Below, in pieces: positions 1 through 64,000 of a stretch of 64,000 bases of DNA (the first letter of the stretch is position 1; every line of letters starts with the position of its first letter). The position numbers and the translations under genes were made by a program. The notes below the pieces were generated by a model, which was not told the DNA's origin, ran no database searches, and saw only the letters and a program-made list of their open reading frames with translations. The DNA comes from Bacteroidota bacterium. GTDB taxonomy: Bacteria; Bacteroidota; Bacteroidia; JAIBAJ01. The stretch lies in assembly GCA_947475205.1 (NCBI GenBank), contig CANJNG010000004.1, positions 2,769-66,768 on the forward strand, given 5' to 3'.

Positions 1-122
1 ATCGTATCCGGTGCGATGGCTTATAGTAGTTACCAGTTTGTTCAGCAGTTTGCTTTTGGCTGTTATTGCTATTTCTGCTATTGAAAATTACCGAAATAGT
101 AGCGAGCAATGAGAGTAGAGTA

Positions 123-1601
123 ATGAGTATCTCCGATTTATCTTCTTCAGCACAAATGAATAAATCATTACCCGCAAAATGGATATACTGGGTTGCGGGG
201 GTATTTATTGCACTAAACTGTGTGCTGATTGCCAATGGGTTTTTCTATGCTCCGCTTTTACCGCTTGGACTGGCCGTGATGCTACTTTCGCTTATTGCCC
301 TGGACAAGTTGGTGCTTTTTATTGTGTTTTGCACACCATTGGCCATCAATATTCCAAATATTGGTGGTGGTGTTGGATTGGCCATTCCCACCGACCCTCT
401 GCTTTTCGGTTCAATGTTGGTTTTCTTCTTAAAATTACTTTTTGAAGGAAAGTTTGACCAAAAATTGCTTTCGCACCCCGTAACTATTGCAATAATTATC
501 AATTTGGCCTGGATTGGCATTACTGCGTTTTCAAGCTCTATGCCAGTTGTTTCCTTCAAATTTTTGCTTTCGCGAATGTGGTTTGTGGTTACTTTTTATT
601 TTTTGGCGGCTCAAATGTTCAAGCAACCTAAGAATATTCAACGCTATATTTGGGTGTATGTTATTCCATTTATGGGAATTATTGGCTACACTATTTACCG
701 CCACTATACTTTTGGCTTCGACCAGCAATCGGCCAACTGGGTAATGTCGCCGTTCTATAATGACCACACGGTTTATGGTGCCATTTTGGCAATGTTTATG
801 CCTTTGTTACTCACTTATACGGTTTCCGACATCTATTCTCGCTCCACCCGAATTTACATTGCCATTGTTTTTGGAATTTATATTCTCGCACTAATTCTGT
901 CTTACACCCGTGCTGCTTGGGTGAGCCTTATTGTTGCTTTGGGGGTTTATGTTGTTATGAAACTGAGAATTCGGTTTACAACCTTACTTATTGGTGGAGC
1001 AACGGCTTTGGCAATCTTAGCTATGAGTTGGTCACAATTGCAAATGAAACTGGAAAAGAACCGTCAGGATAGTGCCGATGATTTTTCCAAACACGTTAAA
1101 AGTATTTCCAATATATCTTCCGATGCTAGTAATTTGGAACGCTTAAATCGTTGGGGCTCGGCCTTTCGAATGTTTGAACAACGACCTTTTGTGGGTTGGG
1201 GGCCGGGTACTTATGCCTTCAAATATGCTCCGTTTCAAATGAGTCAGGAAAAAACCATAATCAGCACAAATGCCGGTGATATGGGGAATGCTCATAGTGA
1301 GTATATAGGGCCCTTAGCTGAAAGTGGGGTATTTGGTATGCTTTCCATTTTACTCATCCTTATCACCTCAATCACTACCGGTATAAAGCTCTATTTTAGA
1401 CTTTCTGATCCAAAGACCAAAATGATGGTGATGGCTTTAACGCTTGGGATTATTACCTATTACATTCACGGATTCCTCAATAATTTCTTAGACACCGATA
1501 AGGCTTCCTGCCCGTTTTGGGGCTTTATTGCTATGCTCGTGATGATGGATATTACCCTCGATAAAACAACTTCGGAGGAAAAGGCTATAGAGGGAAAATA
1601 G
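123..1601 (+). CDS. O-antigen ligase (Wzy_C/WaaL-like) family polytopic membrane protein
   Basis: The ORF at 66..1601 is very hydrophobic with about 10 or more predicted TM segments. It carries the characteristic O-antigen-ligase motif region (NDHTVYGAILAMFMPLLL ... SYTRAAWVSLIVALG) and a large periplasmic loop. The first ATG in frame is at 123 and the frame opens after a stop at 27-29. Confidence 0.6.
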   Translation: MSISDLSSSAQMNKSLPAKWIYWVAGVFIALNCVLIANGFFYAPLLPLGLAVMLLSLIALDKLVLFIVFCTPLAINIPNIGGGVGLAIPTDPLLFGSMLVFFLKLLFEGKFDQKLLSHPVTIAIIINLAWIGITAFSSSMPVVSFKFLLSRMWFVVTFYFLAAQMFKQPKNIQRYIWVYVIPFMGIIGYTIYRHYTFGFDQQSANWVMSPFYNDHTVYGAILAMFMPLLLTYTVSDIYSRSTRIYIAIVFGIYILALILSYTRAAWVSLIVALGVYVVMKLRIRFTTLLIGGATALAILAMSWSQLQMKLEKNRQDSADDFSKHVKSISNISSDASNLERLNRWGSAFRMFEQRPFVGWGPGTYAFKYAPFQMSQEKTIISTNAGDMGNAHSEYIGPLAESGVFGMLSILLILITSITTGIKLYFRLSDPKTKMMVMALTLGIITYYIHGFLNNFLDTDKASCPFWGFIAMLVMMDITLDKTTSEEKAIEGK

Positions 1602-1628
1602 CGACTTATTGGCAATTCGGGAAACCCC

Positions 1629-3290
1629 TTATGTCTGAATCACCCCAACATTATACGGCTTGGTTATAGGAGCGTGGTTAGCAGCTTCTATTCCCATACT
1701 AATGTATTTGCGTGTATCAAGCGGATTGATGATAGCATCTACCCAAAGCCGTGCTGCACCATAATACGGCGAAATGGTATCGGCGTATTTTTGTTTGATT
1801 TTGTCAAGCAGAGCTGTTTCATCTTCGGGTAATATGGTTTTTCCTTTGGCTTTCAGGCTGCTTACTTCTATTTGAAGCAATGTTTTGGCGGCTTGTGCTC
1901 CTCCCATTACAGCAATTTGTGCTGATGGCCAAGCGAGCATTAGACGAGGGTCATAAGCTTTACCACACATGGCATAGTTTCCGGCTCCATAGCTGTTTCC
2001 GATTACTACCGTAAACTTAGGCACAACGCTATTCGCCATTGCATTCACCATTTTGGCTCCGTCTTTAATTATTCCGCTGTGTTCGGAACGGCTACCCACC
2101 ATAAATCCGGTTACATCGTGAAGAAACAAAAGAGGGATTTTCTTCTGGTTGCAATTCATAACAAACCGTGCAGCTTTATCGGCACTGTCGTTATAAATTA
2201 CGCCGCCCATCTGCATTTCGCCCTTCTTCGATTTCACAATCTTGCGGTCGTTGGCCACAATTCCAATTGCCCAACCTTCTATACGAGCTAACCCACAAAT
2301 AATACTCTGACCGTATTTTTCTTTGTAAGGCTCAAACGAACTTTCGTCAATCAGTCTGTCGATTATGGCTTGCATATCGTAGGCTTTGTTGCGATCATCG
2401 GGTAGGATGCCGAAAATTTCCTTGGGGTCTTTGGCAGGTTTTTGAGGCTTTTCGCGGTTAAATCCGGCTTTGTCATAATCTCCCACCTTGCTCATTATGT
2501 TTCGGATGCGTTTCAAGCAATCGTCGTCGTCTTTGCATTTATAATCTGTTACGCCCGATATTTCGCATTGAGTTGTTGCTCCTCCAAGGGTTTCGTTGTC
2601 CACATCTTCGCCAATGGCAGCTTTTACCAAATAGGAACCGGCCAGAAAGATGCTTCCGGTTTTGTCCACTATCATGGCCTCATCACTCATAATGGGAAGA
2701 TAGGCTCCTCCGGCAACGCAACTTCCCATAATGGCGGCAATTTGCAATACGCCCATCGAGCTCAGCACCGCATTGTTGCGGAATATGCGTCCGAAATGGT
2801 CTTTGTCGGCAAACACCTCGTCTTGCAAAGGCAGATAAACTCCTGCACTATCAACAAGATATATAATTGGTAAACGGTTTTCGATGGCAATTTCCTGAGC
2901 CCTGAGATTCTTTTTTGCGGTGATGGGAAACCAGGCTCCGGCTTTTACTGTGGCATCGTTAGCCACCACTATGCATTGGCGTTTGCTAACATATCCAATC
3001 ATAACCACTACGCCACCACCGGGGCAGCCGCCGTGTTCGGCATACATTCCTTCTCCGGCCAATGCTCCAATCTCGATGCGTTGACTATCGGGGTCGAGTA
3101 GCTTTTCGATGCGTTCGCGAGCGGTGAGTTTTCCTTTCTCGTGTTCTTTATCTATCCGTGTTTTTCCGCCGCCTAAGCCTACTTTCTCCAATCTTTTTTC
3201 CAATTGGCTGGCGAGCATTCGGTTTGCATCTTCGTTTTTATTGAATGTAATGTCCATTGATTTTTTGAGTGGGCGAAGATAGGGGTTCAA
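1629..3290 (-). CDS. Acyl-CoA carboxylase carboxyltransferase beta subunit (methylcrotonoyl-/propionyl-CoA carboxylase beta-like)
   Basis: 553 aa. Carboxyltransferase motifs are present: GKLTARERIEKLLDP, VVANDATVKAGAWFP, FGRIFRNNAVLSS, AIMGSCVAGGAYLP and GGATTQCEISGVTD, with a second CT half-domain (MQMGGVIYNDSADKAARFV...). These resemble MccB/PccB proteins. Confidence 0.8.
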   Translation of the reverse strand: MNPYLRPLKKSMDITFNKNEDANRMLASQLEKRLEKVGLGGGKTRIDKEHEKGKLTARERIEKLLDPDSQRIEIGALAGEGMYAEHGGCPGGGVVVMIGYVSKRQCIVVANDATVKAGAWFPITAKKNLRAQEIAIENRLPIIYLVDSAGVYLPLQDEVFADKDHFGRIFRNNAVLSSMGVLQIAAIMGSCVAGGAYLPIMSDEAMIVDKTGSIFLAGSYLVKAAIGEDVDNETLGGATTQCEISGVTDYKCKDDDDCLKRIRNIMSKVGDYDKAGFNREKPQKPAKDPKEIFGILPDDRNKAYDMQAIIDRLIDESSFEPYKEKYGQSIICGLARIEGWAIGIVANDRKIVKSKKGEMQMGGVIYNDSADKAARFVMNCNQKKIPLLFLHDVTGFMVGSRSEHSGIIKDGAKMVNAMANSVVPKFTVVIGNSYGAGNYAMCGKAYDPRLMLAWPSAQIAVMGGAQAAKTLLQIEVSSLKAKGKTILPEDETALLDKIKQKYADTISPYYGAARLWVDAIINPLDTRKYISMGIEAANHAPITKPYNVGVIQT

Positions 3291-3414
3291 TTACGAACGG
3301 CAAAGCCCTCAACGGAGTTAATTACGAATTGCGATTTTGGATGTGTAGCACGAAAATTTTCGTTCAAACAAAAATTGAATTTTCCTTTAAGAGGAAATAT
3401 CGCCATTAAGAGAG

Positions 3415-4398
3415 CTAAACACTTTTCATCCTCAACCACAGCAGCAACTGTACCCCAAACAGTACACTGGCCAATAGAATATGCACAGGTTGCATTGCTG
3501 CCGGAAAATCAAAATAAACAAGGGTTATTCCCGATAGGATTTCAACGCCTATTATGCCCATTATCCATTTCGATAATGGTTCACTGATAGGTTTTAGTTT
3601 CCAAAACAAAAAGCCGTTAAAACCCAGCACAAGTAGGGAGAAACTACGGTGCAGATAAAACTTCCAGTCTAACTGGGCTATCCAAATACTACGAAGGCCA
3701 TAATCATTCTGGTAAGAAATAACATCAATCTCTTTGCGGACTTCGGTTCCCAAATATACTTGAATAATGGAAAGTGATAGTGCAGCTAAGCAAATGGCCT
3801 TTAGGTGGCTTGGAACTTCTACCGTTAATGGGGAAATTATATGAAGCATTTTTATCAATATCCCAAATATAACGAAAGCCAACAACATGTGTATGGTGAT
3901 GGTCCCGGGCAGCAGATTGGTGGAAACCACAATGGAACCCAGCCAACCCTGAAACAAAGTGATTATGAATACGGCCAATGCCCAGCCAAAGATGGCTTTG
4001 AACTCATTTCTTCGTTTAAAGGAAATCCAAAGCAGAGCAAAAAGCAAGGGGCCGAGTACTACTCCACAAAGGCGATTGGCATACTCTATCCAAGCTTTTG
4101 TTACGTTAAAATCGGTTTCGGTTTTTACCGATGGGTCATTTACGATTAGGTAGGCTAAATTGGTAAACCCCGCAGCGGATAAATATTTGGCCAACTTCTC
4201 ATTTTTCTGAATGCGTTTGGCAATGTATATATCCTTGTAGTTGGCCGGTAATTGGCTGGCATCGGTAGGAGGGGCTAATTGTCCGAAGCATTTAGGCCAA
4301 TCGGGACAACCCATTCCGGAGCCGGTAGTGCGAACCACACTTCCTGCCAAAATGATTAAATAGGTATTAATAATGCAGGCTATGATGAGTTTTTTCAT
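3415..4398 (-). CDS. ctaA: Heme A synthase (COX15/CtaA family)
   Basis: The N-terminus reads SVVRTTGSGMGCPDWPKCFG, the Cys-containing CtaA signature. There are about 8 TM helices and conserved His residues in the paired halves. It lies next to the caa3 oxidase genes. Confidence 0.8.
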   Translation of the reverse strand: MKKLIIACIINTYLIILAGSVVRTTGSGMGCPDWPKCFGQLAPPTDASQLPANYKDIYIAKRIQKNEKLAKYLSAAGFTNLAYLIVNDPSVKTETDFNVTKAWIEYANRLCGVVLGPLLFALLWISFKRRNEFKAIFGWALAVFIITLFQGWLGSIVVSTNLLPGTITIHMLLAFVIFGILIKMLHIISPLTVEVPSHLKAICLAALSLSIIQVYLGTEVRKEIDVISYQNDYGLRSIWIAQLDWKFYLHRSFSLLVLGFNGFLFWKLKPISEPLSKWIMGIIGVEILSGITLVYFDFPAAMQPVHILLASVLFGVQLLLWLRMKSV

Positions 4399-4483
4399 TT
4401 TGCCCTGCTAAGAGAAACTGTACAATGAAACAGAGAGAACGCAGATTAAGCACACCCTGTTGAAGCATAAAAGAGAAGAAAAC

Positions 4484-4669
4484 TTATTTCGTTTCGGTGG
4501 AGTCAGTTTTACCATCGCCTTTCGAAGCATCCTTAAATTCCTTTACGCCTTGGCCTAAGCCTTTCATTAATTCAGGAATTTTTTTGCCACCAAAAAGCAA
4601 TAGCACTACTACCAGAATAATGATTAATTCCTGAGCACCTATAAAGCCGAGAAGAATAGATAAAAGCAT
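4484..4669 (-). CDS. tatA: Twin-arginine translocase TatA/E family protein
   Basis: 61 aa. It has a single N-terminal TM helix followed by an amphipathic helix ([25 protein letters not shown]). ActB downstream carries a Tat signal (RRDFLKF). Confidence 0.8.
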
Positions 4670-4846
4670 TGTTTCTATATTTTGGACAAAGGTAGGGGTA
4701 TTTGCCCAAATCTAAGTAATAAACCATTTAGTTTAAATACCCTTTTCTTGATTTGATTTAAGCATTAGTCGGTTAACCAAGGTTACAGTTAAATCTTGAC
4801 CTCCTTCTTAAAGGAAAAAGGCTATTATTGCATCCAATTTCAACAA

Positions 4847-7771
4847 ATGAAAAATCTTTTTACTTCAATATCAATTGGCCTTGCGGCATTGGCTTTTCAG
4901 TTTAATGCAATGGCTCAATGTCCGGGCTGTGTGATTGACCAAACCTGTGCAGTTGGGATAAATCCTGTTGCACCATCGCAATGCCCCGTGGTTTTACCTA
5001 ATGCCACACAAGGCGTTCCTTACGACCAAGACATTACGTTTTATATGCCCCGAAACTTCAACGTAAATACCCCAGCATATACAGGAGCGGTGCAATTAAA
5101 CTCTATAACTGTGGTTAGTTATACCGGAATGCCACAGGGTTTAAATTTCACTTGCAGTGTGCCAAGTTGCTCATTCACAGTAACCAACAATCCTGCATCC
5201 GAAAGAGCCTGTGCTAAAGTTTGTGGCACACCAACCGTTCCGGGTAATTATGTGATATTGATAAATGTAATTGCTAACGTAACGGCATTATCAGTTGGTG
5301 TTACACAAAACCAACCCAGCACAATCACCATTCCGCTAACTGTAGATCAACAGCCTGGAGGAAATTGCTGTTTTAATTTTAATCCACCCACTGCTTGCGG
5401 AGATTTAGATGTAACCTATCAGGCACTTATCGACCTTGCTCCAAACCAACCCACCAGCTACCAATGGACATTTGACAACGGAAACACCAGCACTTTGAAA
5501 AACCCTCCAGTGCAACATTACTCACAAGTGGGGCAACATTTTCCACGCCTGGTAACAACGGTTTCAAATTATGTGCTTACCGCAATAGACGTAACCGTAT
5601 CGGGCACTAATTGGTGTGGTGATATTGAAGAGCCAAACATTCTTACATGCCAAGGTTCACCTGATCCGTATTACTTATTTACGAATGGTTCTATATCTTT
5701 TCAGTCGGCTTATGTAAACAATAATGCCCATGCAACTTTCAATAATCTTCATCATGTTTTGGAAAATCCAATTATGTCTGTCCAGTTTTTAGATGATGAT
5801 GGCACCTCGCAAGATGATAATTTAGGAACTTTTGCAGCCAATATTACTGCTGCTGGAACTTTCAGTTTCTCCACCTCAGTAAGCGGGACTATCCAAACCT
5901 CCGGAACTTATACCATTTCTTTAGAAACCGATACTGTTTACGACACCACAGATACCGTAGAAGTTTATGCAAATCCCGCTATTCCAACCATTACATCAAG
6001 CCCTAACGACAGTGTTTGTATAGGCGATTCTATTTTGCTTTCTACACCAAGCGGCCCTTACAGCTATCAATGGTTCAATATCCATACACTTATTTCTGAC
6101 TCCATCGCCACTTATGTTTCCTTAGCCGGATATTATAGAGTTACGGTAGTGGACACCCTTCATATTTGCTCTGCTACTTCCGATAGCGTTTTTATGGCCT
6201 TCGTACAATATCCTCAAGCACCTGTAATCACAGTAAATACAACGTTGAACCAGTTGGAAATTGCAAACAATAGCGGAAACTTTGATGTGCAGTGGTATAA
6301 TAATGGTGTATTAATACCCAACGCAACCGGAAATGCCCTTGCCGGACAAACCACGGCGGGGCCTTACACCGCAACTTTTACAAATTCTGTTGGTTGTAAT
6401 TCCGAATCGTTTCCGTTTACGCTTTGCCTGTCGGGTACAGTTATTGCACCACCAAACGACACACTTTGTTGTGGTGAACTTCAAGAATACTTGGCCACTG
6501 GTTTTGTAACCAGCCTTGGATACACAACCGCTTGGGCCATTACACCTGCAAGTTTCGGTCCTATAAACAGTGCTCAAACTGTGGCTGCGGCAAATGCTGC
6601 TGGTTATGTTCATTTGCCAAGTACAAGTACAAGCATAGATTTCACCCGTGTTTGCTTCAACAATGCCGATAGCATAATTGATGGCGATTACTTTGTCACA
6701 CCTTTTATTGTTGAAGATGTTGCCATTCCTGCACCATTGGAATGGGATACACTTATCGGTTGCCGCCCACATGCATTTATGTGTCCTGTATTATCTGGCG
6801 ATTCGGGATGGGCAATGAATCCAATGCTATTTACGTTTCCCGATGGTTCACAGTTAAACGTAAATCAAGTGCAGGCGTTTGGTTTAGATATTACCGCACC
6901 GCTTTTAGCCGCAGCTTATCCGGCAGGTCTTCCTTGTATAGATTTAATGAATATTTTTCATGGCAATCCCAACGGACACTGGAATCTCTCGGCTACCAAT
7001 GTTGGAGTAGGTGATTTGCACGTTGATGTTCCGGCATTTCAGGTGATAAATTATGTGGATAGTTGTCCCCTAATTACTGCCAATCAGGTTTATACTATTG
7101 ATGCGGTTTCGCTCGTAATTCCGCCCGGACAAACCGGTCAAGTTGACATTGATATTCCGCCAATTCCCGGAGGTTTCCCATCTGTAACAAGTGAGTGTAG
7201 CGGATTTGGCGACAGCCATTTAGTTTATTTCAAGAATTGCTATCCCAATTTGACATGTACGCTTCACGCTGATAGTGTTCAGGCCGTAAACGTTACAACG
7301 GTAGGAGGCACAAATGGTTTTGCCGATATTTCTGTGGCGGGTGGAACTCCCCCTTATACGCTAACTTGGAACACAGGTAGCCACAACGAAGATCTATTTG
7401 GAGTTGCAGCAGGCACTTATACTCTAGCTGTTCGAGATGCTGCTGGATGCAAAGACACCCTACGCATTACAATTTCTGAACCGCCCACAGGAGTAGCGGC
7501 TCTTAATAATAACGGTATCATTTTGTTCCAGAACCAGCCCAACCCCGCCGATGCGTTTACCGATATTCTATTCACCAGCCCCAACACCGATAACTATGAA
7601 ATTTCGGTAAGCGGCATTGAAGGGAAAGTTCTTTTTTCGGAAACCATCAAAGCAAAATCAGGATTGAATACATACCGTTTAGATACCAAAAATCTTTCGG
7701 CAGGAAGCTACCTTTATTCTGTGAAAAGTAAAACGGCCAATGCTACTAAACGAATGTTGATTGTGAAATAA
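4847..7771 (+). CDS. Large Cys-rich secreted protein with SprB repeat and type-A T9SS C-terminal sorting domain
   Basis: The signal peptide starts at MKNLFTSISIGLAALAFQFNAMAQ, at the internal Met at 4847. A SprB-repeat motif is present (GGTPPYTLTWNTGSHNEDLFGVAAGTYTLAVRDAAGC). The C-terminal ~80 aa (FQNQPNP...GSYLYSVKS...KRMLIVK) match the Por secretion tail. Confidence 0.7.
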   Translation: MKNLFTSISIGLAALAFQFNAMAQCPGCVIDQTCAVGINPVAPSQCPVVLPNATQGVPYDQDITFYMPRNFNVNTPAYTGAVQLNSITVVSYTGMPQGLNFTCSVPSCSFTVTNNPASERACAKVCGTPTVPGNYVILINVIANVTALSVGVTQNQPSTITIPLTVDQQPGGNCCFNFNPPTACGDLDVTYQALIDLAPNQPTSYQWTFDNGNTSTLKNPPVQHYSQVGQHFPRLVTTVSNYVLTAIDVTVSGTNWCGDIEEPNILTCQGSPDPYYLFTNGSISFQSAYVNNNAHATFNNLHHVLENPIMSVQFLDDDGTSQDDNLGTFAANITAAGTFSFSTSVSGTIQTSGTYTISLETDTVYDTTDTVEVYANPAIPTITSSPNDSVCIGDSILLSTPSGPYSYQWFNIHTLISDSIATYVSLAGYYRVTVVDTLHICSATSDSVFMAFVQYPQAPVITVNTTLNQLEIANNSGNFDVQWYNNGVLIPNATGNALAGQTTAGPYTATFTNSVGCNSESFPFTLCLSGTVIAPPNDTLCCGELQEYLATGFVTSLGYTTAWAITPASFGPINSAQTVAAANAAGYVHLPSTSTSIDFTRVCFNNADSIIDGDYFVTPFIVEDVAIPAPLEWDTLIGCRPHAFMCPVLSGDSGWAMNPMLFTFPDGSQLNVNQVQAFGLDITAPLLAAAYPAGLPCIDLMNIFHGNPNGHWNLSATNVGVGDLHVDVPAFQVINYVDSCPLITANQVYTIDAVSLVIPPGQTGQVDIDIPPIPGGFPSVTSECSGFGDSHLVYFKNCYPNLTCTLHADSVQAVNVTTVGGTNGFADISVAGGTPPYTLTWNTGSHNEDLFGVAAGTYTLAVRDAAGCKDTLRITISEPPTGVAALNNNGIILFQNQPNPADAFTDILFTSPNTDNYEISVSGIEGKVLFSETIKAKSGLNTYRLDTKNLSAGSYLYSVKSKTANATKRMLIVK

Positions 7772-7813
7772 ATCAATCTTGCTGATCGACTAGGGTGAAT
7801 GCTAATTTGTATT

Positions 7814-10369
7814 TCATGGTTTCTTAATAAATATAAACTGCCCACCTTCATCTCCCGTGTTTTTAATGGGAGAAAATTTTGGTGTTTGTTCAGAATTGTT
7901 AATTACCGGAATTTTCACTTTGGTGTAAAGCTGACTGGCATCGAAGTATTTGCTTTGGTTTGATTCAAGCGTTTTTAGGAAATAATAGGCAAACACAGAG
8001 TGGCCATCTTTGCCGCCATCCATCACGGGTTCGAGTCCGCCTGATGTAAGTGCCTGGCGACTACTTAGGCTTTGAACTTCTTTGTAGTATTTTTCTGATT
8101 CTTCAAACGGCACCGAAACAGTATTTCCACGGAAGATATCCCCGCTAAAGCAAGCATCGGAAACTAATAAGGTGTGCTTACCCTTTATTCCGCTTATATA
8201 GGTTTGGATATCGGAATTGGAAATATACTTGGCTGTAGAAGAATTTTCGGCATCTGCCGGCACCCAATATCCTTTATTCAGCTCTTTTTTGTATTCGCCG
8301 TGGCCGGAATAGTAAATGAACACATTGTCTTCTGCTTTTACGTTGGCCACCAACCATTCTAATTGGGCAATTATATTTTCACGATTGGCTTGCTCGTTAT
8401 AAAGGGTTTTGAAAAACTCGAATTTGTAGCTGGCACGAAGCAGCTTTTCAATGGCACGGGCATCGTTGGTGGCATTTTGCAGTACCGGCCAAGTGCCTTT
8501 ATATTTATCAATCCCGATAATGAGAGCGTAATAATTGCCAATGACCATTGTTTTGGCTTTCGACACATTTAAACCTTTAAGGGGATCGCCACCTCCTCGA
8601 TACAAATTGGCATTAGGGTCGGTTTTTTGTTGTTCCAATTCGTTGGCCTGAGCTATAACATCAGCCGAATAGTCTTCGCCCGCCGAAAGGTTTTCGTTCA
8701 ACTTTACTCGTAGAATTAACTCTTTTGCATTGGTGAAAGCCGCTCCTTCAATATCCACTCCCATTTTTATTTCAGAAAGGGTAAATGTTTTATCTGCATA
8801 AAACTCCATAGCTATTTCTCGCTCTTCGCCTGCTGCCATTGCAGGGATTTGCTCTGAAATTTTATTCACCGCAAAAACGTGTTCAGGTAGCAGGAAATTC
8901 ACCTTAATATTTCGGGCTGCCCCTTTTGTAATGTTTTTAATTTTTAGTTTTAGCGTAATTGGAGCACCAATTTCAGCTTTTCCTGTGGCAGAAGTGTAGC
9001 TTTGATTCATCACCATGATGTAACTATAACTTCCGGCACCACCCGTTTGAAATGAGAGTCTGGTAGGGGAAGCATCGCTACCGTTGGCTTCAGAAATGTT
9101 CAACACGAATGCTCCGTTTCCGGCTTGCAAATCAGCATTGGCATTTATGGGAATACTTATACTCTGACTTTTATCCCCGCCCAAATTGCCAATAAATACT
9201 TCTTTATCAAAACTGATGTCGGACGTTGGATTATCGAGCGATAATTTTGCAATCAAACGATAGGCATCACCTTTGCTTTGATTTTTAACTGTGAATGTGA
9301 GGGATGCCTTCTCGCCTCCCTCTATTATTCCGTTGCTATTTTCATCAGCAATTGTCAGGTTAGTGCAAACTAAAGTTGGAGCAACTTCGGGCTTTGGGTA
9401 CTTTGGTAATCCGAATTTTAGTTCGGTCATATCCCAAAATATCAAGCCTCCATCTATCCCACCCGAAATCAATTGTGACATTGCACTATTAAAAGCAATT
9501 GCACTCACATTACTTCCAGTAATTCCAATTTCTTTAACCGTTTTTTCCGTTTCGGTATGCCAGATTAAAATCTTCTTGTCATCGCCGCCCGCAATAACAT
9601 ATTGCACATCGGGGCTAAACGTTACTGTATTTATCTGCCCTTTCACCCCTTCAAATTCTTTTACCTTGGTAAAAGTTTTCCCATCCCAAAGCGTTACTTT
9701 CCCATTTCCGCCGCCGCCTGCCAAATATTTCCCATCACCGCTGAAGGACAGTGCTGATACCCCTTTGCTATCAATATCTATAGTCTGAATTAAAGTTCCC
9801 GCTAGTGCATCCCAAATTTTGATGGTATTGTCTAAGGCAGCACTGACTAAGCGTTTGCCATCGGGACTAAAAACCACCGAAGTAATTTCCTTGCTGTGAC
9901 CACTGAGGGTAAAAACAGACGTTTTGCTTTTGCTATTATCCCACACCTTTAAGGAGTTGTCTTTAGCTCCGCTAACAATATAGTCGTTGATGGGATTAAA
10001 CGCCACAGCAGTAACGGCAGCAGTGTGTTCAGCCAAAATGCGAATCGGAACACCCTGAGCAATATCCACTACCCGCACTTTCATATCTGAGCAACCCGAA
10101 ACATAGAGTTTGTTACTTGCATTAATAGCCACAGCGTTCACCTTATCGTTCTGCTTCATTGCCCCTTTAAGCTTTTCAGTGGTTTTGGTGTTCCACACAA
10201 AGGTTTTGAAATCGTTTCCGCCCGATACCAAAATGTTTCCATCAGAACTTATTGCCAAAGCGTTTACGCCACCATCGTGAGCATTGGTTTTAATTTTCGC
10301 TGGCTGATCTTGGGCGTGAAGGTTGATGCCAAGGGTAATGAACCCAAACAGGATTATGCATTTTTTCAT
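7814..10369 (-). CDS. Secreted WD40-repeat / CARDB-like / caspase (peptidase C14) fusion protein
   Basis: The signal peptide is MKKCIILFGFITLGINLHAQ, from the internal Met at 10369. About seven WD40 blades follow (repeated xSGGxDxxxxxWD motifs). Two beta-sandwich CARDB-like segments come next. The C-terminal caspase domain has the His-Cys dyad (YYSGHGEY ... LLVSDACFSGDIF). Confidence 0.7.
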   Translation of the reverse strand: MKKCIILFGFITLGINLHAQDQPAKIKTNAHDGGVNALAISSDGNILVSGGNDFKTFVWNTKTTEKLKGAMKQNDKVNAVAINASNKLYVSGCSDMKVRVVDIAQGVPIRILAEHTAAVTAVAFNPINDYIVSGAKDNSLKVWDNSKSKTSVFTLSGHSKEITSVVFSPDGKRLVSAALDNTIKIWDALAGTLIQTIDIDSKGVSALSFSGDGKYLAGGGGNGKVTLWDGKTFTKVKEFEGVKGQINTVTFSPDVQYVIAGGDDKKILIWHTETEKTVKEIGITGSNVSAIAFNSAMSQLISGGIDGGLIFWDMTELKFGLPKYPKPEVAPTLVCTNLTIADENSNGIIEGGEKASLTFTVKNQSKGDAYRLIAKLSLDNPTSDISFDKEVFIGNLGGDKSQSISIPINANADLQAGNGAFVLNISEANGSDASPTRLSFQTGGAGSYSYIMVMNQSYTSATGKAEIGAPITLKLKIKNITKGAARNIKVNFLLPEHVFAVNKISEQIPAMAAGEEREIAMEFYADKTFTLSEIKMGVDIEGAAFTNAKELILRVKLNENLSAGEDYSADVIAQANELEQQKTDPNANLYRGGGDPLKGLNVSKAKTMVIGNYYALIIGIDKYKGTWPVLQNATNDARAIEKLLRASYKFEFFKTLYNEQANRENIIAQLEWLVANVKAEDNVFIYYSGHGEYKKELNKGYWVPADAENSSTAKYISNSDIQTYISGIKGKHTLLVSDACFSGDIFRGNTVSVPFEESEKYYKEVQSLSSRQALTSGGLEPVMDGGKDGHSVFAYYFLKTLESNQSKYFDASQLYTKVKIPVINNSEQTPKFSPIKNTGDEGGQFIFIKKP

Positions 10370-10481
10370 TTGGGGCAAATTTGGTGATAAATGCCGATGA
10401 AAAGAAATTAATTTCGATGTTACGATTCTCCTCAAAATTTAATAACCAGCATTTAGTTGTCTGTATTAGACTTCCAAACAA

Positions 10482-10514
10482 AAAAGGCCGTATTCATCAG
10501 AATACGGCCTTATC
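10482..10514. terminator. Bidirectional rho-independent terminator between the caspase gene and coxA
   Basis: AAAAAAGGCCGTATTC-ATCAG-AATACGGCCTT forms a perfect 12-bp stem with A/T runs on both sides. It sits downstream of the coxA stop on the minus strand. Confidence 0.55.
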
Positions 10515-10533
10515 CTTATTAGTTATATCGCTT

Positions 10534-12360
10534 TTAGTGCGATTCCACTTCTCCATTTTGCAGTGGAACAGTTTGCTGAACAAAATCTTCAGGCATTCCA
10601 GGCTTACTGTAATCGTAAGGCCAACGGTGAACTTCAGGAATTGCTCCCGGCCAGTTACCGTGAATATGTTCTGTTGGTGCTGTCCACTCCATTGTATTTG
10701 CATTCCAAGGATTGTGCTTGGTCTTGGCTCCTTTGAAGATGCTGTAGAAGAAGTTAAACAAAAACAAGCATTGAGCAATTGCACCAAGGATAGCAAAGGT
10801 TGAAATCATTGCGTTGATATCAGAGAAACTATCGAAAAGAGCAAACTCAGTATTTGTGTAATAACGACGAGGAATACCCGCTAAACCTAAGAAGTGCATA
10901 GGAAAGAACACTCCATAAACGCTAACAATAGTAAGCCAAAAGTGAGCAAACCCTAATTGTTTGTTCATCATCTTGCCATACATCCGAGGAAACCAGTGAT
11001 AAACGCCGGCAAACATTCCAAAGATAGCTGATGCACCCATTACGATGTGGAAGTGAGCCACAACGAAATAAGTATCGTGGATGTTAATATCCAAGGCAGA
11101 ATCACCAAGAATGATACCAGTAAGACCACCTGTGATGAAGGTTGAAACCAATCCTACAGCAAACAACATTGCTGGAGTGAAAACGATATTCCCTTTCCAA
11201 AGTGTGGTGATGTAGTTAAATACTTTTACCGCAGATGGAATAGCCACAAGCAGTGTTGTGAAAGTAAATACAGAACCTAAGAATGGATTCATACCGGTGA
11301 TGAACATGTGGTGACCCCAAACGATAAAGGAAAGGAAAGCGATAACCAAAATTGAACCAATCATCGCCTTGTAACCAAAGATAGGTTTACGTGCATTGGT
11401 AGAGATAATCTCAGAAGTTAAACCAAGTGCAGGAAGAAGTACGATATATACCTCAGGGTGTCCTAAGAACCAAAATAAGTGTTGGAAAAGGATTGGTGAT
11501 CCACCGGTGTGTTCCAAGGCTTGACCTCCGATATAGATATCAGAAAGGTAGAATGAAGTACCAAAAGAACGGTCAAAGATTAATAGCAGAGCAGCTGCAA
11601 ACAAAACTGGGAACGAAAGAACACCTAAGATAGCTGTTACTAAGAAAGCCCAGATAGTAAGAGGAAGGCGAGTCATCGACATTCCCTTTACACGAAGATT
11701 CACAACAGTAACGATGTAATTTAAACTTCCAAGTAATGAGGACACTATGAATATTGCCATACTTACCAACCAAAGCGTCATACCCATTCCTGAACCCGGC
11801 ATGGCTTGTGGCAATGCACTTAAAGGAGGATAAATGGTCCAACCTCCTGATGCCGGTCCTGTTTCTAAGAACAGAGAAATAACCATGATTACACTTGAAA
11901 GTAAAAAGAACCAATATGATAGCATATTCAAAAAGCCGGAAGCCATATCCCTTGCTCCAATTTGAAAAGGAATCAAAAGGTTAGAGAAGGTACCGCTTAA
12001 TCCGCCGGTCAATACAAAGAATACCATAATTGTACCGTGGATTGTAACCAAAGCTAAATACATATCCGGGGCAAGAACTCCACCCGGAGCCCATTTGCCT
12101 AAGAATGTTTCTAATATTGGGAACGACTTTCCTGGCCAGCCTAGTTGCAGACGGAAGAAGATGGACATCATCATCGCCAAAATGCCCATAAATACTGCAG
12201 TTACCAAAAACTGCTTTGAAATCATTTTATGGTCTTGCGAGAAAACGTATTTACTTATAAATGACTCCTCGTGGTGATCGTGGTCGTCGTGAAAATGCTC
12301 GTGATCGTGGCCATGAGCATCGTGGTGGCCGTGATCCAATGTTTCAGCGTGTGATGACAT
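10534..12360 (-). CDS. ctaD: Cytochrome c oxidase (caa3-type) subunit I
   Basis: 608 aa. It has about 12 TM helices and heme-copper oxidase signatures (WFFGHPEVYIVLLPALG; HHMF; the GxxHFH region). It also has an unusual His-rich N-terminal extension (HGHHDAHGHDHEHFHDDHDHHEE). Confidence 0.9.
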   Translation of the reverse strand: MSSHAETLDHGHHDAHGHDHEHFHDDHDHHEESFISKYVFSQDHKMISKQFLVTAVFMGILAMMMSIFFRLQLGWPGKSFPILETFLGKWAPGGVLAPDMYLALVTIHGTIMVFFVLTGGLSGTFSNLLIPFQIGARDMASGFLNMLSYWFFLLSSVIMVISLFLETGPASGGWTIYPPLSALPQAMPGSGMGMTLWLVSMAIFIVSSLLGSLNYIVTVVNLRVKGMSMTRLPLTIWAFLVTAILGVLSFPVLFAAALLLIFDRSFGTSFYLSDIYIGGQALEHTGGSPILFQHLFWFLGHPEVYIVLLPALGLTSEIISTNARKPIFGYKAMIGSILVIAFLSFIVWGHHMFITGMNPFLGSVFTFTTLLVAIPSAVKVFNYITTLWKGNIVFTPAMLFAVGLVSTFITGGLTGIILGDSALDINIHDTYFVVAHFHIVMGASAIFGMFAGVYHWFPRMYGKMMNKQLGFAHFWLTIVSVYGVFFPMHFLGLAGIPRRYYTNTEFALFDSFSDINAMISTFAILGAIAQCLFLFNFFYSIFKGAKTKHNPWNANTMEWTAPTEHIHGNWPGAIPEVHRWPYDYSKPGMPEDFVQQTVPLQNGEVESH

Positions 12361-12382
12361 TTCTAATAGAACTTATTAATTA

Positions 12383-13453
12383 TTAATGAACTTGGGCTAC
12401 AACTTTTACTGTTGCAGAATCAACTTTGGTAGAATCAGCAGCAACTGCAGCAGAATCAACTGTAGCAGCAACAGGTGCAGGCGGTGCTATTTCCTGGGCA
12501 AATGTCTTCTTTTCAGAAATCCATTTATCAAACTCTTCCTGACTTTCTACAACTATTTTCATTTGCATATTGAAGTGGGAAGCTCCGCAAATTTTATTAC
12601 ATAACAATAGGTAGTCGAACTTATCGTTTCCTGTTTTAACACGCATTTCAGCGGTAGTGATAGTAGGGACAAAGTGCAACATAGTTTCCATACCGGGTAC
12701 GCAGTTCATTTGAGCACGGAAGTGAGGCATATAAGCACTATGAATCACGTCGCGAGAGTGAAATTTGAAGTTTACAGATTTCCCTACAGGAATGTGAAAT
12801 TCGCCACGAACAATTTTGTCATCGCTGGCAGCTTCGTCTTTAACATCAATACCTAAAGCATTTACACCATCAATCAAGCGGAAAGAAGCCTTACCCAATT
12901 GATTATCCTTTCCGGCGTAACGAGCAGTCCAATCGTATTGTTTAGCATACAACTCAATTACCATAGTTTCCTGAGGAGCCGGAGTAGTGATTTCATTCCA
13001 AGTACCGATACCGTAAACTATTAATGATGTAAGTACAATTGTAGGGATAACTGTCCAAATCAATTCAAGTTTAGTGCTGTGAGCAAAAAACGTTGCCTTT
13101 TGACCTTTACGATGATAGTACTTGAAAATGTAATAGAATAAGAATATATGTGTAGCAAAGAAAGTAGGAGTAATAATCCACATGGAAACATCAAATAACA
13201 TATCGGTCTTTAAACCGTGTTCCGAAGCGGATTCAGGTAATAGCAATGCTCCATAATTTTTTACTTGCCAATAAAAAGCATAGAAAAATAATACACCAAA
13301 AACTATCCAAGTAAGGGCATTGTTCTTGTTATTATCCTCTGTAATGTCGTTTACGTCACCACCTCGCAAGGCAGCCGACAACTCCATCACCTTTAGCAAG
13401 CGGGCAACAGCCAACACGCCTAAAACTACTGTAAATATGATTAACCAATTCAT
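12383..13453 (-). CDS. ctaC: Cytochrome c oxidase subunit II (CuA centre)
   Basis: It has two N-terminal TM helices. The CuA ligand motif HSAYMPHF...CNKICGASHFNMQM is present. It sits immediately upstream of subunit I. Confidence 0.85.
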   Translation of the reverse strand: MNWLIIFTVVLGVLAVARLLKVMELSAALRGGDVNDITEDNNKNNALTWIVFGVLFFYAFYWQVKNYGALLLPESASEHGLKTDMLFDVSMWIITPTFFATHIFLFYYIFKYYHRKGQKATFFAHSTKLELIWTVIPTIVLTSLIVYGIGTWNEITTPAPQETMVIELYAKQYDWTARYAGKDNQLGKASFRLIDGVNALGIDVKDEAASDDKIVRGEFHIPVGKSVNFKFHSRDVIHSAYMPHFRAQMNCVPGMETMLHFVPTITTAEMRVKTGNDKFDYLLLCNKICGASHFNMQMKIVVESQEEFDKWISEKKTFAQEIAPPAPVAATVDSAAVAADSTKVDSATVKVVAQVH

Positions 13454-13482
13454 TGTTTGATTCTATTTCTTATGTTAATTAC

Positions 13483-14682
13483 TTAAACGTGGTGATGCTT
13501 AGACTCCTCCAAGAAGGGGTGATTTTTAGCTACAAGTGGTGCTTTGGCAAGCGAACTTAATACTACAAATATAAATAAGCCTAGGAAAGCCAACAACATT
13601 CCAATTTCTAATGGCCCGATTCCCCAATGCTCTTTTACTGTTCCGGGCATTACCATAATGAATACATCTAACCAATGTCCGATAATGATAACAGAGCCTA
13701 CAAATTTAACTGTTCCCCAACGGCGTTTAGCATCTCTGGTCATCAAGACAAGGAATGGGAAAACGAAATTGATAGCCAAATTGAAAACCCACAACCATTT
13801 GTAGTTTTCCCATCTGTCCATATAGTAAGTAACCTCCTCAGGAATGTTTGCATACCAAATCAAAAGGAATTGTGCTGTCCACAAGTAAGCCCAGAATACA
13901 CTAAATGCAAACATGAACTTGGTTAAGTCATGTAAGTGGTTCTCATTAATATGCTCAAAATATCCGTTTTCTTTCAAGTGGATAACCAATAGGTTTATGG
14001 TGATGAGAGCTGAAACAAACATCCCAGCGAAGCAATACCATCCAAACAAAGTAGAAAACCAGTGAGCATCAATGCTCATAATTATATCCCAAGACATTGT
14101 AGAAGAAGTAACAGCGAAGAATACTAAGAACCAAGCTGAGAAGTCCATTGATTTGCGGTGACGTAATACACTTTCTTGTAAGTCTTCTTGCAAAGAACGT
14201 TTGCGGAAAGCACGCATGAATAAAGACCAGCCAACGAAGTAGGCTAAAATTCTTGCCCAATAGAAGATAGGATTGAAATACGCTTGCTTGCCAACCATTA
14301 TTTCATCATAGTGTTCTGATTTTGGGTCGTACAAATCAGGATCCATAAAGTGATAAAGGTGATTTAAGTGCAATTGACTTCCTAAGATACATAAAAGAAC
14401 AACTCCACATCCAATAGGAAGGTATTGAGAAACGGCTTCAAAAACGCGTTTTAAACCTGCGGACCACCCAGCTTCGGCAGCATATTGAACTGCCATAAAG
14501 AAAGTAGCACCCAAAGCAATTGCCATAAAGTAAAAGCCATTAACCAAAAGGTTGGCCCATATACGTTGAGCAGCGTGCTCATGGATAGTGAATGCTCCGA
14601 GCAAGGCCAAAAGAACGCCACCACCCATTAGGCCGTAAGCTATCTTCTTGTTGTTGTCGGTAAAGTTATAATTGAGATTCAT
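13483..14682 (-). CDS. actF: Alternative complex III subunit ActF (NrfD-like membrane subunit)
   Basis: 399-aa polytopic membrane protein. It is the last gene of the act cluster, immediately upstream of coxB, matching the Bacteroidota ACIII-caa3 arrangement. Confidence 0.65.
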   Translation of the reverse strand: MNLNYNFTDNNKKIAYGLMGGGVLLALLGAFTIHEHAAQRIWANLLVNGFYFMAIALGATFFMAVQYAAEAGWSAGLKRVFEAVSQYLPIGCGVVLLCILGSQLHLNHLYHFMDPDLYDPKSEHYDEIMVGKQAYFNPIFYWARILAYFVGWSLFMRAFRKRSLQEDLQESVLRHRKSMDFSAWFLVFFAVTSSTMSWDIIMSIDAHWFSTLFGWYCFAGMFVSALITINLLVIHLKENGYFEHINENHLHDLTKFMFAFSVFWAYLWTAQFLLIWYANIPEEVTYYMDRWENYKWLWVFNLAINFVFPFLVLMTRDAKRRWGTVKFVGSVIIIGHWLDVFIMVMPGTVKEHWGIGPLEIGMLLAFLGLFIFVVLSSLAKAPLVAKNHPFLEESKHHHV

Positions 14683-14711
14683 TTAATTGAAGACTAATGA
14701 TTCTTTGGAAA

Positions 14712-15317
14712 TTAAAGTTTTTGTAAAGTTTGAACGTAACGAATAACTGTCCAACGCTCCACTTTGCTTAATTGTGATGCATGTGAACCCATCATACCTT
14801 TACCATAAGTAAGTGTGTGGAACATTTTACCTTCAGGCAATTCTTTCAATGCAGCATTGTAAGCCGGCGGAGGAGGGAAATTCCCGGTTTGGGTAATGCT
14901 TCCATCTCCTTTACCTTGATCGCCGTGGCAGTGAACACAAAACTTAGTGTAAATGTCTTTTCCTTTTTCAACAACTTGAGCCGTTGCAGCAATTGGATTT
15001 ACCACTGTTGCAGCCAATTCATAGTCCTCAGCCTTTAAAGAATAAGGAACATAGTTCACAGGATTCCCTTCATAAGGATAGTTACCTTGTGAAACAGTGC
15101 CTTCAACAGGTTTACGAGCAGTGATGCTATCCGTGAAGTTAGGGTTTACGTTATAGTATTCGTAACCCACTGGGCGATACATATCCGGCATGTACTCGTA
15201 ACCCGGGCTAAGAGGCTGTTTGCGGCAAGAGTCTAATACCACAACAGAACCTACAACGAGGGCTATAGTAACAGCGGTTTTTGAAATTTGGTTAATTCTC
15301 ATTTTAGGAAACTCCAC
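14712..15317 (-). CDS. actE: Alternative complex III subunit ActE (monoheme cytochrome c lipoprotein)
   Basis: It has a signal/lipobox (VVVLDSC), a single CVHCHG heme-binding motif, and a Met axial ligand region (MMGSHA). Confidence 0.7.
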   Translation of the reverse strand: MEFPKMRINQISKTAVTIALVVGSVVVLDSCRKQPLSPGYEYMPDMYRPVGYEYYNVNPNFTDSITARKPVEGTVSQGNYPYEGNPVNYVPYSLKAEDYELAATVVNPIAATAQVVEKGKDIYTKFCVHCHGDQGKGDGSITQTGNFPPPPAYNAALKELPEGKMFHTLTYGKGMMGSHASQLSKVERWTVIRYVQTLQKL

Positions 15318-15320
15318 AAA

Positions 15321-15845
15321 TTATTTTTCTGAGATTTCTTGTACACCTGTAGCCAACAAAATCTCTTTGATTTTGGCTTCTTCAACTTTGTTATCTGCAA
15401 GATTGATTTGCATCATAAACTTATCGTCGGTGGTGCGTGGATCAGGATTGTGAGGCTCGCGACCGGGATACAGTTTATTAATCAGCAAAAAGGTAATCAC
15501 CATTCCATGACCTGCACAGAATACTGTCATTTCAAACATTGGAGGGATGAATGCAGGCATATTCAAGTAAAAGGCAAAACTTGGTTTTCCACCAATGTTC
15601 ATTGGCCAGTCGTGAATCATCATATACCAAAGCATTAAACTTCCTAGAGAAAGTCCTGTGGCACCATAAATGAATGCTCCTATACCCAATCGGGTGCGGG
15701 GCACTCCTATTACAGGGTCGATACCGTGAATTGGGAAAGGAGAAAAGACATCCTTGATGCGAACACCATTGCGGCGAAGTTCTTTGGCAGACTTTAACAG
15801 CAACTCGTCGTCATCGAAAAGACCGTATATTATTGATTTGCTCAT
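15321..15845 (-). CDS. actD: Alternative complex III subunit ActD
   Basis: 174 aa with one central TM helix. It sits between actC and actE, the position and size expected for ActD. Confidence 0.6.
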   Translation of the reverse strand: MSKSIIYGLFDDDELLLKSAKELRRNGVRIKDVFSPFPIHGIDPVIGVPRTRLGIGAFIYGATGLSLGSLMLWYMMIHDWPMNIGGKPSFAFYLNMPAFIPPMFEMTVFCAGHGMVITFLLINKLYPGREPHNPDPRTTDDKFMMQINLADNKVEEAKIKEILLATGVQEISEK

Positions 15846-15869
15846 TTACTTATGTGTAAAAATGCTTGG

Positions 15870-17246
15870 TTATTTTTTATATTGACTACCTGAAGATTTC
15901 AAAATTGATTTGATTTCCGCAATAGCTATTACAGGAAAAGTACGACAGAAAAGTAGGAACAATGTAAAGAAGATACCGTTTGTTCCGATAAAGATACCTA
16001 TGTCAACGAAAGAAGGGTGATAAATCAACCAGCTTGATGGAACATAGTCACGGTGCAAAGAGGTAACGATAATTACAAAACGCTCGAACCACATACCGAT
16101 ATTTACGAAGATAGAGATAATGAATGTGGCAATCAAACTGCGACGAACGCTTTTGAACCAAAACAACTGTGGGGTAACCACATTGCAGGTCATCATACTT
16201 GCATAAGCCCACCAGTAAGGTCCTGTAGCCCGGTTGATAAAGGCATATTGCTCATATTCCACACCAGAGTACCAAGAGATGAATAACTCGGTTAGGTAAG
16301 CCACGCCCACGATTGAACCTGTAAGGGTGATTACCTTATTCATTGACTCCACGTGGTTGATGGTAATATACGCTTCTAGGTTCAATGTTTTACGGGCAAT
16401 CAACAACAAAGTCAAAACCATAGCAAAACCAGAGAAGATAGCACCCGCAACGAAGTAAGGTGGGAAGATAGTAGTATGCCATCCGGGAACGATAGAAGTA
16501 GCAAAGTCCATAGATACTATCGTGTGAACCGAAAGTACAAGTGGAGTAGAAAGACCTGCAAGCACTAAAGCTAATTCTTCAAAACGGTGCCAAGCACGAG
16601 CATTACCGCTCCAACCGAAAGAAAGGATGTTATAGATTTTGCGACGTAATGGTTTGCCTTGCATTTGTGCACGGTCGCGGATTGTACCGAAGTCAGGAAT
16701 CAAACCGGAATACCAGAATACAAGAGAGATGGTGAAATAGGTTGTTACCGCAAACACGTCCCACATAAGTGGTGAGTTGAAGTTAACCCAAAGCGAACCG
16801 AATTGGTTTGGCAATGGAAACAACCAGTAGTCTAACCAAGGACGACCTGTGTGCATAGTTACGAAGATGGCCGCACAGATTACCGCAAAGATGGTCATCG
16901 CTTCCGCAGAACGGTTGATAGACATACGCCATTTTTGACGGAACAATAAAAGGATAGCTGATATAAGTGTTCCGGCGTGTCCGATACCCACCCACCATAC
17001 GAAGTTAGTGATGTCCCAAGCCCAACCTACTGTTTTATTTGCTCCCCAAGTACCAATACCTGTTCCAATAGTATAAGCCAAACAGCCTATTCCGTAAAGA
17101 GCTGTTAATGCAGAGATGGAAAATACAATCCACCACCATTTATTGGCTTTTCCTTCTACCGGAAAAGAAATGTCCTCAGTAATTTGGTGCCAAGTTTTAT
17201 CGCCTAATATCAGCGGTTCCCTGACAGTCGATTCGTGATTTGCCAT
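15870..17246 (-). CDS. actC: Alternative complex III subunit ActC (NrfD/PsrC-like quinol-binding membrane subunit)
   Basis: 458 aa with about 10 TM helices and NrfD-family topology. It directly follows the molybdopterin-family ActB. Confidence 0.8.
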   Translation of the reverse strand: MANHESTVREPLILGDKTWHQITEDISFPVEGKANKWWWIVFSISALTALYGIGCLAYTIGTGIGTWGANKTVGWAWDITNFVWWVGIGHAGTLISAILLLFRQKWRMSINRSAEAMTIFAVICAAIFVTMHTGRPWLDYWLFPLPNQFGSLWVNFNSPLMWDVFAVTTYFTISLVFWYSGLIPDFGTIRDRAQMQGKPLRRKIYNILSFGWSGNARAWHRFEELALVLAGLSTPLVLSVHTIVSMDFATSIVPGWHTTIFPPYFVAGAIFSGFAMVLTLLLIARKTLNLEAYITINHVESMNKVITLTGSIVGVAYLTELFISWYSGVEYEQYAFINRATGPYWWAYASMMTCNVVTPQLFWFKSVRRSLIATFIISIFVNIGMWFERFVIIVTSLHRDYVPSSWLIYHPSFVDIGIFIGTNGIFFTLFLLFCRTFPVIAIAEIKSILKSSGSQYKK

Positions 17247-17279
17247 TTAGTATATCTCGAAATTAATATTGTATAATAA

Positions 17280-20200
17280 TTATGCTTCGTTCTCTTCTTT
17301 TGTGCGGTTACGTACTTTAGTCAAATACCATACGTTTGGTTGAATACCTATTTCTTCCAACATGTGATATCCTCGTTCGTCTTTTGATGATTTAGCCACA
17401 TTGGTTTCTGCATCGTTAAGGTCGCCAAACGAAATCGCGTTTGTTGGACAAGCTGATTGACATGCAGTAGTGATTTCGCCATCTGTAACCTTACGGCTTT
17501 CTTTCTTAGCTCTTAGTTTACCTGATTGGATACGGTGAACGCACATTGAGCATTTTTCCATAACTCCACGTGAACGAACAGTTACATCAGGATTGATAAC
17601 CATTTTCGCCAAATCATCATTGAAGTTGAATGGGAACTGTTCGTTATCAAAATATTTGAAGTAGTTGAAACGACGAACTTTGTATGGACAGTTGTTTGCA
17701 CAATATCTGGTTCCGATACAGCGGTTGTAAGTCATTTGGTTCAAGCCTTCATTGCTGTGTGTAGTTGCAGCAACCGGACAAACTGTTTCGCAAGGTGCGT
17801 GATTGCAGTGTTGACACATCAAAGGCTGGAATACAACTGAAGGATTCTCTTCAGCATCTTCCATCGCTAAGAACTTATCAATAGCACCAACTCCTTCTTT
17901 CTCCGCTCTTTCTTCTGTCATTGCAGAAGTGTAATAACGGTCAATACGAATCCAGTGCATTTCGCGGCTACGACGAACTTCGTCTTTACCAACTACAGCA
18001 ACGTTGTTTTCGCTTGTGCAACTTGTTACGCAAGAACCGCAACCGATACAGGAATTCAAGTCAATGGTCATTCCCCAACGATGTCCACGGTCATTGGGAT
18101 GGTCGTCCCAAAGGTTTACTTTAGTTGGAGCTTGTTTACCGTGGTTTGTAGTTTGGATAAACAAATCAGGATTGCCTGATTTAGGGTCCTTAATATAATC
18201 AGTAAGGATTGTTTCCTTTACCATATCACGGCCCATCAAAGTGTGGTGGGTTTGTGTTGCAGCTACAGGATATTGTTCTCCTGTTTTGGTAACACTAACG
18301 TTTAGGTTTTGATAATCAAAGAAACCTCCGGAGGTACTTACTAAGTCGAAAGCATTAACTCCGATTCCATTTCCGGTTTTACCGGCTTTGGTACGGCCAT
18401 AACCTAAAGCTATGGATATAGTTCCAGGTTTTTGTCCCGGCTGAGGAATTGCAGGAAGTTTAACTGTTTTACCATTCACGGTAACACTTACAACATCGGC
18501 TTGCTCCCAGTTATCTCCTTTCTCGAACCATGTTAAGCCAAGTTTCTTCATGTCCGAAACGGCCATTGCCACATAGTTGTCCCAAGTAAGTTTAGAGATA
18601 GGATCGGGGAACTCTTGCAACCATGGGTTGTTTGCTTGATTTCCATCACCTAATCCTGTTTTTACATAAATAACTAATTCTGTATTTCCACCATTATCTT
18701 TAGTGGCTTTAGCGGCAGCAGCGTTTAAGTCAGCCACATTGGTTGCAGCAGTAGCAGCCAAAGCAGGAGTTTCGAAAACACCGCCTTGCAGCGAGCGAAC
18801 CCAGAATTCTTCTGCACCAAAACCTTCAGTAGATTTAGGCTGCAAAGTTGTTTGCCAAGTTGATTTTAGGAAAGAATGATAATCACCACCCAAATCAGCC
18901 CAAGCGATAAGACTATCTTGGAATTGACGAGTTTTGAAAAGTGGAGCAATGGTAGGCTGAGTTAAACTGTATTGTCCAACTTTAGGCTCAGCATCATCCC
19001 AGCTTTCTAGGTAGTGATTAGATGGAGCTAAATATTTGGTTAATGAACCTGTTTCATCTGCACGGTCGGCAAAAGAAACGCTTAATTCAACTTTAGAAAC
19101 TGCATCAGCAAAACCGCTTAAGGTATAAGCAGGATTAACTCCTTGAACAAACAAAGCACTGATTCCACCGGCTTTCATTTCATTCAATAAAGCGATAACC
19201 TTAGTGTCGTCACCTTGACGGATGTTCAAATAATTATCTAGGTCAATGGTATTGCCATAGTTTCCTAAAAGAGCATTGATTCCGTTTACAACTGTTTGTA
19301 CGCTTGGGTCGTTTGAACCAGCTACAACGATTGTGTTTCCTTTATTTTCCCACAATTCGTTTGCGGCTTTAGCAATTGCTTTATCGCCTTCGGTAGAACC
19401 GGAAGGAAGAGAAGAAGCACCGGCTTTCTTAGCAATTTCGTTGTAAAGATTTACAACGGCTTTGTTTATTTGAGAAGCTTTTAGAGAAACTCGGATATCG
19501 GCATTTGAACCTGTCAATGATAGAGCAGTTTCAAATTGGAAGTGGCGGCTCATGGCTTTGTTCTTCGGGTTACGGGTTACACCGTAAGCCTTAGCGAACT
19601 TCACACCACTTAACCAAGTATTCAAGAAATCGGCTCCGAAGCTTACAACAACTTTAGCTTTTTCGAAGTAATAATCTGGAACTACTGCTTTGCCGAAACT
19701 AGCTTGATTTGCATTTATAATCCCTGAATAAGAAATAGGATCATACGTTACAACTTCGGTAGTCGGATATTTAGCTTTGAACTGAGCAAGAATTGCTTTT
19801 GTAGAAGGGCTAATAATTGTAGAAGTCAAGAAACGGATTTTTCCGCCTTTAGCAGCAATCGCCGCTAGTTTCTCTTTTACTTCTTTATCTAAAGTATCCC
19901 AAGTGATTTGACGACCTGCAGCCTCAGCTCCTTTAGCACGACCGCTGTCATATAAACCAAGTACGGATGAGTTAACACGAGAGTTAATCCCGCCTTTGGT
20001 AACGTTAGAAATTTTGTTTCCTTCAATTTTGATAGGACGGCCTTCGCGAACTTTTACTAAAATGCTTGCATAGTCGTTGCTATCATAGAATGTAGAAGCA
20101 TACCAGTTTGCAACACCGGGAGTGATCTCTTCGGGTTTGTTCAAATAAGGAATAGCTCTGTTTACAGGGGTTTCGCAAGCAGCAAGCGTTGCAGCGGCAG

Positions 20201-20378
20201 TTGAAAACCCTAAAAACTTAAGGAAGTCGCGGCGGTTTGATGACGTGTCACCAATATTGGCATTGCCAAGAAGTTCTTCAACTTTAGCGTTTTCAGGAAA
20301 CTCAGCTTCTACTGACTGTTTAAACTCAGCTGTTGGATTGAGTTCTGCGTGTCCTTTCCAGTATCTTTTATTGCTCAT
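17280..20378 (-). CDS. actB: Alternative complex III subunit ActB (molybdopterin-oxidoreductase-like + 4x[4Fe-4S] ferredoxin fusion)
   Basis: 1032 aa. It has a Tat signal ([20 protein letters not shown]) and an MopB-like N-terminal half. The C-terminal half carries multiple CxxCxxCxxxCP ferredoxin motifs ([41 protein letters not shown]...). Confidence 0.85.
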
Positions 20379-20417
20379 CGTTTGGATTATGCAAGTAATA
20401 TTTGGGAATTAATAAAA

Positions 20418-21728
20418 TTAGTGATGGCACTTGCCACATTCTGTTCCACCCATGGTTTCAACGGTAACTTTTTCCATTTTATCAAGGGTTTTAGTGTTAT
20501 GTTCTTTAGCGTATTTGTTGAAACGGTGGCTCATTTCGGTATAGTAACCGTTGCCTTCCATTTGAACTTGGGTTTCGCGGTGACAGTTGATACACCATCC
20601 CATTGTAAGTGGTGCATTTTGTTTCACCACGGCCATTGAATCCACCGCTCCGTGACACGATTTGCATTCAACCTTACCTACGGAAACGTGTTGTTGGTGG
20701 CTAAAGTAAACGTGATCGGGAAGGGTATGCACCTTTATCCATTTGATGGGTTTGGTGTTTGAACCGTAAGTTTGTGTAGCAGGGTTATAATCTAATGCGT
20801 TGTAGATTTTAGCAATCTCTGTTTTGCCGGTTGTTGGTCCTTCTTGAATAGCTTTGTGGCAATTCATACAAACGTTAGCCGAAGGAATACCGGCATGTTT
20901 GCTACGTTCAACACCTGAGTGACAATAAACGCAATTGATTTTGTTTTTCCCGGCGTGGATTTCGTGAGAGAACTTAATTGGTTGTTCGGGTTGGTAGCCT
21001 TGATAAACACCGATGCCTAACAAAGCATCCCAACCTATTTTGCTAATCCAAAGTATTCCGATGAATCCACCTAATGCAACAACTTTTTTGTTGTTGGCCA
21101 TCCAATATTTAACGCCATCCCATCCTGTGTGGTGAACCGGAGTAGGCAAACCGTTTTTGTCGGCAACTAAAGTTTCAAGGTTACGCTTGATTTGGCTTAG
21201 GAAGATAACTAATACTAAGAAGATAGCCGAAAGGCCGAATAATACATAGTTAAGTGTGTTGTCGGGAGCGGGTTTTTCGGTTGCTACTACTGCTCCGGCA
21301 GGGCCTGTTGTGGCTACTGGTGCAGGAGGGGCTACTATATAATCAACAACTGCTTTGATTTCATCATCGCTGAGGTATTCAAAAACGGTCATTGCCGCTT
21401 TGTTGTTCTCATTGAAAATCTTTACCGCATAAGCATCGCCCGAAGCAATAAGCTTGGTATTGTTTTTTACCCAGTTAAACAACCATTCGTTGGCTGGTTT
21501 TGGCACACGGTCGGCAATGCCTTTAAGACCGGGTCCGGTGAGCTTCTGGTCGGTGATTTTATGGCATGATGCACAATTTGCTTTGAAAATTGCGGCTCCA
21601 TCAGCAGCTGCAAAAGCCGACGATTGAGCAAAAACGCCTAAAACTACCGTGAAAAGAAGTAAATGTTTCCTAAAACCGAAATAGTCGTTACAGTTTGAAG
21701 TCATTGATTTTGCTGATGTTTTTAGCAT
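20418..21728 (-). CDS. actA: Alternative complex III subunit ActA (multiheme cytochrome c with N-terminal extra monoheme domain)
   Basis: It has six CxxCH motifs: CASCH, CVYCH, CMNCH, CKSCH, CINCH and CGKCH. A TM anchor separates the N-terminal monoheme domain from the pentaheme domain. It is the first gene of the cluster. Confidence 0.8.
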   Translation of the reverse strand: MLKTSAKSMTSNCNDYFGFRKHLLLFTVVLGVFAQSSAFAAADGAAIFKANCASCHKITDQKLTGPGLKGIADRVPKPANEWLFNWVKNNTKLIASGDAYAVKIFNENNKAAMTVFEYLSDDEIKAVVDYIVAPPAPVATTGPAGAVVATEKPAPDNTLNYVLFGLSAIFLVLVIFLSQIKRNLETLVADKNGLPTPVHHTGWDGVKYWMANNKKVVALGGFIGILWISKIGWDALLGIGVYQGYQPEQPIKFSHEIHAGKNKINCVYCHSGVERSKHAGIPSANVCMNCHKAIQEGPTTGKTEIAKIYNALDYNPATQTYGSNTKPIKWIKVHTLPDHVYFSHQQHVSVGKVECKSCHGAVDSMAVVKQNAPLTMGWCINCHRETQVQMEGNGYYTEMSHRFNKYAKEHNTKTLDKMEKVTVETMGGTECGKCHH

Positions 21729-22087
21729 TATACTAGTCCGAACACTGCCTTTGAATGCCGCCGCAAAAATAGAAACGCAGGATAATGGCGTTTAACTTTT
21801 TTTACGGATTGGGTAATTTAGAATGGTTCTAAATAGCGAGGTGGTTTGAGAAGAGAAATATTGCAGGGAAATTGAGGTGCTTTTGTGCCCTGACAGCCTT
21901 AAATTACGAATGGGACGCACGATTTTACTGATGTGCTGATTTGAAGACTGATTTTATGTAGGCCGAGAACATTGGATACGAGTCATTGGGGGCATATATG
22001 TTTTAAAGGAGAATGAGTGCGAAAGCATCCACAAAAAAAGCGAAGCACAATGCTTCGCTTTTTCCTATCAAAAAATACAATTACGAT

Positions 22088-23044
22088 TTAAAAGAACCGT
22101 TTCAAGGTGAACTCACCGTCTTGGTCGGTGTCGTTTCGTACAATAAAGTAACGGTAACCGTTATTCATTACCTGACTGCCCATGCAAGTGCTTTGACTAT
22201 GGCCGGTGATAGAAAAGAAGGGCGGACCGGTGAATGGTTCGGTGCGGGAAAGGCCAACACCAAAGTTAAGATCTGCATCGCCGTGGCTTGTTATCTCCAT
22301 TTTGTCGTTTGCTTTAAACGTGTGCACAAACACCACCTTCCAGGACTGCCTAGGCACAGTCACATCAAATGAAGTTTGCTTCTTGTTCATAATGTTTTCT
22401 ACATCGAAATAACCCAATAGCGAAGCAAGGTTATTGATAGCCGTTTTAATTAATGAGGCGTAGGCATCCATCAAACCATCGGCCATAAGTAAGCGTTGGG
22501 TTTCAACAGCAGCCGACGAAACCTCGGTGCCAGTAATGTCCATGCCCGATTCTTCGATGGCATTTTCATAACTAGTCAGAAATGCGGTAACCGTTACTTT
22601 CAGTGCAGCAAGGTTAGCATCGGTGCCAATGGCCTCTAAAAGAGTGGTTACAGCACTCAGGCGGTCTTGATGTCCGCCTTTTTGAAACGGTTTGCGGCGG
22701 TGGGGCAGCAACTCTTTGTAGCGGGTGCTGGGCACATCATAATGTTGCTGAATGGCGGCATCCCATTGGCGGATATACGTGCCGCTCAGCAACTTTTCAA
22801 GGGCTAATACGGCATCGGTACTGCTTATGTGGCCTTCGTCGCTGCTAAACCAAGCATCGTAAACATTTTTGAAGGCCAAATAAAGCGGATGATACACATT
22901 GTAGATAGCCAGAATTGCCGCATTGGCAATTTGACCGTGCAGAGCCAAATCGGTGTATTTGGCAATTGCCATCATTTTTAAATAATTCCCTCTTGTTACA
23001 ATTTCAAAAGGGTTGCGGAGAAATGCCCAAATTAAAGCTGCCAT
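22088..23044 (-). CDS. Hypothetical protein (no recognisable domain; C-terminal ...FTLKRFF)
   Basis: 318-aa ORF with no internal stops. It is transcribed divergently from the 42-bp tandem-repeat promoter region. No motif was recognised. Confidence 0.45.
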   Translation of the reverse strand: MAALIWAFLRNPFEIVTRGNYLKMMAIAKYTDLALHGQIANAAILAIYNVYHPLYLAFKNVYDAWFSSDEGHISSTDAVLALEKLLSGTYIRQWDAAIQQHYDVPSTRYKELLPHRRKPFQKGGHQDRLSAVTTLLEAIGTDANLAALKVTVTAFLTSYENAIEESGMDITGTEVSSAAVETQRLLMADGLMDAYASLIKTAINNLASLLGYFDVENIMNKKQTSFDVTVPRQSWKVVFVHTFKANDKMEITSHGDADLNFGVGLSRTEPFTGPPFFSITGHSQSTCMGSQVMNNGYRYFIVRNDTDQDGEFTLKRFF

Positions 23045-23220
23045 AATTTCTAGTTTTTAAAAGGTTAGTAAATATTGAATTATGACTGTAAAATTAAAAA
23101 CCCACTAAATTGCAAACGTTAAATTTTATTAACAAAATATTAACTGCTAGGAAACCCCAATCTGGGCATTATGTTCCCGCCCGTCTACAACCTAAAACCG
23201 ACCGGTAATTTCATATCCAA

Positions 23221-23472
23221 ACACGTGTTTTGCCAAGGTTCTATATGTAGAATGATGCCCGGACACGTGTTTTGCCAAGGTTCTATATGTGGAATGATGC
23301 CCGGACACGTGTTTTGCCAAGGTTCTACATGTAGAATGATGCCCGGACACGTGTTTTGCCAAGGTTCTATATGTAGAATGATGCCCGGACACATGTTTTG
23401 CCAAGGTTCTATAGTTAGAATGATGTCCGGACACGTGTTTTGCCAAGGTTCTATATGTGGAATGATGCTCGA
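23221..23472. repeat. Tandem array, 42-bp unit x6, each unit carrying ACACGTGT and TTCTA-N4-TAGAA palindromes
   Basis: Units start at 23221, 23263, 23305, 23347, 23389 and 23431. The consensus is ACACGTGTTTTGCCAAGGTTCTATATGTAGAATGATGCCCGG with 1-3 substitutions per unit. The ORFs at 23171..23545 and on the complementary strand are repeat artefacts. Confidence 0.9.
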
Positions 23473-23709
23473 TAAGTTTATTTTGCTAAAGGGTAGGTGT
23501 GATATTTATAGAATGGGATTATTCGGGGGTATTTGGATGGGGTAGGATGTGCGATGGGGTAGAGGGTTCAGATTTTATTTGTGGGATATTTAAAAATAGG
23601 CCTTAGACCTACAACGCGAAAGGGCAAGGTTGATAAGCTTTGCTCAGCGAAGTTTTGGGTTATCTAGGAGTGAGCTATAGATTTTATTGCATTTCCTATT
23701 TTTGCTCCA

Positions 23710-24341
23710 TGAAATTTACCATTGAAAACCTACACCATAAAATCGAAGATTTTTTGGGTGACGATAACGTTACCTTTCATTTCGATATTCATATTTCGGA
23801 ACCGGAAGAGTTTTTGATAAAAAACTATCCCTTCCATTATCATGAACTCACACACTATCTGCAAGAAGCCAATCCGGCCTTGCATGCTTATTTAAGTAAG
23901 ATTCGCAAGGATATTGGGGGTTGGGGGCCAAAGGAAAATAAAATATTCGAGGCCCTGGAACCCGACACTCTTAATGAAGTTTATAAGTATGTGGAAGAGT
24001 GCCTCCTTAAACGAGATTGGCAATTGGTATATGAACGAGAACAGAAATGGAAGAAAATGGCACTTGAAGCTAAGGTGGAAGAGCACAAGAAAATAGAGAA
24101 GGTTTTTGATGATCTTAGTGAGGGTATGCCCAATGCTTCAATGATGCAGCGAAAGTTTTACCGTTTTGCTGAAACTGTGGAAAAGCAAATTCAGGCAACT
24201 GCCGTTGATATTTACCCCGAACTAATGAATGGAAATGCCGAGCAAATGGACGAGTTCCGATATTTATTCAGCCGCGAAGTAAGCTCGATGCATGAAAGGC
24301 TTTCTAAACATTTAGAAAGCATAAGGAAGGCAAATACATGA
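23710..24341 (+). CDS. Hypothetical protein (charged, predicted helical/coiled-coil)
   Basis: The ORF at 23640..24341 has an internal Met at 23710 (MKFTIENLHHK...). It is rich in E/K heptad-like segments. No known domain was recognised. Confidence 0.45.
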
Positions 24342-24425
24342 CGAGAGAAGAGGCAATTGGAACAAGTCGAATTGGCAGTGTGTAATGCAATATAAAAGGG
24401 TTTATTGTCTAACCCATTTAAATAC

Positions 24426-24482
24426 AATTTTTCCACACCTTTGCCGCCCCCAATGAGCAAAGCCACCACCGCAACGGAAACG
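24426..24482 (+). repeat. Duplicate of the mutS promoter-proximal/5' coding segment (about 55 bp, ~93% identical to 25574-25630)
   Basis: AATTTTTCCACACCTTTGCCGCCCCCAATGAGCAAAGCCACCACCGCAACGGAAAC at 24426-24482 matches AATTTTTCCACACCTTTGCCACCCCAATGAGCAAAGCCACCACCGCAGCGGAAAC at the authentic mutS start. The copy encodes MSKATTATETKG followed by a stop. Confidence 0.85.
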
Positions 24483-24487
24483 AAGGG

Positions 24488-25336
24488 TTAATGCTGTACG
24501 CTTATTCTTGCATTTATGTGGCGATGACCTACTGTTAGTTTCAGTAAGTAAATGCCATTAGCCAAATTGCCGGTATTAAAGTCCACTTCGGTGATTCCTG
24601 ATGCCATAAATACATTATTTGTCGCCGAAATAGATTGCCCCAAACAGTTTTCTAAGCTATAAGATACATCATTAGGTTTGTCTAAGTTCAACCGAAGTTT
24701 GGTTGCCTCGTTAGCTGGATTTGGGAACAAATCATAACTAAAATCAAGATCCATGATTTCGGTAGTGCTATTAGGCGATATTCCGCACTTGCCAGCAATA
24801 TAATCTCTTAAATTTACTTCATTGGTAAGTGAATTGCTTAGTTTGTAAAGTTTCTTATCCTCGCAAACCACAAATATTGCAGGTAAACCATACGTTTGTC
24901 CGGGCTGCACGAATTTCAGAACAACAGAATTAGAATTTGCGGGATCGCAAATCGGATGGGTAGTCCCCGTAATCCAATCGCCTTGAGTATTTGTACCCGT
25001 TCCTTGCAAATCCGCCATATCTGTTGAATTATCCACTTCGTAAAGAAACACTTCTGCATCTTTTACTTCACTTGTTCCCGTAGGTCCATATAGATTATAG
25101 TATCTATCCAGCACTTCGCTTTGATGATACCCCCAACATATTCCGCACCAAGTAGCCGACAAATCAATAATGACATGTTTGCCTGCATTTGTCATAGTAA
25201 ACAGGTCGTGGCTTACGTTGTTTAAATCGGTAAGTGTAGCGGTAGTAGAAATTGCGGTTCCGTCCGGATAATACACCTGAGATCTAGAAGTGAAGGCTGT
25301 GGCTAAAATAGCCAATAAGAGTAGGTTTTTTTTCAT
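24488..25336 (-). CDS. Secreted thioredoxin-like protein with T9SS C-terminal sorting domain
   Basis: It has a signal peptide (MKKNLLLLAILATAFTSRSQ) and a CxxC motif in thioredoxin-like context (DLSATWCGICWGYH). The C-terminal Por secretion tail reads NGIYLLKLTVGHRHINARISVQH. Confidence 0.65.
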   Translation of the reverse strand: MKKNLLLLAILATAFTSRSQVYYPDGTAISTTATLTDLNNVSHDLFTMTNAGKHVIIDLSATWCGICWGYHQSEVLDRYYNLYGPTGTSEVKDAEVFLYEVDNSTDMADLQGTGTNTQGDWITGTTHPICDPANSNSVVLKFVQPGQTYGLPAIFVVCEDKKLYKLSNSLTNEVNLRDYIAGKCGISPNSTTEIMDLDFSYDLFPNPANEATKLRLNLDKPNDVSYSLENCLGQSISATNNVFMASGITEVDFNTGNLANGIYLLKLTVGHRHINARISVQH

Positions 25337-25601
25337 GACGAATATTTTCGTTTGGTTAATATAGACTACAAATATAGTATATCTGTTAAATATAAAGTTA
25401 GCATCCGTTGAAATAAATTCCTCTTATGGTAACTTTTCATCCAAATTTTAGACGCCTGAAGATTAGCCCCCGACCTATACTGACTCCAATCAAAGGAAGT
25501 TTCGGCTACGAAATTTGCTAATTGATATTAACGTTTGGTTCATAAACAATGGGGTAATTGTCATACTTTTCATCCAATTTTTCCACACCTTTGCCACCCC
25601 A

Positions 25602-28226
25602 ATGAGCAAAGCCACCACCGCAGCGGAAACCCCGCTGATGAAGCAATACAACGGCATTAAGTCCAAACATCCCGATGCGATATTGCTGTTTAGGGTAGGC
25701 GATTTCTACGAAACATTTGGCGAAGATGCCGTGAAGGCTTCCAAGGTGCTGGGCATCGTGCTTACCAAGCGGGGAAGTGGTTCGGCTACCGAGGTGGCTT
25801 TGGCCGGATTTCCCTACCACTCCCTCGAAACGTATTTGCCGAAATTGGTTCGGGCAGGCTATCGGGTGGCGGTGTGTGACCAGTTAGAAGATCCCAAGTT
25901 TACCAAAACCATTGTGAAGCGGGGCGTCACCGAAATGGTAACGCCGGGGGTAACGTTTAATGACCATATACTCGAAGCTAAATCGAACAACTTTTTGGCA
26001 GCAGTGTATTTTGACAAAACACAGTTCGGGCTTGCTTTTCTCGATGTATCCACCGGTGAGTTTCTAGCCGGAGCGGGAGATAAAGAATATGCCGACAAGT
26101 TGCTGCAAAGCTTCCGGCCCGGAGAAATTCTTTTCCCTAAACAAAACAAGAACATTTTCAGGGAAAACTTTGGCGGCATCAGCTCTGAGTTTGGGCTGGA
26201 AGATTGGGTGTTCTCCGACGATTATTCGCAAGAACTGCTGCTCAAGCATTTCGCCACCAAATCGCTAAAAGGTTTTGGGTTTGAAAAGAACGGATTGCAT
26301 ACCATAGCGGCGGGTGCGGCACTGCATTATTTGTCTGAAACCCGCCACGACAGGCTGAAACATATCACGAAGCTTCAGCTTATCCAAGAAGAGAATTTCG
26401 TTTGGCTGGATAAGTTCACGATTCGTAACCTCGAAATATTTGGTACAAACACACCAGGAGGAACAGCCTTGGTGGATATTCTGGATAATACATGCACGCC
26501 GATGGGTGGCCGCTTGCTGAAACGCTGGGTGGCATTGCCGCTCAAAAACCGCAAGGCGATAGAAGACCGATTGAATGCGGTTTCAGAACTGAAGGACAAT
26601 GCAGAGCTGAAAGATAATCTGCAAAAGCACCTGTCTTCGGTAGGCGATTTGGAAAGGCTGATGTCGAAGATTGCGGCAGCACGCATCAATCCCCGCGAGG
26701 TAGTGCAACTCCGAAGAACCTTAGAATTGCTTGTTCCGATAAAGGAACTGTGCCTGTCGGCCAACTCCGCTCCGCTCAAACATATAGGCGAACAACTGAA
26801 CCCCTGCCTTTCTATGGTGGAGAAGATTTTCAATGAGGTGCAAGAAGACCCACCGGCATTGGTAAACAAAGGCGGAGTGATAAAAACGGGTGTGAATGCC
26901 GAGTTGGACGAACTACGAGCAATAAGCTCAGCAGGGAAAGATTACCTGCTGCAAGTGCAGCAACGCGAAGCCCTCAAAACGGGCATTACCTCGCTAAAGG
27001 TGGCCTACAATCAGGTGTTTGGTTACTATATTGAAGTGACCAACGCCCACAAAAGTAGAGTGCCCGAAGAATGGGTGCGGAAGCAAACCCTCACCGGTGC
27101 CGAACGCTATATAACCGAGGAGCTAAAAGAATACGAAACCAAGATATTGGGGGCAGAAGAGAAGATTCTGGGCTTGGAAACCCGTCTCTTCGAAGAGTTG
27201 GTTACCGCCTTGGGCGAATACACCGAAGCGGTGCAATTGGATGCTACCTTGGTGGCAAGGCTCGACTGTTTGGTGAACTTTGCCCAAATAGCTATTGACA
27301 ACAACTACGCAAAACCACACCTGAACGATGGCAACATCCTTTCTATAAAACAGGCACGTCACCCGGTTATTGAAAAGCTATTGGCGGTGGGCGAAGAGTA
27401 TGTGCCGAATGATATTCTGCTCGACCCCGAAGATTGTCAGGTGATTATTATGACGGGGCCCAATATGTCGGGTAAATCTGCCTTGCTTCGGCAAACTGCT
27501 TTGGTGGTTATCATGGCTCAGATTGGCTGCTTTGTGCCTGCCCAAAGTGCCGAGATAGGCGTGGTGGACAAAATCTTCACTCGTGTGGGAGCGTCAGACA
27601 ACATTAGTTCGGGAGAGAGTACGTTTATGGTGGAAATGAACGAAACGGCCAGCATCCTGAATAACCTAACACCGAAATCCTTGGTAATATTGGACGAGAT
27701 AGGCCGAGGAACCAGCACCTACGATGGTATTTCTATTGCCTGGGCTATTACGGAATTCCTGCACGAACATCCTTCGGCACGGGCCAAAACAATGTTTGCT
27801 ACTCACTACCACGAACTGAACGAGATGGAAAAGTCCCTTAGCCGTGTGCGGAACTTCTCCATTGCAATAAAGGAGATAAACAACAAGATTATCTTTTTGC
27901 GAAAGCTAATTGCAGGTGGTAGCGAACATAGCTTCGGGATACACGTTGCCCGCATGGCCGGAATGCCGCCCAAGGTGATAGAGCGTGCCAACCAAATACT
28001 TTCGCACCTCGAAAAAGACCATAGTTCGGAAGTCCTAACGGATAGTAAACCTTCCACGGGCAAAAAGGCCGCCCAGCCCGATTACCAGCTTAGCTTCTTC
28101 CAACTCGACGACCCGGTTCTTTCGCAAATCAAAGACGAAATATTGAAAACGGACATCAACACCTTAACTCCTGTGGAGGCTTTGATGAAGCTGAATGAGA
28201 TTAAGAAGGTGCTGTTGGGGAAATGA
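25602..28226 (+). CDS. mutS: DNA mismatch repair protein MutS
   Basis: The ATG at 25602 gives [37 protein letters not shown]... Walker A is GPNMSGKS, and the [12 protein letters not shown] and HYHEL motifs are present. Length is about 875 aa. Confidence 0.92.
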
Positions 28227-28279
28227 ATTGACAATTAACAACGGCGAAGCCCTCTTGTCATCATTTAAAACAAACTAAA

Positions 28280-29032
28280 TTGACAAAATTGCCAATGAGC
28301 AGAACTTGCTTGCTTTTATTGTTGTTGCTTGCTTTTGAAGGCAAGGGACAATTACGGGGGAAGTATTGTTATACGTATACACTAGAAACGGAATGTTTGA
28401 ATTTCTTGAATGATTCGGTTTTAGAACGTGAATGTGAAAATTTTGAGCATGTGAAACAATCCAAATCTATAATGTGGTACACTGTAGAAGGAAATATGTT
28501 GCGATTTAAATCTATTCGGACAAAACCATTTCTCCAAAATACTGAGGTTGTAGAGATTGATGATGTTCCTGAACTGGAAATAAGCAAATCCCCTAGTGTA
28601 AAGGACTCTTTAAGTGTGTGTGTGAAAGTCTTTGATTTTAAAACTAAAGAAGAATTGAAAAACCTGGATTGTAGTATGACACTATTTCAAAACGGCAAAA
28701 GAATTGCCACAGCTAAGTCCCCAAGAAATTCAGCGATTGTTCCCTGCATCAAAATGAAAGGGCAATTGGATTCTCTTAGATTAAACATCTATGGATTTGA
28801 ATATTACAGAGCAAATAACATTGAAATCAAATCGGGGAACTCATACAGTATTAATGCTTTTTTGAAACCAATGCAACTTGAATCAATACATCCGGTTTTA
28901 ATAATCCCCAAGACTTTTGTATATGAAGTTGGTGATATTAAAAGGGAATACATTGAGTTGAAAGGAGAGCACTCACCAGATAGTTATTGGGAAGGCGTTC
29001 ATCAAAAGGTGAAATATTTGCGGGTGAAATAA
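28280..29032 (+). CDS. Hypothetical secreted protein (low-GC cassette inserted at the mutS 3' end)
   Basis: 250 aa with a hydrophobic N-terminus (LLLLLLLAFEGKG). No domain was recognised. The gene is about 35% GC against about 48% for mutS. Copies of the mutS terminus flank it. Confidence 0.5.
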   Translation: MTKLPMSRTCLLLLLLLAFEGKGQLRGKYCYTYTLETECLNFLNDSVLERECENFEHVKQSKSIMWYTVEGNMLRFKSIRTKPFLQNTEVVEIDDVPELEISKSPSVKDSLSVCVKVFDFKTKEELKNLDCSMTLFQNGKRIATAKSPRNSAIVPCIKMKGQLDSLRLNIYGFEYYRANNIEIKSGNSYSINAFLKPMQLESIHPVLIIPKTFVYEVGDIKREYIELKGEHSPDSYWEGVHQKVKYLRVK

Positions 29033-29045
29033 TTCTTGGCTTTAA

Positions 29046-29070
29046 TGAAACTGAATGAGATTAAGAAGGT
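29046..29070 (+). repeat. Partial second copy of the mutS 3' terminus (TGAAACTGAATGAGATTAAGAAGGT)
   Basis: 24 of 25 bases match 28186-28210 (TGAAGCTGAATGAGATTAAGAAGGT). Confidence 0.8.
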
Positions 29071-29071
29071 A

Positions 29072-29361
29072 CTACTCCACCTCGCCACCATATCTAATGT
29101 GATAGATAATTATACTTTGTTTACCCACCTTGTAAGCAAATACCCATTTTTTGTCAAATGTGGCACAATGTAGCCCTTGAGCCAAAAGTTTGGGGCTTTT
29201 ACATAGTGGATAAGCCTTGTAATAATTTCCGAGATGGTAGCCAAACTCAATTAAACTTTCGGCATACTTAATTGCCGTTTCCGGCATTTTTATTCAGTAG
29301 CAATATAGTCGGCTATTTGTTCAATACTTGATAGTGCTGCTTTTCTGATAAGCACTTTCAT
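29072..29361 (-). pseudogene. ParE/RelE-family type II toxin, disrupted by a 2-bp insertion (N-terminal 23-aa ORF plus C-terminal 71-aa ORF)
   Basis: The reverse strand encodes MKVLIRKAALSSIEQIADYIATE, then a stop, then in the +2 frame MPETAIKYAESLIEFGYHLGNYY...WVFAYKVGKQSIIIYHIRYGGEVE. Together they fit the ParE pattern (A-x-x-D-L-x-x-I-x-x-Y-I ... P-x-x-A ... Y-R-V-x-x-x-x-I-x-I-x-R-I-x-H). Removing TA from the complement of 29291-29292 would fuse them into a single ~95-aa ORF. Confidence 0.5.
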
Positions 29362-29555
29362 TACTTGGCCATTTTCTTTGCTTCAATTCTTTTACTCACC
29401 TCCCCTTTGAGTTCAGCAGCAAAAACATCAAACGAAACTGTATCAGCCTCTTCGTCCAAAAACACAATACCCTTACTCTTTTCGGCCAATACTTTTGCAG
29501 CAGCTAATAGTGCTTTCCCCGCATTGGTGTTTTCGTTTATTTCTATGGTAACCAT
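29361..29555 (-). CDS. Putative antitoxin of the ParE-like module
   Basis: 64-aa ORF directly upstream of the toxin. Its TAA stop shares the A of the toxin ATG (TAATG overlap). It is a small charged protein without a recognisable fold. Confidence 0.4.
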   Translation of the reverse strand: MVTIEINENTNAGKALLAAAKVLAEKSKGIVFLDEEADTVSFDVFAAELKGEVSKRIEAKKMAK

Positions 29556-29599
29556 TTGGTGAAAATTGATAAAGCAAAGATATAGGATTTGAGTAAGCC

Positions 29600-29656
29600 C
29601 CTGTGGAGGCTTTGATGAAGCTGAATTAGATTAAGAAGGTGTTTCTTGGGAGGGGA
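29600..29656 (+). repeat. Third copy of the mutS 3' terminus (about 45 bp with 1 mismatch, then divergent tail)
   Basis: CCTGTGGAGGCTTTGATGAAGCTGAATTAGATTAAGAAGGTG compared with authentic CCTGTGGAGGCTTTGATGAAGCTGAATGAGATTAAGAAGGTG at 28170-28211. Confidence 0.85.
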
Positions 29657-29796
29657 GGATTTGATGACTATTCCATTAAGTTATCTATACACTTGGTTTG
29701 ATATTACTCGATAATTCCCAAAAAAATTATTTTCCATCCCACACAATATCTTTTCCATTTTTCTGTTATGTGTATCAAAAACATACCTAATCAAAA

Positions 29797-31251
29797 ATGA
29801 AACTACCTTTGCCGCCCACAATGTCTTCTCGGATTCTACTTTTTTCTGCCATCATTGCCTTTCTTTGGCTTGGATTTTCTTCCTGTAAAAAGGATAAATT
29901 TACCACCAATGGTGCTTTAGATTTCAGTAACGATACCGTAATTTTCGACACCGTTTTTACTCAAATTGGCTCGTCCACCAAAGCGTTTAAGATTTACAAT
30001 ACCCACAACGAGAATATCCGCATCAGCAAAATATACATTGCGGGAGGCGAAACAAGTAAGTATAGGATGAATATTGACGGGGTTTCCGGTCGGGTTTTTA
30101 CCGATATTGAAATTGCCCCAAACGACAGTATGTGGGGTTTTGTAGAAGTTACCCTCGACCCCAACAATCAAAACACCCCGCTCATTGTTACCGATAGCAT
30201 TATCTTTGAAACCAACGGGGTTCAGCAAGATATAGATTTGGTGGCTTTTGGTCAGGACGCTATTTTCCTCTATCCCGAACCCGGTAATTTTGGCTTTTAC
30301 CTTGATTGCAGCGAACTTAACTGGAATAGCACAAAACCTTATGTGATATATGGCCAGGCAATTGTTAAACCTGGCTGCACTCTAGATATGGCTCCGGGTA
30401 CTCGGGTTTATATTCATAAATATTCCAGTTTGGCTATTGCAGAGGGGGCGGGCTTAGATATTCATGGGACTAAATCAGATAGTGTAATAATTCAAGGCGA
30501 TCGTTTAGAGTTGGACTACCGCGAACTACCCGGTCAGTGGCAAGGACTTTTCATCAAACAACCCATATTGGCCAATATTGATTATGCCGTTATTAAAAAT
30601 GGCAATTTGGGAATATTCTGTGATGGTGATAGCACAAATTCTATTCCGGCTTCTGCCACTGTTCATATTACCAATACTAAGGTCTTAAATATGGGAGCAA
30701 CCTGCTTTTATGGCCGGCATAGCAAAGTTAAGATGGAGAATTGTGTTTGGGGGAATGGAGCACAGTATGTTGCAGCATTTACTCAGGGAGGGGATTATGA
30801 ATGCAATAATTGCACCTTTGCTGATTATTATTCTTATGCTACTCGTAACACCCCTGCCGTACTCATTACCAATTATTTTCAAGACGAAAATGACGTGGTC
30901 TATTCTTACGACCTAACAAATATTCTTTTTAATAATTGCCTGATATATGGCAGTAATCCTTCTGAATTAGAATTTAGTAATCAAGGTGGCGGCCAATTTA
31001 ATTATAAGTTTAGAAATACTATGTTTCGGGTTAAAGATGATTTCAGTTCATCGGATGCCAATTATTTTGAATCCATTTACAGAAACCCCAATGGTGACAG
31101 CTTGTTCGTGAACTCGGCCATCAATGACTACCATTTAAGACAAACTTCACCTGCAAGAGACAAAGGCAATAGCGGTGCAACACCAATAGATATTGATGGT
31201 AAACCCCGTGATAGCTCCCCCGACCTTGGTGCTTATGAATTTATTCCGTAG
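29797..31251 (+). CDS. Putative lipoprotein with right-handed parallel beta-helix (pectate-lyase-like) repeats
   Basis: The N-terminus has a signal with a possible lipobox (WLGFSSC). Multiple N/G/T-rich repeats are typical of beta-helix proteins (NGNLGIFCDGDSTNS, NTKVLNMGATCFYGRHS, NNCLIYGSNPSE). Confidence 0.55.
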   Translation: MKLPLPPTMSSRILLFSAIIAFLWLGFSSCKKDKFTTNGALDFSNDTVIFDTVFTQIGSSTKAFKIYNTHNENIRISKIYIAGGETSKYRMNIDGVSGRVFTDIEIAPNDSMWGFVEVTLDPNNQNTPLIVTDSIIFETNGVQQDIDLVAFGQDAIFLYPEPGNFGFYLDCSELNWNSTKPYVIYGQAIVKPGCTLDMAPGTRVYIHKYSSLAIAEGAGLDIHGTKSDSVIIQGDRLELDYRELPGQWQGLFIKQPILANIDYAVIKNGNLGIFCDGDSTNSIPASATVHITNTKVLNMGATCFYGRHSKVKMENCVWGNGAQYVAAFTQGGDYECNNCTFADYYSYATRNTPAVLITNYFQDENDVVYSYDLTNILFNNCLIYGSNPSELEFSNQGGGQFNYKFRNTMFRVKDDFSSSDANYFESIYRNPNGDSLFVNSAINDYHLRQTSPARDKGNSGATPIDIDGKPRDSSPDLGAYEFIP

Positions 31252-31260
31252 AAAAGAGAT

Positions 31261-31791
31261 ATGACCCCACAACGACAAAAAGAAATAGAAACCCTACTTA
31301 AATCTCGCCACTCCGATGTGGTTTTAGACACACTTGACTTAATCCGAAAAGAGGGTAATTCCAATTTGATATTACCTATGGTTCAATTGCTAAATGACAC
31401 TGATAGCCAAGAAGTGATTGAATCTGTTCTAAGTATTCTACGATTCGTGAAAACGCAAGACGCTGTACCAAAATTGGTTGAAGCCATTGCCGACCCCGAT
31501 TCCTTTTTGAACCGTTCTGTATTAGTTGCAGCCTGTTGGGAAAGCGGATTAAATTTTGACGCACACCTAAATTTCTTTGTTGATTTGGCTCTTTCTGAAA
31601 ACTATTTAGTTTGTTTAGAGTGCATTACGCTAATTGAAAATACCGGAAATGATATTCCAGAAGCCGATTTGTTAGCCAATTGGTCGAAAGTGAAAAAGCA
31701 CATTCAGCCATCCGAAGACAAAAAAGATGAACTTTTAGTGGCACTTTTGGCCGTATTAGATGAAAAACGTAAACTTTCTTTACAGAATTAA
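31261..31791 (+). CDS. Hypothetical protein (alpha-helical, possible HEAT-like repeats)
   Basis: 176-aa ORF that starts 10 bp after the previous gene. No motif was recognised. Confidence 0.45.
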   Translation: MTPQRQKEIETLLKSRHSDVVLDTLDLIRKEGNSNLILPMVQLLNDTDSQEVIESVLSILRFVKTQDAVPKLVEAIADPDSFLNRSVLVAACWESGLNFDAHLNFFVDLALSENYLVCLECITLIENTGNDIPEADLLANWSKVKKHIQPSEDKKDELLVALLAVLDEKRKLSLQN

Positions 31792-31796
31792 CCGCT

Positions 31797-31810
31797 GTTC
31801 CACGTGGAAC
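31797..31810. promoter_or_regulatory. Perfect palindrome TGTTCCACGTGGAACA (copy 1), 20 bp upstream of mnmG
   Basis: An identical 16-mer recurs at 33709-33724, directly downstream of mnmG and upstream of the methyltransferase gene. Confidence 0.5.
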
Positions 31811-31829
31811 AACCAATATAAACCGAACT

Positions 31830-33701
31830 ATGTTTCCTGAATACGATGTAATTGTAGTTGGTGCCGGCCATGCTGGATGTGAGGCTGCTGCTGCTGCTGC
31901 CAATTTGGGGAGCAAAACCTTATTGGTTACCATGAATATGCAGACTATCGCCCAAATGAGCTGTAACCCTGCTATGGGAGGCATTGCCAAAGGCCAGATT
32001 GTTCGCGAAATTGATGCTTTGGGCGGTTATTCCGGAATAGTTAGCGACAAATCAGCTATTCAGTTTAAGATGCTTAACCGCAGCAAGGGGCCAGCAATGT
32101 GGAGCCCCAGAACGCAAAATGACAGAATGCTTTTTGCGGCTGAATGGCGTTCTATGTTGGAGAAAACTCCAAATCTTGATTTTTGGCAAGATATGGTTTC
32201 TGGTTTGATAATTAACAATGGAAAGGCTTACGGCGTTGTTACTGGAATGGGGCAACATATTCGTTCTAAATCTGTTGTTCTTACAAATGGAACATTTTTG
32301 AACGGAATTATTCACATTGGAGAAAAGAATTTCGGTGGTGGAAGGGCTGGAGAAAAAGCTGCAACCGGAATAACAGAACAATTAATCGATATTGGTTTTG
32401 AAGCCGGCAGAATGAAAACGGGTACACCTCCTCGTGTAGATGGTCGTTCGTTGGATTACTCTCAAATGATTATTCAACCGGGCGATGAACAACCGGATAA
32501 ATTTTCCTATACAGACACCAAACCGCTAACAACTCAAATTCCTTGCTGGCTTACGCATACTTCAGATGAAGTTCATGATATTTTGCGTACAGGTTTTGAT
32601 AAAAGTCCAATGTTTTCAGGAAGAATTCAGGGATTGGGGCCACGCTATTGCCCTTCAATTGAAGATAAAATTGACCGTTTTTCGGACAAGAATCAACATC
32701 AAATTTTTGTAGAGCCGGAAGGATGGGATACTGTTGAAATATACGTTAACGGTTTCTCTACATCACTTCCAGAAGATGTTCAAATGAAAGCCCTTCGGAA
32801 AATTAAGGGTTTCGAAAAGGTTAAGATGTTTCGTCCGGGATACGCCATTGAGTACGATTACTTCCCTCCTACCCAATTAGGTTTAACCTTAGAAACAAAA
32901 TTATTAGAGAATCTTTATTTTGCTGGTCAGATAAATGGCACAACCGGTTATGAAGAAGCGGCCTGTCAAGGATTAATGGCAGGAATAAACGCTCATCGTA
33001 AAGTTCACACTCAAGAACGCTTTATTCTTACTCGTTCCGATGCATATATTGGTGTTTTAATTGATGATTTGGTTACAAAAGGAACGGAAGAGCCTTACAG
33101 AATGTTTACCTCTCGTGCCGAATTTAGGACACTTCTACGTCAGGATAATGCCGATGTTAGACTGACCCCAATCGGCTATAAACTTGGTTTAGCCAGCAAA
33201 GAAAGAATGGATAAAGTGGAAACTAAAATTGCTGAATCTGCTCGTATCGTTAAGTTCTTTAAAGAAACGAGCGTTTCCCCTGATGAAGTAAATATTGGTT
33301 TAGCTGCCTTAAATTCAAGTCCAATCAATCAGAAAGTGAAACTTTCCACCGTACTTTCCCGTCCCCAAATTTCAATTGAATTCCTTAAAGAAAACTCAAA
33401 TTCAGTTAAGCAGCTGCACGATTCTTTAGGGGCTTCTGCAAACGAATACTTTACCACTGCTGAAATTCTAATGAAATACGAAGGTTATATTCACAAGGAA
33501 GAAGAAATGGCATACAAGCTGTCGAGGTTTGAAAACATTGAGCTTTTTGATAACTTTAATTATAACGGTTTGCAATCTTTAAGTACAGAAGCTCGCCAAA
33601 AACTTACTCGAATTCGTCCACGCACACTTGGTCAAGCTAGCCGTATATCAGGTGTTTCCCCTTCCGATATATCCGTAATATTAGTTCATATTGGTCGTTA
33701 G
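31830..33701 (+). CDS. mnmG: tRNA uridine-5-carboxymethylaminomethyl(34) synthesis enzyme MnmG (GidA)
   Basis: The FAD-binding N-terminus reads YDVIVVGAGHAGCEAA. The protein is 623 aa with a conserved C-terminal domain (RPRTLGQASRISGVSPSDISVIL). Confidence 0.95.
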   Translation: MFPEYDVIVVGAGHAGCEAAAAAANLGSKTLLVTMNMQTIAQMSCNPAMGGIAKGQIVREIDALGGYSGIVSDKSAIQFKMLNRSKGPAMWSPRTQNDRMLFAAEWRSMLEKTPNLDFWQDMVSGLIINNGKAYGVVTGMGQHIRSKSVVLTNGTFLNGIIHIGEKNFGGGRAGEKAATGITEQLIDIGFEAGRMKTGTPPRVDGRSLDYSQMIIQPGDEQPDKFSYTDTKPLTTQIPCWLTHTSDEVHDILRTGFDKSPMFSGRIQGLGPRYCPSIEDKIDRFSDKNQHQIFVEPEGWDTVEIYVNGFSTSLPEDVQMKALRKIKGFEKVKMFRPGYAIEYDYFPPTQLGLTLETKLLENLYFAGQINGTTGYEEAACQGLMAGINAHRKVHTQERFILTRSDAYIGVLIDDLVTKGTEEPYRMFTSRAEFRTLLRQDNADVRLTPIGYKLGLASKERMDKVETKIAESARIVKFFKETSVSPDEVNIGLAALNSSPINQKVKLSTVLSRPQISIEFLKENSNSVKQLHDSLGASANEYFTTAEILMKYEGYIHKEEEMAYKLSRFENIELFDNFNYNGLQSLSTEARQKLTRIRPRTLGQASRISGVSPSDISVILVHIGR

Positions 33702-33709
33702 GCAAAATT

Positions 33710-33723
33710 GTTCCACGTGGAAC
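33710..33723. promoter_or_regulatory. Perfect palindrome TGTTCCACGTGGAACA (copy 2), between mnmG and the methyltransferase gene
   Basis: Same 16-mer as at 31796-31811. It lies 11 bp upstream of the 33734 start. Confidence 0.5.
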
Positions 33724-33733
33724 ATTCTATAAA

Positions 33734-34615
33734 ATGGAAAAAATAATCTCTTGTCCGATATGCAAAAAGTCGGAATTTCAATCATTTCTAAACTGCAAAG
33801 ATTACACTGTAAGTAATGAAACTTTTAGCTTAGTTCAGTGCAAAGGCTGCGAATTTGTGTTTACAAATCCTCGACCAGAGCTTAATGCTATTGGAAAATA
33901 CTACGAAAGCCAGGATTACGTTTCGCATAGCGACACGAATACCGGACTAATCAATTCGCTTTACCAATTTGTAAAGAATTATACAATCGGCAAGAAAGTA
34001 AAGTTAGTTGATTCACTGTCCCAAAACAAAGCTATACTAGATGTGGGTTGCGGGACTGGGTCGTTTCTTGGTGCTTGCAAAAATGCAGGATGGCAGGTAT
34101 CGGGCGTTGAACCAAACTCAACTGCCTTTGAAAACTGTAAAAAGAATTTTAGCTTTACACCACAAACATACTTTCAGGCCGAAAACTATAAAGATGGTTC
34201 TTTAGGAATTATCACTATGTGGCACGTTTTAGAACATGTGCATGATTTGGACTATTATTTGTCGTCGTTTCATAAATTATTAGACAATAATGGAGTTCTG
34301 ATAATCGCTGTCCCTAACTTAACGTCTTATGATGCAATAGATTACAAAGAATATTGGGCTGCTTACGATGTTCCAAGACATCTTTGGCACTTCTCTCCAA
34401 AAGCAATTTCTCAGTTATGTTCTCAATATGGTTTTTCCGTAAAACGCACATTGCCAATGTGGTTCGATAGTTTTTATGTAAGTATGCTGAGCGAGAAGTA
34501 TAAAAATGGTGGCAATATTTTAAAGGCGTTCTTGATTGGATTTGTTTCAAACCTAAAAGCTTTGCTGAACCCGGGTACATGCAGCAGCCAAATTTACGTT
34601 TTTGTTAAAAAGTAG
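33734..34615 (+). CDS. Class I SAM-dependent methyltransferase with N-terminal Zn-ribbon
   Basis: Cys pairs CPICKK...CKGCEF form the ribbon. Motif I is ILDVGCGTGSF. Confidence 0.75.
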   Translation: MEKIISCPICKKSEFQSFLNCKDYTVSNETFSLVQCKGCEFVFTNPRPELNAIGKYYESQDYVSHSDTNTGLINSLYQFVKNYTIGKKVKLVDSLSQNKAILDVGCGTGSFLGACKNAGWQVSGVEPNSTAFENCKKNFSFTPQTYFQAENYKDGSLGIITMWHVLEHVHDLDYYLSSFHKLLDNNGVLIIAVPNLTSYDAIDYKEYWAAYDVPRHLWHFSPKAISQLCSQYGFSVKRTLPMWFDSFYVSMLSEKYKNGGNILKAFLIGFVSNLKALLNPGTCSSQIYVFVKK

Positions 34616-34799
34616 CTTTTTGTGGAGAATGCTTGCTTTTTGTGCAATTTGAAGTGGTTTACTTAAAACCGTCGTACTTTTTGAAAATTTACGTTGTTTT
34701 AAATTGACTCATTAACCCGCTGATTTATTAGCCACTATGTGATTGAAAGTCGTAAAACATACCCCAAACAGTGTAAATACCTACTTTTACTATAAAATC

Positions 34800-35438
34800 A
34801 TGAAAACAGCACTCCTTATTGGCAGCACCGGATTGGTGGGTGGACATTTGCTTCATCAACTTTTGAAAGATGAGCGATATGAATTAGTTAAAACCCTTGT
34901 GCGGAAACCGGGAACGATAAAACACGAAAAATTAGCCGAAGAAGTGGTGGACTTCAAGCAATTAGAAAAGTATGACTTGACCTCAAATGATGTGTTTTGT
35001 TGCCTTGGAACCACCATAGCCGTGGCTGGTAGTCAGACCGCATTCCGAAAAGTGGACTATGATTACCCTCTCGAAGTAGCAAAAGCCGCCTTAAAAAAGG
35101 GTGCAAAGCAGTACATTTTGGTGAGTGCTATCGGGGCAGATAAGAACTCTAAGGTGTTCTATAGCCGGGTGAAAGGCGAATTAGAAGCAAGTATTTCCGG
35201 TTTAGGCTACGAAACATTCGTATCGGTTCGGCCATCATTTCTGCTTGGCAACAGAACCGAGTTTCGAATTGGAGAAAAAATTGGAATTGGGGTTGCAAAA
35301 TTAATTGAGCCGCTAATGATAGGAGGTTTGCGAAAGTACAGAGGAGTAGAAGCCGAAGAGGTGGCAGCAAAAATGCTTCGAATTGCCCATAAGGATATAC
35401 CCGGAATTTATTTTGTGGAATCCGATGAGATCGGTTGA
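34800..35438 (+). CDS. NAD(P)-binding Rossmann-fold oxidoreductase (atypical SDR/NmrA-like)
   Basis: From the internal Met the sequence reads MKTALLIGSTGLVGGHLL, a GxxGxxG-type dinucleotide fold. Length is about 212 aa. Confidence 0.65.
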   Translation: MKTALLIGSTGLVGGHLLHQLLKDERYELVKTLVRKPGTIKHEKLAEEVVDFKQLEKYDLTSNDVFCCLGTTIAVAGSQTAFRKVDYDYPLEVAKAALKKGAKQYILVSAIGADKNSKVFYSRVKGELEASISGLGYETFVSVRPSFLLGNRTEFRIGEKIGIGVAKLIEPLMIGGLRKYRGVEAEEVAAKMLRIAHKDIPGIYFVESDEIG

Positions 35439-35539
35439 TCTTCTTTACAAATTGGAACGCTAATGACACGAATTAGGCTAATTAAAGCGAATAAGAAATG
35501 GCATTAATTTCTGATAATTTGCTCAATTAGCGTTCCCAT

Positions 35540-36412
35540 TTATTCTTCTTTCAATTCAGAATCCTGAATTAAATTATCCCAAACAGCATAAAACAGACAC
35601 AACATCACAATAACTGTGATTCCTTCCACAGGACCCATAATGTGGTAGCGGGCTTTGGTAAAGGAGTGAATAGTCCAAAAATTATCAGGATTCTGCATTT
35701 TGTTAAATGCAAAAACTGTGTTTGAGTTTTGAGTAGAAATATATTGGGCTAAATAGCCGGAATTGATGGCTAAAGCGGTTACTGTTAGCAATCCGAAAAG
35801 AAAAAGAATCTCCGGTTTTGCCCACAACGATTTGTTTGAGCATTTTGGATAAATTCCAAAAACAGAAAGGGTAACCAATGCAAGCCCGCTACCCAGAATA
35901 TCCATAACAATATCATTGAATTCGTAATACATGACATATTCCGGATAAAGCAGGATATATTGATTCCATTCGTCTAGAAGCATCACAGGAAGGGCAAAAA
36001 CTATGGCGAAACCCACACTACGGCTTAGGGCAAACAACAGATAAGCCAATAGCGAAAACTCAATGGAGTGAATAATCTCGATATTCATTTCAAACATTAC
36101 TCGGCTATGAATAACGATGAACAAAAGAGTGAGAAATAAATATACAAGTTTCTGTTTCAGAAATTGCCGATCTTTCCGAATTTGAAGCACAATAACTGTA
36201 AGAAACACACCCATTCCTAATAAACAGCCAGTTCCAACAACTTTATTAAAAATCGGAAGCGAAAGCCCATTCATTATCCATACAGATATATTCACCATTG
36301 GGTTATGCATCTCCAAAATGAACACGGAATACAGAAACACAAGTATTACCGTAATGGCTGTATTTTTAGATAACCAATTGGTCAATCGGGATAAGAGGGA
36401 AGTGAAATACAT
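35540..36412 (-). CDS. Hypothetical polytopic membrane protein
   Basis: 290 aa with about 8 hydrophobic segments. No motif was recognised. Confidence 0.45.
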   Translation of the reverse strand: MYFTSLLSRLTNWLSKNTAITVILVFLYSVFILEMHNPMVNISVWIMNGLSLPIFNKVVGTGCLLGMGVFLTVIVLQIRKDRQFLKQKLVYLFLTLLFIVIHSRVMFEMNIEIIHSIEFSLLAYLLFALSRSVGFAIVFALPVMLLDEWNQYILLYPEYVMYYEFNDIVMDILGSGLALVTLSVFGIYPKCSNKSLWAKPEILFLFGLLTVTALAINSGYLAQYISTQNSNTVFAFNKMQNPDNFWTIHSFTKARYHIMGPVEGITVIVMLCLFYAVWDNLIQDSELKEE

Positions 36413-36483
36413 TTGGGGTAAGTCAAAATTACGATTTCAGATGGAATAGTCCCTGACAACATTAAGGACTAATTAATTTACCA

Positions 36484-37365
36484 TTGAATCAAAGAGCAAA
36501 CCTCCGATTTGTTTTCTTTGCCAAAGTAGTTTTAGTTTTGGAAAAGATATTTCTATTTAGTGTTGATTTAGAAGATGTCCGATTAGGGATACCTTATGGG
36601 TTACAATACAAAGACCGCTTAGCGGCAAACACAATCGCCTATCTAAACTGGCTTAGAAAACATACTTTTAAGTGTACTTTTTTCACGGTGGGAAACGTGG
36701 CTGAAAAGTATCCATCTCTGATTAATGAAATTACCTCAGAAGGCCACGAAATAGCCAGCCATACACTTTCTCATATTCCGTTAGACCAACACACACCCGA
36801 AACATTTAAAGCCGACCTGTCGCAAAATATAGAATTATTGCTTAAGGCCGGAGCTAAAAGCGTTACCGGATTTCGAGCCCCGACCTTTTCCTTAACTGAA
36901 AAAACAAAATGGGCGTATCGGATTCTAAAAGAATTGAATCTAACCTATTCCAGTTCGGTGCTTCCGGCAGATAACCCTTTATATGGATGGAAAAACTTTG
37001 GTTCACAGCCTCGGAAAACGGATGAAGGAATACTGGAAATACCAATGACGGTGGGGAATTTTGGCCCTTTAGTTATTCCGTATGGCGGGGGGGTCTATTT
37101 TAGAATATTGCCGGAATTCCTCATCTCCCTGAAAACAAAAACGCATACTTCAGTGCAAAATCCTCTATTGGGATATTTCCATCCTTACGATATCGACACT
37201 GAGCAGGAGCATTTTATGCATCCGGGACTTAACAACAGCAAAGTGTATAATTACCTAATGTATTATAACCGTCACAAGGTTTATAATCGGCTTGAAACGC
37301 TGGTGAAACAAGGATTTAGCATAATGACCTATAGTGAATACGTTGGAAAACATTTATCAATTTAA
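36484..37365 (+). CDS. Polysaccharide deacetylase (NodB-homology) family protein
   Basis: The NodB-like motifs FFTVGNVAEKYPSLINEITSEGHEIASHTLSH and HPYD are present. The start is uncertain. Confidence 0.65.
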   Translation: MNQRANLRFVFFAKVVLVLEKIFLFSVDLEDVRLGIPYGLQYKDRLAANTIAYLNWLRKHTFKCTFFTVGNVAEKYPSLINEITSEGHEIASHTLSHIPLDQHTPETFKADLSQNIELLLKAGAKSVTGFRAPTFSLTEKTKWAYRILKELNLTYSSSVLPADNPLYGWKNFGSQPRKTDEGILEIPMTVGNFGPLVIPYGGGVYFRILPEFLISLKTKTHTSVQNPLLGYFHPYDIDTEQEHFMHPGLNNSKVYNYLMYYNRHKVYNRLETLVKQGFSIMTYSEYVGKHLSI

Positions 37366-37368
37366 GCA

Positions 37369-38187
37369 ATGTCGTATAGCTTTCAACCGACCGCAACCTC
37401 CCCCGAAAAGCTTAAGGAATATTCCGTTTTGCTCTCGACAGTTTTCCCCGAAAGCAAGAGGTTCACACCAGAATTCTTAAACTGGCAGTATGTTCAAAAT
37501 CCTAACGGAAAAGTGGTGGGATTTGATGCCTATTTGAACAACGAATTAGCAGCACACTATGTAACAATTCCTGTTTTGTATGCCATACATGGTAAGCCTA
37601 CAATGGGTTTATTGTCGTTAAACACAGCCACACATCCCAATCATCAGGGCAAAGGATTATTTACACAGCTAGCCAATAAAACATATGAACTGGCCCAGGA
37701 ATTGGGTTACGAATTTGTGATAGGAGTTGCCAACGCAAACAGCACTCCGGGTTTTCTAAACAAATTGGGCTTTAGGCTGGTGGGGCAATTGGAGGCAAAG
37801 CTCGGAATTGGAACCATCAAGCCTGGAAATGCAGCATATCTTCTTAAGTCTATTTGGACACATGAAAGTCGGGAATGGCGAATCAAAAACCCGGATAAAC
37901 AGTATTATATTGCTAATAACATAATTTTTACCGATACAGACAAACCCTTAATCTATGCTATTATGGGGCAAAGCCAAAATGTAGGGGAATCGCCAAAGAG
38001 AATCATGCCCTTGAAGGTTTGGATAGGCTTGGATGCCGGTAAAACAATAAATGGTCTGTTTGTTAATATTCCGGAGAAACTAAAGCCTTCGCCCCTGAAT
38101 TTAATTTTCAAAAGGCTAAACCCAGCTATCTCTTCTTTCCAACTCAAAGATGTATATTTTGAATTGATAGATTTTGATGCTTATTAG
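37369..38187 (+). CDS. GNAT-family N-acetyltransferase
   Basis: The acetyl-CoA-binding core is HPNHQGKGLFTQL...GFLNKLGF. It starts 4 bp after the deacetylase gene, so it is probably co-transcribed. Confidence 0.55.
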   Translation: MSYSFQPTATSPEKLKEYSVLLSTVFPESKRFTPEFLNWQYVQNPNGKVVGFDAYLNNELAAHYVTIPVLYAIHGKPTMGLLSLNTATHPNHQGKGLFTQLANKTYELAQELGYEFVIGVANANSTPGFLNKLGFRLVGQLEAKLGIGTIKPGNAAYLLKSIWTHESREWRIKNPDKQYYIANNIIFTDTDKPLIYAIMGQSQNVGESPKRIMPLKVWIGLDAGKTINGLFVNIPEKLKPSPLNLIFKRLNPAISSFQLKDVYFELIDFDAY

Positions 38188-38216
38188 CAATTTGCCATTA
38201 CACTAATCAAAAAACC

Positions 38217-39269
38217 TTACCGGGTTACATACTGGTCGCTGTAATATTTTTGGTAATCGCCGCTGGTGATGCGGTTCAGCCATTCTTCGTTAGCCAAATA
38301 CCAATCTACTGTGCGTTCCAAGCCTTCTTCAAATTGTAAAGATGGCTTCCAGCCCAATTTATTTTGAAGCTTTGAAGCATCAATAGCGTAACGCAAATCG
38401 TGGCCTGCACGGTCTTTTACATACGTTATCAATCCTTCGCTGGTGCCGGGTTTGCGGTTTAGTTTCCTATCCATCACCTGACAAAGCAAGAGTATTAAAT
38501 CAAGATTTTTCCATTCGTTGTGTCCACCGATATTGTAGGTTTCACCATTTTCGGCTTTGTGGAAAATCAAATCAATAGCCGAAGCGTGATCTTCTACAAA
38601 TAACCAATCCCGAACGTTTTCGCCTTTTCCGTAAACCGGTACAGATTTCATATTCTTGATATTGTTGATGGCTAAGGGAATCAGTTTTTCGGGAAAGTGA
38701 TGGCTACCGTAATTGTTGCTGCAATTCGATATAACAGCAGGTAAACCAAAGGTATCGCTATATGCCCTCACCAAATGGTCGCTGCTGGCTTTTGATGCCG
38801 AATAGGGGCTGTGCGGGTCGTAAGGTGTTTCTTCGGTAAAGAATCCGGTTTCACCCAACGAACCATACACCTCATCGGTAGAAACGTGGTAAAAGCGTTT
38901 CCCTTCGAAGTTTCCGGCCCAGAAATGCTTGGCGGAATTCAATAACGCAACTGTTCCCACAATATTGGTTTGAATAAACTCCATTGGGTTCGAGATACTT
39001 CTGTCCACATGGCTTTCGGCAGCAAGATGAATAATGGCCGTAATATTATTCTCGGCCAGAGTTTTCTCTACAAATGCAGCATCGCAAATATCACCCTTTA
39101 CAAAGCTGTAATTAGGCTTACTCTCAATATCACGCAGGTTTTCGAGATTTCCGGCGTAAGTGAGTTTGTCGAAATTTACAATTTTATAGTTGGGATAATT
39201 GTTTACAAAGCGTCTCACTAAATGAGAACCAATAAACCCTGCTCCGCCAGTGATAAGAATGTTCATCAA
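38217..39269 (-). CDS. rfbB: dTDP-glucose 4,6-dehydratase
   Basis: MNILITGGAGFIGSHLVRRF..., a YxxxK catalytic region (YSASKASSDHLV), and the extended SDR fold. Confidence 0.9.
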   Translation of the reverse strand: MMNILITGGAGFIGSHLVRRFVNNYPNYKIVNFDKLTYAGNLENLRDIESKPNYSFVKGDICDAAFVEKTLAENNITAIIHLAAESHVDRSISNPMEFIQTNIVGTVALLNSAKHFWAGNFEGKRFYHVSTDEVYGSLGETGFFTEETPYDPHSPYSASKASSDHLVRAYSDTFGLPAVISNCSNNYGSHHFPEKLIPLAINNIKNMKSVPVYGKGENVRDWLFVEDHASAIDLIFHKAENGETYNIGGHNEWKNLDLILLLCQVMDRKLNRKPGTSEGLITYVKDRAGHDLRYAIDASKLQNKLGWKPSLQFEEGLERTVDWYLANEEWLNRITSGDYQKYYSDQYVTR

Positions 39270-39309
39270 AAAAGATAAGTTATGAGTTATAAATTATAAG
39301 TGGAAACGC

Positions 39310-40329
39310 TTACTTTTTGCTTGACAATTGCTTCTCCCATTTCCAGGATGAGGCTAAGGCTTCTTCAAGTGTATGCTTGGCTTTCCAGCCCAGTTCATTG
39401 TTGGCAAGCGTAGTGTCGGCATACACTTTGGTAATATCACCATCGCGGCGTGGAACAAATTTATAATTGAGTTTTTGTCCACTTACTTTCTCGAAAGCAT
39501 TAACGGCTTCCAATACCGAATTGCCTGTGCCTGTACCGATATTAAAAACCTCGTAAGCTGTTTTGTTATTATTTTTCAAAAGTCGCTCAATAGCCACAAC
39601 GTGAGCATCGGCTAAGTCCACCACATGAATATAATCACGAATGCACGTTCCATCGGGGGTGTCGTAATCGTTTCCGTAAATGCTTAGCTCTTTACGTTTA
39701 CCAATGGCTGTTTGCGTGATAAAAGGAACAAGATTATTTGGAACGCCTCGGGGCAATTCGCCCAAAAGTGCCGTTTCGTGTGCCCCAACTGGATTGAAAT
39801 ACCGAAGTGCGATTCCTTTTAAATTGCTGCTCGCCACGGCATCTTGCAAAATCTGTTCACAAATTTGTTTGGTGTTTCCGTAAGGCGAAGTAGCTTTTTG
39901 CACCGGATGGTTTTCGTCCACCGGAAGATATTGGGGTTCGCCATACACCGTGCAGGAAGAGGAGAAAACAATGTTTGCAACTTTGGTTTCCTGCATACAT
40001 TCCAGAATATTTACCAACGAAAGCAGGTTATTCTTGTAATAGCCTAATGGATTTGAAACGCTTTCGCCAACTGCTTTATGTGCCGCAAAATGAATAACTG
40101 CTTTTATGTCGGAATGGAGTAAAAATAACTTTTTCAGGTCAGAAAGGTTGCAGCAATCTATTTCTGAAAAGTAAGGACGGCTTCCGGCTACTTGCTCAAT
40201 TCGGTCTAAAATCCACTCTTCCGAGTTGTTTAGATTATCCACCACCACCACATCATAGCCTTTTTTTAGCAACTCAGCAGTTGTGTGTGAACCAATATAG
40301 CCGGTTCCGCCCGTAACAAGTATTTTCAT
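39310..40329 (-). CDS. galE: UDP-glucose 4-epimerase
   Basis: MKILVTGGTGYIGSHT..., with the YGNTKQICEQIL YxxxK motif. Confidence 0.9.
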   Translation of the reverse strand: MKILVTGGTGYIGSHTTAELLKKGYDVVVVDNLNNSEEWILDRIEQVAGSRPYFSEIDCCNLSDLKKLFLLHSDIKAVIHFAAHKAVGESVSNPLGYYKNNLLSLVNILECMQETKVANIVFSSSCTVYGEPQYLPVDENHPVQKATSPYGNTKQICEQILQDAVASSNLKGIALRYFNPVGAHETALLGELPRGVPNNLVPFITQTAIGKRKELSIYGNDYDTPDGTCIRDYIHVVDLADAHVVAIERLLKNNNKTAYEVFNIGTGTGNSVLEAVNAFEKVSGQKLNYKFVPRRDGDITKVYADTTLANNELGWKAKHTLEEALASSWKWEKQLSSKK

Positions 40330-40343
40330 ATTTATCAGCCGCT

Positions 40344-41642
40344 TTATAGCGACCAGTAAGTCAAATCATTGATTTTCCCTTTGTAAATTCCTTTTACATC
40401 TATCACAATTCCATCGTTTGAAGAGAGGGCCTTGAAGTAGGCTTCGCTCAATTTTGCATAAGCGTTATGGTTTACTGCTACCACCACTGCATCGTAGTCT
40501 TTGCCGGGATTTTCTATTAAACCGAAACCATATTCATGTTGCAATTCCTTGCTGCTTGCGTGCGGATCAACCACATCTACCTCTACACTGAACGATTTAA
40601 GCTCGTTTATTACATCAGCAACCTTGGAGTTACGAATATCTGATACGTTTTCTTTAAACGTGGCCCCCATCACCAACACACGGCTCTTGCTGATGTCTTT
40701 TCCTTTTTTAGAAATCTTTTTAACGGTTTCCGAAGCAATGTATGCTCCCATACCATCATTTACAGCTCTTCCTGAAATAATTACCTGGGCATGATGCCCT
40801 TTTTGTTTAGCTTTATAGGTGAGATAGTATGGGTCAACGCCGATGCAGTGTCCGCCAACTAAACCGGGAAAAAATTTCAAGAAGTTCCACTTGGTTCCGG
40901 CAGCTTCCAACACATCGTAAGTGTTAATTTTCATTCGGTTAAAAATCATCGAAAGCTCGTTCATCAAAGCGATATTTACATCGCGTTGTGTGTTTTCTAT
41001 AATCTTTGCGGCTTCAGCCACTTTTATAGAACTGGCTTCGTGTACACCAGCTTCTACAACAATTTTATAAGTATCGGCAATGTTTCGCAACGATTCTGCA
41101 TCGCAGCCCGAAACCACTTTCATAATTTTAGTGAGGGTATGTTCTTTGTCGCCGGGGTTAATACGTTCAGGAGAATAACCAACTTTGAAATCTTCCAAAA
41201 ATTTCAATCCTGAAACTTCTTCCAATACCGGGATGCAATCTTCTTCGGTACAACCGGGATAAACGGTAGATTCATACACCACATAATCACCTTTTTTGAG
41301 GGCTTTTCCCACTGTGCGACTGGCGGCCAAAAGCGGCTTTAAGTCGGGAAGATTATGTTCATCGATAGGGGTAGGAACGGCTACAATATGGAAAGTTGCC
41401 TGTTTCAACACTTCAATAGAATTTGTGAACTCAATATCACGACCAACAAAATCCGACGCTTCCAATTCCTCGCTTGGGTCTTGGTTATTCCGCATCATTT
41501 CCAAGCGGGCTTCGTTAATATCAAAGCCTATAACATTGATTTTTTTGGCAAATTCTAAGGCAATTGGAAGGCCAACATATCCAAGGCCGATAACCGATAA
41601 TTTTGTTTCCTTCTGTAAGAGTTGTTCGTAAATACTTGACAT
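40344..41642 (-). CDS. Nucleotide-sugar (UDP-glucose/GDP-mannose family) dehydrogenase
   Basis: The N-terminal Rossmann motif is VIGLGYVGLPIALEFA. The catalytic Cys region is GGHCIGVDPYYL, and a C-terminal UDP-binding domain is present. Confidence 0.85.
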   Translation of the reverse strand: MSSIYEQLLQKETKLSVIGLGYVGLPIALEFAKKINVIGFDINEARLEMMRNNQDPSEELEASDFVGRDIEFTNSIEVLKQATFHIVAVPTPIDEHNLPDLKPLLAASRTVGKALKKGDYVVYESTVYPGCTEEDCIPVLEEVSGLKFLEDFKVGYSPERINPGDKEHTLTKIMKVVSGCDAESLRNIADTYKIVVEAGVHEASSIKVAEAAKIIENTQRDVNIALMNELSMIFNRMKINTYDVLEAAGTKWNFLKFFPGLVGGHCIGVDPYYLTYKAKQKGHHAQVIISGRAVNDGMGAYIASETVKKISKKGKDISKSRVLVMGATFKENVSDIRNSKVADVINELKSFSVEVDVVDPHASSKELQHEYGFGLIENPGKDYDAVVVAVNHNAYAKLSEAYFKALSSNDGIVIDVKGIYKGKINDLTYWSL

Positions 41643-41826
41643 TAATTTAGGTGTTTAGTTTGGGGGGGCGAATATCGCTAAAAAATTGAAAAATGTGCAG
41701 CTAAGGGCGAAGAAAACGAGAAACATCCCATGCAATATGGTGGTTTTTGAAATAATTTAACAAAACTTCCTGCTCTTTTTTAGCTGGATTTGTAAAATTT
41801 GGACCGGCTAAAAGCCATTCCTATAA

Positions 41827-41858
41827 AAACAAAACATCCCTCCTAAACTGGAAGGATG
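41827..41858. terminator. Hairpin plus T-run downstream of the acyl-CoA dehydrogenase gene
   Basis: AAAACATCCCTCC-TAAAC-TGGAAGGATGTTTCATTTT. It is sited 40-70 bp past the stop of the minus-strand gene ending at 41897. Confidence 0.45.
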
Positions 41859-41896
41859 TTTCATTTTGTAACAACGGATTAATTTCCGATGCCATA

Positions 41897-43039
41897 TTAA
41901 TTCGTCAGGATTTGCTTACTTATTACCAACTTCTGAATCTCTGAAGTTCCTTCGCCAATTGTACAAAGTTTACTGTCGCGGTAAAATTTCTCTACCGGGA
42001 AGTCCTTTGTATAACCATATCCTCCAAAAATCTGAACGGCTTCGGTGCTAACTCTCACAGCCACTTCCGAAGAATAATATTTTGCCATTGCCGCTTCTTT
42101 GGTCATTTTCTTATGGCGATTTTTAAGATCTGCAGCTTGCAAAATCAAAAGTTCGGCAGCTTCAATTTCGGTAGCCATATCGGCTAATTTGAAAGCTATT
42201 GCCTGAAAGTTTGAAATGGGTTGTCCGAATTGTTCCCGTTCTTTCGAATATTTTAATGCAGCTTCAAAAGCCCCTTTGGCAATTCCTAAGCCCAATGCAG
42301 CAATTGAAATTCTGCCTCCGTCAAGCACTTTCATAGCCTGAATAAAACCATCGCCCACTTTTCCAAGTACCTGGCTTTCGTGAACACGGCAATTATCAAA
42401 AATCATTTCCGCTGTTTCCGACGCACGCATACCGAGTTTGTTTTCTTTTTTCCCGGCTTTAAATCCGGGTGTTGTACGCTCTACTATAAAAGCTGTGATT
42501 CCGTGGGAATCTAATAATTCTCCCGTACGAGCTAAAACTACTGCCACATTTCCGCTGATGCCGTGAGTAATCCAATTTTTAGAACCGTTCAATACCCAAT
42601 GGTCGCCGTCTTTGGTGGCAACACATTTCATACGCATTGCATCGCTGCCGGTGTTTGATTCGGTCAGACCCCAAGCACCAATCCATTCGGCTGTAGCTAA
42701 TTTGGGAAGATACTTTTTCTTTTGCTCTTCGTTTCCAAATTGCAAAATATGGCCTGTGCAAAGGGAGTTGTGAGCGGCCAAAGAAAGACCTATGCTTCCG
42801 CATATTTTCGATACTTCAACAATAGCGGTTACGTATTCCAAATAACCAAATCCCGACCCGCCATATTCTGTGGGAACAAGTACACCCATCAAACCTAATT
42901 CGCCCAATTTCTTGAAAACTTCAACCGGAAATTCTTGACTTTCATCCCATTCCATTAATCGGGGACGAATGTGTTTTTCGCCAAAATCTTTAATCATTTT
43001 GGTCATCATCTCTTGGTTTTCGTTCGGTTCGAAGTTCAT
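41897..43039 (-). CDS. Acyl-CoA dehydrogenase
   Basis: 380 aa with the ACAD signatures GxxGLTExxxGSD and FGGYGY, and a catalytic Glu region near the C-terminus (GEGTSEIQ). Confidence 0.9.
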   Translation of the reverse strand: MNFEPNENQEMMTKMIKDFGEKHIRPRLMEWDESQEFPVEVFKKLGELGLMGVLVPTEYGGSGFGYLEYVTAIVEVSKICGSIGLSLAAHNSLCTGHILQFGNEEQKKKYLPKLATAEWIGAWGLTESNTGSDAMRMKCVATKDGDHWVLNGSKNWITHGISGNVAVVLARTGELLDSHGITAFIVERTTPGFKAGKKENKLGMRASETAEMIFDNCRVHESQVLGKVGDGFIQAMKVLDGGRISIAALGLGIAKGAFEAALKYSKEREQFGQPISNFQAIAFKLADMATEIEAAELLILQAADLKNRHKKMTKEAAMAKYYSSEVAVRVSTEAVQIFGGYGYTKDFPVEKFYRDSKLCTIGEGTSEIQKLVISKQILTN

Positions 43040-43202
43040 TTACGGGGTTTTTGTTTAGAGTGCAATATTATTGGTTTTGTTAATTCGTTTTGGTGGAAAT
43101 GTTGTAGAAAGAGCTTCTTTCTCCTTCACCACTACTACCGCTTCTTCTTAAATACCATTTTTGAACGTTTACCTTCTCCTTAATTAAATATTAAGCATTT
43201 CC

Positions 43203-43538
43203 TTATTTTTGAACTATACTATTCCTAAGTTGGATTTCGAGCTGCGGCAATTGATTTTCAACTATTCGCCAAACGGCAAAGAAATCAGTCCCCATATAAT
43301 CGTGTATCAAAACATCACGCATTCCAGCAATTTTTTTCCACGGAATTTCGGAATGCATTTCTCTAAAGGGTATTGAAAGCCTTTTAGTGGCCTCGCCCAT
43401 TATTTCAAAACATCTTACAACAGCATTGCATGTTTTCTTGTCTTTCAAAAACGAATCTTGTGTGTAACCGAGTGTAAATTCCTTAATTTGGTCAATGGCA
43501 TCCAAGATGTGACCAACGTAAATGGTGTCGTCTTTCAT
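43203..43538 (-). CDS. HepT-like (DUF86) toxin of HepT/MNT type II TA pair
   Basis: 111 aa with the R-x(4)-HxY-like motif region (MRDVLIHDY). It overlaps the upstream MNT gene by 1 nt. Confidence 0.75.
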   Translation of the reverse strand: MKDDTIYVGHILDAIDQIKEFTLGYTQDSFLKDKKTCNAVVRCFEIMGEATKRLSIPFREMHSEIPWKKIAGMRDVLIHDYMGTDFFAVWRIVENQLPQLEIQLRNSIVQK

Positions 43539-43819
43539 TAATTGATTTGCCTTAAATCCTTTTGGATTAGGGTACTCAAAACCACCGAAAGCGACTGCTT
43601 AGTAACCAAATCAATGCGAATGCCCAACTTTTCAGACAAGGCTTCTTTGATGTCGAATAAATCGAATAAGTCATATTCAGAATTCAAATCAACCAATAAG
43701 TCTAAATCGCTATCTGGGCGATTTTGGTTACGAGAATAAGAGCCAAATACACCAACATAGACCGGATTATAGGGCAATAACACCGCTAAAATTGTTTGTT
43801 GCTGTTGGGTAGATAGCAT
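43538..43819 (-). CDS. Minimal nucleotidyltransferase (MNT) antitoxin
   Basis: The GSxxRG-type motif is VGVFGSYSRNQNRPDSDLDLLVDL. Confidence 0.75.
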   Translation of the reverse strand: MLSTQQQQTILAVLLPYNPVYVGVFGSYSRNQNRPDSDLDLLVDLNSEYDLFDLFDIKEALSEKLGIRIDLVTKQSLSVVLSTLIQKDLRQIN

Positions 43820-43929
43820 TATGCAAAAATAGCGGAATTATGAATGAATGAGCGAAAAGACGCATTTCAAATGTTATTCTCAATTGTTTGGCGTAAGCAA
43901 GTAATAAAAATTTCCTATAAATTTGCCCA

Positions 43930-44634
43930 ATGAGCAATACCTACTCCGAAAACGAACACTATTCCATTAAAACTTGGGCAGAAGACGACAGACCCCGTGA
44001 AAAGCTTATGGCTAAAGGGAAATCGGCACTTTCGGATGCTGAATTAGTAGCTATACTCATCGGGTCGGGAAGCAGAAACGAAACTGCGGTGCAACTGTCG
44101 CAACGCATATTGCAAGCCTCACACAATAACCTTTTCGAGCTTTCAAAACTAACAGTAAAAGACCTTTGTAAGTTTAAAGGAATGGGTGAAGCTAAAGCTA
44201 TTTCTATTATTGCTGCTTTGGAATTGGGTCTTCGTCAAAAGGCTACGTTGAAATTAGAAAAGCCAAAAATTAGTTCTTCAGCTCAGTGTTTTCAAGAGTT
44301 ATACGATTTATTTGACCAAAACATTGAGGAGTTCTTTGTGCTGCTCCTAAATCAGTCTAACCATTTGATTGGTCGCCATAAAGTGAGCACAGGCGGAATT
44401 ACAGGAACTGTGGCTGACGTTCGGGTTATAGCCAGATTGGCTCTCGAACATCGGGCTGTTTCAGCCATTATTTCGCATAACCATCCTTCGGGCAACCTTA
44501 GACCCAGTGATGCAGATATTCAATTAACTAGAAAGGTAAAAGCCGGGTTAGAAACGCTTGATATAAAGCTGTTAGACCACATTATTGTTTCTGGAAACGA
44601 ATATTTTAGCTTTGGTGATGAGGGCTTGATGTAG
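43930..44634 (+). CDS. radC: RadC-like JAB-domain protein
   Basis: The N-terminal HhH region is DAELVAILIGSGSRNE. The JAMM motif is HNHPSG...SDAD. Confidence 0.85.
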   Translation: MSNTYSENEHYSIKTWAEDDRPREKLMAKGKSALSDAELVAILIGSGSRNETAVQLSQRILQASHNNLFELSKLTVKDLCKFKGMGEAKAISIIAALELGLRQKATLKLEKPKISSSAQCFQELYDLFDQNIEEFFVLLLNQSNHLIGRHKVSTGGITGTVADVRVIARLALEHRAVSAIISHNHPSGNLRPSDADIQLTRKVKAGLETLDIKLLDHIIVSGNEYFSFGDEGLM

Positions 44635-45119
44635 GTAGTATCATTTACGATTCTGAAACTAATTACTTCCTTCCGGCATTTCGGTTTGGGCAATGCCCCT
44701 AAAACCTTGACCATTTTGCTTGGATTCAGGAGTGATGCCTTTCAATTCTTAATAAAATTCCCTTTTTTGTTTTCTGTTGCTGCATACCTAAATGCTAAAA
44801 AAGAAGGAAAAAGGAAGAAGGAAACTTACAGAAACGCAGATGATATAAGCTATTGGATTAACTCTTCCGCTTTGGTAATTGGTATCGATGCATACACTGG
44901 TGAGTGGGCTTTTATCTCACCAATTTTTCAAGTATGGCTGAAATGTGAATGGCTGAGTCGCAGCTATTGGAATACCGGGCGACTATGCTTTTTGCTTTTC
45001 AATATGCATATTTCGGGGGAAGATGCACGAATGAAGTTGGGCTTATTTGGTTTTGTAGTGTATTGCAGAGTTGGAAGGAAATAGATTCAATATGTTCTAC
45101 TTTTGCAGAAATTTATAAA

Positions 45120-45506
45120 ATGAAACTCTTAAATGTTCTCTTTGTTGCCAGTGTATTTTTATCTTCTTGTGGGGAAAACAAACCTCAATTTGTAGCCAAC
45201 AAAACCATTAACTGCACCATAGAAGGTATGACCTGTGCCGAAGGTTGTGCTAAAACTATTCAGGAAGCGGTGGCCGAAATGCCCGGTATCACTTTAAGTA
45301 AAGTTGATTTTGAAAAGAAAATTGCTTTGTTCTCTTTCGATTCTGCCAAAGTAAACTCCACAGATATTCTTCAAAAGATACAAACCATTCACGAAGGGCA
45401 ATACAAAGTAAGCCTTTTGGGTGCTGAAACCCCTGCCACAGAAAAAGAAGCAACCAGTGAAGAAGCTGTGGAAGTAACAAAAAAGGAAGGCGAAGCTAAT
45501 TCTTAG
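45120..45506 (+). CDS. Heavy-metal-associated (HMA) domain lipoprotein
   Basis: Lipoprotein signal MKLLNVLFVASVFLSSC. The HMA metal-binding motif is GMTCAEGC. The internal Met of ORF 44949..45506 was chosen as the start. Confidence 0.7.
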   Translation: MKLLNVLFVASVFLSSCGENKPQFVANKTINCTIEGMTCAEGCAKTIQEAVAEMPGITLSKVDFEKKIALFSFDSAKVNSTDILQKIQTIHEGQYKVSLLGAETPATEKEATSEEAVEVTKKEGEANS

Positions 45507-45510
45507 TTAA

Positions 45511-46296
45511 GTGAGAATTGCATTCATTGGGGCGGGTAATGCTGCTTGGAATTTAGCCATTGCTCTATCAAAAGCAGGGAATGAAATAGTTTTAATTGTA
45601 AATAGAAGTCCTGAAAAAGCAGAAAGATTAGCTAAGGAAGTTGATTCAAAATATTCCACTTCGCTGGTCGATTTAAGCAATGTGGTTGCTGATTTAATCA
45701 TAGTAAGTACCCGAGATGATGGATACTCTCAAGTTGCTTCCGAACTGAAAACAAAGATTCCGGTGGTGCATACCTCAGGAAGCATTCCGATGAATGTTTT
45801 GCTGGAGTGTTCCTTTCAAATCGGTGTGTTTTATCCCTTACAATCCATGCTTCAAAGTAGGGAAACTAATTTTTTGGAAGTACCCTTTTGTTTAGAAGCC
45901 AATAACCAAACGCTCTTAGCTACCTTGAACACATTAGCTAAAAGCATTAGTAATGTAGTACTTGAAATTAATTCAGAACAACGAAAACAACTGCACTTGG
46001 GTGCCATATTCGCTTCCAATTTTTCTAACTTTCTGTATATCCTTTCAAAAGATTACTTACGGAAAAACAATCTACCTGAGCATATTCTCGACCCTTTAAT
46101 AACTGAAACCGCAAACAGAATTATTGGGAAAGAACCTGCCGACTTTCAAACAGGCCCTGCACGAAGAGGAGATTTTTCGGTATTACAAACGCACTTAAAA
46201 ATGCTTGAAGGAAATCCTTTGATGCAGGATGTTTATAAAATGCTAAGTGAGAAAATATTGGAATACTATGGGCATAGTGTTAACGGGATTTCTTAA
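45511..46296 (+). CDS. Rossmann-like NAD(P)-binding protein (DUF2520 / ProC-like)
   Basis: MRIAFIGAGNAAWNLA is a GxGxxA dinucleotide-binding start. Length is 261 aa. Confidence 0.55.
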   Translation: MRIAFIGAGNAAWNLAIALSKAGNEIVLIVNRSPEKAERLAKEVDSKYSTSLVDLSNVVADLIIVSTRDDGYSQVASELKTKIPVVHTSGSIPMNVLLECSFQIGVFYPLQSMLQSRETNFLEVPFCLEANNQTLLATLNTLAKSISNVVLEINSEQRKQLHLGAIFASNFSNFLYILSKDYLRKNNLPEHILDPLITETANRIIGKEPADFQTGPARRGDFSVLQTHLKMLEGNPLMQDVYKMLSEKILEYYGHSVNGIS

Positions 46297-46299
46297 CCC

Positions 46300-47262
46300 C
46301 TATACCAATCCCGCCTTCACACTTATATCCAACATCCTTCGCATGGGTAATTCTGCTTTCAACCGCAGGCCTTCTTCCATGGTTAATTCGGGCGTTTCGT
46401 TTTTCAGACAGAGATATACCTTTTCGAGCGTATTAAGCTTCATGTGTGGGCAATCGTTGCAAGCACAACTGTTGTTTGGCGGTGCCGGAATAAAGGTTTT
46501 ATTCGGGCTGGCTTTCATCATTTGGTGAATAATCCCCGTTTCAGTTGCCACTATAAATGCTTGTTCCGGACTTTTGATGGTGTAGTTCAACAGGGCAGTG
46601 GTGCTTCCAATGTATTCTGCCAGCTCCAACACCGGCTCTTCGCACTCGGGGTGAGCAATCACTATTGCCGCCGGGTTTTGTTCCTTTAGCCGCAATATGC
46701 GTTGTTGCGAAAATATTTCGTGCACCATGCAGCTTCCGTCCCATAGAATCATATCGCGTCCGGTTTTCCGGGCAATGTATCTTCCCAGGTTTTTATCCGG
46801 TGCAAAAATGATTTGCTTATCCTTCGGAATGCTGTTCACAATGGCTTCGGCATTGCTACTGGTGCAAATCAAATCGCTCAAGGCTTTAATTTCCGCCGTG
46901 CAGTTGATGTAGGAAACCACCACATGATCGGGATATTGCTGCTTAAACTTTGCAAACTCTTCGGGCGGACAACTATCGGCCAGCGAACACCCCGCTTTCA
47001 AATCGGGCAAAACCACTTTACGGGACGGATTGAGAATTTTGGCAGTTTCGGCCATGAAATGCACCCCGGCAAACACAATTATATCGGCATCGCTTTTGGC
47101 GGCCTGTTGCGAAAGTCCCAGGCTATCGCCAATATAATCGGCTATATCCTGAATATCGGGATTCTGATAATAGTGAGCCAGTATTACCGCATTCTTTTCT
47201 TTTTTGAGTTTCGCAATCTCTTCGAACAAATCTAATCCCTGCAATTCTAAATTTTTTGACAT
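46300..47262 (-). CDS. nadA: Quinolinate synthase NadA
   Basis: NadA signatures are present: [32 protein letters not shown], and Cys ligands in HPECEEP...C. The start was set at the internal Met MSKNLEL at 47262. Confidence 0.85.
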
Positions 47263-47811
47263 TTTGAAGTTATGAACACTTATATTAATTAAATCAATTT
47301 GTATTTTTTGAAATTTATAAAAATTAAAACCTTTTACTATTAATGATAGCCTGTTGAAACGGTTAGTAACCCTTGAAAAACGGGTGTTTTCCCGCAAGGT
47401 TATCAGCTACAGAATCCGGAGTTTTAAACATATTACAATTTGGCAAAAGTACAGAAATCAGCTACTTGTAAAGTAATTAACAAAGGCTGTAAAAACTTAT
47501 CATTTTCCCCGAAAAACATCTCTCCTTTTGTGTGTACTACTTGTGTGTAACTGCTCCCTAAAAAAGCATAAGTTTATGTAATTCGGCTGCATTCTATGCT
47601 AATGCACATTCCCAAACGATATACAAGCATAAAGTTTTGGAATTCTTCACACACACTAACCCGCCGTAGCTAACAATAAAACAGGGCAATTGTTAATAGA
47701 AAAAGCAGATTTTAGCATTGTAGTGAAAAGCTGTTCATAACCTGTGAATAGCTAACAAATTCATTTTTGGAGCAGAACTTTCCATCTTCCATCCCAACGT
47801 TTGGGTCCCGC

Positions 47812-47925
47812 TTTCGCCTATAGCCGCCTCAAATGCAGGCGGGCTATTTGGCTCTACCGGGGCTAGGGAGACAGGGAAGTGCTTTGATGGGAGGGTGTTT
47901 AATACCATTCGGGGGCATAAAAACG
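47812..47925 (+). repeat. About 110-bp element, copy A (GCCTATAGCCGCC...GGCGGGCTATTTGGC hairpin plus downstream conserved block)
   Basis: About 80% identical to 48574-48680. It lies roughly 70 bp upstream of the vapB-like gene. Confidence 0.8.
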
Positions 47926-47997
47926 AAACCTGAAAATTGCCAAGCCGCAACCCTGCTATTCCTGAATTTGTTTACTTTTGATAAATTTTAAAACAAA

Positions 47998-48189
47998 ATG
48001 ACTGTTATTCTTAAAAAAACCGACAGCCCCGAGGAGGTGAAACGGAAGATAGACCAGTTTATGGAAGCAAGAAGGTCGAAGAACTCCCCAAAAGAAGGGT
48101 TTGACCCCAGCAGATTTTTGGGAAAGTTGAAAGGAATGTATGGCGACCCCATGGAATATCAAAGGAGCGTTCGAGATGAGTGGGCTTGA
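47998..48189 (+). CDS. Putative antitoxin (VapB-like partner of the PIN toxin)
   Basis: 63 aa, charged. Its TGA stop lies 14 bp inside the PIN gene (ATGAGTGGGCTTGA overlap). Confidence 0.5.
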   Translation: MTVILKKTDSPEEVKRKIDQFMEARRSKNSPKEGFDPSRFLGKLKGMYGDPMEYQRSVRDEWA

Positions 48190-48550
48190 ATTATACTTGG
48201 TCGATACCAATATTTATATCCATTTATTTAATGGGAATATAAACGCCGAAAACGCTTTGAAAGGAAGGGTTTTGTATTTTTCCTACATTACCGAGATAGA
48301 GCTTTTGGGCTTTACCGGAATAAGCCCAGAGGCCATTCAAATAGTTAAGGATACACTGGCCTGCAATGTAAAAATTGACCACACCGAAACCATTACTCAA
48401 AAAGCTATTTGGCTGAAACAGCAGCAGAAAATGAAAACTCCCGATGCCATTATTGTAGCCACAGCAATATTGAACAATCTCCCTCTACTCACTGCCGATA
48501 AGGCCTTAGCCAATATCCCTGATTTAGACTGTATCCTCTTTGAAGGGTAA
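48176..48550 (+). CDS. vapC: PIN-domain toxin VapC
   Basis: Three acidic PIN residues sit in context: LYLVDTNIYIH, TPDAIIVATA and LLTADKAL. Confidence 0.75.
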   Translation: MSGLELYLVDTNIYIHLFNGNINAENALKGRVLYFSYITEIELLGFTGISPEAIQIVKDTLACNVKIDHTETITQKAIWLKQQQKMKTPDAIIVATAILNNLPLLTADKALANIPDLDCILFEG

Positions 48551-48573
48551 ACTCCCATAACATTTACTGCCTC

Positions 48574-48680
48574 TTTTGCCTATAGCCGCCCCAAATGCTG
48601 GTGGGCTATTTGGCTCAATCGGGGCTAGGTCGACAGGGCGATGCTATAATGGGCGGGTGCTAAATACCCATTCGGCAAAA
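48574..48680 (+). repeat. About 110-bp element, copy B
   Basis: The block runs TTTGCCTATAGCCGCCCCAAATGCTGGTGGGCTATTTGGCTC...GATGCTATAATGGGCGGGTGCTAAATACCCATTCGG. It contains a TGcTATAAT-like extended -10 box. It lies about 100 bp upstream of the methyltransferase gene. Confidence 0.8.
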
Positions 48681-48784
48681 ATCCAACGTTAATAAATAAG
48701 GATATATATTTTTTGAATCTTATTAAATGAATCAATTTCAGTTGTTCTTTTGTAACCATTGTATAAGGTTAAACTACTTGGTTA

Positions 48785-50025
48785 TGAAAGACTATTTATC
48801 ATTGACAGAAACTTCTGAGTATCTTGGGAAAAGCAAACAAACGCTAAGAAGATGGGATAAAGAAAAAAAGCTTGTTGCTGTTCGAGAGCCCATGAGTAAT
48901 TATAGGGTTTATAAAAGAGAACAACTTGAACTCTTTGCTGATTTCATTTCAAATACAGACAAAACTGATTATCCCAATGAAATAGATTCAGAAAACGAGT
49001 ACTCCGTTTTAGAACTATTTGCAGGAGCTGGTGGCTTAGCTGTAGGCTTGGAAAAAGCAGGATTAAAATGCGTTGCCTTAAATGAGATTGATAAATGGGC
49101 TTGCCAAACCTTAAGAAGAAACAGACCCAACTGGAAGGTGCTTGAGGGGGATATTAGAGCATTTGATTTCGTTGAATATAGAGATAGGGTCGATGTTGTT
49201 ACCGGAGGATTTCCATGCCAAGCCTTTAGTTATGCTGGCAAAAGACTTGGGTTGAGCGATGCCCGTGGAACTTTGTTTTACGAATTTGCAAGAGTGGTAA
49301 ATGAAATAAAACCACCAATTTGTATCGGTGAAAATGTGAGAGGGCTTTTAAGTCATGATAATGGCAGGACGTTAAGCGGAATGATTTCCATATTAGATGA
49401 AATTGGCTATAAAGTAGTTCCATATCGAATCCTGAAAGCGATAAACTATTATGTGCCGCAGAAAAGAGAACGATTGATTTTAGTTGGAGTTAGGAAAGAT
49501 ATTCAGATTGAATATCACTATCCAAAACCCACTAAGAAAATCTACACCCTAGCGGATGCACTAAAGAAAGGAGAACTATTTGACAAGGATGTTCCTGTTT
49601 CTGCCGGGGCTAAATATCCAAAGAGTAAAATTGATGTCATGAATTTGGTGCCTCCAAAGGGCTATTGGAGAGATTTGCCTTTAGATATCCAAAAGGAATT
49701 TATGGGTGGAAGTTTCTACCTTGGTGGAGGTAAGACCGGGATGGCAAGAAGAATAGGATGGGATGAGCCTTGCTTGACGCTTACTTGCAGCCCTGCTCAA
49801 AAGCAAACCGAAAGATGTCACCCCGATGAAACAAGACCTTTTACAGTAAGAGAATATGCCCGCATTCAAACATTCCCTGATGACTGGGAATTTGAAGGCT
49901 CAGTTGCTCAGCAATACAAGCAAATTGGAAATGCTGTACCAGTTAACTTAGGCAAGGAGGTTGGCTATTCCATAATCGAATTTTTGAATCAATATTATGC
50001 TCTAAAAGCCGAAAGAATAAAGTAA
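48785..50025 (+). CDS. DNA (cytosine-5)-methyltransferase with N-terminal MerR/Xis-like HTH
   Basis: C5-MTase motifs are present: I ELFAGAGGLAVG, IV GGFPCQAFSYAGK, VI ENVRGLL, and X near the C-terminus (GNAVPVNLG). The N-terminus reads LSLTETSEYLGKSKQTLRRWDKEKKL, consistent with an HTH. The start may instead be at 48727. Confidence 0.9.
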
Positions 50026-50733
50026 CTACTTGTATTTTTCTTGAATTTCTTTGGCCAGAGATTTTATAGTTTGTTCCACTACCTTACTTGCGTCAACTTC
50101 TAAAGCAACTTCACCAATGGCGTCAATCAATTCAAAATAAAAGTCGTCTTTTCCTGTAAGCCTATGCCAAAAATCTTTCCCAACAAAAACAGGATATGTA
50201 TTTCCGATTTTTTTATAATGTGAGCTAAGTTCTGCTGCTTCGCCATATACCACACAAACTATCATATCGTTGATGCCAACATTTATATTATTGGTTCTGG
50301 CAAGGCTACGAACGCCATTAAAGTGATTAATTATGGTAGTTACATCGTCATGATTGATTGTGTTTGGCCCTGCTTTTAACTGACAATATTTTTTCCTTCC
50401 GTCAATTGCATCTATAAATTCAATGTCGATTCCTTGAGTAGTAGAACCTAAGCCCTGAAATAAGGTGCTGATTAAACTCTGAATCTTCATTCCAAAGGAA
50501 GTATTAATTGAAGAGCCTAAAATTCGTGGCAGAACAAGAGCCCGGGCAATGCTTTCCGCATCATCGTTCCCTGTAAGGAAATTTGCCAGGTATTTAAATA
50601 AAAAGGGGTTAACATTGTATTCCGACAGTTTACTTGCTCTTTTGCAAGCACCGTCAATATGGCTTTGTACAATTTCATTTCTGAAAAACGTTTTTGCATT
50701 TTCAATTATTTGTTTTCTCTGACTATTGTTCAT
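50026..50733 (-). CDS. Putative type II restriction endonuclease (cognate of the C5-MTase)
   Basis: 235-aa ORF convergent with the MTase gene, with stop codons 1 bp apart. It has a candidate PD-(D/E)xK-like segment (GIDIEFIDAIDGRKKYCQLK). The region is low in GC. Confidence 0.45.
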   Translation of the reverse strand: MNNSQRKQIIENAKTFFRNEIVQSHIDGACKRASKLSEYNVNPFLFKYLANFLTGNDDAESIARALVLPRILGSSINTSFGMKIQSLISTLFQGLGSTTQGIDIEFIDAIDGRKKYCQLKAGPNTINHDDVTTIINHFNGVRSLARTNNINVGINDMIVCVVYGEAAELSSHYKKIGNTYPVFVGKDFWHRLTGKDDFYFELIDAIGEVALEVDASKVVEQTIKSLAKEIQEKYK

Positions 50734-50943
50734 TAGGTTACTATCAGATTCGGAGTTTATGCATTACAGAATTGCCTCAAAACTATATTAAATTCAACCT
50801 CGACAGATTTTCATTGTACAAATATGATTTCCCGTAACTTTCGTATACAACCATTTTTTTTCCTAATCACCTTACCTGTTAATAAATAAGTATATATATT
50901 TGCCCCTCAAATGGCAATAATCCTTACCTTTATAAGCCCGAAA

Positions 50944-50984
<41 letters not shown>

Positions 50985-51040
50985 TAAGCTATTAAATTCC
51001 AAAAAAATTTTTTCCGGGTTTAACGAAGGGAAGCAAACAG

Positions 51041-51300
51041 GGTCTATTTCTGTCCGAAGTAAGGCTATTTCCATCCGAAATAGGGCTGTTTCCATTCGAA
51101 ATAGGGCTGTTTCCATCCGAAACAGGGCTGTTTCCGTCCGAAATAGGGCTATTTCCATCCGAAATAGGGCTATTTCCATCCGAAGTAAGGCTATTTCCAT
51201 CCGAAACAGGGCTGTTTCCATCCGAAACAGGGCTGTTTCCATCCGAAATAGGGCTGTTTCCATCCGAAATAGGGCTGTTTCCATCCGAAATAGGTCTATT
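51041..51300. repeat. 21-bp minisatellite, about 12 units (consensus GGCTGTTTCCATCCGAAATAG)
   Basis: Units differ at 1-3 positions (ATTT vs GTTT, AATAG vs AACAG vs AGTAA). The ORFs 50911..51306 (+) and 50982..51284/50992..51312 (-) are repeat artefacts. Confidence 0.9.
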
Positions 51301-51362
51301 TTCTAAACTCAAAACTTCGTTTACATCTTAAATATTTATATTAATCCCTAAAAATCAATACA

Positions 51363-51980
51363 ATGGCAAAATTAACTTATCTCGAAAAAGAAATCAAACG
51401 CCTTAAACGTATCAAAGAAGGCATAGGTGCAAACTCGGCAGATTGGACCTCAACTCCAAATGCCGCAGCCGACATTCAAACAGTGATAGACGCACTCGAA
51501 GCTACCGATGTGTCTATCACGCAAACTGAGGTTTTGCTCAAGCAAAAGCGAAACGATGCGAGGAATGATGCTAAAACTGCATCTGAAACAGCCGACCAGT
51601 CTCAATTGGTGGTGATGGGTAAATACCCTGCCGACTCCGACAAATGGCTCGAATACGGCATAGAGGCCACCGCCCCCGGCACACCTCGCCCTGCTCCTGA
51701 TAAAGGCTTAATCAAAAAAATAAGCGACGACACCGATGGCGTGGGCTTCATAATTGAAGTAACCGTACTCGAAAATGCAGATAAAAACGAATTCCAACGC
51801 GGCGAAGGCCCCGCGAATGATGTGAACACTATTCCGGCGTTTACATATTTACGCACAGTGGGGAAATCTAAAATTGTGGACGATGATGTAGAACCCGGCA
51901 TTCGGTATTTCTACCGCTACCGTGGCATAAACCCCAGCGGCAATGGCGAATGGAGCGAACCCGTGAGCCGAGTGCAATAG
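51363..51980 (+). CDS. Hypothetical protein with C-terminal fibronectin-III-like segment
   Basis: 205 aa. The N-terminal half is coiled-coil-like. The C-terminal end reads PGIRYFYRYRGINPSGNGEWSEPV. Confidence 0.45.
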   Translation: MAKLTYLEKEIKRLKRIKEGIGANSADWTSTPNAAADIQTVIDALEATDVSITQTEVLLKQKRNDARNDAKTASETADQSQLVVMGKYPADSDKWLEYGIEATAPGTPRPAPDKGLIKKISDDTDGVGFIIEVTVLENADKNEFQRGEGPANDVNTIPAFTYLRTVGKSKIVDDDVEPGIRYFYRYRGINPSGNGEWSEPVSRVQ

Positions 51981-52006
51981 GCATTTATGTAATAAAGTAT
52001 AAAAAG

Positions 52007-52056
52007 GGCGAAGCGAATGTGGCTTCGCCTTTTTTTATGCCCACCCATGCCACGCC
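52007..52056 (+). terminator. Rho-independent terminator (GGCGAAGC-loop-GCTTCGCC + T7) followed by conserved box ATGCCCACCCATGCCACGCC
   Basis: The perfect 8-bp stem at 52007-52029 has T-run 52030-52036. The 27-nt string TTTTTTTATGCCCACCCATGCCACGCC recurs at 52936-52962, after the next gene. Confidence 0.7.
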
Positions 52057-52320
52057 GCCCGCTTTCTCCCCTTCAAAAGTTCAGCCGCAGTGTGCGATAT
52101 TATGCATCTGCCTTCGCTCACCTTTGCTATCACGAACCTAATCGTTTTCGGCTTGTTTCGTGGGTGCAGATTGGGTGGATGGTTTTGGGGGTGGTGGGGT
52201 TTTTTGGGTTGGTGGTGGTTGGGATGATGTAGGGAGAGTTTTTTATTTACTTTTCAGGCTTCAAATTTCTCAAACCAAATAAATAAAAACAACCGCCGAA
52301 AGGCACAAACACAAAACAAA

Positions 52321-52890
52321 ACGAAAAAATCAATTCTATTTTTTGCAATTACTTCTATTGCATTTGCAAGTTGTACCAAGAAGCCAACAGCATGTTTCAA
52401 TGCCGACACAACAGAGGCAAAAACCAATGAGAATATTAACTTTAATAGTTCTTGTTCAGAGAATGCCGAAAGTTATTCTTGGAATTTTGGCGATGGGTCT
52501 AGTGGTGATGGCTCCTCTGTTTCTCATAAATATACAGATGCCGGAGATTATACAGTTACCCTAACCGCAAAAGGAAAAAAGGATGAAGCCCAGACGACTA
52601 AGGCAGTTACTATTACAGGAGCAAGTTCTAATGACCCAATGTGTGTGCAGAATAATTCAGGAACAGTAAAAGTTACTAATTCTCACGATAGCAACTATAC
52701 TGTAGAAATCAATGGAGAAAACAAAGGACAAGTTGGAGGATATGGCACCACAGCAGCTTTTACATACACTGCGGGTACAGCTATTAACGTAACTATTACT
52801 CAAATTGATGGCTATTTAGTTTATCCATCTGTTTTTTATGGTAGCGGAACGGTTACTCAATGTCAAGAAATTACAATTATTCCTAACTAG
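52321..52890 (+). pseudogene. PKD-domain lipoprotein whose expected ATG is ACG (start-codon lesion or non-canonical start)
   Basis: The frame from 52321 reads (T)KKSILFFAITSIAFASCTKKPTACFNADTTEAKTNENINFNSSCSENAESYSWNFGDGSSGDGSSVSHKYTDAGDYTVTLTAKGK... and runs continuously to the TAG at 52888. This is a perfect lipoprotein signal plus a PKD domain. The in-frame codon preceding KKS is ACG, and there is no in-frame ATG, GTG or TTG between the upstream stop (TGA about 52222) and the signal peptide. Confidence 0.5.
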
Positions 52891-52911
52891 TCATTATCTA
52901 AATTAAAAAAA

Positions 52912-52962
52912 GGGCGTGGCTTAATTAGCTACGCCTTTTTTTATGCCCACCCATGCCACGCC
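52912..52962 (+). terminator. Second terminator plus ATGCCCACCCATGCCACGCC box
   Basis: An imperfect hairpin (GGGCGTGGCTTAATTAGCTACGCC) is followed by T7, then an identical 20-nt box. Confidence 0.6.
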
Positions 52963-53030
52963 AAAAACTTCGCCCGTAGTTAATACATCAACACTAAGTT
53001 ACGCTATGGCCTATCTTTGCTAAAAAAAAA

Positions 53031-54461
53031 ATGAAAACTACCTATCAAATTCAGCACACAGCAAAGTTATTGGCAAAGGCTCTTTGCCTTCAATTAGCGT
53101 TAACCACACCCATTTCAGCCTTTGCTCAATCGTCAGTACTCGACACTGAATTTTCGTCCTATTTGGGTAGTTATGCCAACTGCTTATCGCTGTATCCGGA
53201 TGGGAAAATTGTTGTAACCGGACGGTTTTCGAATGGCGGAAACTTTATTAAACGGCTATTGCCCAATGGCACTACCGATAGTTTTCATCACTACTACAAG
53301 AGCCCGGCAGGTGAACTTACCAGCAATGCTATTCAAAGCGATGGTAAAATTATAGTTGGGGGCTTCTTCACATTTTATGGCGATATGGATGCTAATTATT
53401 TATGGGGCGAGCATCCTTATATTGCACGGTTAAACTACAATGGAGAGATAGATACTACGTTTTCGCCCCTTATGCTTAACGCACCAGTTCGCACCTTAGC
53501 AATTGATGCTAACCAACGAATACTAGCCGGTGGTGATTTTACCGATAACGATGGCTATAACCTTAACAGTATTGCCCGCTTTATGCCCGATGGTAGTTTA
53601 GACCCATCTTTTAGTATAGGAACAGGTTTTAATGCCGCTGTTTTTAAGATACTTGTTCAGCCCGATGGTAAAATTTTAGTTGCAGGTAATTTTACTGAAT
53701 TTAACGGCGTTCCGGCTTTTCGCATCGCCCGTTTGAATGATGATGGTAGCTTAGATTCAGGCTTTGGAATTGGAGCCGGGTTCGATGATATTGTTCTCGA
53801 TTTGGCAGTTCAGCCCGACGGGAAAATTATAGCCGGTGGAAATTTTTTGGCCTGTCAAGGTCAGGAATGCACACGATTGGCCAGGCTAGAAGCCAATGGC
53901 AACCTTGATGTAACATTTTCGCAAAATGCCTCGGCCGATTCAACCGTTTTAGCCGTTGCCGTTACCGAAAGTGGTGCAATTGTGGTGGGGGGTGAATTTT
54001 TGAACCTAAATGGCGTGTCGCGAAGCAGGATTGGCCAGTTAAAACCAAATGGTACTCTCGACACTAATTTCGATCCCGGTGTAGGGTGCAATAAATATGT
54101 AGCCGATATTTTGATTCAGCCGGATAAACGCATTTTACTCACCGGATTTTTCACCAAATACAACAATGTTGTCGAAATCAGAATTTGCCGACTTATGGGC
54201 GAAGACCCATTAGCTATTTCTGATATTCATGATAGTCAGTTGTGGTATAGTTTTATTAACGACAACGGAAATCTGCAACTGGAAAACCTTCAGGCGAAAA
54301 GCAAAATTCAACTCCTCAATATCTCGGGGGTAGAAATACTTAACACCGATGAAATAAACGGAAAAGCACGATTAGCGACTTCTCTTATTCCGAAAGCTGT
54401 TTATATTCTCAAAGTGTATTCCGAGAGTACCGTAAGCACAAAGAAGGTTGTGGTTGATTAA
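53031..54461 (+). CDS. Secreted beta-propeller (delta-60/YVTN-like repeat) protein with T9SS C-terminal domain
   Basis: The signal peptide ends at AFAQ. Repeated blades follow: DGKIIVGGxF, PDGKILVAGNF and QPDGKIIAGGNF. The C-terminal tail reads KAVYILKVYSESTVSTKKVVVD. Confidence 0.7.
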   Translation: MKTTYQIQHTAKLLAKALCLQLALTTPISAFAQSSVLDTEFSSYLGSYANCLSLYPDGKIVVTGRFSNGGNFIKRLLPNGTTDSFHHYYKSPAGELTSNAIQSDGKIIVGGFFTFYGDMDANYLWGEHPYIARLNYNGEIDTTFSPLMLNAPVRTLAIDANQRILAGGDFTDNDGYNLNSIARFMPDGSLDPSFSIGTGFNAAVFKILVQPDGKILVAGNFTEFNGVPAFRIARLNDDGSLDSGFGIGAGFDDIVLDLAVQPDGKIIAGGNFLACQGQECTRLARLEANGNLDVTFSQNASADSTVLAVAVTESGAIVVGGEFLNLNGVSRSRIGQLKPNGTLDTNFDPGVGCNKYVADILIQPDKRILLTGFFTKYNNVVEIRICRLMGEDPLAISDIHDSQLWYSFINDNGNLQLENLQAKSKIQLLNISGVEILNTDEINGKARLATSLIPKAVYILKVYSESTVSTKKVVVD

Positions 54462-54583
54462 CCAAACTTTACCGTTTGTTTTGTGGCATCGTACCCAAAA
54501 ACACCGGCAATCACCAATTTTAAAAGAAACTAAACAATCTAAACAAAAACAGGTTTATTATTGTCGTTCCAAAAACGTTTCGA

Positions 54584-56674
54584 ATGACAAAACTATTTAC
54601 CCTTTTAGCAGCGGCTTTAGTTACCACAGTTTCTGCCCAAAATTACAGCATTGGTACCCGAACTATTACCTTTAACGACCCCGCCAGAACAGGAGGAACC
54701 GGGAGTGGAGGAGGGCCCGGCCGTCAAATTCAAACCTATTTAATATATCCATCGGTTACTTCAGGAGCCAATACTGCTGTTGCTACTGGTTCTTTTCCTG
54801 TTGTTGTTTTTGGACATGGCTTTTCCATGACCTACGATGCATACAAACCAATTTATGATAGTCTGGCAAGTTGGGGATATGTGGTTTGTCTGCCTTCCAC
54901 AGAAGGAGGAACATTATCCACCTCACATCCTGATTTTGCTCAGGACCTAGCGATTGTTTTAGATAAAACACTTGCTTTCAACACCAATAACGCCTCACCA
55001 TTTATCGGAAAAATCAATGGTAAAGGTGCAATAGGTGGCCATAGTATGGGTGGCGGGTGCAGCTTTTTGTCGGCACAATTTACCACTAATGAAACCTGCC
55101 TATTCAACTTTGCAGCGGCAGAAACCACACCTTCTGCTGTAGCACAATGCAGCACAACAGTTGATCAGCCATTGCTTGTTATTGCAGGTAGTTATGATGT
55201 AGTGGCACCTCCGGCTTCTAATCAGGATTTAATGTATAATGCTGCAATATCAGCCTGCAAAACGTATGTGAATATTACAGGGGCCTATCATTGCCAATTT
55301 TCAGATGTAAATCTTGCCTGTCAGTTTGGTGAAGGGTCTTTATTCCCCCCATCTGGCGGACCAAGCCGAGATCAACAATTGGCCACCACCCGCAAAGTCC
55401 TTCGCCCCTTTCTTGATTTTTGGTTGAAAGGAATATGTGCCCAATGGACAAACTTTGAGGCCCTGCTTACTGCCGGACAGGGTATAACCAGCCAACAAAA
55501 TTGCAATGTGAGTATTCCTACTACTCCCGTAATTCAAACAAGCGGAGCAACCACATTTTGTGCAGGAGGAAGCGTTGATTTAAGTGTTTCTGCCGGAAAT
55601 TCCAATGTTCTATGGAGCAACAATCAAACAACAAGTAGCATTACAGCCTCTACTAACAATACCTATGCAGTTACCCTTACCGGAACAAACAACTGTTCAG
55701 CAACATCGGCTCCAACCACAGTAACCGTAAACCCTGCACCTAACGCAACCATTGTTCCCCAGGGGGCAACTAGCGTTTGTGCACCCGCTACTGTTACCCT
55801 GACATCGCCATCTACCACCGGAAATTTATGGAGTACCGGACAAACAACACAAACAATTACCATAACCCAAACAAGCAATATTTCCTTGACCGTAACCGAC
55901 GGAAATAACTGTCAAGCTACATCGCAATCCGTTTCAGTAAGTATTGCAGATTCGCTGGTGCCGCCAATTACCGGTGAGTTTGGTGCGTTTTTCTGTCAAG
56001 GTACCACTGCCCAATTATCATTGCCCGATTTTTCAAATTACACCTCTGTTCTATGGAGCGATAACTCAACAGCACAAACTACAACAGCCAACCAAATAGG
56101 TCAGTATTGTGTAAGTGTAACCTCATCAGGGTGCAATGGCAGCAATTGTATAACCTTAACCGATGGCACACCCGCCGCAAACTTTACCGTTACTAATTTA
56201 GCTCCGCTTTTAGCCGGAAATGTAATTGATTTCGCTCCAAATATTTTTCAAGGCGACCCAAATTCAAGCGTGAGCTGGGATTATGGCGATGGAACAAACG
56301 GCACAGCCAATAACCATATTTATACCTCGATGGGTTTATTCAATGCCTGTATCACCGTTACCGACCCGCAAACCGGATGCAGTAGCATTCCATATTGCAG
56401 TGGATTTATGATTGATGGCTTTGTTGGAATAGAATCAAATAAACCGCAAACCTCTTTTGGCATAAAGCCCAATCCTGCACAAAATACAGTAACTGTTTTC
56501 GGAATAAAGAAGTTCCCGGAGCAAATTATCCTTTCAGATATGTCGGGTCGGGTAGTATTAGAATCAAGTCTAAATACCGAAATGAGCACCCTAAATATTA
56601 GTCAACTTAAATCGGGGATTTATTTCTTGAAATCGGTTAAGGAATCCAAGGTTCTTAAACTTGTTGTGGAATAG
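54584..56674 (+). CDS. Secreted alpha/beta-hydrolase esterase (cutinase/PETase-like, dienelactone-hydrolase fold) fused to Ig/PKD repeats and a T9SS C-terminal domain
   Basis: Signal peptide MTKLFTLLAAALVTTVSAQ. The lipase box is FPVVVFGHGFSMTYDAYKPIYDSLASWGYVVCLP. The nucleophile elbow is GHSMGGG, and candidate Asp/His residues sit in VIAGSYDVVAPP and GAYHCQF. The PKD signature is SWDYGDGTNGTANNHIYTSMGLFNACITVTD. The C-terminal tail is GIYFLKSVKESKVLKLVVE. Confidence 0.75.
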   Translation: MTKLFTLLAAALVTTVSAQNYSIGTRTITFNDPARTGGTGSGGGPGRQIQTYLIYPSVTSGANTAVATGSFPVVVFGHGFSMTYDAYKPIYDSLASWGYVVCLPSTEGGTLSTSHPDFAQDLAIVLDKTLAFNTNNASPFIGKINGKGAIGGHSMGGGCSFLSAQFTTNETCLFNFAAAETTPSAVAQCSTTVDQPLLVIAGSYDVVAPPASNQDLMYNAAISACKTYVNITGAYHCQFSDVNLACQFGEGSLFPPSGGPSRDQQLATTRKVLRPFLDFWLKGICAQWTNFEALLTAGQGITSQQNCNVSIPTTPVIQTSGATTFCAGGSVDLSVSAGNSNVLWSNNQTTSSITASTNNTYAVTLTGTNNCSATSAPTTVTVNPAPNATIVPQGATSVCAPATVTLTSPSTTGNLWSTGQTTQTITITQTSNISLTVTDGNNCQATSQSVSVSIADSLVPPITGEFGAFFCQGTTAQLSLPDFSNYTSVLWSDNSTAQTTTANQIGQYCVSVTSSGCNGSNCITLTDGTPAANFTVTNLAPLLAGNVIDFAPNIFQGDPNSSVSWDYGDGTNGTANNHIYTSMGLFNACITVTDPQTGCSSIPYCSGFMIDGFVGIESNKPQTSFGIKPNPAQNTVTVFGIKKFPEQIILSDMSGRVVLESSLNTEMSTLNISQLKSGIYFLKSVKESKVLKLVVE

Positions 56675-56825
56675 GTTTAGGATGTGGCAAGGGAGAAAAA
56701 AGGAATATTTAAGCCCAATTTCTTCCATTGAGAAAATAGATTAATGGTTAAGCTGTAATTTTCAAGGCCGAAGCACGGTAATTTGGATAATACTGATAAC
56801 TTTGCCCGAAATTTATATATAGTAT

Positions 56826-57188
56826 ATGTCAACGCCTGCCGATTACCTGCCGATTCTGCTTCAGTTTATTGCAGCTTTGGGTTTTGTTGTGCTCACGATA
56901 GGGGCAACCCATTTGTTAGGTCCCAAACGCCATACCAATGTTAAAAACGAAACCTTTGAATGCGGTATCGAGTCAGTTGGTAATGCCCGTGTACCGTTTA
57001 GTATTAAATACTTTTTGGTAGCCATCCTTTTTGTGCTTTTCGATGTGGAAGTAATATTTATGTATCCTTGGGCAGTGAACTTCAAAAGTTTGGGTGTGCG
57101 AGGTTTGATAGAAATGTTTATGTTCATGTCCTTATTGCTTCTCGGCTTCTTCTACATTATCAAGAAAGGTGCTTTGAAGTGGGAGTAA
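56826..57188 (+). CDS. nuoA: NADH-quinone oxidoreductase subunit A
   Basis: 120 aa with 3 TM helices and the conserved ECGxE motif (FECGIES). Confidence 0.9.
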   Translation: MSTPADYLPILLQFIAALGFVVLTIGATHLLGPKRHTNVKNETFECGIESVGNARVPFSIKYFLVAILFVLFDVEVIFMYPWAVNFKSLGVRGLIEMFMFMSLLLLGFFYIIKKGALKWE

Positions 57189-57261
57189 TTTCAATTACGA
57201 ATTGAAAATCCTCACAAAGTCTAATATCTCACATCTAATATCTCAAGTCTAAAAATAAAAA

Positions 57262-57834
57262 ATGGGTGCAGAAAAAATAAACCAATCGCTTCCTTCGCGG
57301 ATTCAGATTGTAGGAGCTCCTGACGGAATCGAAGGGCCGGGCTTCTTTGCCACACAGCTCGACACAGTGGTAGGAATGGCTCGCAAAAACTCTATTTGGC
57401 CTTTACCGTTTGCCACATCGTGTTGCGGTATCGAATTTATGGCTACAATGGGAGCACATTACGATTTAGGTCGTTTTGGGTCTGAAAGACTTTCATTTTC
57501 GCCCCGCCAAGCCGATTTGCTAATGGTGATGGGAACTATTGCAAAGAAAATGGGGCCAATTCTTCGTCAAGTGTATGAACAAATGGCTGAACCCCGCTGG
57601 GTGATTGCCGTTGGTGCCTGTGCATCGAGCGGAGGAATATTTGATACCTATAGCGTACTTCAAGGAATTGATAGGATTATACCTGTGGATGTTTACGTTC
57701 CCGGATGCCCACCCCGCCCCGAGCAAATATTGGATGGTGTAATGAAAATTCAGGAATTGGTACAAGCCGAGAGCCGTGGAAGAAGGGAGTCGGCTGAATA
57801 CAAGGCCGAACTAGGAAAGTATGGAATTGAGTAA
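57262..57834 (+). CDS. nuoB: NADH-quinone oxidoreductase subunit B
   Basis: Cys ligands of cluster N2 are CCGIEFMA...GACASSGG...CPP. Confidence 0.9.
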
Positions 57835-57864
57835 ATTATAGTTTCAGAAAGTATAAATTAGAAA

Positions 57865-58386
57865 ATGGCCTTAACAAACGAACTAGTTGCTGATAAACTT
57901 GCCGATAAATTTGGCGATGCTATTTTAAGCACTGAACAGCAATACGACTTTCAGGTTTGGACTGTGAAACGCGAAAAGATAGTTGAAATCATTCAGTTTC
58001 TGTATGAGGATGCTGCTTTGCAATATCAGTTTCTTACCACTATGTGTGGCATCCATATTCCGGCTAACACGGCCGATAAGCAAATGTGTGTAATGTATCA
58101 ATTGCACAATCTGCCCGAAAATCACCGCATTCGCTTAAAAGTATATTTCGCAGAAGCCGATAGGAATATGCCAACCATCACCCCGATTTTCCGCACTGCA
58201 AACTGGATGGAACGCGAAGCCTACGATTTTTATGGCATCATTTTCAAAGGGCATCCGAATTTGAAAAAGATTCTAAATATGGAAGACCAAGAGTTTTTCC
58301 CAATGATGAAATATTTCCCGTTAGAAGATGGAACACGGGAAGACAAAGATGATACGATGTTTGGCAGAAAGGCCTTGAATAAATGA
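57865..58386 (+). CDS. nuoC: NADH-quinone oxidoreductase subunit C
   Basis: 173 aa with the 30-kDa subunit signature (ERExYDxxGIxFxGHP). Confidence 0.9.
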   Translation: MALTNELVADKLADKFGDAILSTEQQYDFQVWTVKREKIVEIIQFLYEDAALQYQFLTTMCGIHIPANTADKQMCVMYQLHNLPENHRIRLKVYFAEADRNMPTITPIFRTANWMEREAYDFYGIIFKGHPNLKKILNMEDQEFFPMMKYFPLEDGTREDKDDTMFGRKALNK

Positions 58387-58486
58387 ATTTAGAATTCAGA
58401 TGTTAGACATTAGAAGTTAGACCATATTTATGCTGAGTCTAAAATCTAAAATCTAAAATCTAAAATCTCCTATCTAAACACACACA

Positions 58487-59695
58487 ATGAGCAACGTAAT
58501 AGCCGAACCTCAAAAGAAAGAAAAAGAATACTCCACCCTCAACCTGGGTCCAACCCATCCGGCTACGCATGGAATTTTTCAGAACGTACTGAAAATGGAC
58601 GGGGAGATTATTATGGATAGCGAAGCTACAATTGGGTATATCCACCGTGCGTTTGAGAAAATTGCCGAACACCGTCCATATTATCAAATCACTACCCTTA
58701 CTGATAGGATGAACTATTGCTCATCGCCTATCAACAATATGGGCTGGGAAATGACCGTGGAAAAACTTCTTGGGGTAGAAATTCCCAAACGGGTGGACTA
58801 TATGCGGATAGTAATTATGGAATTGGCCCGTATTGCCGACCATATTGTTTGCAATACCGTAATTGGTGTGGACACGGGTGCTTTATCGGGCTTTGTGTAT
58901 ATGTTTCAGTGGAGAGAAAAGATTTACGAAATATTTGAAGAAATATGTGGAGCCAGACTAACCACTAACATTGGAAGAATTGGTGGGTTTGAGCGTGATT
59001 TCTCTGATAAATCATGGAAGCAAATCAATGATTTTATTGCTGAATTTCCTGCTATTCTAAAAGAGTATGAGGGCTTATTGATGCGTAATCGAATCTTTAT
59101 GGATCGCACTATCGGAGCTGGACCTATTTCTCCCGAACTTGCTTTAAACTATGGTTTCACAGGGCCTAATCTTCGTGCGGCAGGTGTTGATTACGATGTG
59201 AGGGTTATGAATCCATATTCATCTTACCAAGATTTTGATTTCATTGTTCCGGTGGGTACCAAGGGCGATACTTATGATCGCTTTCAGGTGCGACACGAAG
59301 AAATGAAGCAAAGCCAGAGCATAATTAAACAAGCACTTCAAAAGCTTGAGGGTATGAAAGGCGGGCCGCACCATGCCGATGTTCCTGCTTTTTATCTTCC
59401 ACCTAAGGATGAGGTTTACAACAATATGGAAGCCTTAATCTATCACTTCAAAGTGGTGATGGGCGAAGTGGATGTTCCGGTTGGGGAAGTATATCACAGT
59501 GTAGAAGGCGGCAATGGAGAATTGGGCTTTTATGTTATCAGCGATGGGGGCAGGGCTCCTTTCCGGGTGCATTTCCGTCGGCCATGCTTTATTTATTACC
59601 AAGGATATGCCGATATGGTGAAAGGTTCCATGCTGTCAGATGCAATTCTTACGCTTTCGAGCATGAATGTGATAGCCGGGGAGTTGGATGCCTGA
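58487..59695 (+). CDS. nuoD: NADH-quinone oxidoreductase subunit D
   Basis: 402 aa. LGPTHPATHG is the 49-kDa subunit signature, and the C-terminal motif is RVHFRRPCF. Confidence 0.9.
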   Translation: MSNVIAEPQKKEKEYSTLNLGPTHPATHGIFQNVLKMDGEIIMDSEATIGYIHRAFEKIAEHRPYYQITTLTDRMNYCSSPINNMGWEMTVEKLLGVEIPKRVDYMRIVIMELARIADHIVCNTVIGVDTGALSGFVYMFQWREKIYEIFEEICGARLTTNIGRIGGFERDFSDKSWKQINDFIAEFPAILKEYEGLLMRNRIFMDRTIGAGPISPELALNYGFTGPNLRAAGVDYDVRVMNPYSSYQDFDFIVPVGTKGDTYDRFQVRHEEMKQSQSIIKQALQKLEGMKGGPHHADVPAFYLPPKDEVYNNMEALIYHFKVVMGEVDVPVGEVYHSVEGGNGELGFYVISDGGRAPFRVHFRRPCFIYYQGYADMVKGSMLSDAILTLSSMNVIAGELDA

Positions 59696-59863
59696 TAAAA
59701 GGGAGTTTTTTTTCATCGCTTTCCTTATTCCATTTAGCAACAGTAAAAAATGTTGCAAAAACAGCTATATCCAAACGGTGCAAGCAAATTCTATTTCAAA
59801 CTGAATTTACAATTGGTATAATTTCGCCACCCACAGTAAAAGGCTAAATTCATTACCAAGCGT

Positions 59864-60862
59864 ATGCGAATATTAAAATTTGGAGGCTCATCGGTAGCCG
59901 ATGCCGGACAGTTAAAGAACGTTTCGGCCATTGTAAAAACATATATTTCGCGTAGCCCCGATTTGGTGATGGTGGTGTCGGCTCAATCGGGAGTTACCGA
60001 TGATTTGGTGAAACTGTGCAGCATTATTCCGATTGATTTTAGTGCCTGCGAACCCATTTTAACCCATATTGCCCAGCGGCACGTTGCTACTTTAAAGGAA
60101 TTGCTGCCAGCCTTGCAACAACCCGCAGCCCTGGCAGAGGTGCTATCGCTGTGCAAAGAACTAAACGATATTGCCAAAGGTGCATCGCTTGTGGGTGAGG
60201 TTACAGCTCGCACTCGCGATTTGATTTTAAGTTTTGGCGAACGCCTTTCGGCTTTTTGTGTGAGTGCTGTTTTTAAGTTAGAAATTCCGAACATACACTT
60301 TGCCGATGCCCGCAATTTGATTCGCACCGACGAAACCTTTGGTTATGCCAAGGTTAATTTTACCGAAACAAATAAGCGTGTTCAGGAATATTTTGCGGCC
60401 AACAAAGGTTTGCAAGTGGTTACAGGTTTTATTGCGAGTTCGGAATCGGGTCAAACCACCACTTTGGGACGAAGCGGCTCTGATTACACTGCCGCTATTT
60501 TAGGAGCAGCCCTAACCGCCGAAGCCATCGAAATATGGACCGATGTGGATGGAGTTATGACTGCCGACCCACGTTTTGTGCAAGAAGCTCAGCATATCGA
60601 GCAGCTTTCGTACAGCGAGGCGATGGAGCTTTCGCATTTTGGGGCGAAAGTGATTTTCCCTGCTACCATGCAGCCGGCAATGGTGAAATCCATTCCTATT
60701 TGGGTGAAGAATACGTTTAATCCCACCTTTAAAGGAACACTTATTTGTGATACCACCGGAGCCGATAATGGTTTTGTGAAAGGTATTACTTCCCTCAAAA
60801 CTCTTCGGCTCGATACTCCGATGAAGAAATGTAGATTGCAACCGAAAACAGAATTAAAATAA
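59864..60862 (+). CDS. Aspartate kinase catalytic domain, C-terminally truncated (ACT regulatory domains missing)
   Basis: MRILKFGGSSVADAG..., then VSAQSGVTDDLV..., then TTLGRSGSDYTAAILGAAL..., then IWTDVDGVMTADPR. It ends 25 aa into the first ACT domain (VKGITSLKTLRL...), and a stop follows at 60860. Only 48 bp separate it from the convergent response-regulator gene. Confidence 0.65.
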   Translation: MRILKFGGSSVADAGQLKNVSAIVKTYISRSPDLVMVVSAQSGVTDDLVKLCSIIPIDFSACEPILTHIAQRHVATLKELLPALQQPAALAEVLSLCKELNDIAKGASLVGEVTARTRDLILSFGERLSAFCVSAVFKLEIPNIHFADARNLIRTDETFGYAKVNFTETNKRVQEYFAANKGLQVVTGFIASSESGQTTTLGRSGSDYTAAILGAALTAEAIEIWTDVDGVMTADPRFVQEAQHIEQLSYSEAMELSHFGAKVIFPATMQPAMVKSIPIWVKNTFNPTFKGTLICDTTGADNGFVKGITSLKTLRLDTPMKKCRLQPKTELK

Positions 60863-60910
60863 GCGAAACAATAATGGTAAACTGTAGGGTGAGTTTAGCC
60901 CGTATTTGCA

Positions 60911-61591
60911 TTATTCGTCCTCCTTCAAAATATAGCCTAATCCAAATGCAGTATGGATAAGCTTTTTATCGAATTTTTTGTCAATTTTCTGACGAAGATA
61001 AAAAATGTAAAGGTCAATAATATTTGTTCCGGTATCGAAGGTTATGCCCCAAATTTTCTCGGCTATGTCGCTTCTGGTCAGCACGCTTCCTTTATTTCGA
61101 ATAAGCAATTCCAAGAGGTTAAATTCTTTGATAGTAAGGTCAATTCGTTTCCCGCCTCGTCTTACCGATTTTGCACTCAAGTCCATTTCCAAATCCAACA
61201 CTTTCAACACCTTAACACTGTTATTTGCCGTACTGCGTTTTATTAAGGCTTTTAACCGGGCAAGCAGTTCGTCAAATTCAAAGGGCTTTACTAAATAATC
61301 ATCGGCTCCAATATCAAAACCTTTCAATTTATTACCAGTTGTGCCGAGTGCAGAAAGCATCAAAATAGGCACTGAATTGTCGGCTTCCCGTATTTTCTGA
61401 CACACCTCAAAGCCGTTTATCCCCGGCAAATTAATGTCTAAAACTATGGCATCAAACTCTGCATTTAGGGCCGAGCGGCTTCCGGCCAAACCATCATAGG
61501 CTATTTCTGAATTATATCCATTCAAAGCTAAGCCTTTGTTGATAAATCCGGCTACTTTGGGTTCATCCTCGATGATTAGAATATTAGGCAT
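60911..61591 (-). CDS. OmpR-family two-component response regulator
   Basis: The receiver domain has the phospho-acceptor D in AIVLDINLPG, and also T in LMLSALGT and K in YLVKPF. The C-terminal winged-helix domain reads LTIKEFNLLELLIRNKGSVLTRSDIAEKIWG. Confidence 0.85.
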   Translation of the reverse strand: MPNILIIEDEPKVAGFINKGLALNGYNSEIAYDGLAGSRSALNAEFDAIVLDINLPGINGFEVCQKIREADNSVPILMLSALGTTGNKLKGFDIGADDYLVKPFEFDELLARLKALIKRSTANNSVKVLKVLDLEMDLSAKSVRRGGKRIDLTIKEFNLLELLIRNKGSVLTRSDIAEKIWGITFDTGTNIIDLYIFYLRQKIDKKFDKKLIHTAFGLGYILKEDE

Positions 61592-61603
61592 AGTCGAAAG
61601 TGC

Positions 61604-62626
61604 TTATTTGAATTTCAAGTAAGAAGTATATTGTCCATCAGTAAGTTCTTTCTTAGCTTCGGAGGTAAGCTGTTTGCCAACCCTCGACCCTCTTATGCGT
61701 GTAGTGAATATGCCATATCCTTCCGAAATATTGGTGTAAGTAGGTTTATCTTGCACCACTGTTGAAGTAGGCTGATTGAGCGTTAGGTAATTATAGAACT
61801 CTCGCCCTCCTACATCGGCTATAAAATCAATACCTGTAAAGACCCTTTCGAGCGTATCACCTGGGTTAGGTATGGCTGCTTGAATTTTTTTGTAAAACTC
61901 TTTGCCTTGCAACTCTAAACTAAACGCACCATCGCCTTTACTCCAAAATACTGCTGATTGCGGCCACATAATACTGTCCTGCAAATAGCTTGGAACTCCA
62001 TTATTCATATATTTTGCGGTATATTTAAACACAAGAAAGAGTTCTGAGTAATAGCCATTTTTATCCGAATTCCAGTCTATGGTAAATGACCTGTATGTGC
62101 CTAAATCACTTGCAAAACCAATTTTTGAGACTTCAGAAGTATTTGGCTTTGTAATGGTTATATGATTTATTAATGGAGTGAATGCTGTATAAACTTTGCC
62201 GCTTTGGTTGTTTATTACTTCTAATTTTACCGAGAAAGAAGAATCTAATTTAGCATGAGTAATGTATAACTTTTGCCCAGGTTGAAAAAACAGTCCGCCA
62301 TCTTTTCCTTGAATTACGGTATCTGTTAAAGTAATTGCTTTGGGTGTTTTGAAAGTTGAGTCTCCACTGTCGCTAAGTTTATACTGAATTAGCTTAACTG
62401 TGATGTCTTTAAAATAGTTTGAATCTGAAACTGCCGAAAAGGAGTAAGCATCGCCTGCTCCTAAAAACGCTTTTTGAACCCGGATGTAATGTGTTGGGTC
62501 GCGGTGGTTGATTACGCCATAAATAACAGGAATTTCTTTGTATGGGGCTAGGATATCGAGGTCGGTTTTGCAGCTATTAAAGGTGAAAAGGGTAATAAGA
62601 CAAAAAAGAGAAAAGCGTATTTTCAT
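61604..62626 (-). CDS. Hypothetical lipoprotein (co-transcribed upstream of the response regulator)
   Basis: Internal Met MKIRFSLFCLITLFTFNSC gives signal plus lipobox. No domain was recognised. It ends 13 bp before the RR gene. Confidence 0.5.
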   Translation of the reverse strand: MKIRFSLFCLITLFTFNSCKTDLDILAPYKEIPVIYGVINHRDPTHYIRVQKAFLGAGDAYSFSAVSDSNYFKDITVKLIQYKLSDSGDSTFKTPKAITLTDTVIQGKDGGLFFQPGQKLYITHAKLDSSFSVKLEVINNQSGKVYTAFTPLINHITITKPNTSEVSKIGFASDLGTYRSFTIDWNSDKNGYYSELFLVFKYTAKYMNNGVPSYLQDSIMWPQSAVFWSKGDGAFSLELQGKEFYKKIQAAIPNPGDTLERVFTGIDFIADVGGREFYNYLTLNQPTSTVVQDKPTYTNISEGYGIFTTRIRGSRVGKQLTSEAKKELTDGQYTSYLKFK

Positions 62627-62958
62627 TAAAAAGGGCGTAAGTTGGAGTTGAAATTCAGCGACAAAGATAGGGCAGGAATTGAAAATGCCAACTGCATCAA
62701 CATATCTTGTTCTACAAAAGCAGTATGCCATACTAATTAAAGGATTTAACGATTATCTATTCGGATTGCTCTTTTCCTGAAGTTTCAATTTTATTTTTAT
62801 ACTCAAATTGAAACCTATCTCGAAATTCCTTTCCCAAGGAAAAGGTTGGGTGCAGGCTCTACAATGCGTGAATACCCAAAACGGTTCAAAATAAACCCGC
62901 CCCGACCTCATTGCTGAAATCGGGGCGGGTTAAGTTGCTTACTAGTTAGAAAGGCGAA

Positions 62959-64000
62959 TTATTCCTTCATAACACGTAACACCTTGCGTTGGTCGCCTAC
63001 GGTTACTGTTACATGGTATAATCCTTTTGCAAGTCCATTGCCAATGGTAATTTCTGAAGCAGTTGTTTTTGCTTCGTAAACTAGCTTACCAACTAAATCA
63101 ACCATTTGGATGTTTACTTCATGACCTGTGGCGTTGTGGCTGATGTTGAGTGTACTTGAGAAAGGGTTTGGATATGCGTTTACATCAAAGGCTACAGGTT
63201 CAACTCTTCCATCCTCTAATGATTCCTCTAGTTTCAAGGCTGATGTAATCGTTAAACTACATGGAGTGGAAAAACTTCCCCATGAACCATTTACAAAAGC
63301 TCTTACCGTTACGGTATATGTCCTTCCACCTACCAAGCCGAGAACAGAGCTTGGCTTCATGCTGGCGGATAGACTACCTCTTTGATAAGTTTGATTAAAC
63401 CCTGAAGCTGTATGGACAAAACGATATTCGTAATTTGTGGCACCAGTTACAGTGTATATATAAACAAAATCATTAATAGTTGCTATTGTTGCTCCGCAGG
63501 ACGCAGGGGTTAGTTGAGTGGCTGTTGAAATACTCAATGCACAAGCATCCCCGTATTCACCCCATCTGCCGCCAACAAACGCTCTAACAGATACTTGATA
63601 AGTAGCTGGCACCGGTAAGCCGCTTATATAGTTCGGGCGAGCAGTATTTTGTCCATTACCCCTCTGAAAGCTCTGACTATAGCCTGCCGCAGAATTAACG
63701 AAGCGATATTCGTAATTGGTGGCTCCAGAAACCGAAACACATGAGATTATATCGCCAAGGGCTACAGTTGTGCCGCAATATGAAGTGGTGAGTTTGGTGC
63801 ATTTCTCATCTGTTTGGCCATTACAGTTATCATCAATTCCATTCCCACAAATCTCAGGAGCTCCGGGGTTTGTTGTTGAAACTGCATCGTTGCAATCTCC
63901 ACTTAATGCTGTTAATGCTGTCGCTAATTTGTGGTCAACTGGTTGTGCACATTGTGTGATTGTGCTGCCATTAGAATAAGCGTCATTATCTGCATCTCTG
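62959..64000 (-). CDS. Repeat-domain cell-surface protein with T9SS C-terminal sorting domain (5' end beyond the window)
   Basis: The C-terminal Por tail is NPFSSTLNISHNATGHEVNIQMVDLVGKLVYEAK...GLYHVTVTVGDQRKVLRVMKE. The upstream frame stays open on the minus strand from 63613 to 64000, with the ~50-aa module (GATNYEYRFV...YQRG...) occurring three times. The listed ORF start at 63612 is an internal GTG. Confidence 0.6.
   Translation of the reverse strand, partial: RDADNDAYSNGSTITQCAQPVDHKLATALTALSGDCNDAVSTTNPGAPEICGNGIDDNCNGQTDEKCTKLTTSYCGTTVALGDIISCVSVSGATNYEYRFVNSAAGYSQSFQRGNGQNTARPNYISGLPVPATYQVSVRAFVGGRWGEYGDACALSISTATQLTPASCGATIATINDFVYIYTVTGATNYEYRFVHTASGFNQTYQRGSLSASMKPSSVLGLVGGRTYTVTVRAFVNGSWGSFSTPCSLTITSALKLEESLEDGRVEPVAFDVNAYPNPFSSTLNISHNATGHEVNIQMVDLVGKLVYEAKTTASEITIGNGLAKGLYHVTVTVGDQRKVLRVMKE

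What the first reader, a model, noticed from the sequence alone, without database searches (positions are those of the whole stretch)
54584..56674. Cutinase/PETase-like serine esterase fused to PKD and T9SS domains
The N-terminal ~300 aa carry the polyester-hydrolase/dienelactone-hydrolase-type motifs: the lipase box VVVFGHGFSMTYDAYKPIYDSLASWGYVV, the GHSMGGG nucleophile elbow, and a downstream Asp/His. The fold is the one of cutinases and PET hydrolases. The known Bacteroidota PET-active enzymes are likewise exported through a Por/T9SS C-terminal domain. The enzyme is here followed by Ig-like and PKD modules and a T9SS tail.
Basis: partly seen in the sequence, partly recalled or inferred. Interest (0 to 1): 0.55.

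Follow-up and report, generated by a model that had tools for sequence, protein, structure and literature searches.

The report
Surface-tethered PETase-like esterase, PET38 clade
This gene encodes a secreted serine esterase with the cutinase/PET-hydrolase fold on a stalk of four Ig-like modules with a Bacteroidota type IX secretion tail, but it belongs to a large untested branch (the PET38 clade) that lacks a key PET-binding tryptophan, so it is an ordinary family member, not a demonstrated plastic-degrader.

Summary
A 696-aa ORF at 54584..56674 (+) encodes a signal peptide, an alpha/beta-hydrolase domain, three Ig-like repeats, a PKD-like module and a type A T9SS sorting domain. The hydrolase domain passes Pfam's PETase threshold (49.8 bits against 28). 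Ser154, Asp205 and His236 are invariant in 61 relatives. A confident AlphaFold model (pLDDT 93) matches PETases and cutinases best in the PDB.

The domain is 17-21% identical to IsPETase and to PET30, one of the two PET-active Bacteroidota enzymes. It is 41% identical over 369 residues to PET38 of Fluviicola taffensis, which expressed poorly and showed no activity in the 2022 study. The clade has Phe-Met-Ala where active PETases have Tyr/Phe-Met-Trp/Tyr: an invariant Ala179 plus a conserved E-T-N/T-P insertion replaces the aromatic clamp. The clade is present in at least 540 species genomes, almost all Bacteroidota, and has no conserved gene neighbours.

Most likely it is a Sec- and T9SS-exported, surface-displayed or released carboxylesterase with an unknown natural ester substrate. 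The four-module stalk is the longest among 219 relatives examined. It is a new member of a known kind, of modest interest.

The parts
54584..56674 (+). Complete ORF, 696 aa plus stop codon
   Evidence: the identical protein P0121 is found on 16 metagenome contigs
54584..54640 (+). Sec signal peptide, residues 1-19 (MTKLFTLLAAALVTTVSA|Q). Predicted cleavage after V-S-A leaves an N-terminal Gln20.
   Evidence: Read from the sequence. Gln20 is at least 90% conserved in the family, and [ASG]Q occurs in the first 40 aa of 206 of 219 members. No signal-peptide predictor was available.
54641..55507 (+). Alpha/beta-hydrolase catalytic domain, residues about 20-308 (PF12740 PET-hydrolase-like, PET38 clade)
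   Evidence: Pfam 49.8 bits against GA 28. AF2 pLDDT 93.4, pTM 0.90. Foldseek top 50 are all PETases/cutinases. 41% identity to PET38.
54677..54724 (+). Family-specific Gly-rich loop D32-P-A-R35-T-G-G-T-G-S-G-G-G-P-G-R47 in the N-terminal beta-hairpin; function unknown
   Evidence: D32, R35 and R47 are invariant; G38, G40, G42-44 and G46 are at least 90% conserved. The loop lies between strands 22-32 and 47-57 of the model.
54815..54823 (+). H78-G79-F80 oxyanion-hole motif; F80 aligns with Tyr87 of IsPETase
   Evidence: Invariant in 61 of 61; alignments to PETase chains
55043..55045 (+). Codon of the catalytic nucleophile Ser154 (G-H-S-M-G-G-G elbow); Met155 is the second oxyanion-hole residue
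   Evidence: The only GxSxG match. Invariant. Sits between strand 144-153 and helix 155-165 of the model. Aligns with the GWSMGGG of PETases.
55118..55132 (+). A179-E180-T181-T182-P183: invariant Ala at the position of the PETase aromatic-clamp Trp185, followed by a conserved four-residue insertion
   Evidence: Profile alignment to 8d1d and 7pzj. Column counts: A 61/61, E 48/61 (N 11, Q 2), T 59/61, N/T 60/61, P 58/61.
55196..55198 (+). Codon of the catalytic acid Asp205
   Evidence: Invariant. Lies in the loop after strand 197-202. Aligns with Asp of the NDSIAP motif of PETases.
55289..55291 (+). Codon of the catalytic base His236, followed by invariant Cys237
   Evidence: Invariant. Lies in the loop after strand 226-231. 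Aligns with His of the GGSH motif of PETases.
55520..55738 (+). Ig-like repeat 1, residues 313-385 (Ig_7 / CHU_C-associated type)
   Evidence: Repeat alignment. Homologues carry PF19081. Beta-sandwich in the AF2 model. GhpA Ig-like matches.
55739..55948 (+). Ig-like repeat 2, residues 386-455
55949..56167 (+). Ig-like repeat 3, residues 456-528 (more divergent, extra Cys)
56168..56416 (+). PKD-like beta-sandwich module, residues 529-611
   Evidence: PKD_4 E 3e-5, 24.4 bits, below GA 27. All-beta in the model.
56417..56449 (+). Flexible linker, residues 612-622, the likely region of CTD cleavage
   Evidence: The only segment with pLDDT below 50 (model residues 307-317). Cleavage here is an inference.
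56450..56671 (+). Type A T9SS C-terminal sorting domain, residues about 623-696
   Evidence: PF18962 39.9 bits against GA 27. TIGR04183 40.4 bits against 23. Seven-strand beta module in the model.

Best explanation
The gene encodes an extracellular serine carboxylesterase of the PETase/cutinase-like alpha/beta-hydrolase family (Pfam PF12740). It belongs to the large Bacteroidota-specific branch that contains PET38 of Fluviicola taffensis.

Proposed working, step by step:
1. The N-terminal signal peptide directs Sec export and is cleaved after Ala19, leaving Gln20 (inferred from sequence).
2. The protein folds in the periplasm.
3. The type A C-terminal domain is recognised by the type IX secretion system, which moves the protein across the outer membrane.
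4. The PorU-type sortase removes the C-terminal domain. The enzyme is then either linked to the cell surface or released. Steps 2-4 rest on established T9SS knowledge (PMC10202324) and are inferred here from the domain match.
5. Three Ig-like repeats and one PKD-like module form a beads-on-a-string stalk that holds the catalytic head away from the cell surface (inferred from the model).
6. Ser154 attacks the ester carbonyl, activated by His236 and Asp205. The backbone NH groups of Phe80 and Met155 form the oxyanion hole (inferred by alignment to PETases).

The natural substrate is not known. It is most likely an insoluble or particle-bound ester met outside the cell, such as a lipid, a wax or an aliphatic polyester. 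PET hydrolysis is not expected to be significant, because the aromatic clamp is missing.
For: - Family: Pfam PETase is above threshold for the window protein and for 61 of 61 relatives. The family profile hits PDB PETases at about 1e-25.
- Fold: the AF2 model has pLDDT 93.4, and all of the top 50 Foldseek PDB hits are PETases or cutinases.
- Active site: Ser154, Asp205, His236, HGF and Met155 are invariant. They lie at the canonical positions after strands 5, 7 and 8 of the fold.
- Clade: 41% identity and E 2e-73 to PET38, identified through accession WP_083800582.1.
- Export: the T9SS tail is above both curated cut-offs, and 57 of 61 relatives also carry it. Gln20 at +1 is conserved. Other T9SS-tailed genes lie close by.
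- Stalk: the model is all-beta and modular with a disordered linker. It is homologous to Ig_7 repeats and structurally similar to the GhpA Ig-like domains.
Against: - No biochemical activity has been shown for any member of this clade. PET38 gave no activity on tributyrin, pNP esters, PCL, BHET, Impranil or PET, although it was made only in very low amounts (PMC8767016).
- No T9SS machinery gene was looked for in the window.
- Whether the enzyme is anchored or released cannot be told from sequence.
Confidence: 0.8

Rival explanations
1. One reading: it is a true polyesterase or PET hydrolase, functionally like PET27 and PET30. It would be secreted by T9SS to attack PET or similar aromatic polyesters, with the stalk modules helping the cell act on plastic surfaces.
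For: - The best Pfam family and the best structural neighbours are PET hydrolases.
- Phe80 and Met155 match two of the three 'substrate binding' residues, and Phe at the first position is shared with PET27, PET30 and Cut190 (PMC8767016).
- The elbow is His-Ser-Met, as in the cutinase-type enzyme 8ian (GHSMGGG).
- PET27 and PET30 also have T9SS tails.
- Structurally divergent flavobacterial hydrolases (PET93, PET94) can still act on PET (PMC13188925).
Against: - Identity to IsPETase and PET30 is only 17-21%, and the Pfam match covers only profile positions 50-218 of 263.
- The third binding residue is an invariant Ala179 followed by a polar E-T-N/T-P insertion. No aromatic residue lies in 177-195.
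- The F-M-A candidate PET38, 41% identical, was inactive on all substrates tested, although poorly expressed.
- From my own knowledge, mutation of Trp185 in IsPETase strongly reduces PET hydrolysis (Han 2017; Joo 2018).
- The metagenome contigs and nearest relatives give no sign of selection on plastics.
Confidence: 0.12
2. It is functionally a chlorophyllase- or PAF-acetylhydrolase-type lipid esterase. It would cleave small lipidic esters such as the chlorophyll phytol ester, phospholipids or waxes released from algae or cyanobacteria on which these freshwater Bacteroidota feed, rather than polymer chains.
For: - Pfam Chlorophyllase (30.4 bits against GA 26) and PAF-AH_p_II (22 against GA 20) both pass their cut-offs.
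- Chlorophyllase is matched by 61 of 61 relatives and PAF-AH by 42 of 61.
- The PAF-AH match lies exactly on residues 68-102, the stretch that holds the invariant H78-G79-F80 motif, whereas aligned PETases have P-G-Y there. From my own knowledge, chlorophyllases and PAF-AH also carry an H-G motif at this point.
- Invariant polar residues (E107, H115, D121, E180) suggest a less hydrophobic cleft.
- The hosts are mostly lake and wastewater Crocinitomicaceae, Chitinophagales and Saprospiraceae.
Against: - Both matches are partial: Chlorophyllase profile positions 37-135 of 301, and PAF-AH only 35 residues. Both are weaker than PETase.
- No chlorophyllase or PAF-AH structure appears in the top 50 Foldseek hits or the top 60 PDB profile hits.
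- Overlapping hits among families of one Pfam clan are expected.
- No neighbouring gene points to pigment or lipid use.
Confidence: 0.15
3. It is not an enzyme in practice. It would be an adhesin whose hydrolase-like head has lost activity and serves only for binding, given the adhesin-type Ig-like stalk and the inactivity of PET38.
For: - The stalk repeats are the same kind as in giant adhesin-like proteins and in the GhpA grappling hook.
- PET38 showed no activity.
Against: - Ser154, Asp205, His236, the G-H-S-M-G-G elbow and the HGF motif are each invariant in 61 of 61 relatives that share only 42-61% identity with the window protein. This is the signature of purifying selection on catalysis.
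- The negative result for PET38 is explained by very low expression.
Confidence: 0.03

Closest known systems
PET38 (WP_083800582.1 / AEA45568.1, Fluta_3599) of Fluviicola taffensis, a candidate in Zhang et al. 2022 (PMC8767016)
   Same: - 41% identity over 369 aa, E 2e-73.
- Same HGF, GHSMGGG, AETNP, D-V and H-C motifs.
- The same Phe-Met-Ala 'binding' triplet.
- An Ig-like module after the hydrolase, and a type A T9SS tail.
- The same family by reciprocal searches.
   Different: - PET38 has one Ig-like module (447-459 aa). The window protein has three plus a PKD-like module (696 aa).
- PET38 was never shown to be active, so it gives no functional annotation to transfer.
PET30 (Kaistella jeonii, PDB 7pzj) and PET27 (Aequorivita sp.), the PET-active Bacteroidota esterases
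   Same: - Alpha/beta-hydrolase of Pfam PF12740 with a Ser-Asp-His triad.
- Phe and Met oxyanion/binding residues.
- A T9SS PorC-type tail.
- 7pzj is Foldseek rank 4 (TM 0.61/0.71) and the top PDB profile hit, partly because of its tail.
   Different: - Only about 18% identity.
- PET30 and PET27 have Tyr or Trp at the clamp position and P-G-F rather than H-G-F.
- They lack the Gly-rich hairpin loop and the ETNP insertion.
- They have no Ig-like or PKD stalk (about 365 aa).
- They are experimentally active on PCL, Impranil, BHET and PET.
IsPETase and bacterial cutinases (LCC, TfCut2, and 8ytw-type actinobacterial 'dienelactone hydrolase' PET hydrolases)
   Same: - The best structural and sequence neighbours among solved structures.
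- The catalytic residues and the S-M elbow align.
   Different: - 17-21% identity, with TM-score about 0.6 on the query length.
- No aromatic clamp.
- H-G-F instead of P-G-Y.
- Different conserved cysteines (C225, C237, C246, C285, C307).
- A multidomain T9SS cargo rather than a single-domain secreted enzyme.
GhpA grappling-hook protein of Aureispira (PDB 9flw and others) and giant Ig_7-repeat T9SS proteins
   Same: - The stalk repeats at residues 313-528 are the same Ig-like repeat type: Foldseek E 1e-16 and 30-50% identity to repeats in giant proteins.
   Different: - Those proteins are 1,000-7,000 aa adhesin or hook structures with 8-44 repeats and no hydrolase head.
- Here only three repeats serve as a spacer.

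Membership tests
Alpha/beta-hydrolase serine esterases | GxSxG nucleophile elbow between a strand and a helix | tested here: met
   GHSMG at 152-156 is the only match. It is invariant. Ser154 lies between strand 144-153 and helix 155-165.
Alpha/beta-hydrolase serine esterases | Ser-Asp-His triad in hydrogen-bonding geometry | tested here: inconclusive
   Asp205 and His236 are invariant, lie in the canonical loops after strands 197-202 and 226-231, and align with the PETase Asp and His. Distances could not be measured, because model coordinates are not exposed.
Pfam PF12740 (PET hydrolase-like / polyesterase-lipase-cutinase) | Whole-protein score at or above the gathering score of 28 bits | tested here: met
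   49.8 bits for the full protein and 51.8 for the domain. 61 of 61 relatives match. The match covers only profile positions 50-218 of 263.
Functionally verified PET hydrolases (IsPETase, LCC, PET27, PET30 type) | Oxyanion/binding residues Tyr or Phe (IsPETase 87) and Met (161) | tested here: met
   Phe80 and Met155 are invariant and aligned.
Functionally verified PET hydrolases (IsPETase, LCC, PET27, PET30 type) | Aromatic clamp Trp (IsPETase 185) or Tyr (PET30 178) | tested here: not met
   The profile alignment puts invariant Ala179 there, followed by the inserted E-T-N/T-P. The pairwise alignment puts Ser184 there. No aromatic residue lies in 177-195.
Functionally verified PET hydrolases (IsPETase, LCC, PET27, PET30 type) | C-terminal disulfide (IsPETase C273-C289; PET30 C262-C285) | tested here: inconclusive
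   Cys285 (50/61) and Cys307 (53/61) are conserved in the C-terminal segment. Pairing cannot be checked without coordinates.
Functionally verified PET hydrolases (IsPETase, LCC, PET27, PET30 type) | Measured release of TPA, MHET or BHET from PET | not testable with these tools
   The only tested clade member, PET38, was negative but poorly expressed (PMC8767016).
PET27/PET30 clade of Bacteroidota | Close sequence kinship of the catalytic domain | tested here: not met
   18% identity to 7pzj in the structural alignment. The catalytic-domain part of the profile hit scores 53 bits, against 92 for an IsPETase variant.
PET38 clade (Bacteroidota T9SS 'dienelactone hydrolase' / 'PET hydrolase family protein') | Full-domain homology plus the clade motifs HGF, T-E, AETNP and H-C, and the Gly-rich hairpin loop | tested here: met
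   41% identity over 369 aa to P0159, which clusters with WP_083800582.1. The motifs are invariant or nearly so. There are 1776 to 2229 or more cluster representatives.
T9SS type A cargo | C-terminal sorting domain matching TIGR04183 / PF18962 above cut-off | tested here: met
   40.4 bits against 23, and 39.9 against 27, at residues 629-695. A seven-strand beta module appears in the model.
T9SS type A cargo | N-terminal Sec signal peptide | tested here: inconclusive
   The sequence shows K3, a hydrophobic core and V-S-A|Q. Gln at +1 is conserved. No dedicated predictor was run.
T9SS type A cargo | Host encodes the T9SS machinery (SprA/Sov, PorV, PorU, GldKLMN) | not tested
   Only indirect evidence: two other genes with Por_Secre_tail matches lie in the window, and the relatives are almost all Bacteroidota.
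Chlorophyllase (PF07224) | Score above GA and coverage of the family profile | tested here: inconclusive
   30.4 bits against GA 26, but only profile positions 37-135 of 301, and weaker than PETase. Family-wide best E is 2e-12 against 5e-26 for PETase.
PAF-acetylhydrolase (PF03403) | Score above GA and coverage of the family profile | tested here: inconclusive
   22 bits against GA 20, but only 35 residues (68-102, the HG region) are matched out of a 372-position profile.
PKD domain (PF00801 / PF18911) | Score above the gathering score | tested here: not met
   22.9-24.4 bits against 27, and 19.0-19.4 against 23.5, with E 3e-5 to 1e-3. The fold is a beta-sandwich, hence 'PKD-like'.
Ig_7 (PF19081, Ig-like domain CHU_C associated) | Direct Pfam match, or homology to proteins that match | tested here: inconclusive
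   There is no direct Pfam hit at E up to 10. Most of the 92 homologues of residues 306-625 carry PF19081, and the model matches Ig-like chains.

The most novel reading that the evidence does not exclude
The PET38 clade would be a functionally distinct, very widespread family of T9SS-displayed esterases of freshwater and wastewater Bacteroidota. Its conserved polar features would define a substrate pocket for a natural ester that is not a PETase or cutinase substrate, for example algal or cyanobacterial lipids or pigments. These features are Ala179 with the E-T-N/T-P loop in place of the aromatic clamp, the H-G-F motif, invariant Glu107, His115 and Asp121, and the Gly-rich hairpin loop. The window protein's unusually long four-module stalk would be an adaptation for reaching particulate prey or detritus. 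If so, current database names ('PET hydrolase family protein', 'dienelactone hydrolase') would be misleading for thousands of proteins.
Probability: 0.2. Interest if true: 0.5.

Novelty: new member of a known kind. Interest (0 to 1): 0.28.

Why it matters
Thousands of Bacteroidota proteins carry the 'PET hydrolase-like' label through Pfam PF12740, and metagenome surveys may count such hits as plastic-degrading potential. This case shows that the window protein and its whole clade (at least 540 species genomes) sit far from the active enzymes and lack the aromatic clamp. The clade's only experimental test was negative. Such hits should therefore not be read as PETases without assays. The clade is also a large, strongly conserved and biochemically dark family of surface-displayed esterases in lake and wastewater Bacteroidota. 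A soluble, active member would fill a real gap. The protein itself is an ordinary modular T9SS cargo.

Tried and rejected
Triad distances, pocket shape, disulfide pairing and the position of the Gly-rich loop could not be checked.
- The PET38 sequence is not in the paper's supplements and no other paper mentions it. It was recovered instead by a homology search from a Fluviicola family member and an accession look-up.
- The representative search with the full-length protein was swamped by giant Ig-repeat proteins. It did not show whether other hydrolases share the four-module stalk. A census of 219 family members was used instead.
- Conserved gene neighbourhood was tested on 80 genome loci. 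The commonest neighbour cluster occurs in only 12 loci, so there is no operon partner to suggest a substrate.
- BLASTP of the middle region against itself found no internal repeats. The repeats are too divergent and show up only by alignment, homology and structure.
- Sigma-70 promoter and terminator scans around the gene were at chance level and do not apply to Bacteroidota promoters.
- Rfam found nothing in the window, so no rRNA was available for taxonomy. The source organism stays 'uncultured Bacteroidota'.
- The pseudoenzyme/adhesin reading was rejected because the catalytic residues are invariant.
Full report
**Observation.** An uninterrupted ORF runs from 54584 to 56674 on the + strand and encodes 696 aa. 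VVVFGHGFSMTYDAYKPIYDSLASWGYVV lies at residues 73-101. GHSMGGG lies at 152-158 and is the only GxSxG match in the protein. SYDVVAPP and GAYHC lie further on. The identical protein is on record as a singleton cluster (P0121). It occurs on 16 metagenome contigs with the same neighbours: a DUF5122 beta-propeller gene upstream and nuoA-D downstream. It is therefore a real gene.

**Domain content.** Pfam gives PETase (PF12740) at E 4e-13 and 49.8 bits against a gathering score of 28, over residues 67-243. It gives Por_Secre_tail at 39.9 bits against 27, over residues 629-694. Chlorophyllase (30.4 bits against 26, profile 37-135 of 301) and PAF-AH_p_II (22 bits against 20, only residues 68-102) are weaker and partial. 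PKD_4 and PKD fall below threshold at 22.9 and 19.0 bits. NCBIfam confirms the type A T9SS sorting domain, TIGR04183, at 40.4 bits against 23.

The VVVFGHGF stretch is the oxyanion-hole (H-G) region. The lipase box proper is the GHSMG elbow.

**The catalytic domain.**
- Sequence search of the PDB with residues 1-319 finds only PETase/cutinase-type chains. The best is 8ytw at 1.7e-12, and many IsPETase entries follow.
- A 61-sequence family alignment (A1) has several invariant residues: G77-H78-G79-F80, M82, Y87, T106-E107, H115, F118, D121, G152-H153-S154-M155-G156-G157, A179, G202, D205, V207, K226, H236-C237 and G249.
- The family profile hits PDB PETases at about 1e-25.
- The AlphaFold2 model is confident, with mean pLDDT 93.4 and pTM 0.90.
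- Ser154 sits between strand 144-153 and helix 155-165. Asp205 follows strand 197-202 and His236 follows strand 226-231. This is the canonical alpha/beta-hydrolase placement of nucleophile, acid and base.
- All of the top 50 Foldseek PDB hits are IsPETase variants, PET30 (7pzj, rank 4) or cutinases. Values are E about 1e-15, TM 0.58-0.65 on the query, 0.68-0.77 on the target, and 17-21% identity.
- Every one of the 61 relatives matches Pfam PETase best. The best E-values are 4.9e-26 for PETase, 2.2e-12 for Chlorophyllase and 6.3e-7 for PAF-AH.
The domain is nonetheless an outlier within the PETase-like family.

**Which branch it belongs to.** The Bacteroidota PET-active enzymes PET27 and PET30 are about 365-aa proteins with a PorC/T9SS tail. 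Their binding triplets are Phe-Met-Trp and Phe-Met-Tyr (PMC8767016).

The same paper lists PET38 of Fluviicola taffensis (WP_083800582.1, 447 aa). PET38 has a PorC tail, a long C-terminal part and a Phe-Met-Ala triplet. It was produced only in very low amounts and was scored negative on every substrate.

A search from a Fluviicola family member recovered a 447-aa F. taffensis DSM 16823 protein, P0159 (AEA45568.1). Its 90% cluster also contains WP_083800582.1. The window protein is 41% identical to it over 369 residues, E 2e-73, extending into the first Ig-like module. A separate match covers the tail. The window protein is thus a member of the PET38 clade, not of the PET27/PET30 clade.

The profile alignments show the structural reason for the 'F-M-A' triplet:
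- Phe80 aligns with Tyr87 of IsPETase.
- Met155 aligns with Met161.
- The A-P-W or C-P-Y segment that carries the aromatic clamp aligns with A-A/P-A179.
- A four-residue insertion then follows: E180 (E 48, N 11, Q 2 of 61), T181, N/T182, P183.

The pairwise alignment instead places Ser184 at the clamp position. Either way, no aromatic residue lies in 177-195. From my own knowledge, the clamp Trp stacks on the terephthalate ring and its mutation strongly reduces PET hydrolysis.

**Size and spread of the clade.**
- The catalytic domain has 1776 cluster representatives at E up to 1e-3. The best is 59% identical.
- Source annotations include 'dienelactone hydrolase', 'pimeloyl-ACP methyl ester carboxylesterase' and 'T9SS type A sorting domain-containing protein'.
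- One F. taffensis paralogue or allele is named 'poly(ethylene terephthalate) hydrolase family protein' by UniRef.
- A scan of species-representative genomes found at least 540 genomes with a relative. Nearly all are Bacteroidota MAGs: Crocinitomicaceae, Chitinophagales, Saprospiraceae/Lewinellaceae and Flavobacteriales. Many come from lakes and wastewater.
- ORF clustering around the gene in 80 loci found no recurrent neighbour. The maximum was 12 of 80 loci. The closest complete-genome relative (P0003, 58% identical) lies in a different context. The gene is a stand-alone unit.

**The C-terminal half.**
- Residues 313-528 form three divergent Cys-containing repeats.
- Homologues of residues 306-625 (92 hits, best E 3e-63) mostly carry Pfam Ig_7 (PF19081), PKD, and type A or type B T9SS tails.
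- The exhaustive representative search is dominated by 1,000-7,000-aa proteins with 8-44 copies of the same repeat.
- The AF2 model of residues 306-696 has mean pLDDT 89 and is all-beta. It shows five separate modules and one disordered linker at residues 612-622, just before the sorting domain.
- Its best PDB matches are the Ig-like fragments of the Aureispira grappling-hook protein GhpA (E about 1e-16), followed by chains of Ig domains.
- The architecture is: signal peptide, hydrolase, three Ig-like modules, one PKD-like module, linker, type A CTD.
- Among 219 clade members, 31 have no stalk, 175 have one module and 5 have two. The window protein's four-module stalk is the longest seen. That sample consists of top hits and is not random.

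**How it most likely works.**
- The N-terminus (MTKLFTLLAAALVTTVSA|Q) reads as a Sec signal peptide. Gln at +1 is conserved across the family.
- T9SS cargo with type A CTDs fold in the periplasm and are recognised through the CTD. They pass the SprA/Sov translocon and are handed by PorV to the PorQUZ complex. There PorU cleaves the CTD and either links the protein to anionic LPS or releases it (PMC10202324).
- By inference the same applies here. The stalk would space the catalytic head from the cell surface.
- Catalysis would follow the standard serine-hydrolase mechanism. These steps are inferred from homology; none was shown for this protein.

**Substrate.** The substrate cannot be assigned. 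The missing clamp, the polar conserved residues, the distance from active PETases and the negative (though weak) PET38 result make PET activity unlikely, at about 0.12. A lipid- or pigment-ester specificity is possible, at about 0.15, but rests only on partial Pfam matches and the H-G motif. A pseudoenzyme is very unlikely given the invariant catalytic residues.

**Comparison and novelty.** The protein is a new member of a known kind: a modular T9SS-exported alpha/beta-hydrolase of Pfam PF12740, in the previously noticed but uncharacterised PET38 branch. The long stalk is a minor architectural variant.

**Significance.** The main value of the analysis is cautionary. 'PETase-like' hits of this clade should not be counted as plastic-degrading potential. 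The clade's conserved, unexplained features mark a large biochemically dark family. These features are the Gly-rich hairpin loop D32-R47, Glu107, His115, Asp121 and the AETNP loop.

Noticed in passing
window 50945-51301: There is a 21-bp tandem array (11.9 copies, 91% matches, unit TCCGAAATAGGGCTGTTTCCA) at 51053-51301, and a 7-bp array (GGTCAGC x5.7) at 50945-50984. They produce spurious repeat-peptide ORFs in three frames. Gene calls across this stretch differ between metagenome contigs, which suggests variation in copy number.
   Followed up: partly
window 48727-50733: A type II restriction-modification pair: a cytosine-5 DNA methyltransferase (PF00145, 48727-50025 +) convergent with an EcoO109I-type restriction endonuclease (PF14511, 50026-50733 -). 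A PIN-domain protein lies just upstream (48140-48550, PF01850 46 bits).
   Followed up: partly
window 53031-54461 and 62959-63612: Two further likely T9SS cargo genes. One is a 476-aa protein with seven DUF5122 beta-propeller repeats and a weak Por_Secre_tail match (23.5 bits), directly upstream of the hydrolase. The other is a 217-aa protein with a clear Por_Secre_tail (41.3 bits) on the minus strand.
   Followed up: partly
window 54677-54724 (hydrolase residues 32-47): A family-specific Gly-rich loop, D-P-x-R-T-G-G-x-G-S-G-G-G-P-G-R, lies in the N-terminal beta-hairpin and is almost invariant. It is longer than the corresponding loop of PETases, and its role is unknown.
   Followed up: partly
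window 56826-59695: The nuoA, nuoB, nuoC and nuoD genes of NADH dehydrogenase start 151 bp downstream of the hydrolase on the same strand. This adjacency is kept in all metagenome copies of this organism but not in other family members, so it is probably coincidental.
   Followed up: partly
window 25515-28226: The local G+C rise (0.487 against about 0.41) at 26-28 kb coincides with a full-length MutS gene. No Rfam RNA family was detected anywhere in the window.
   Followed up: yes
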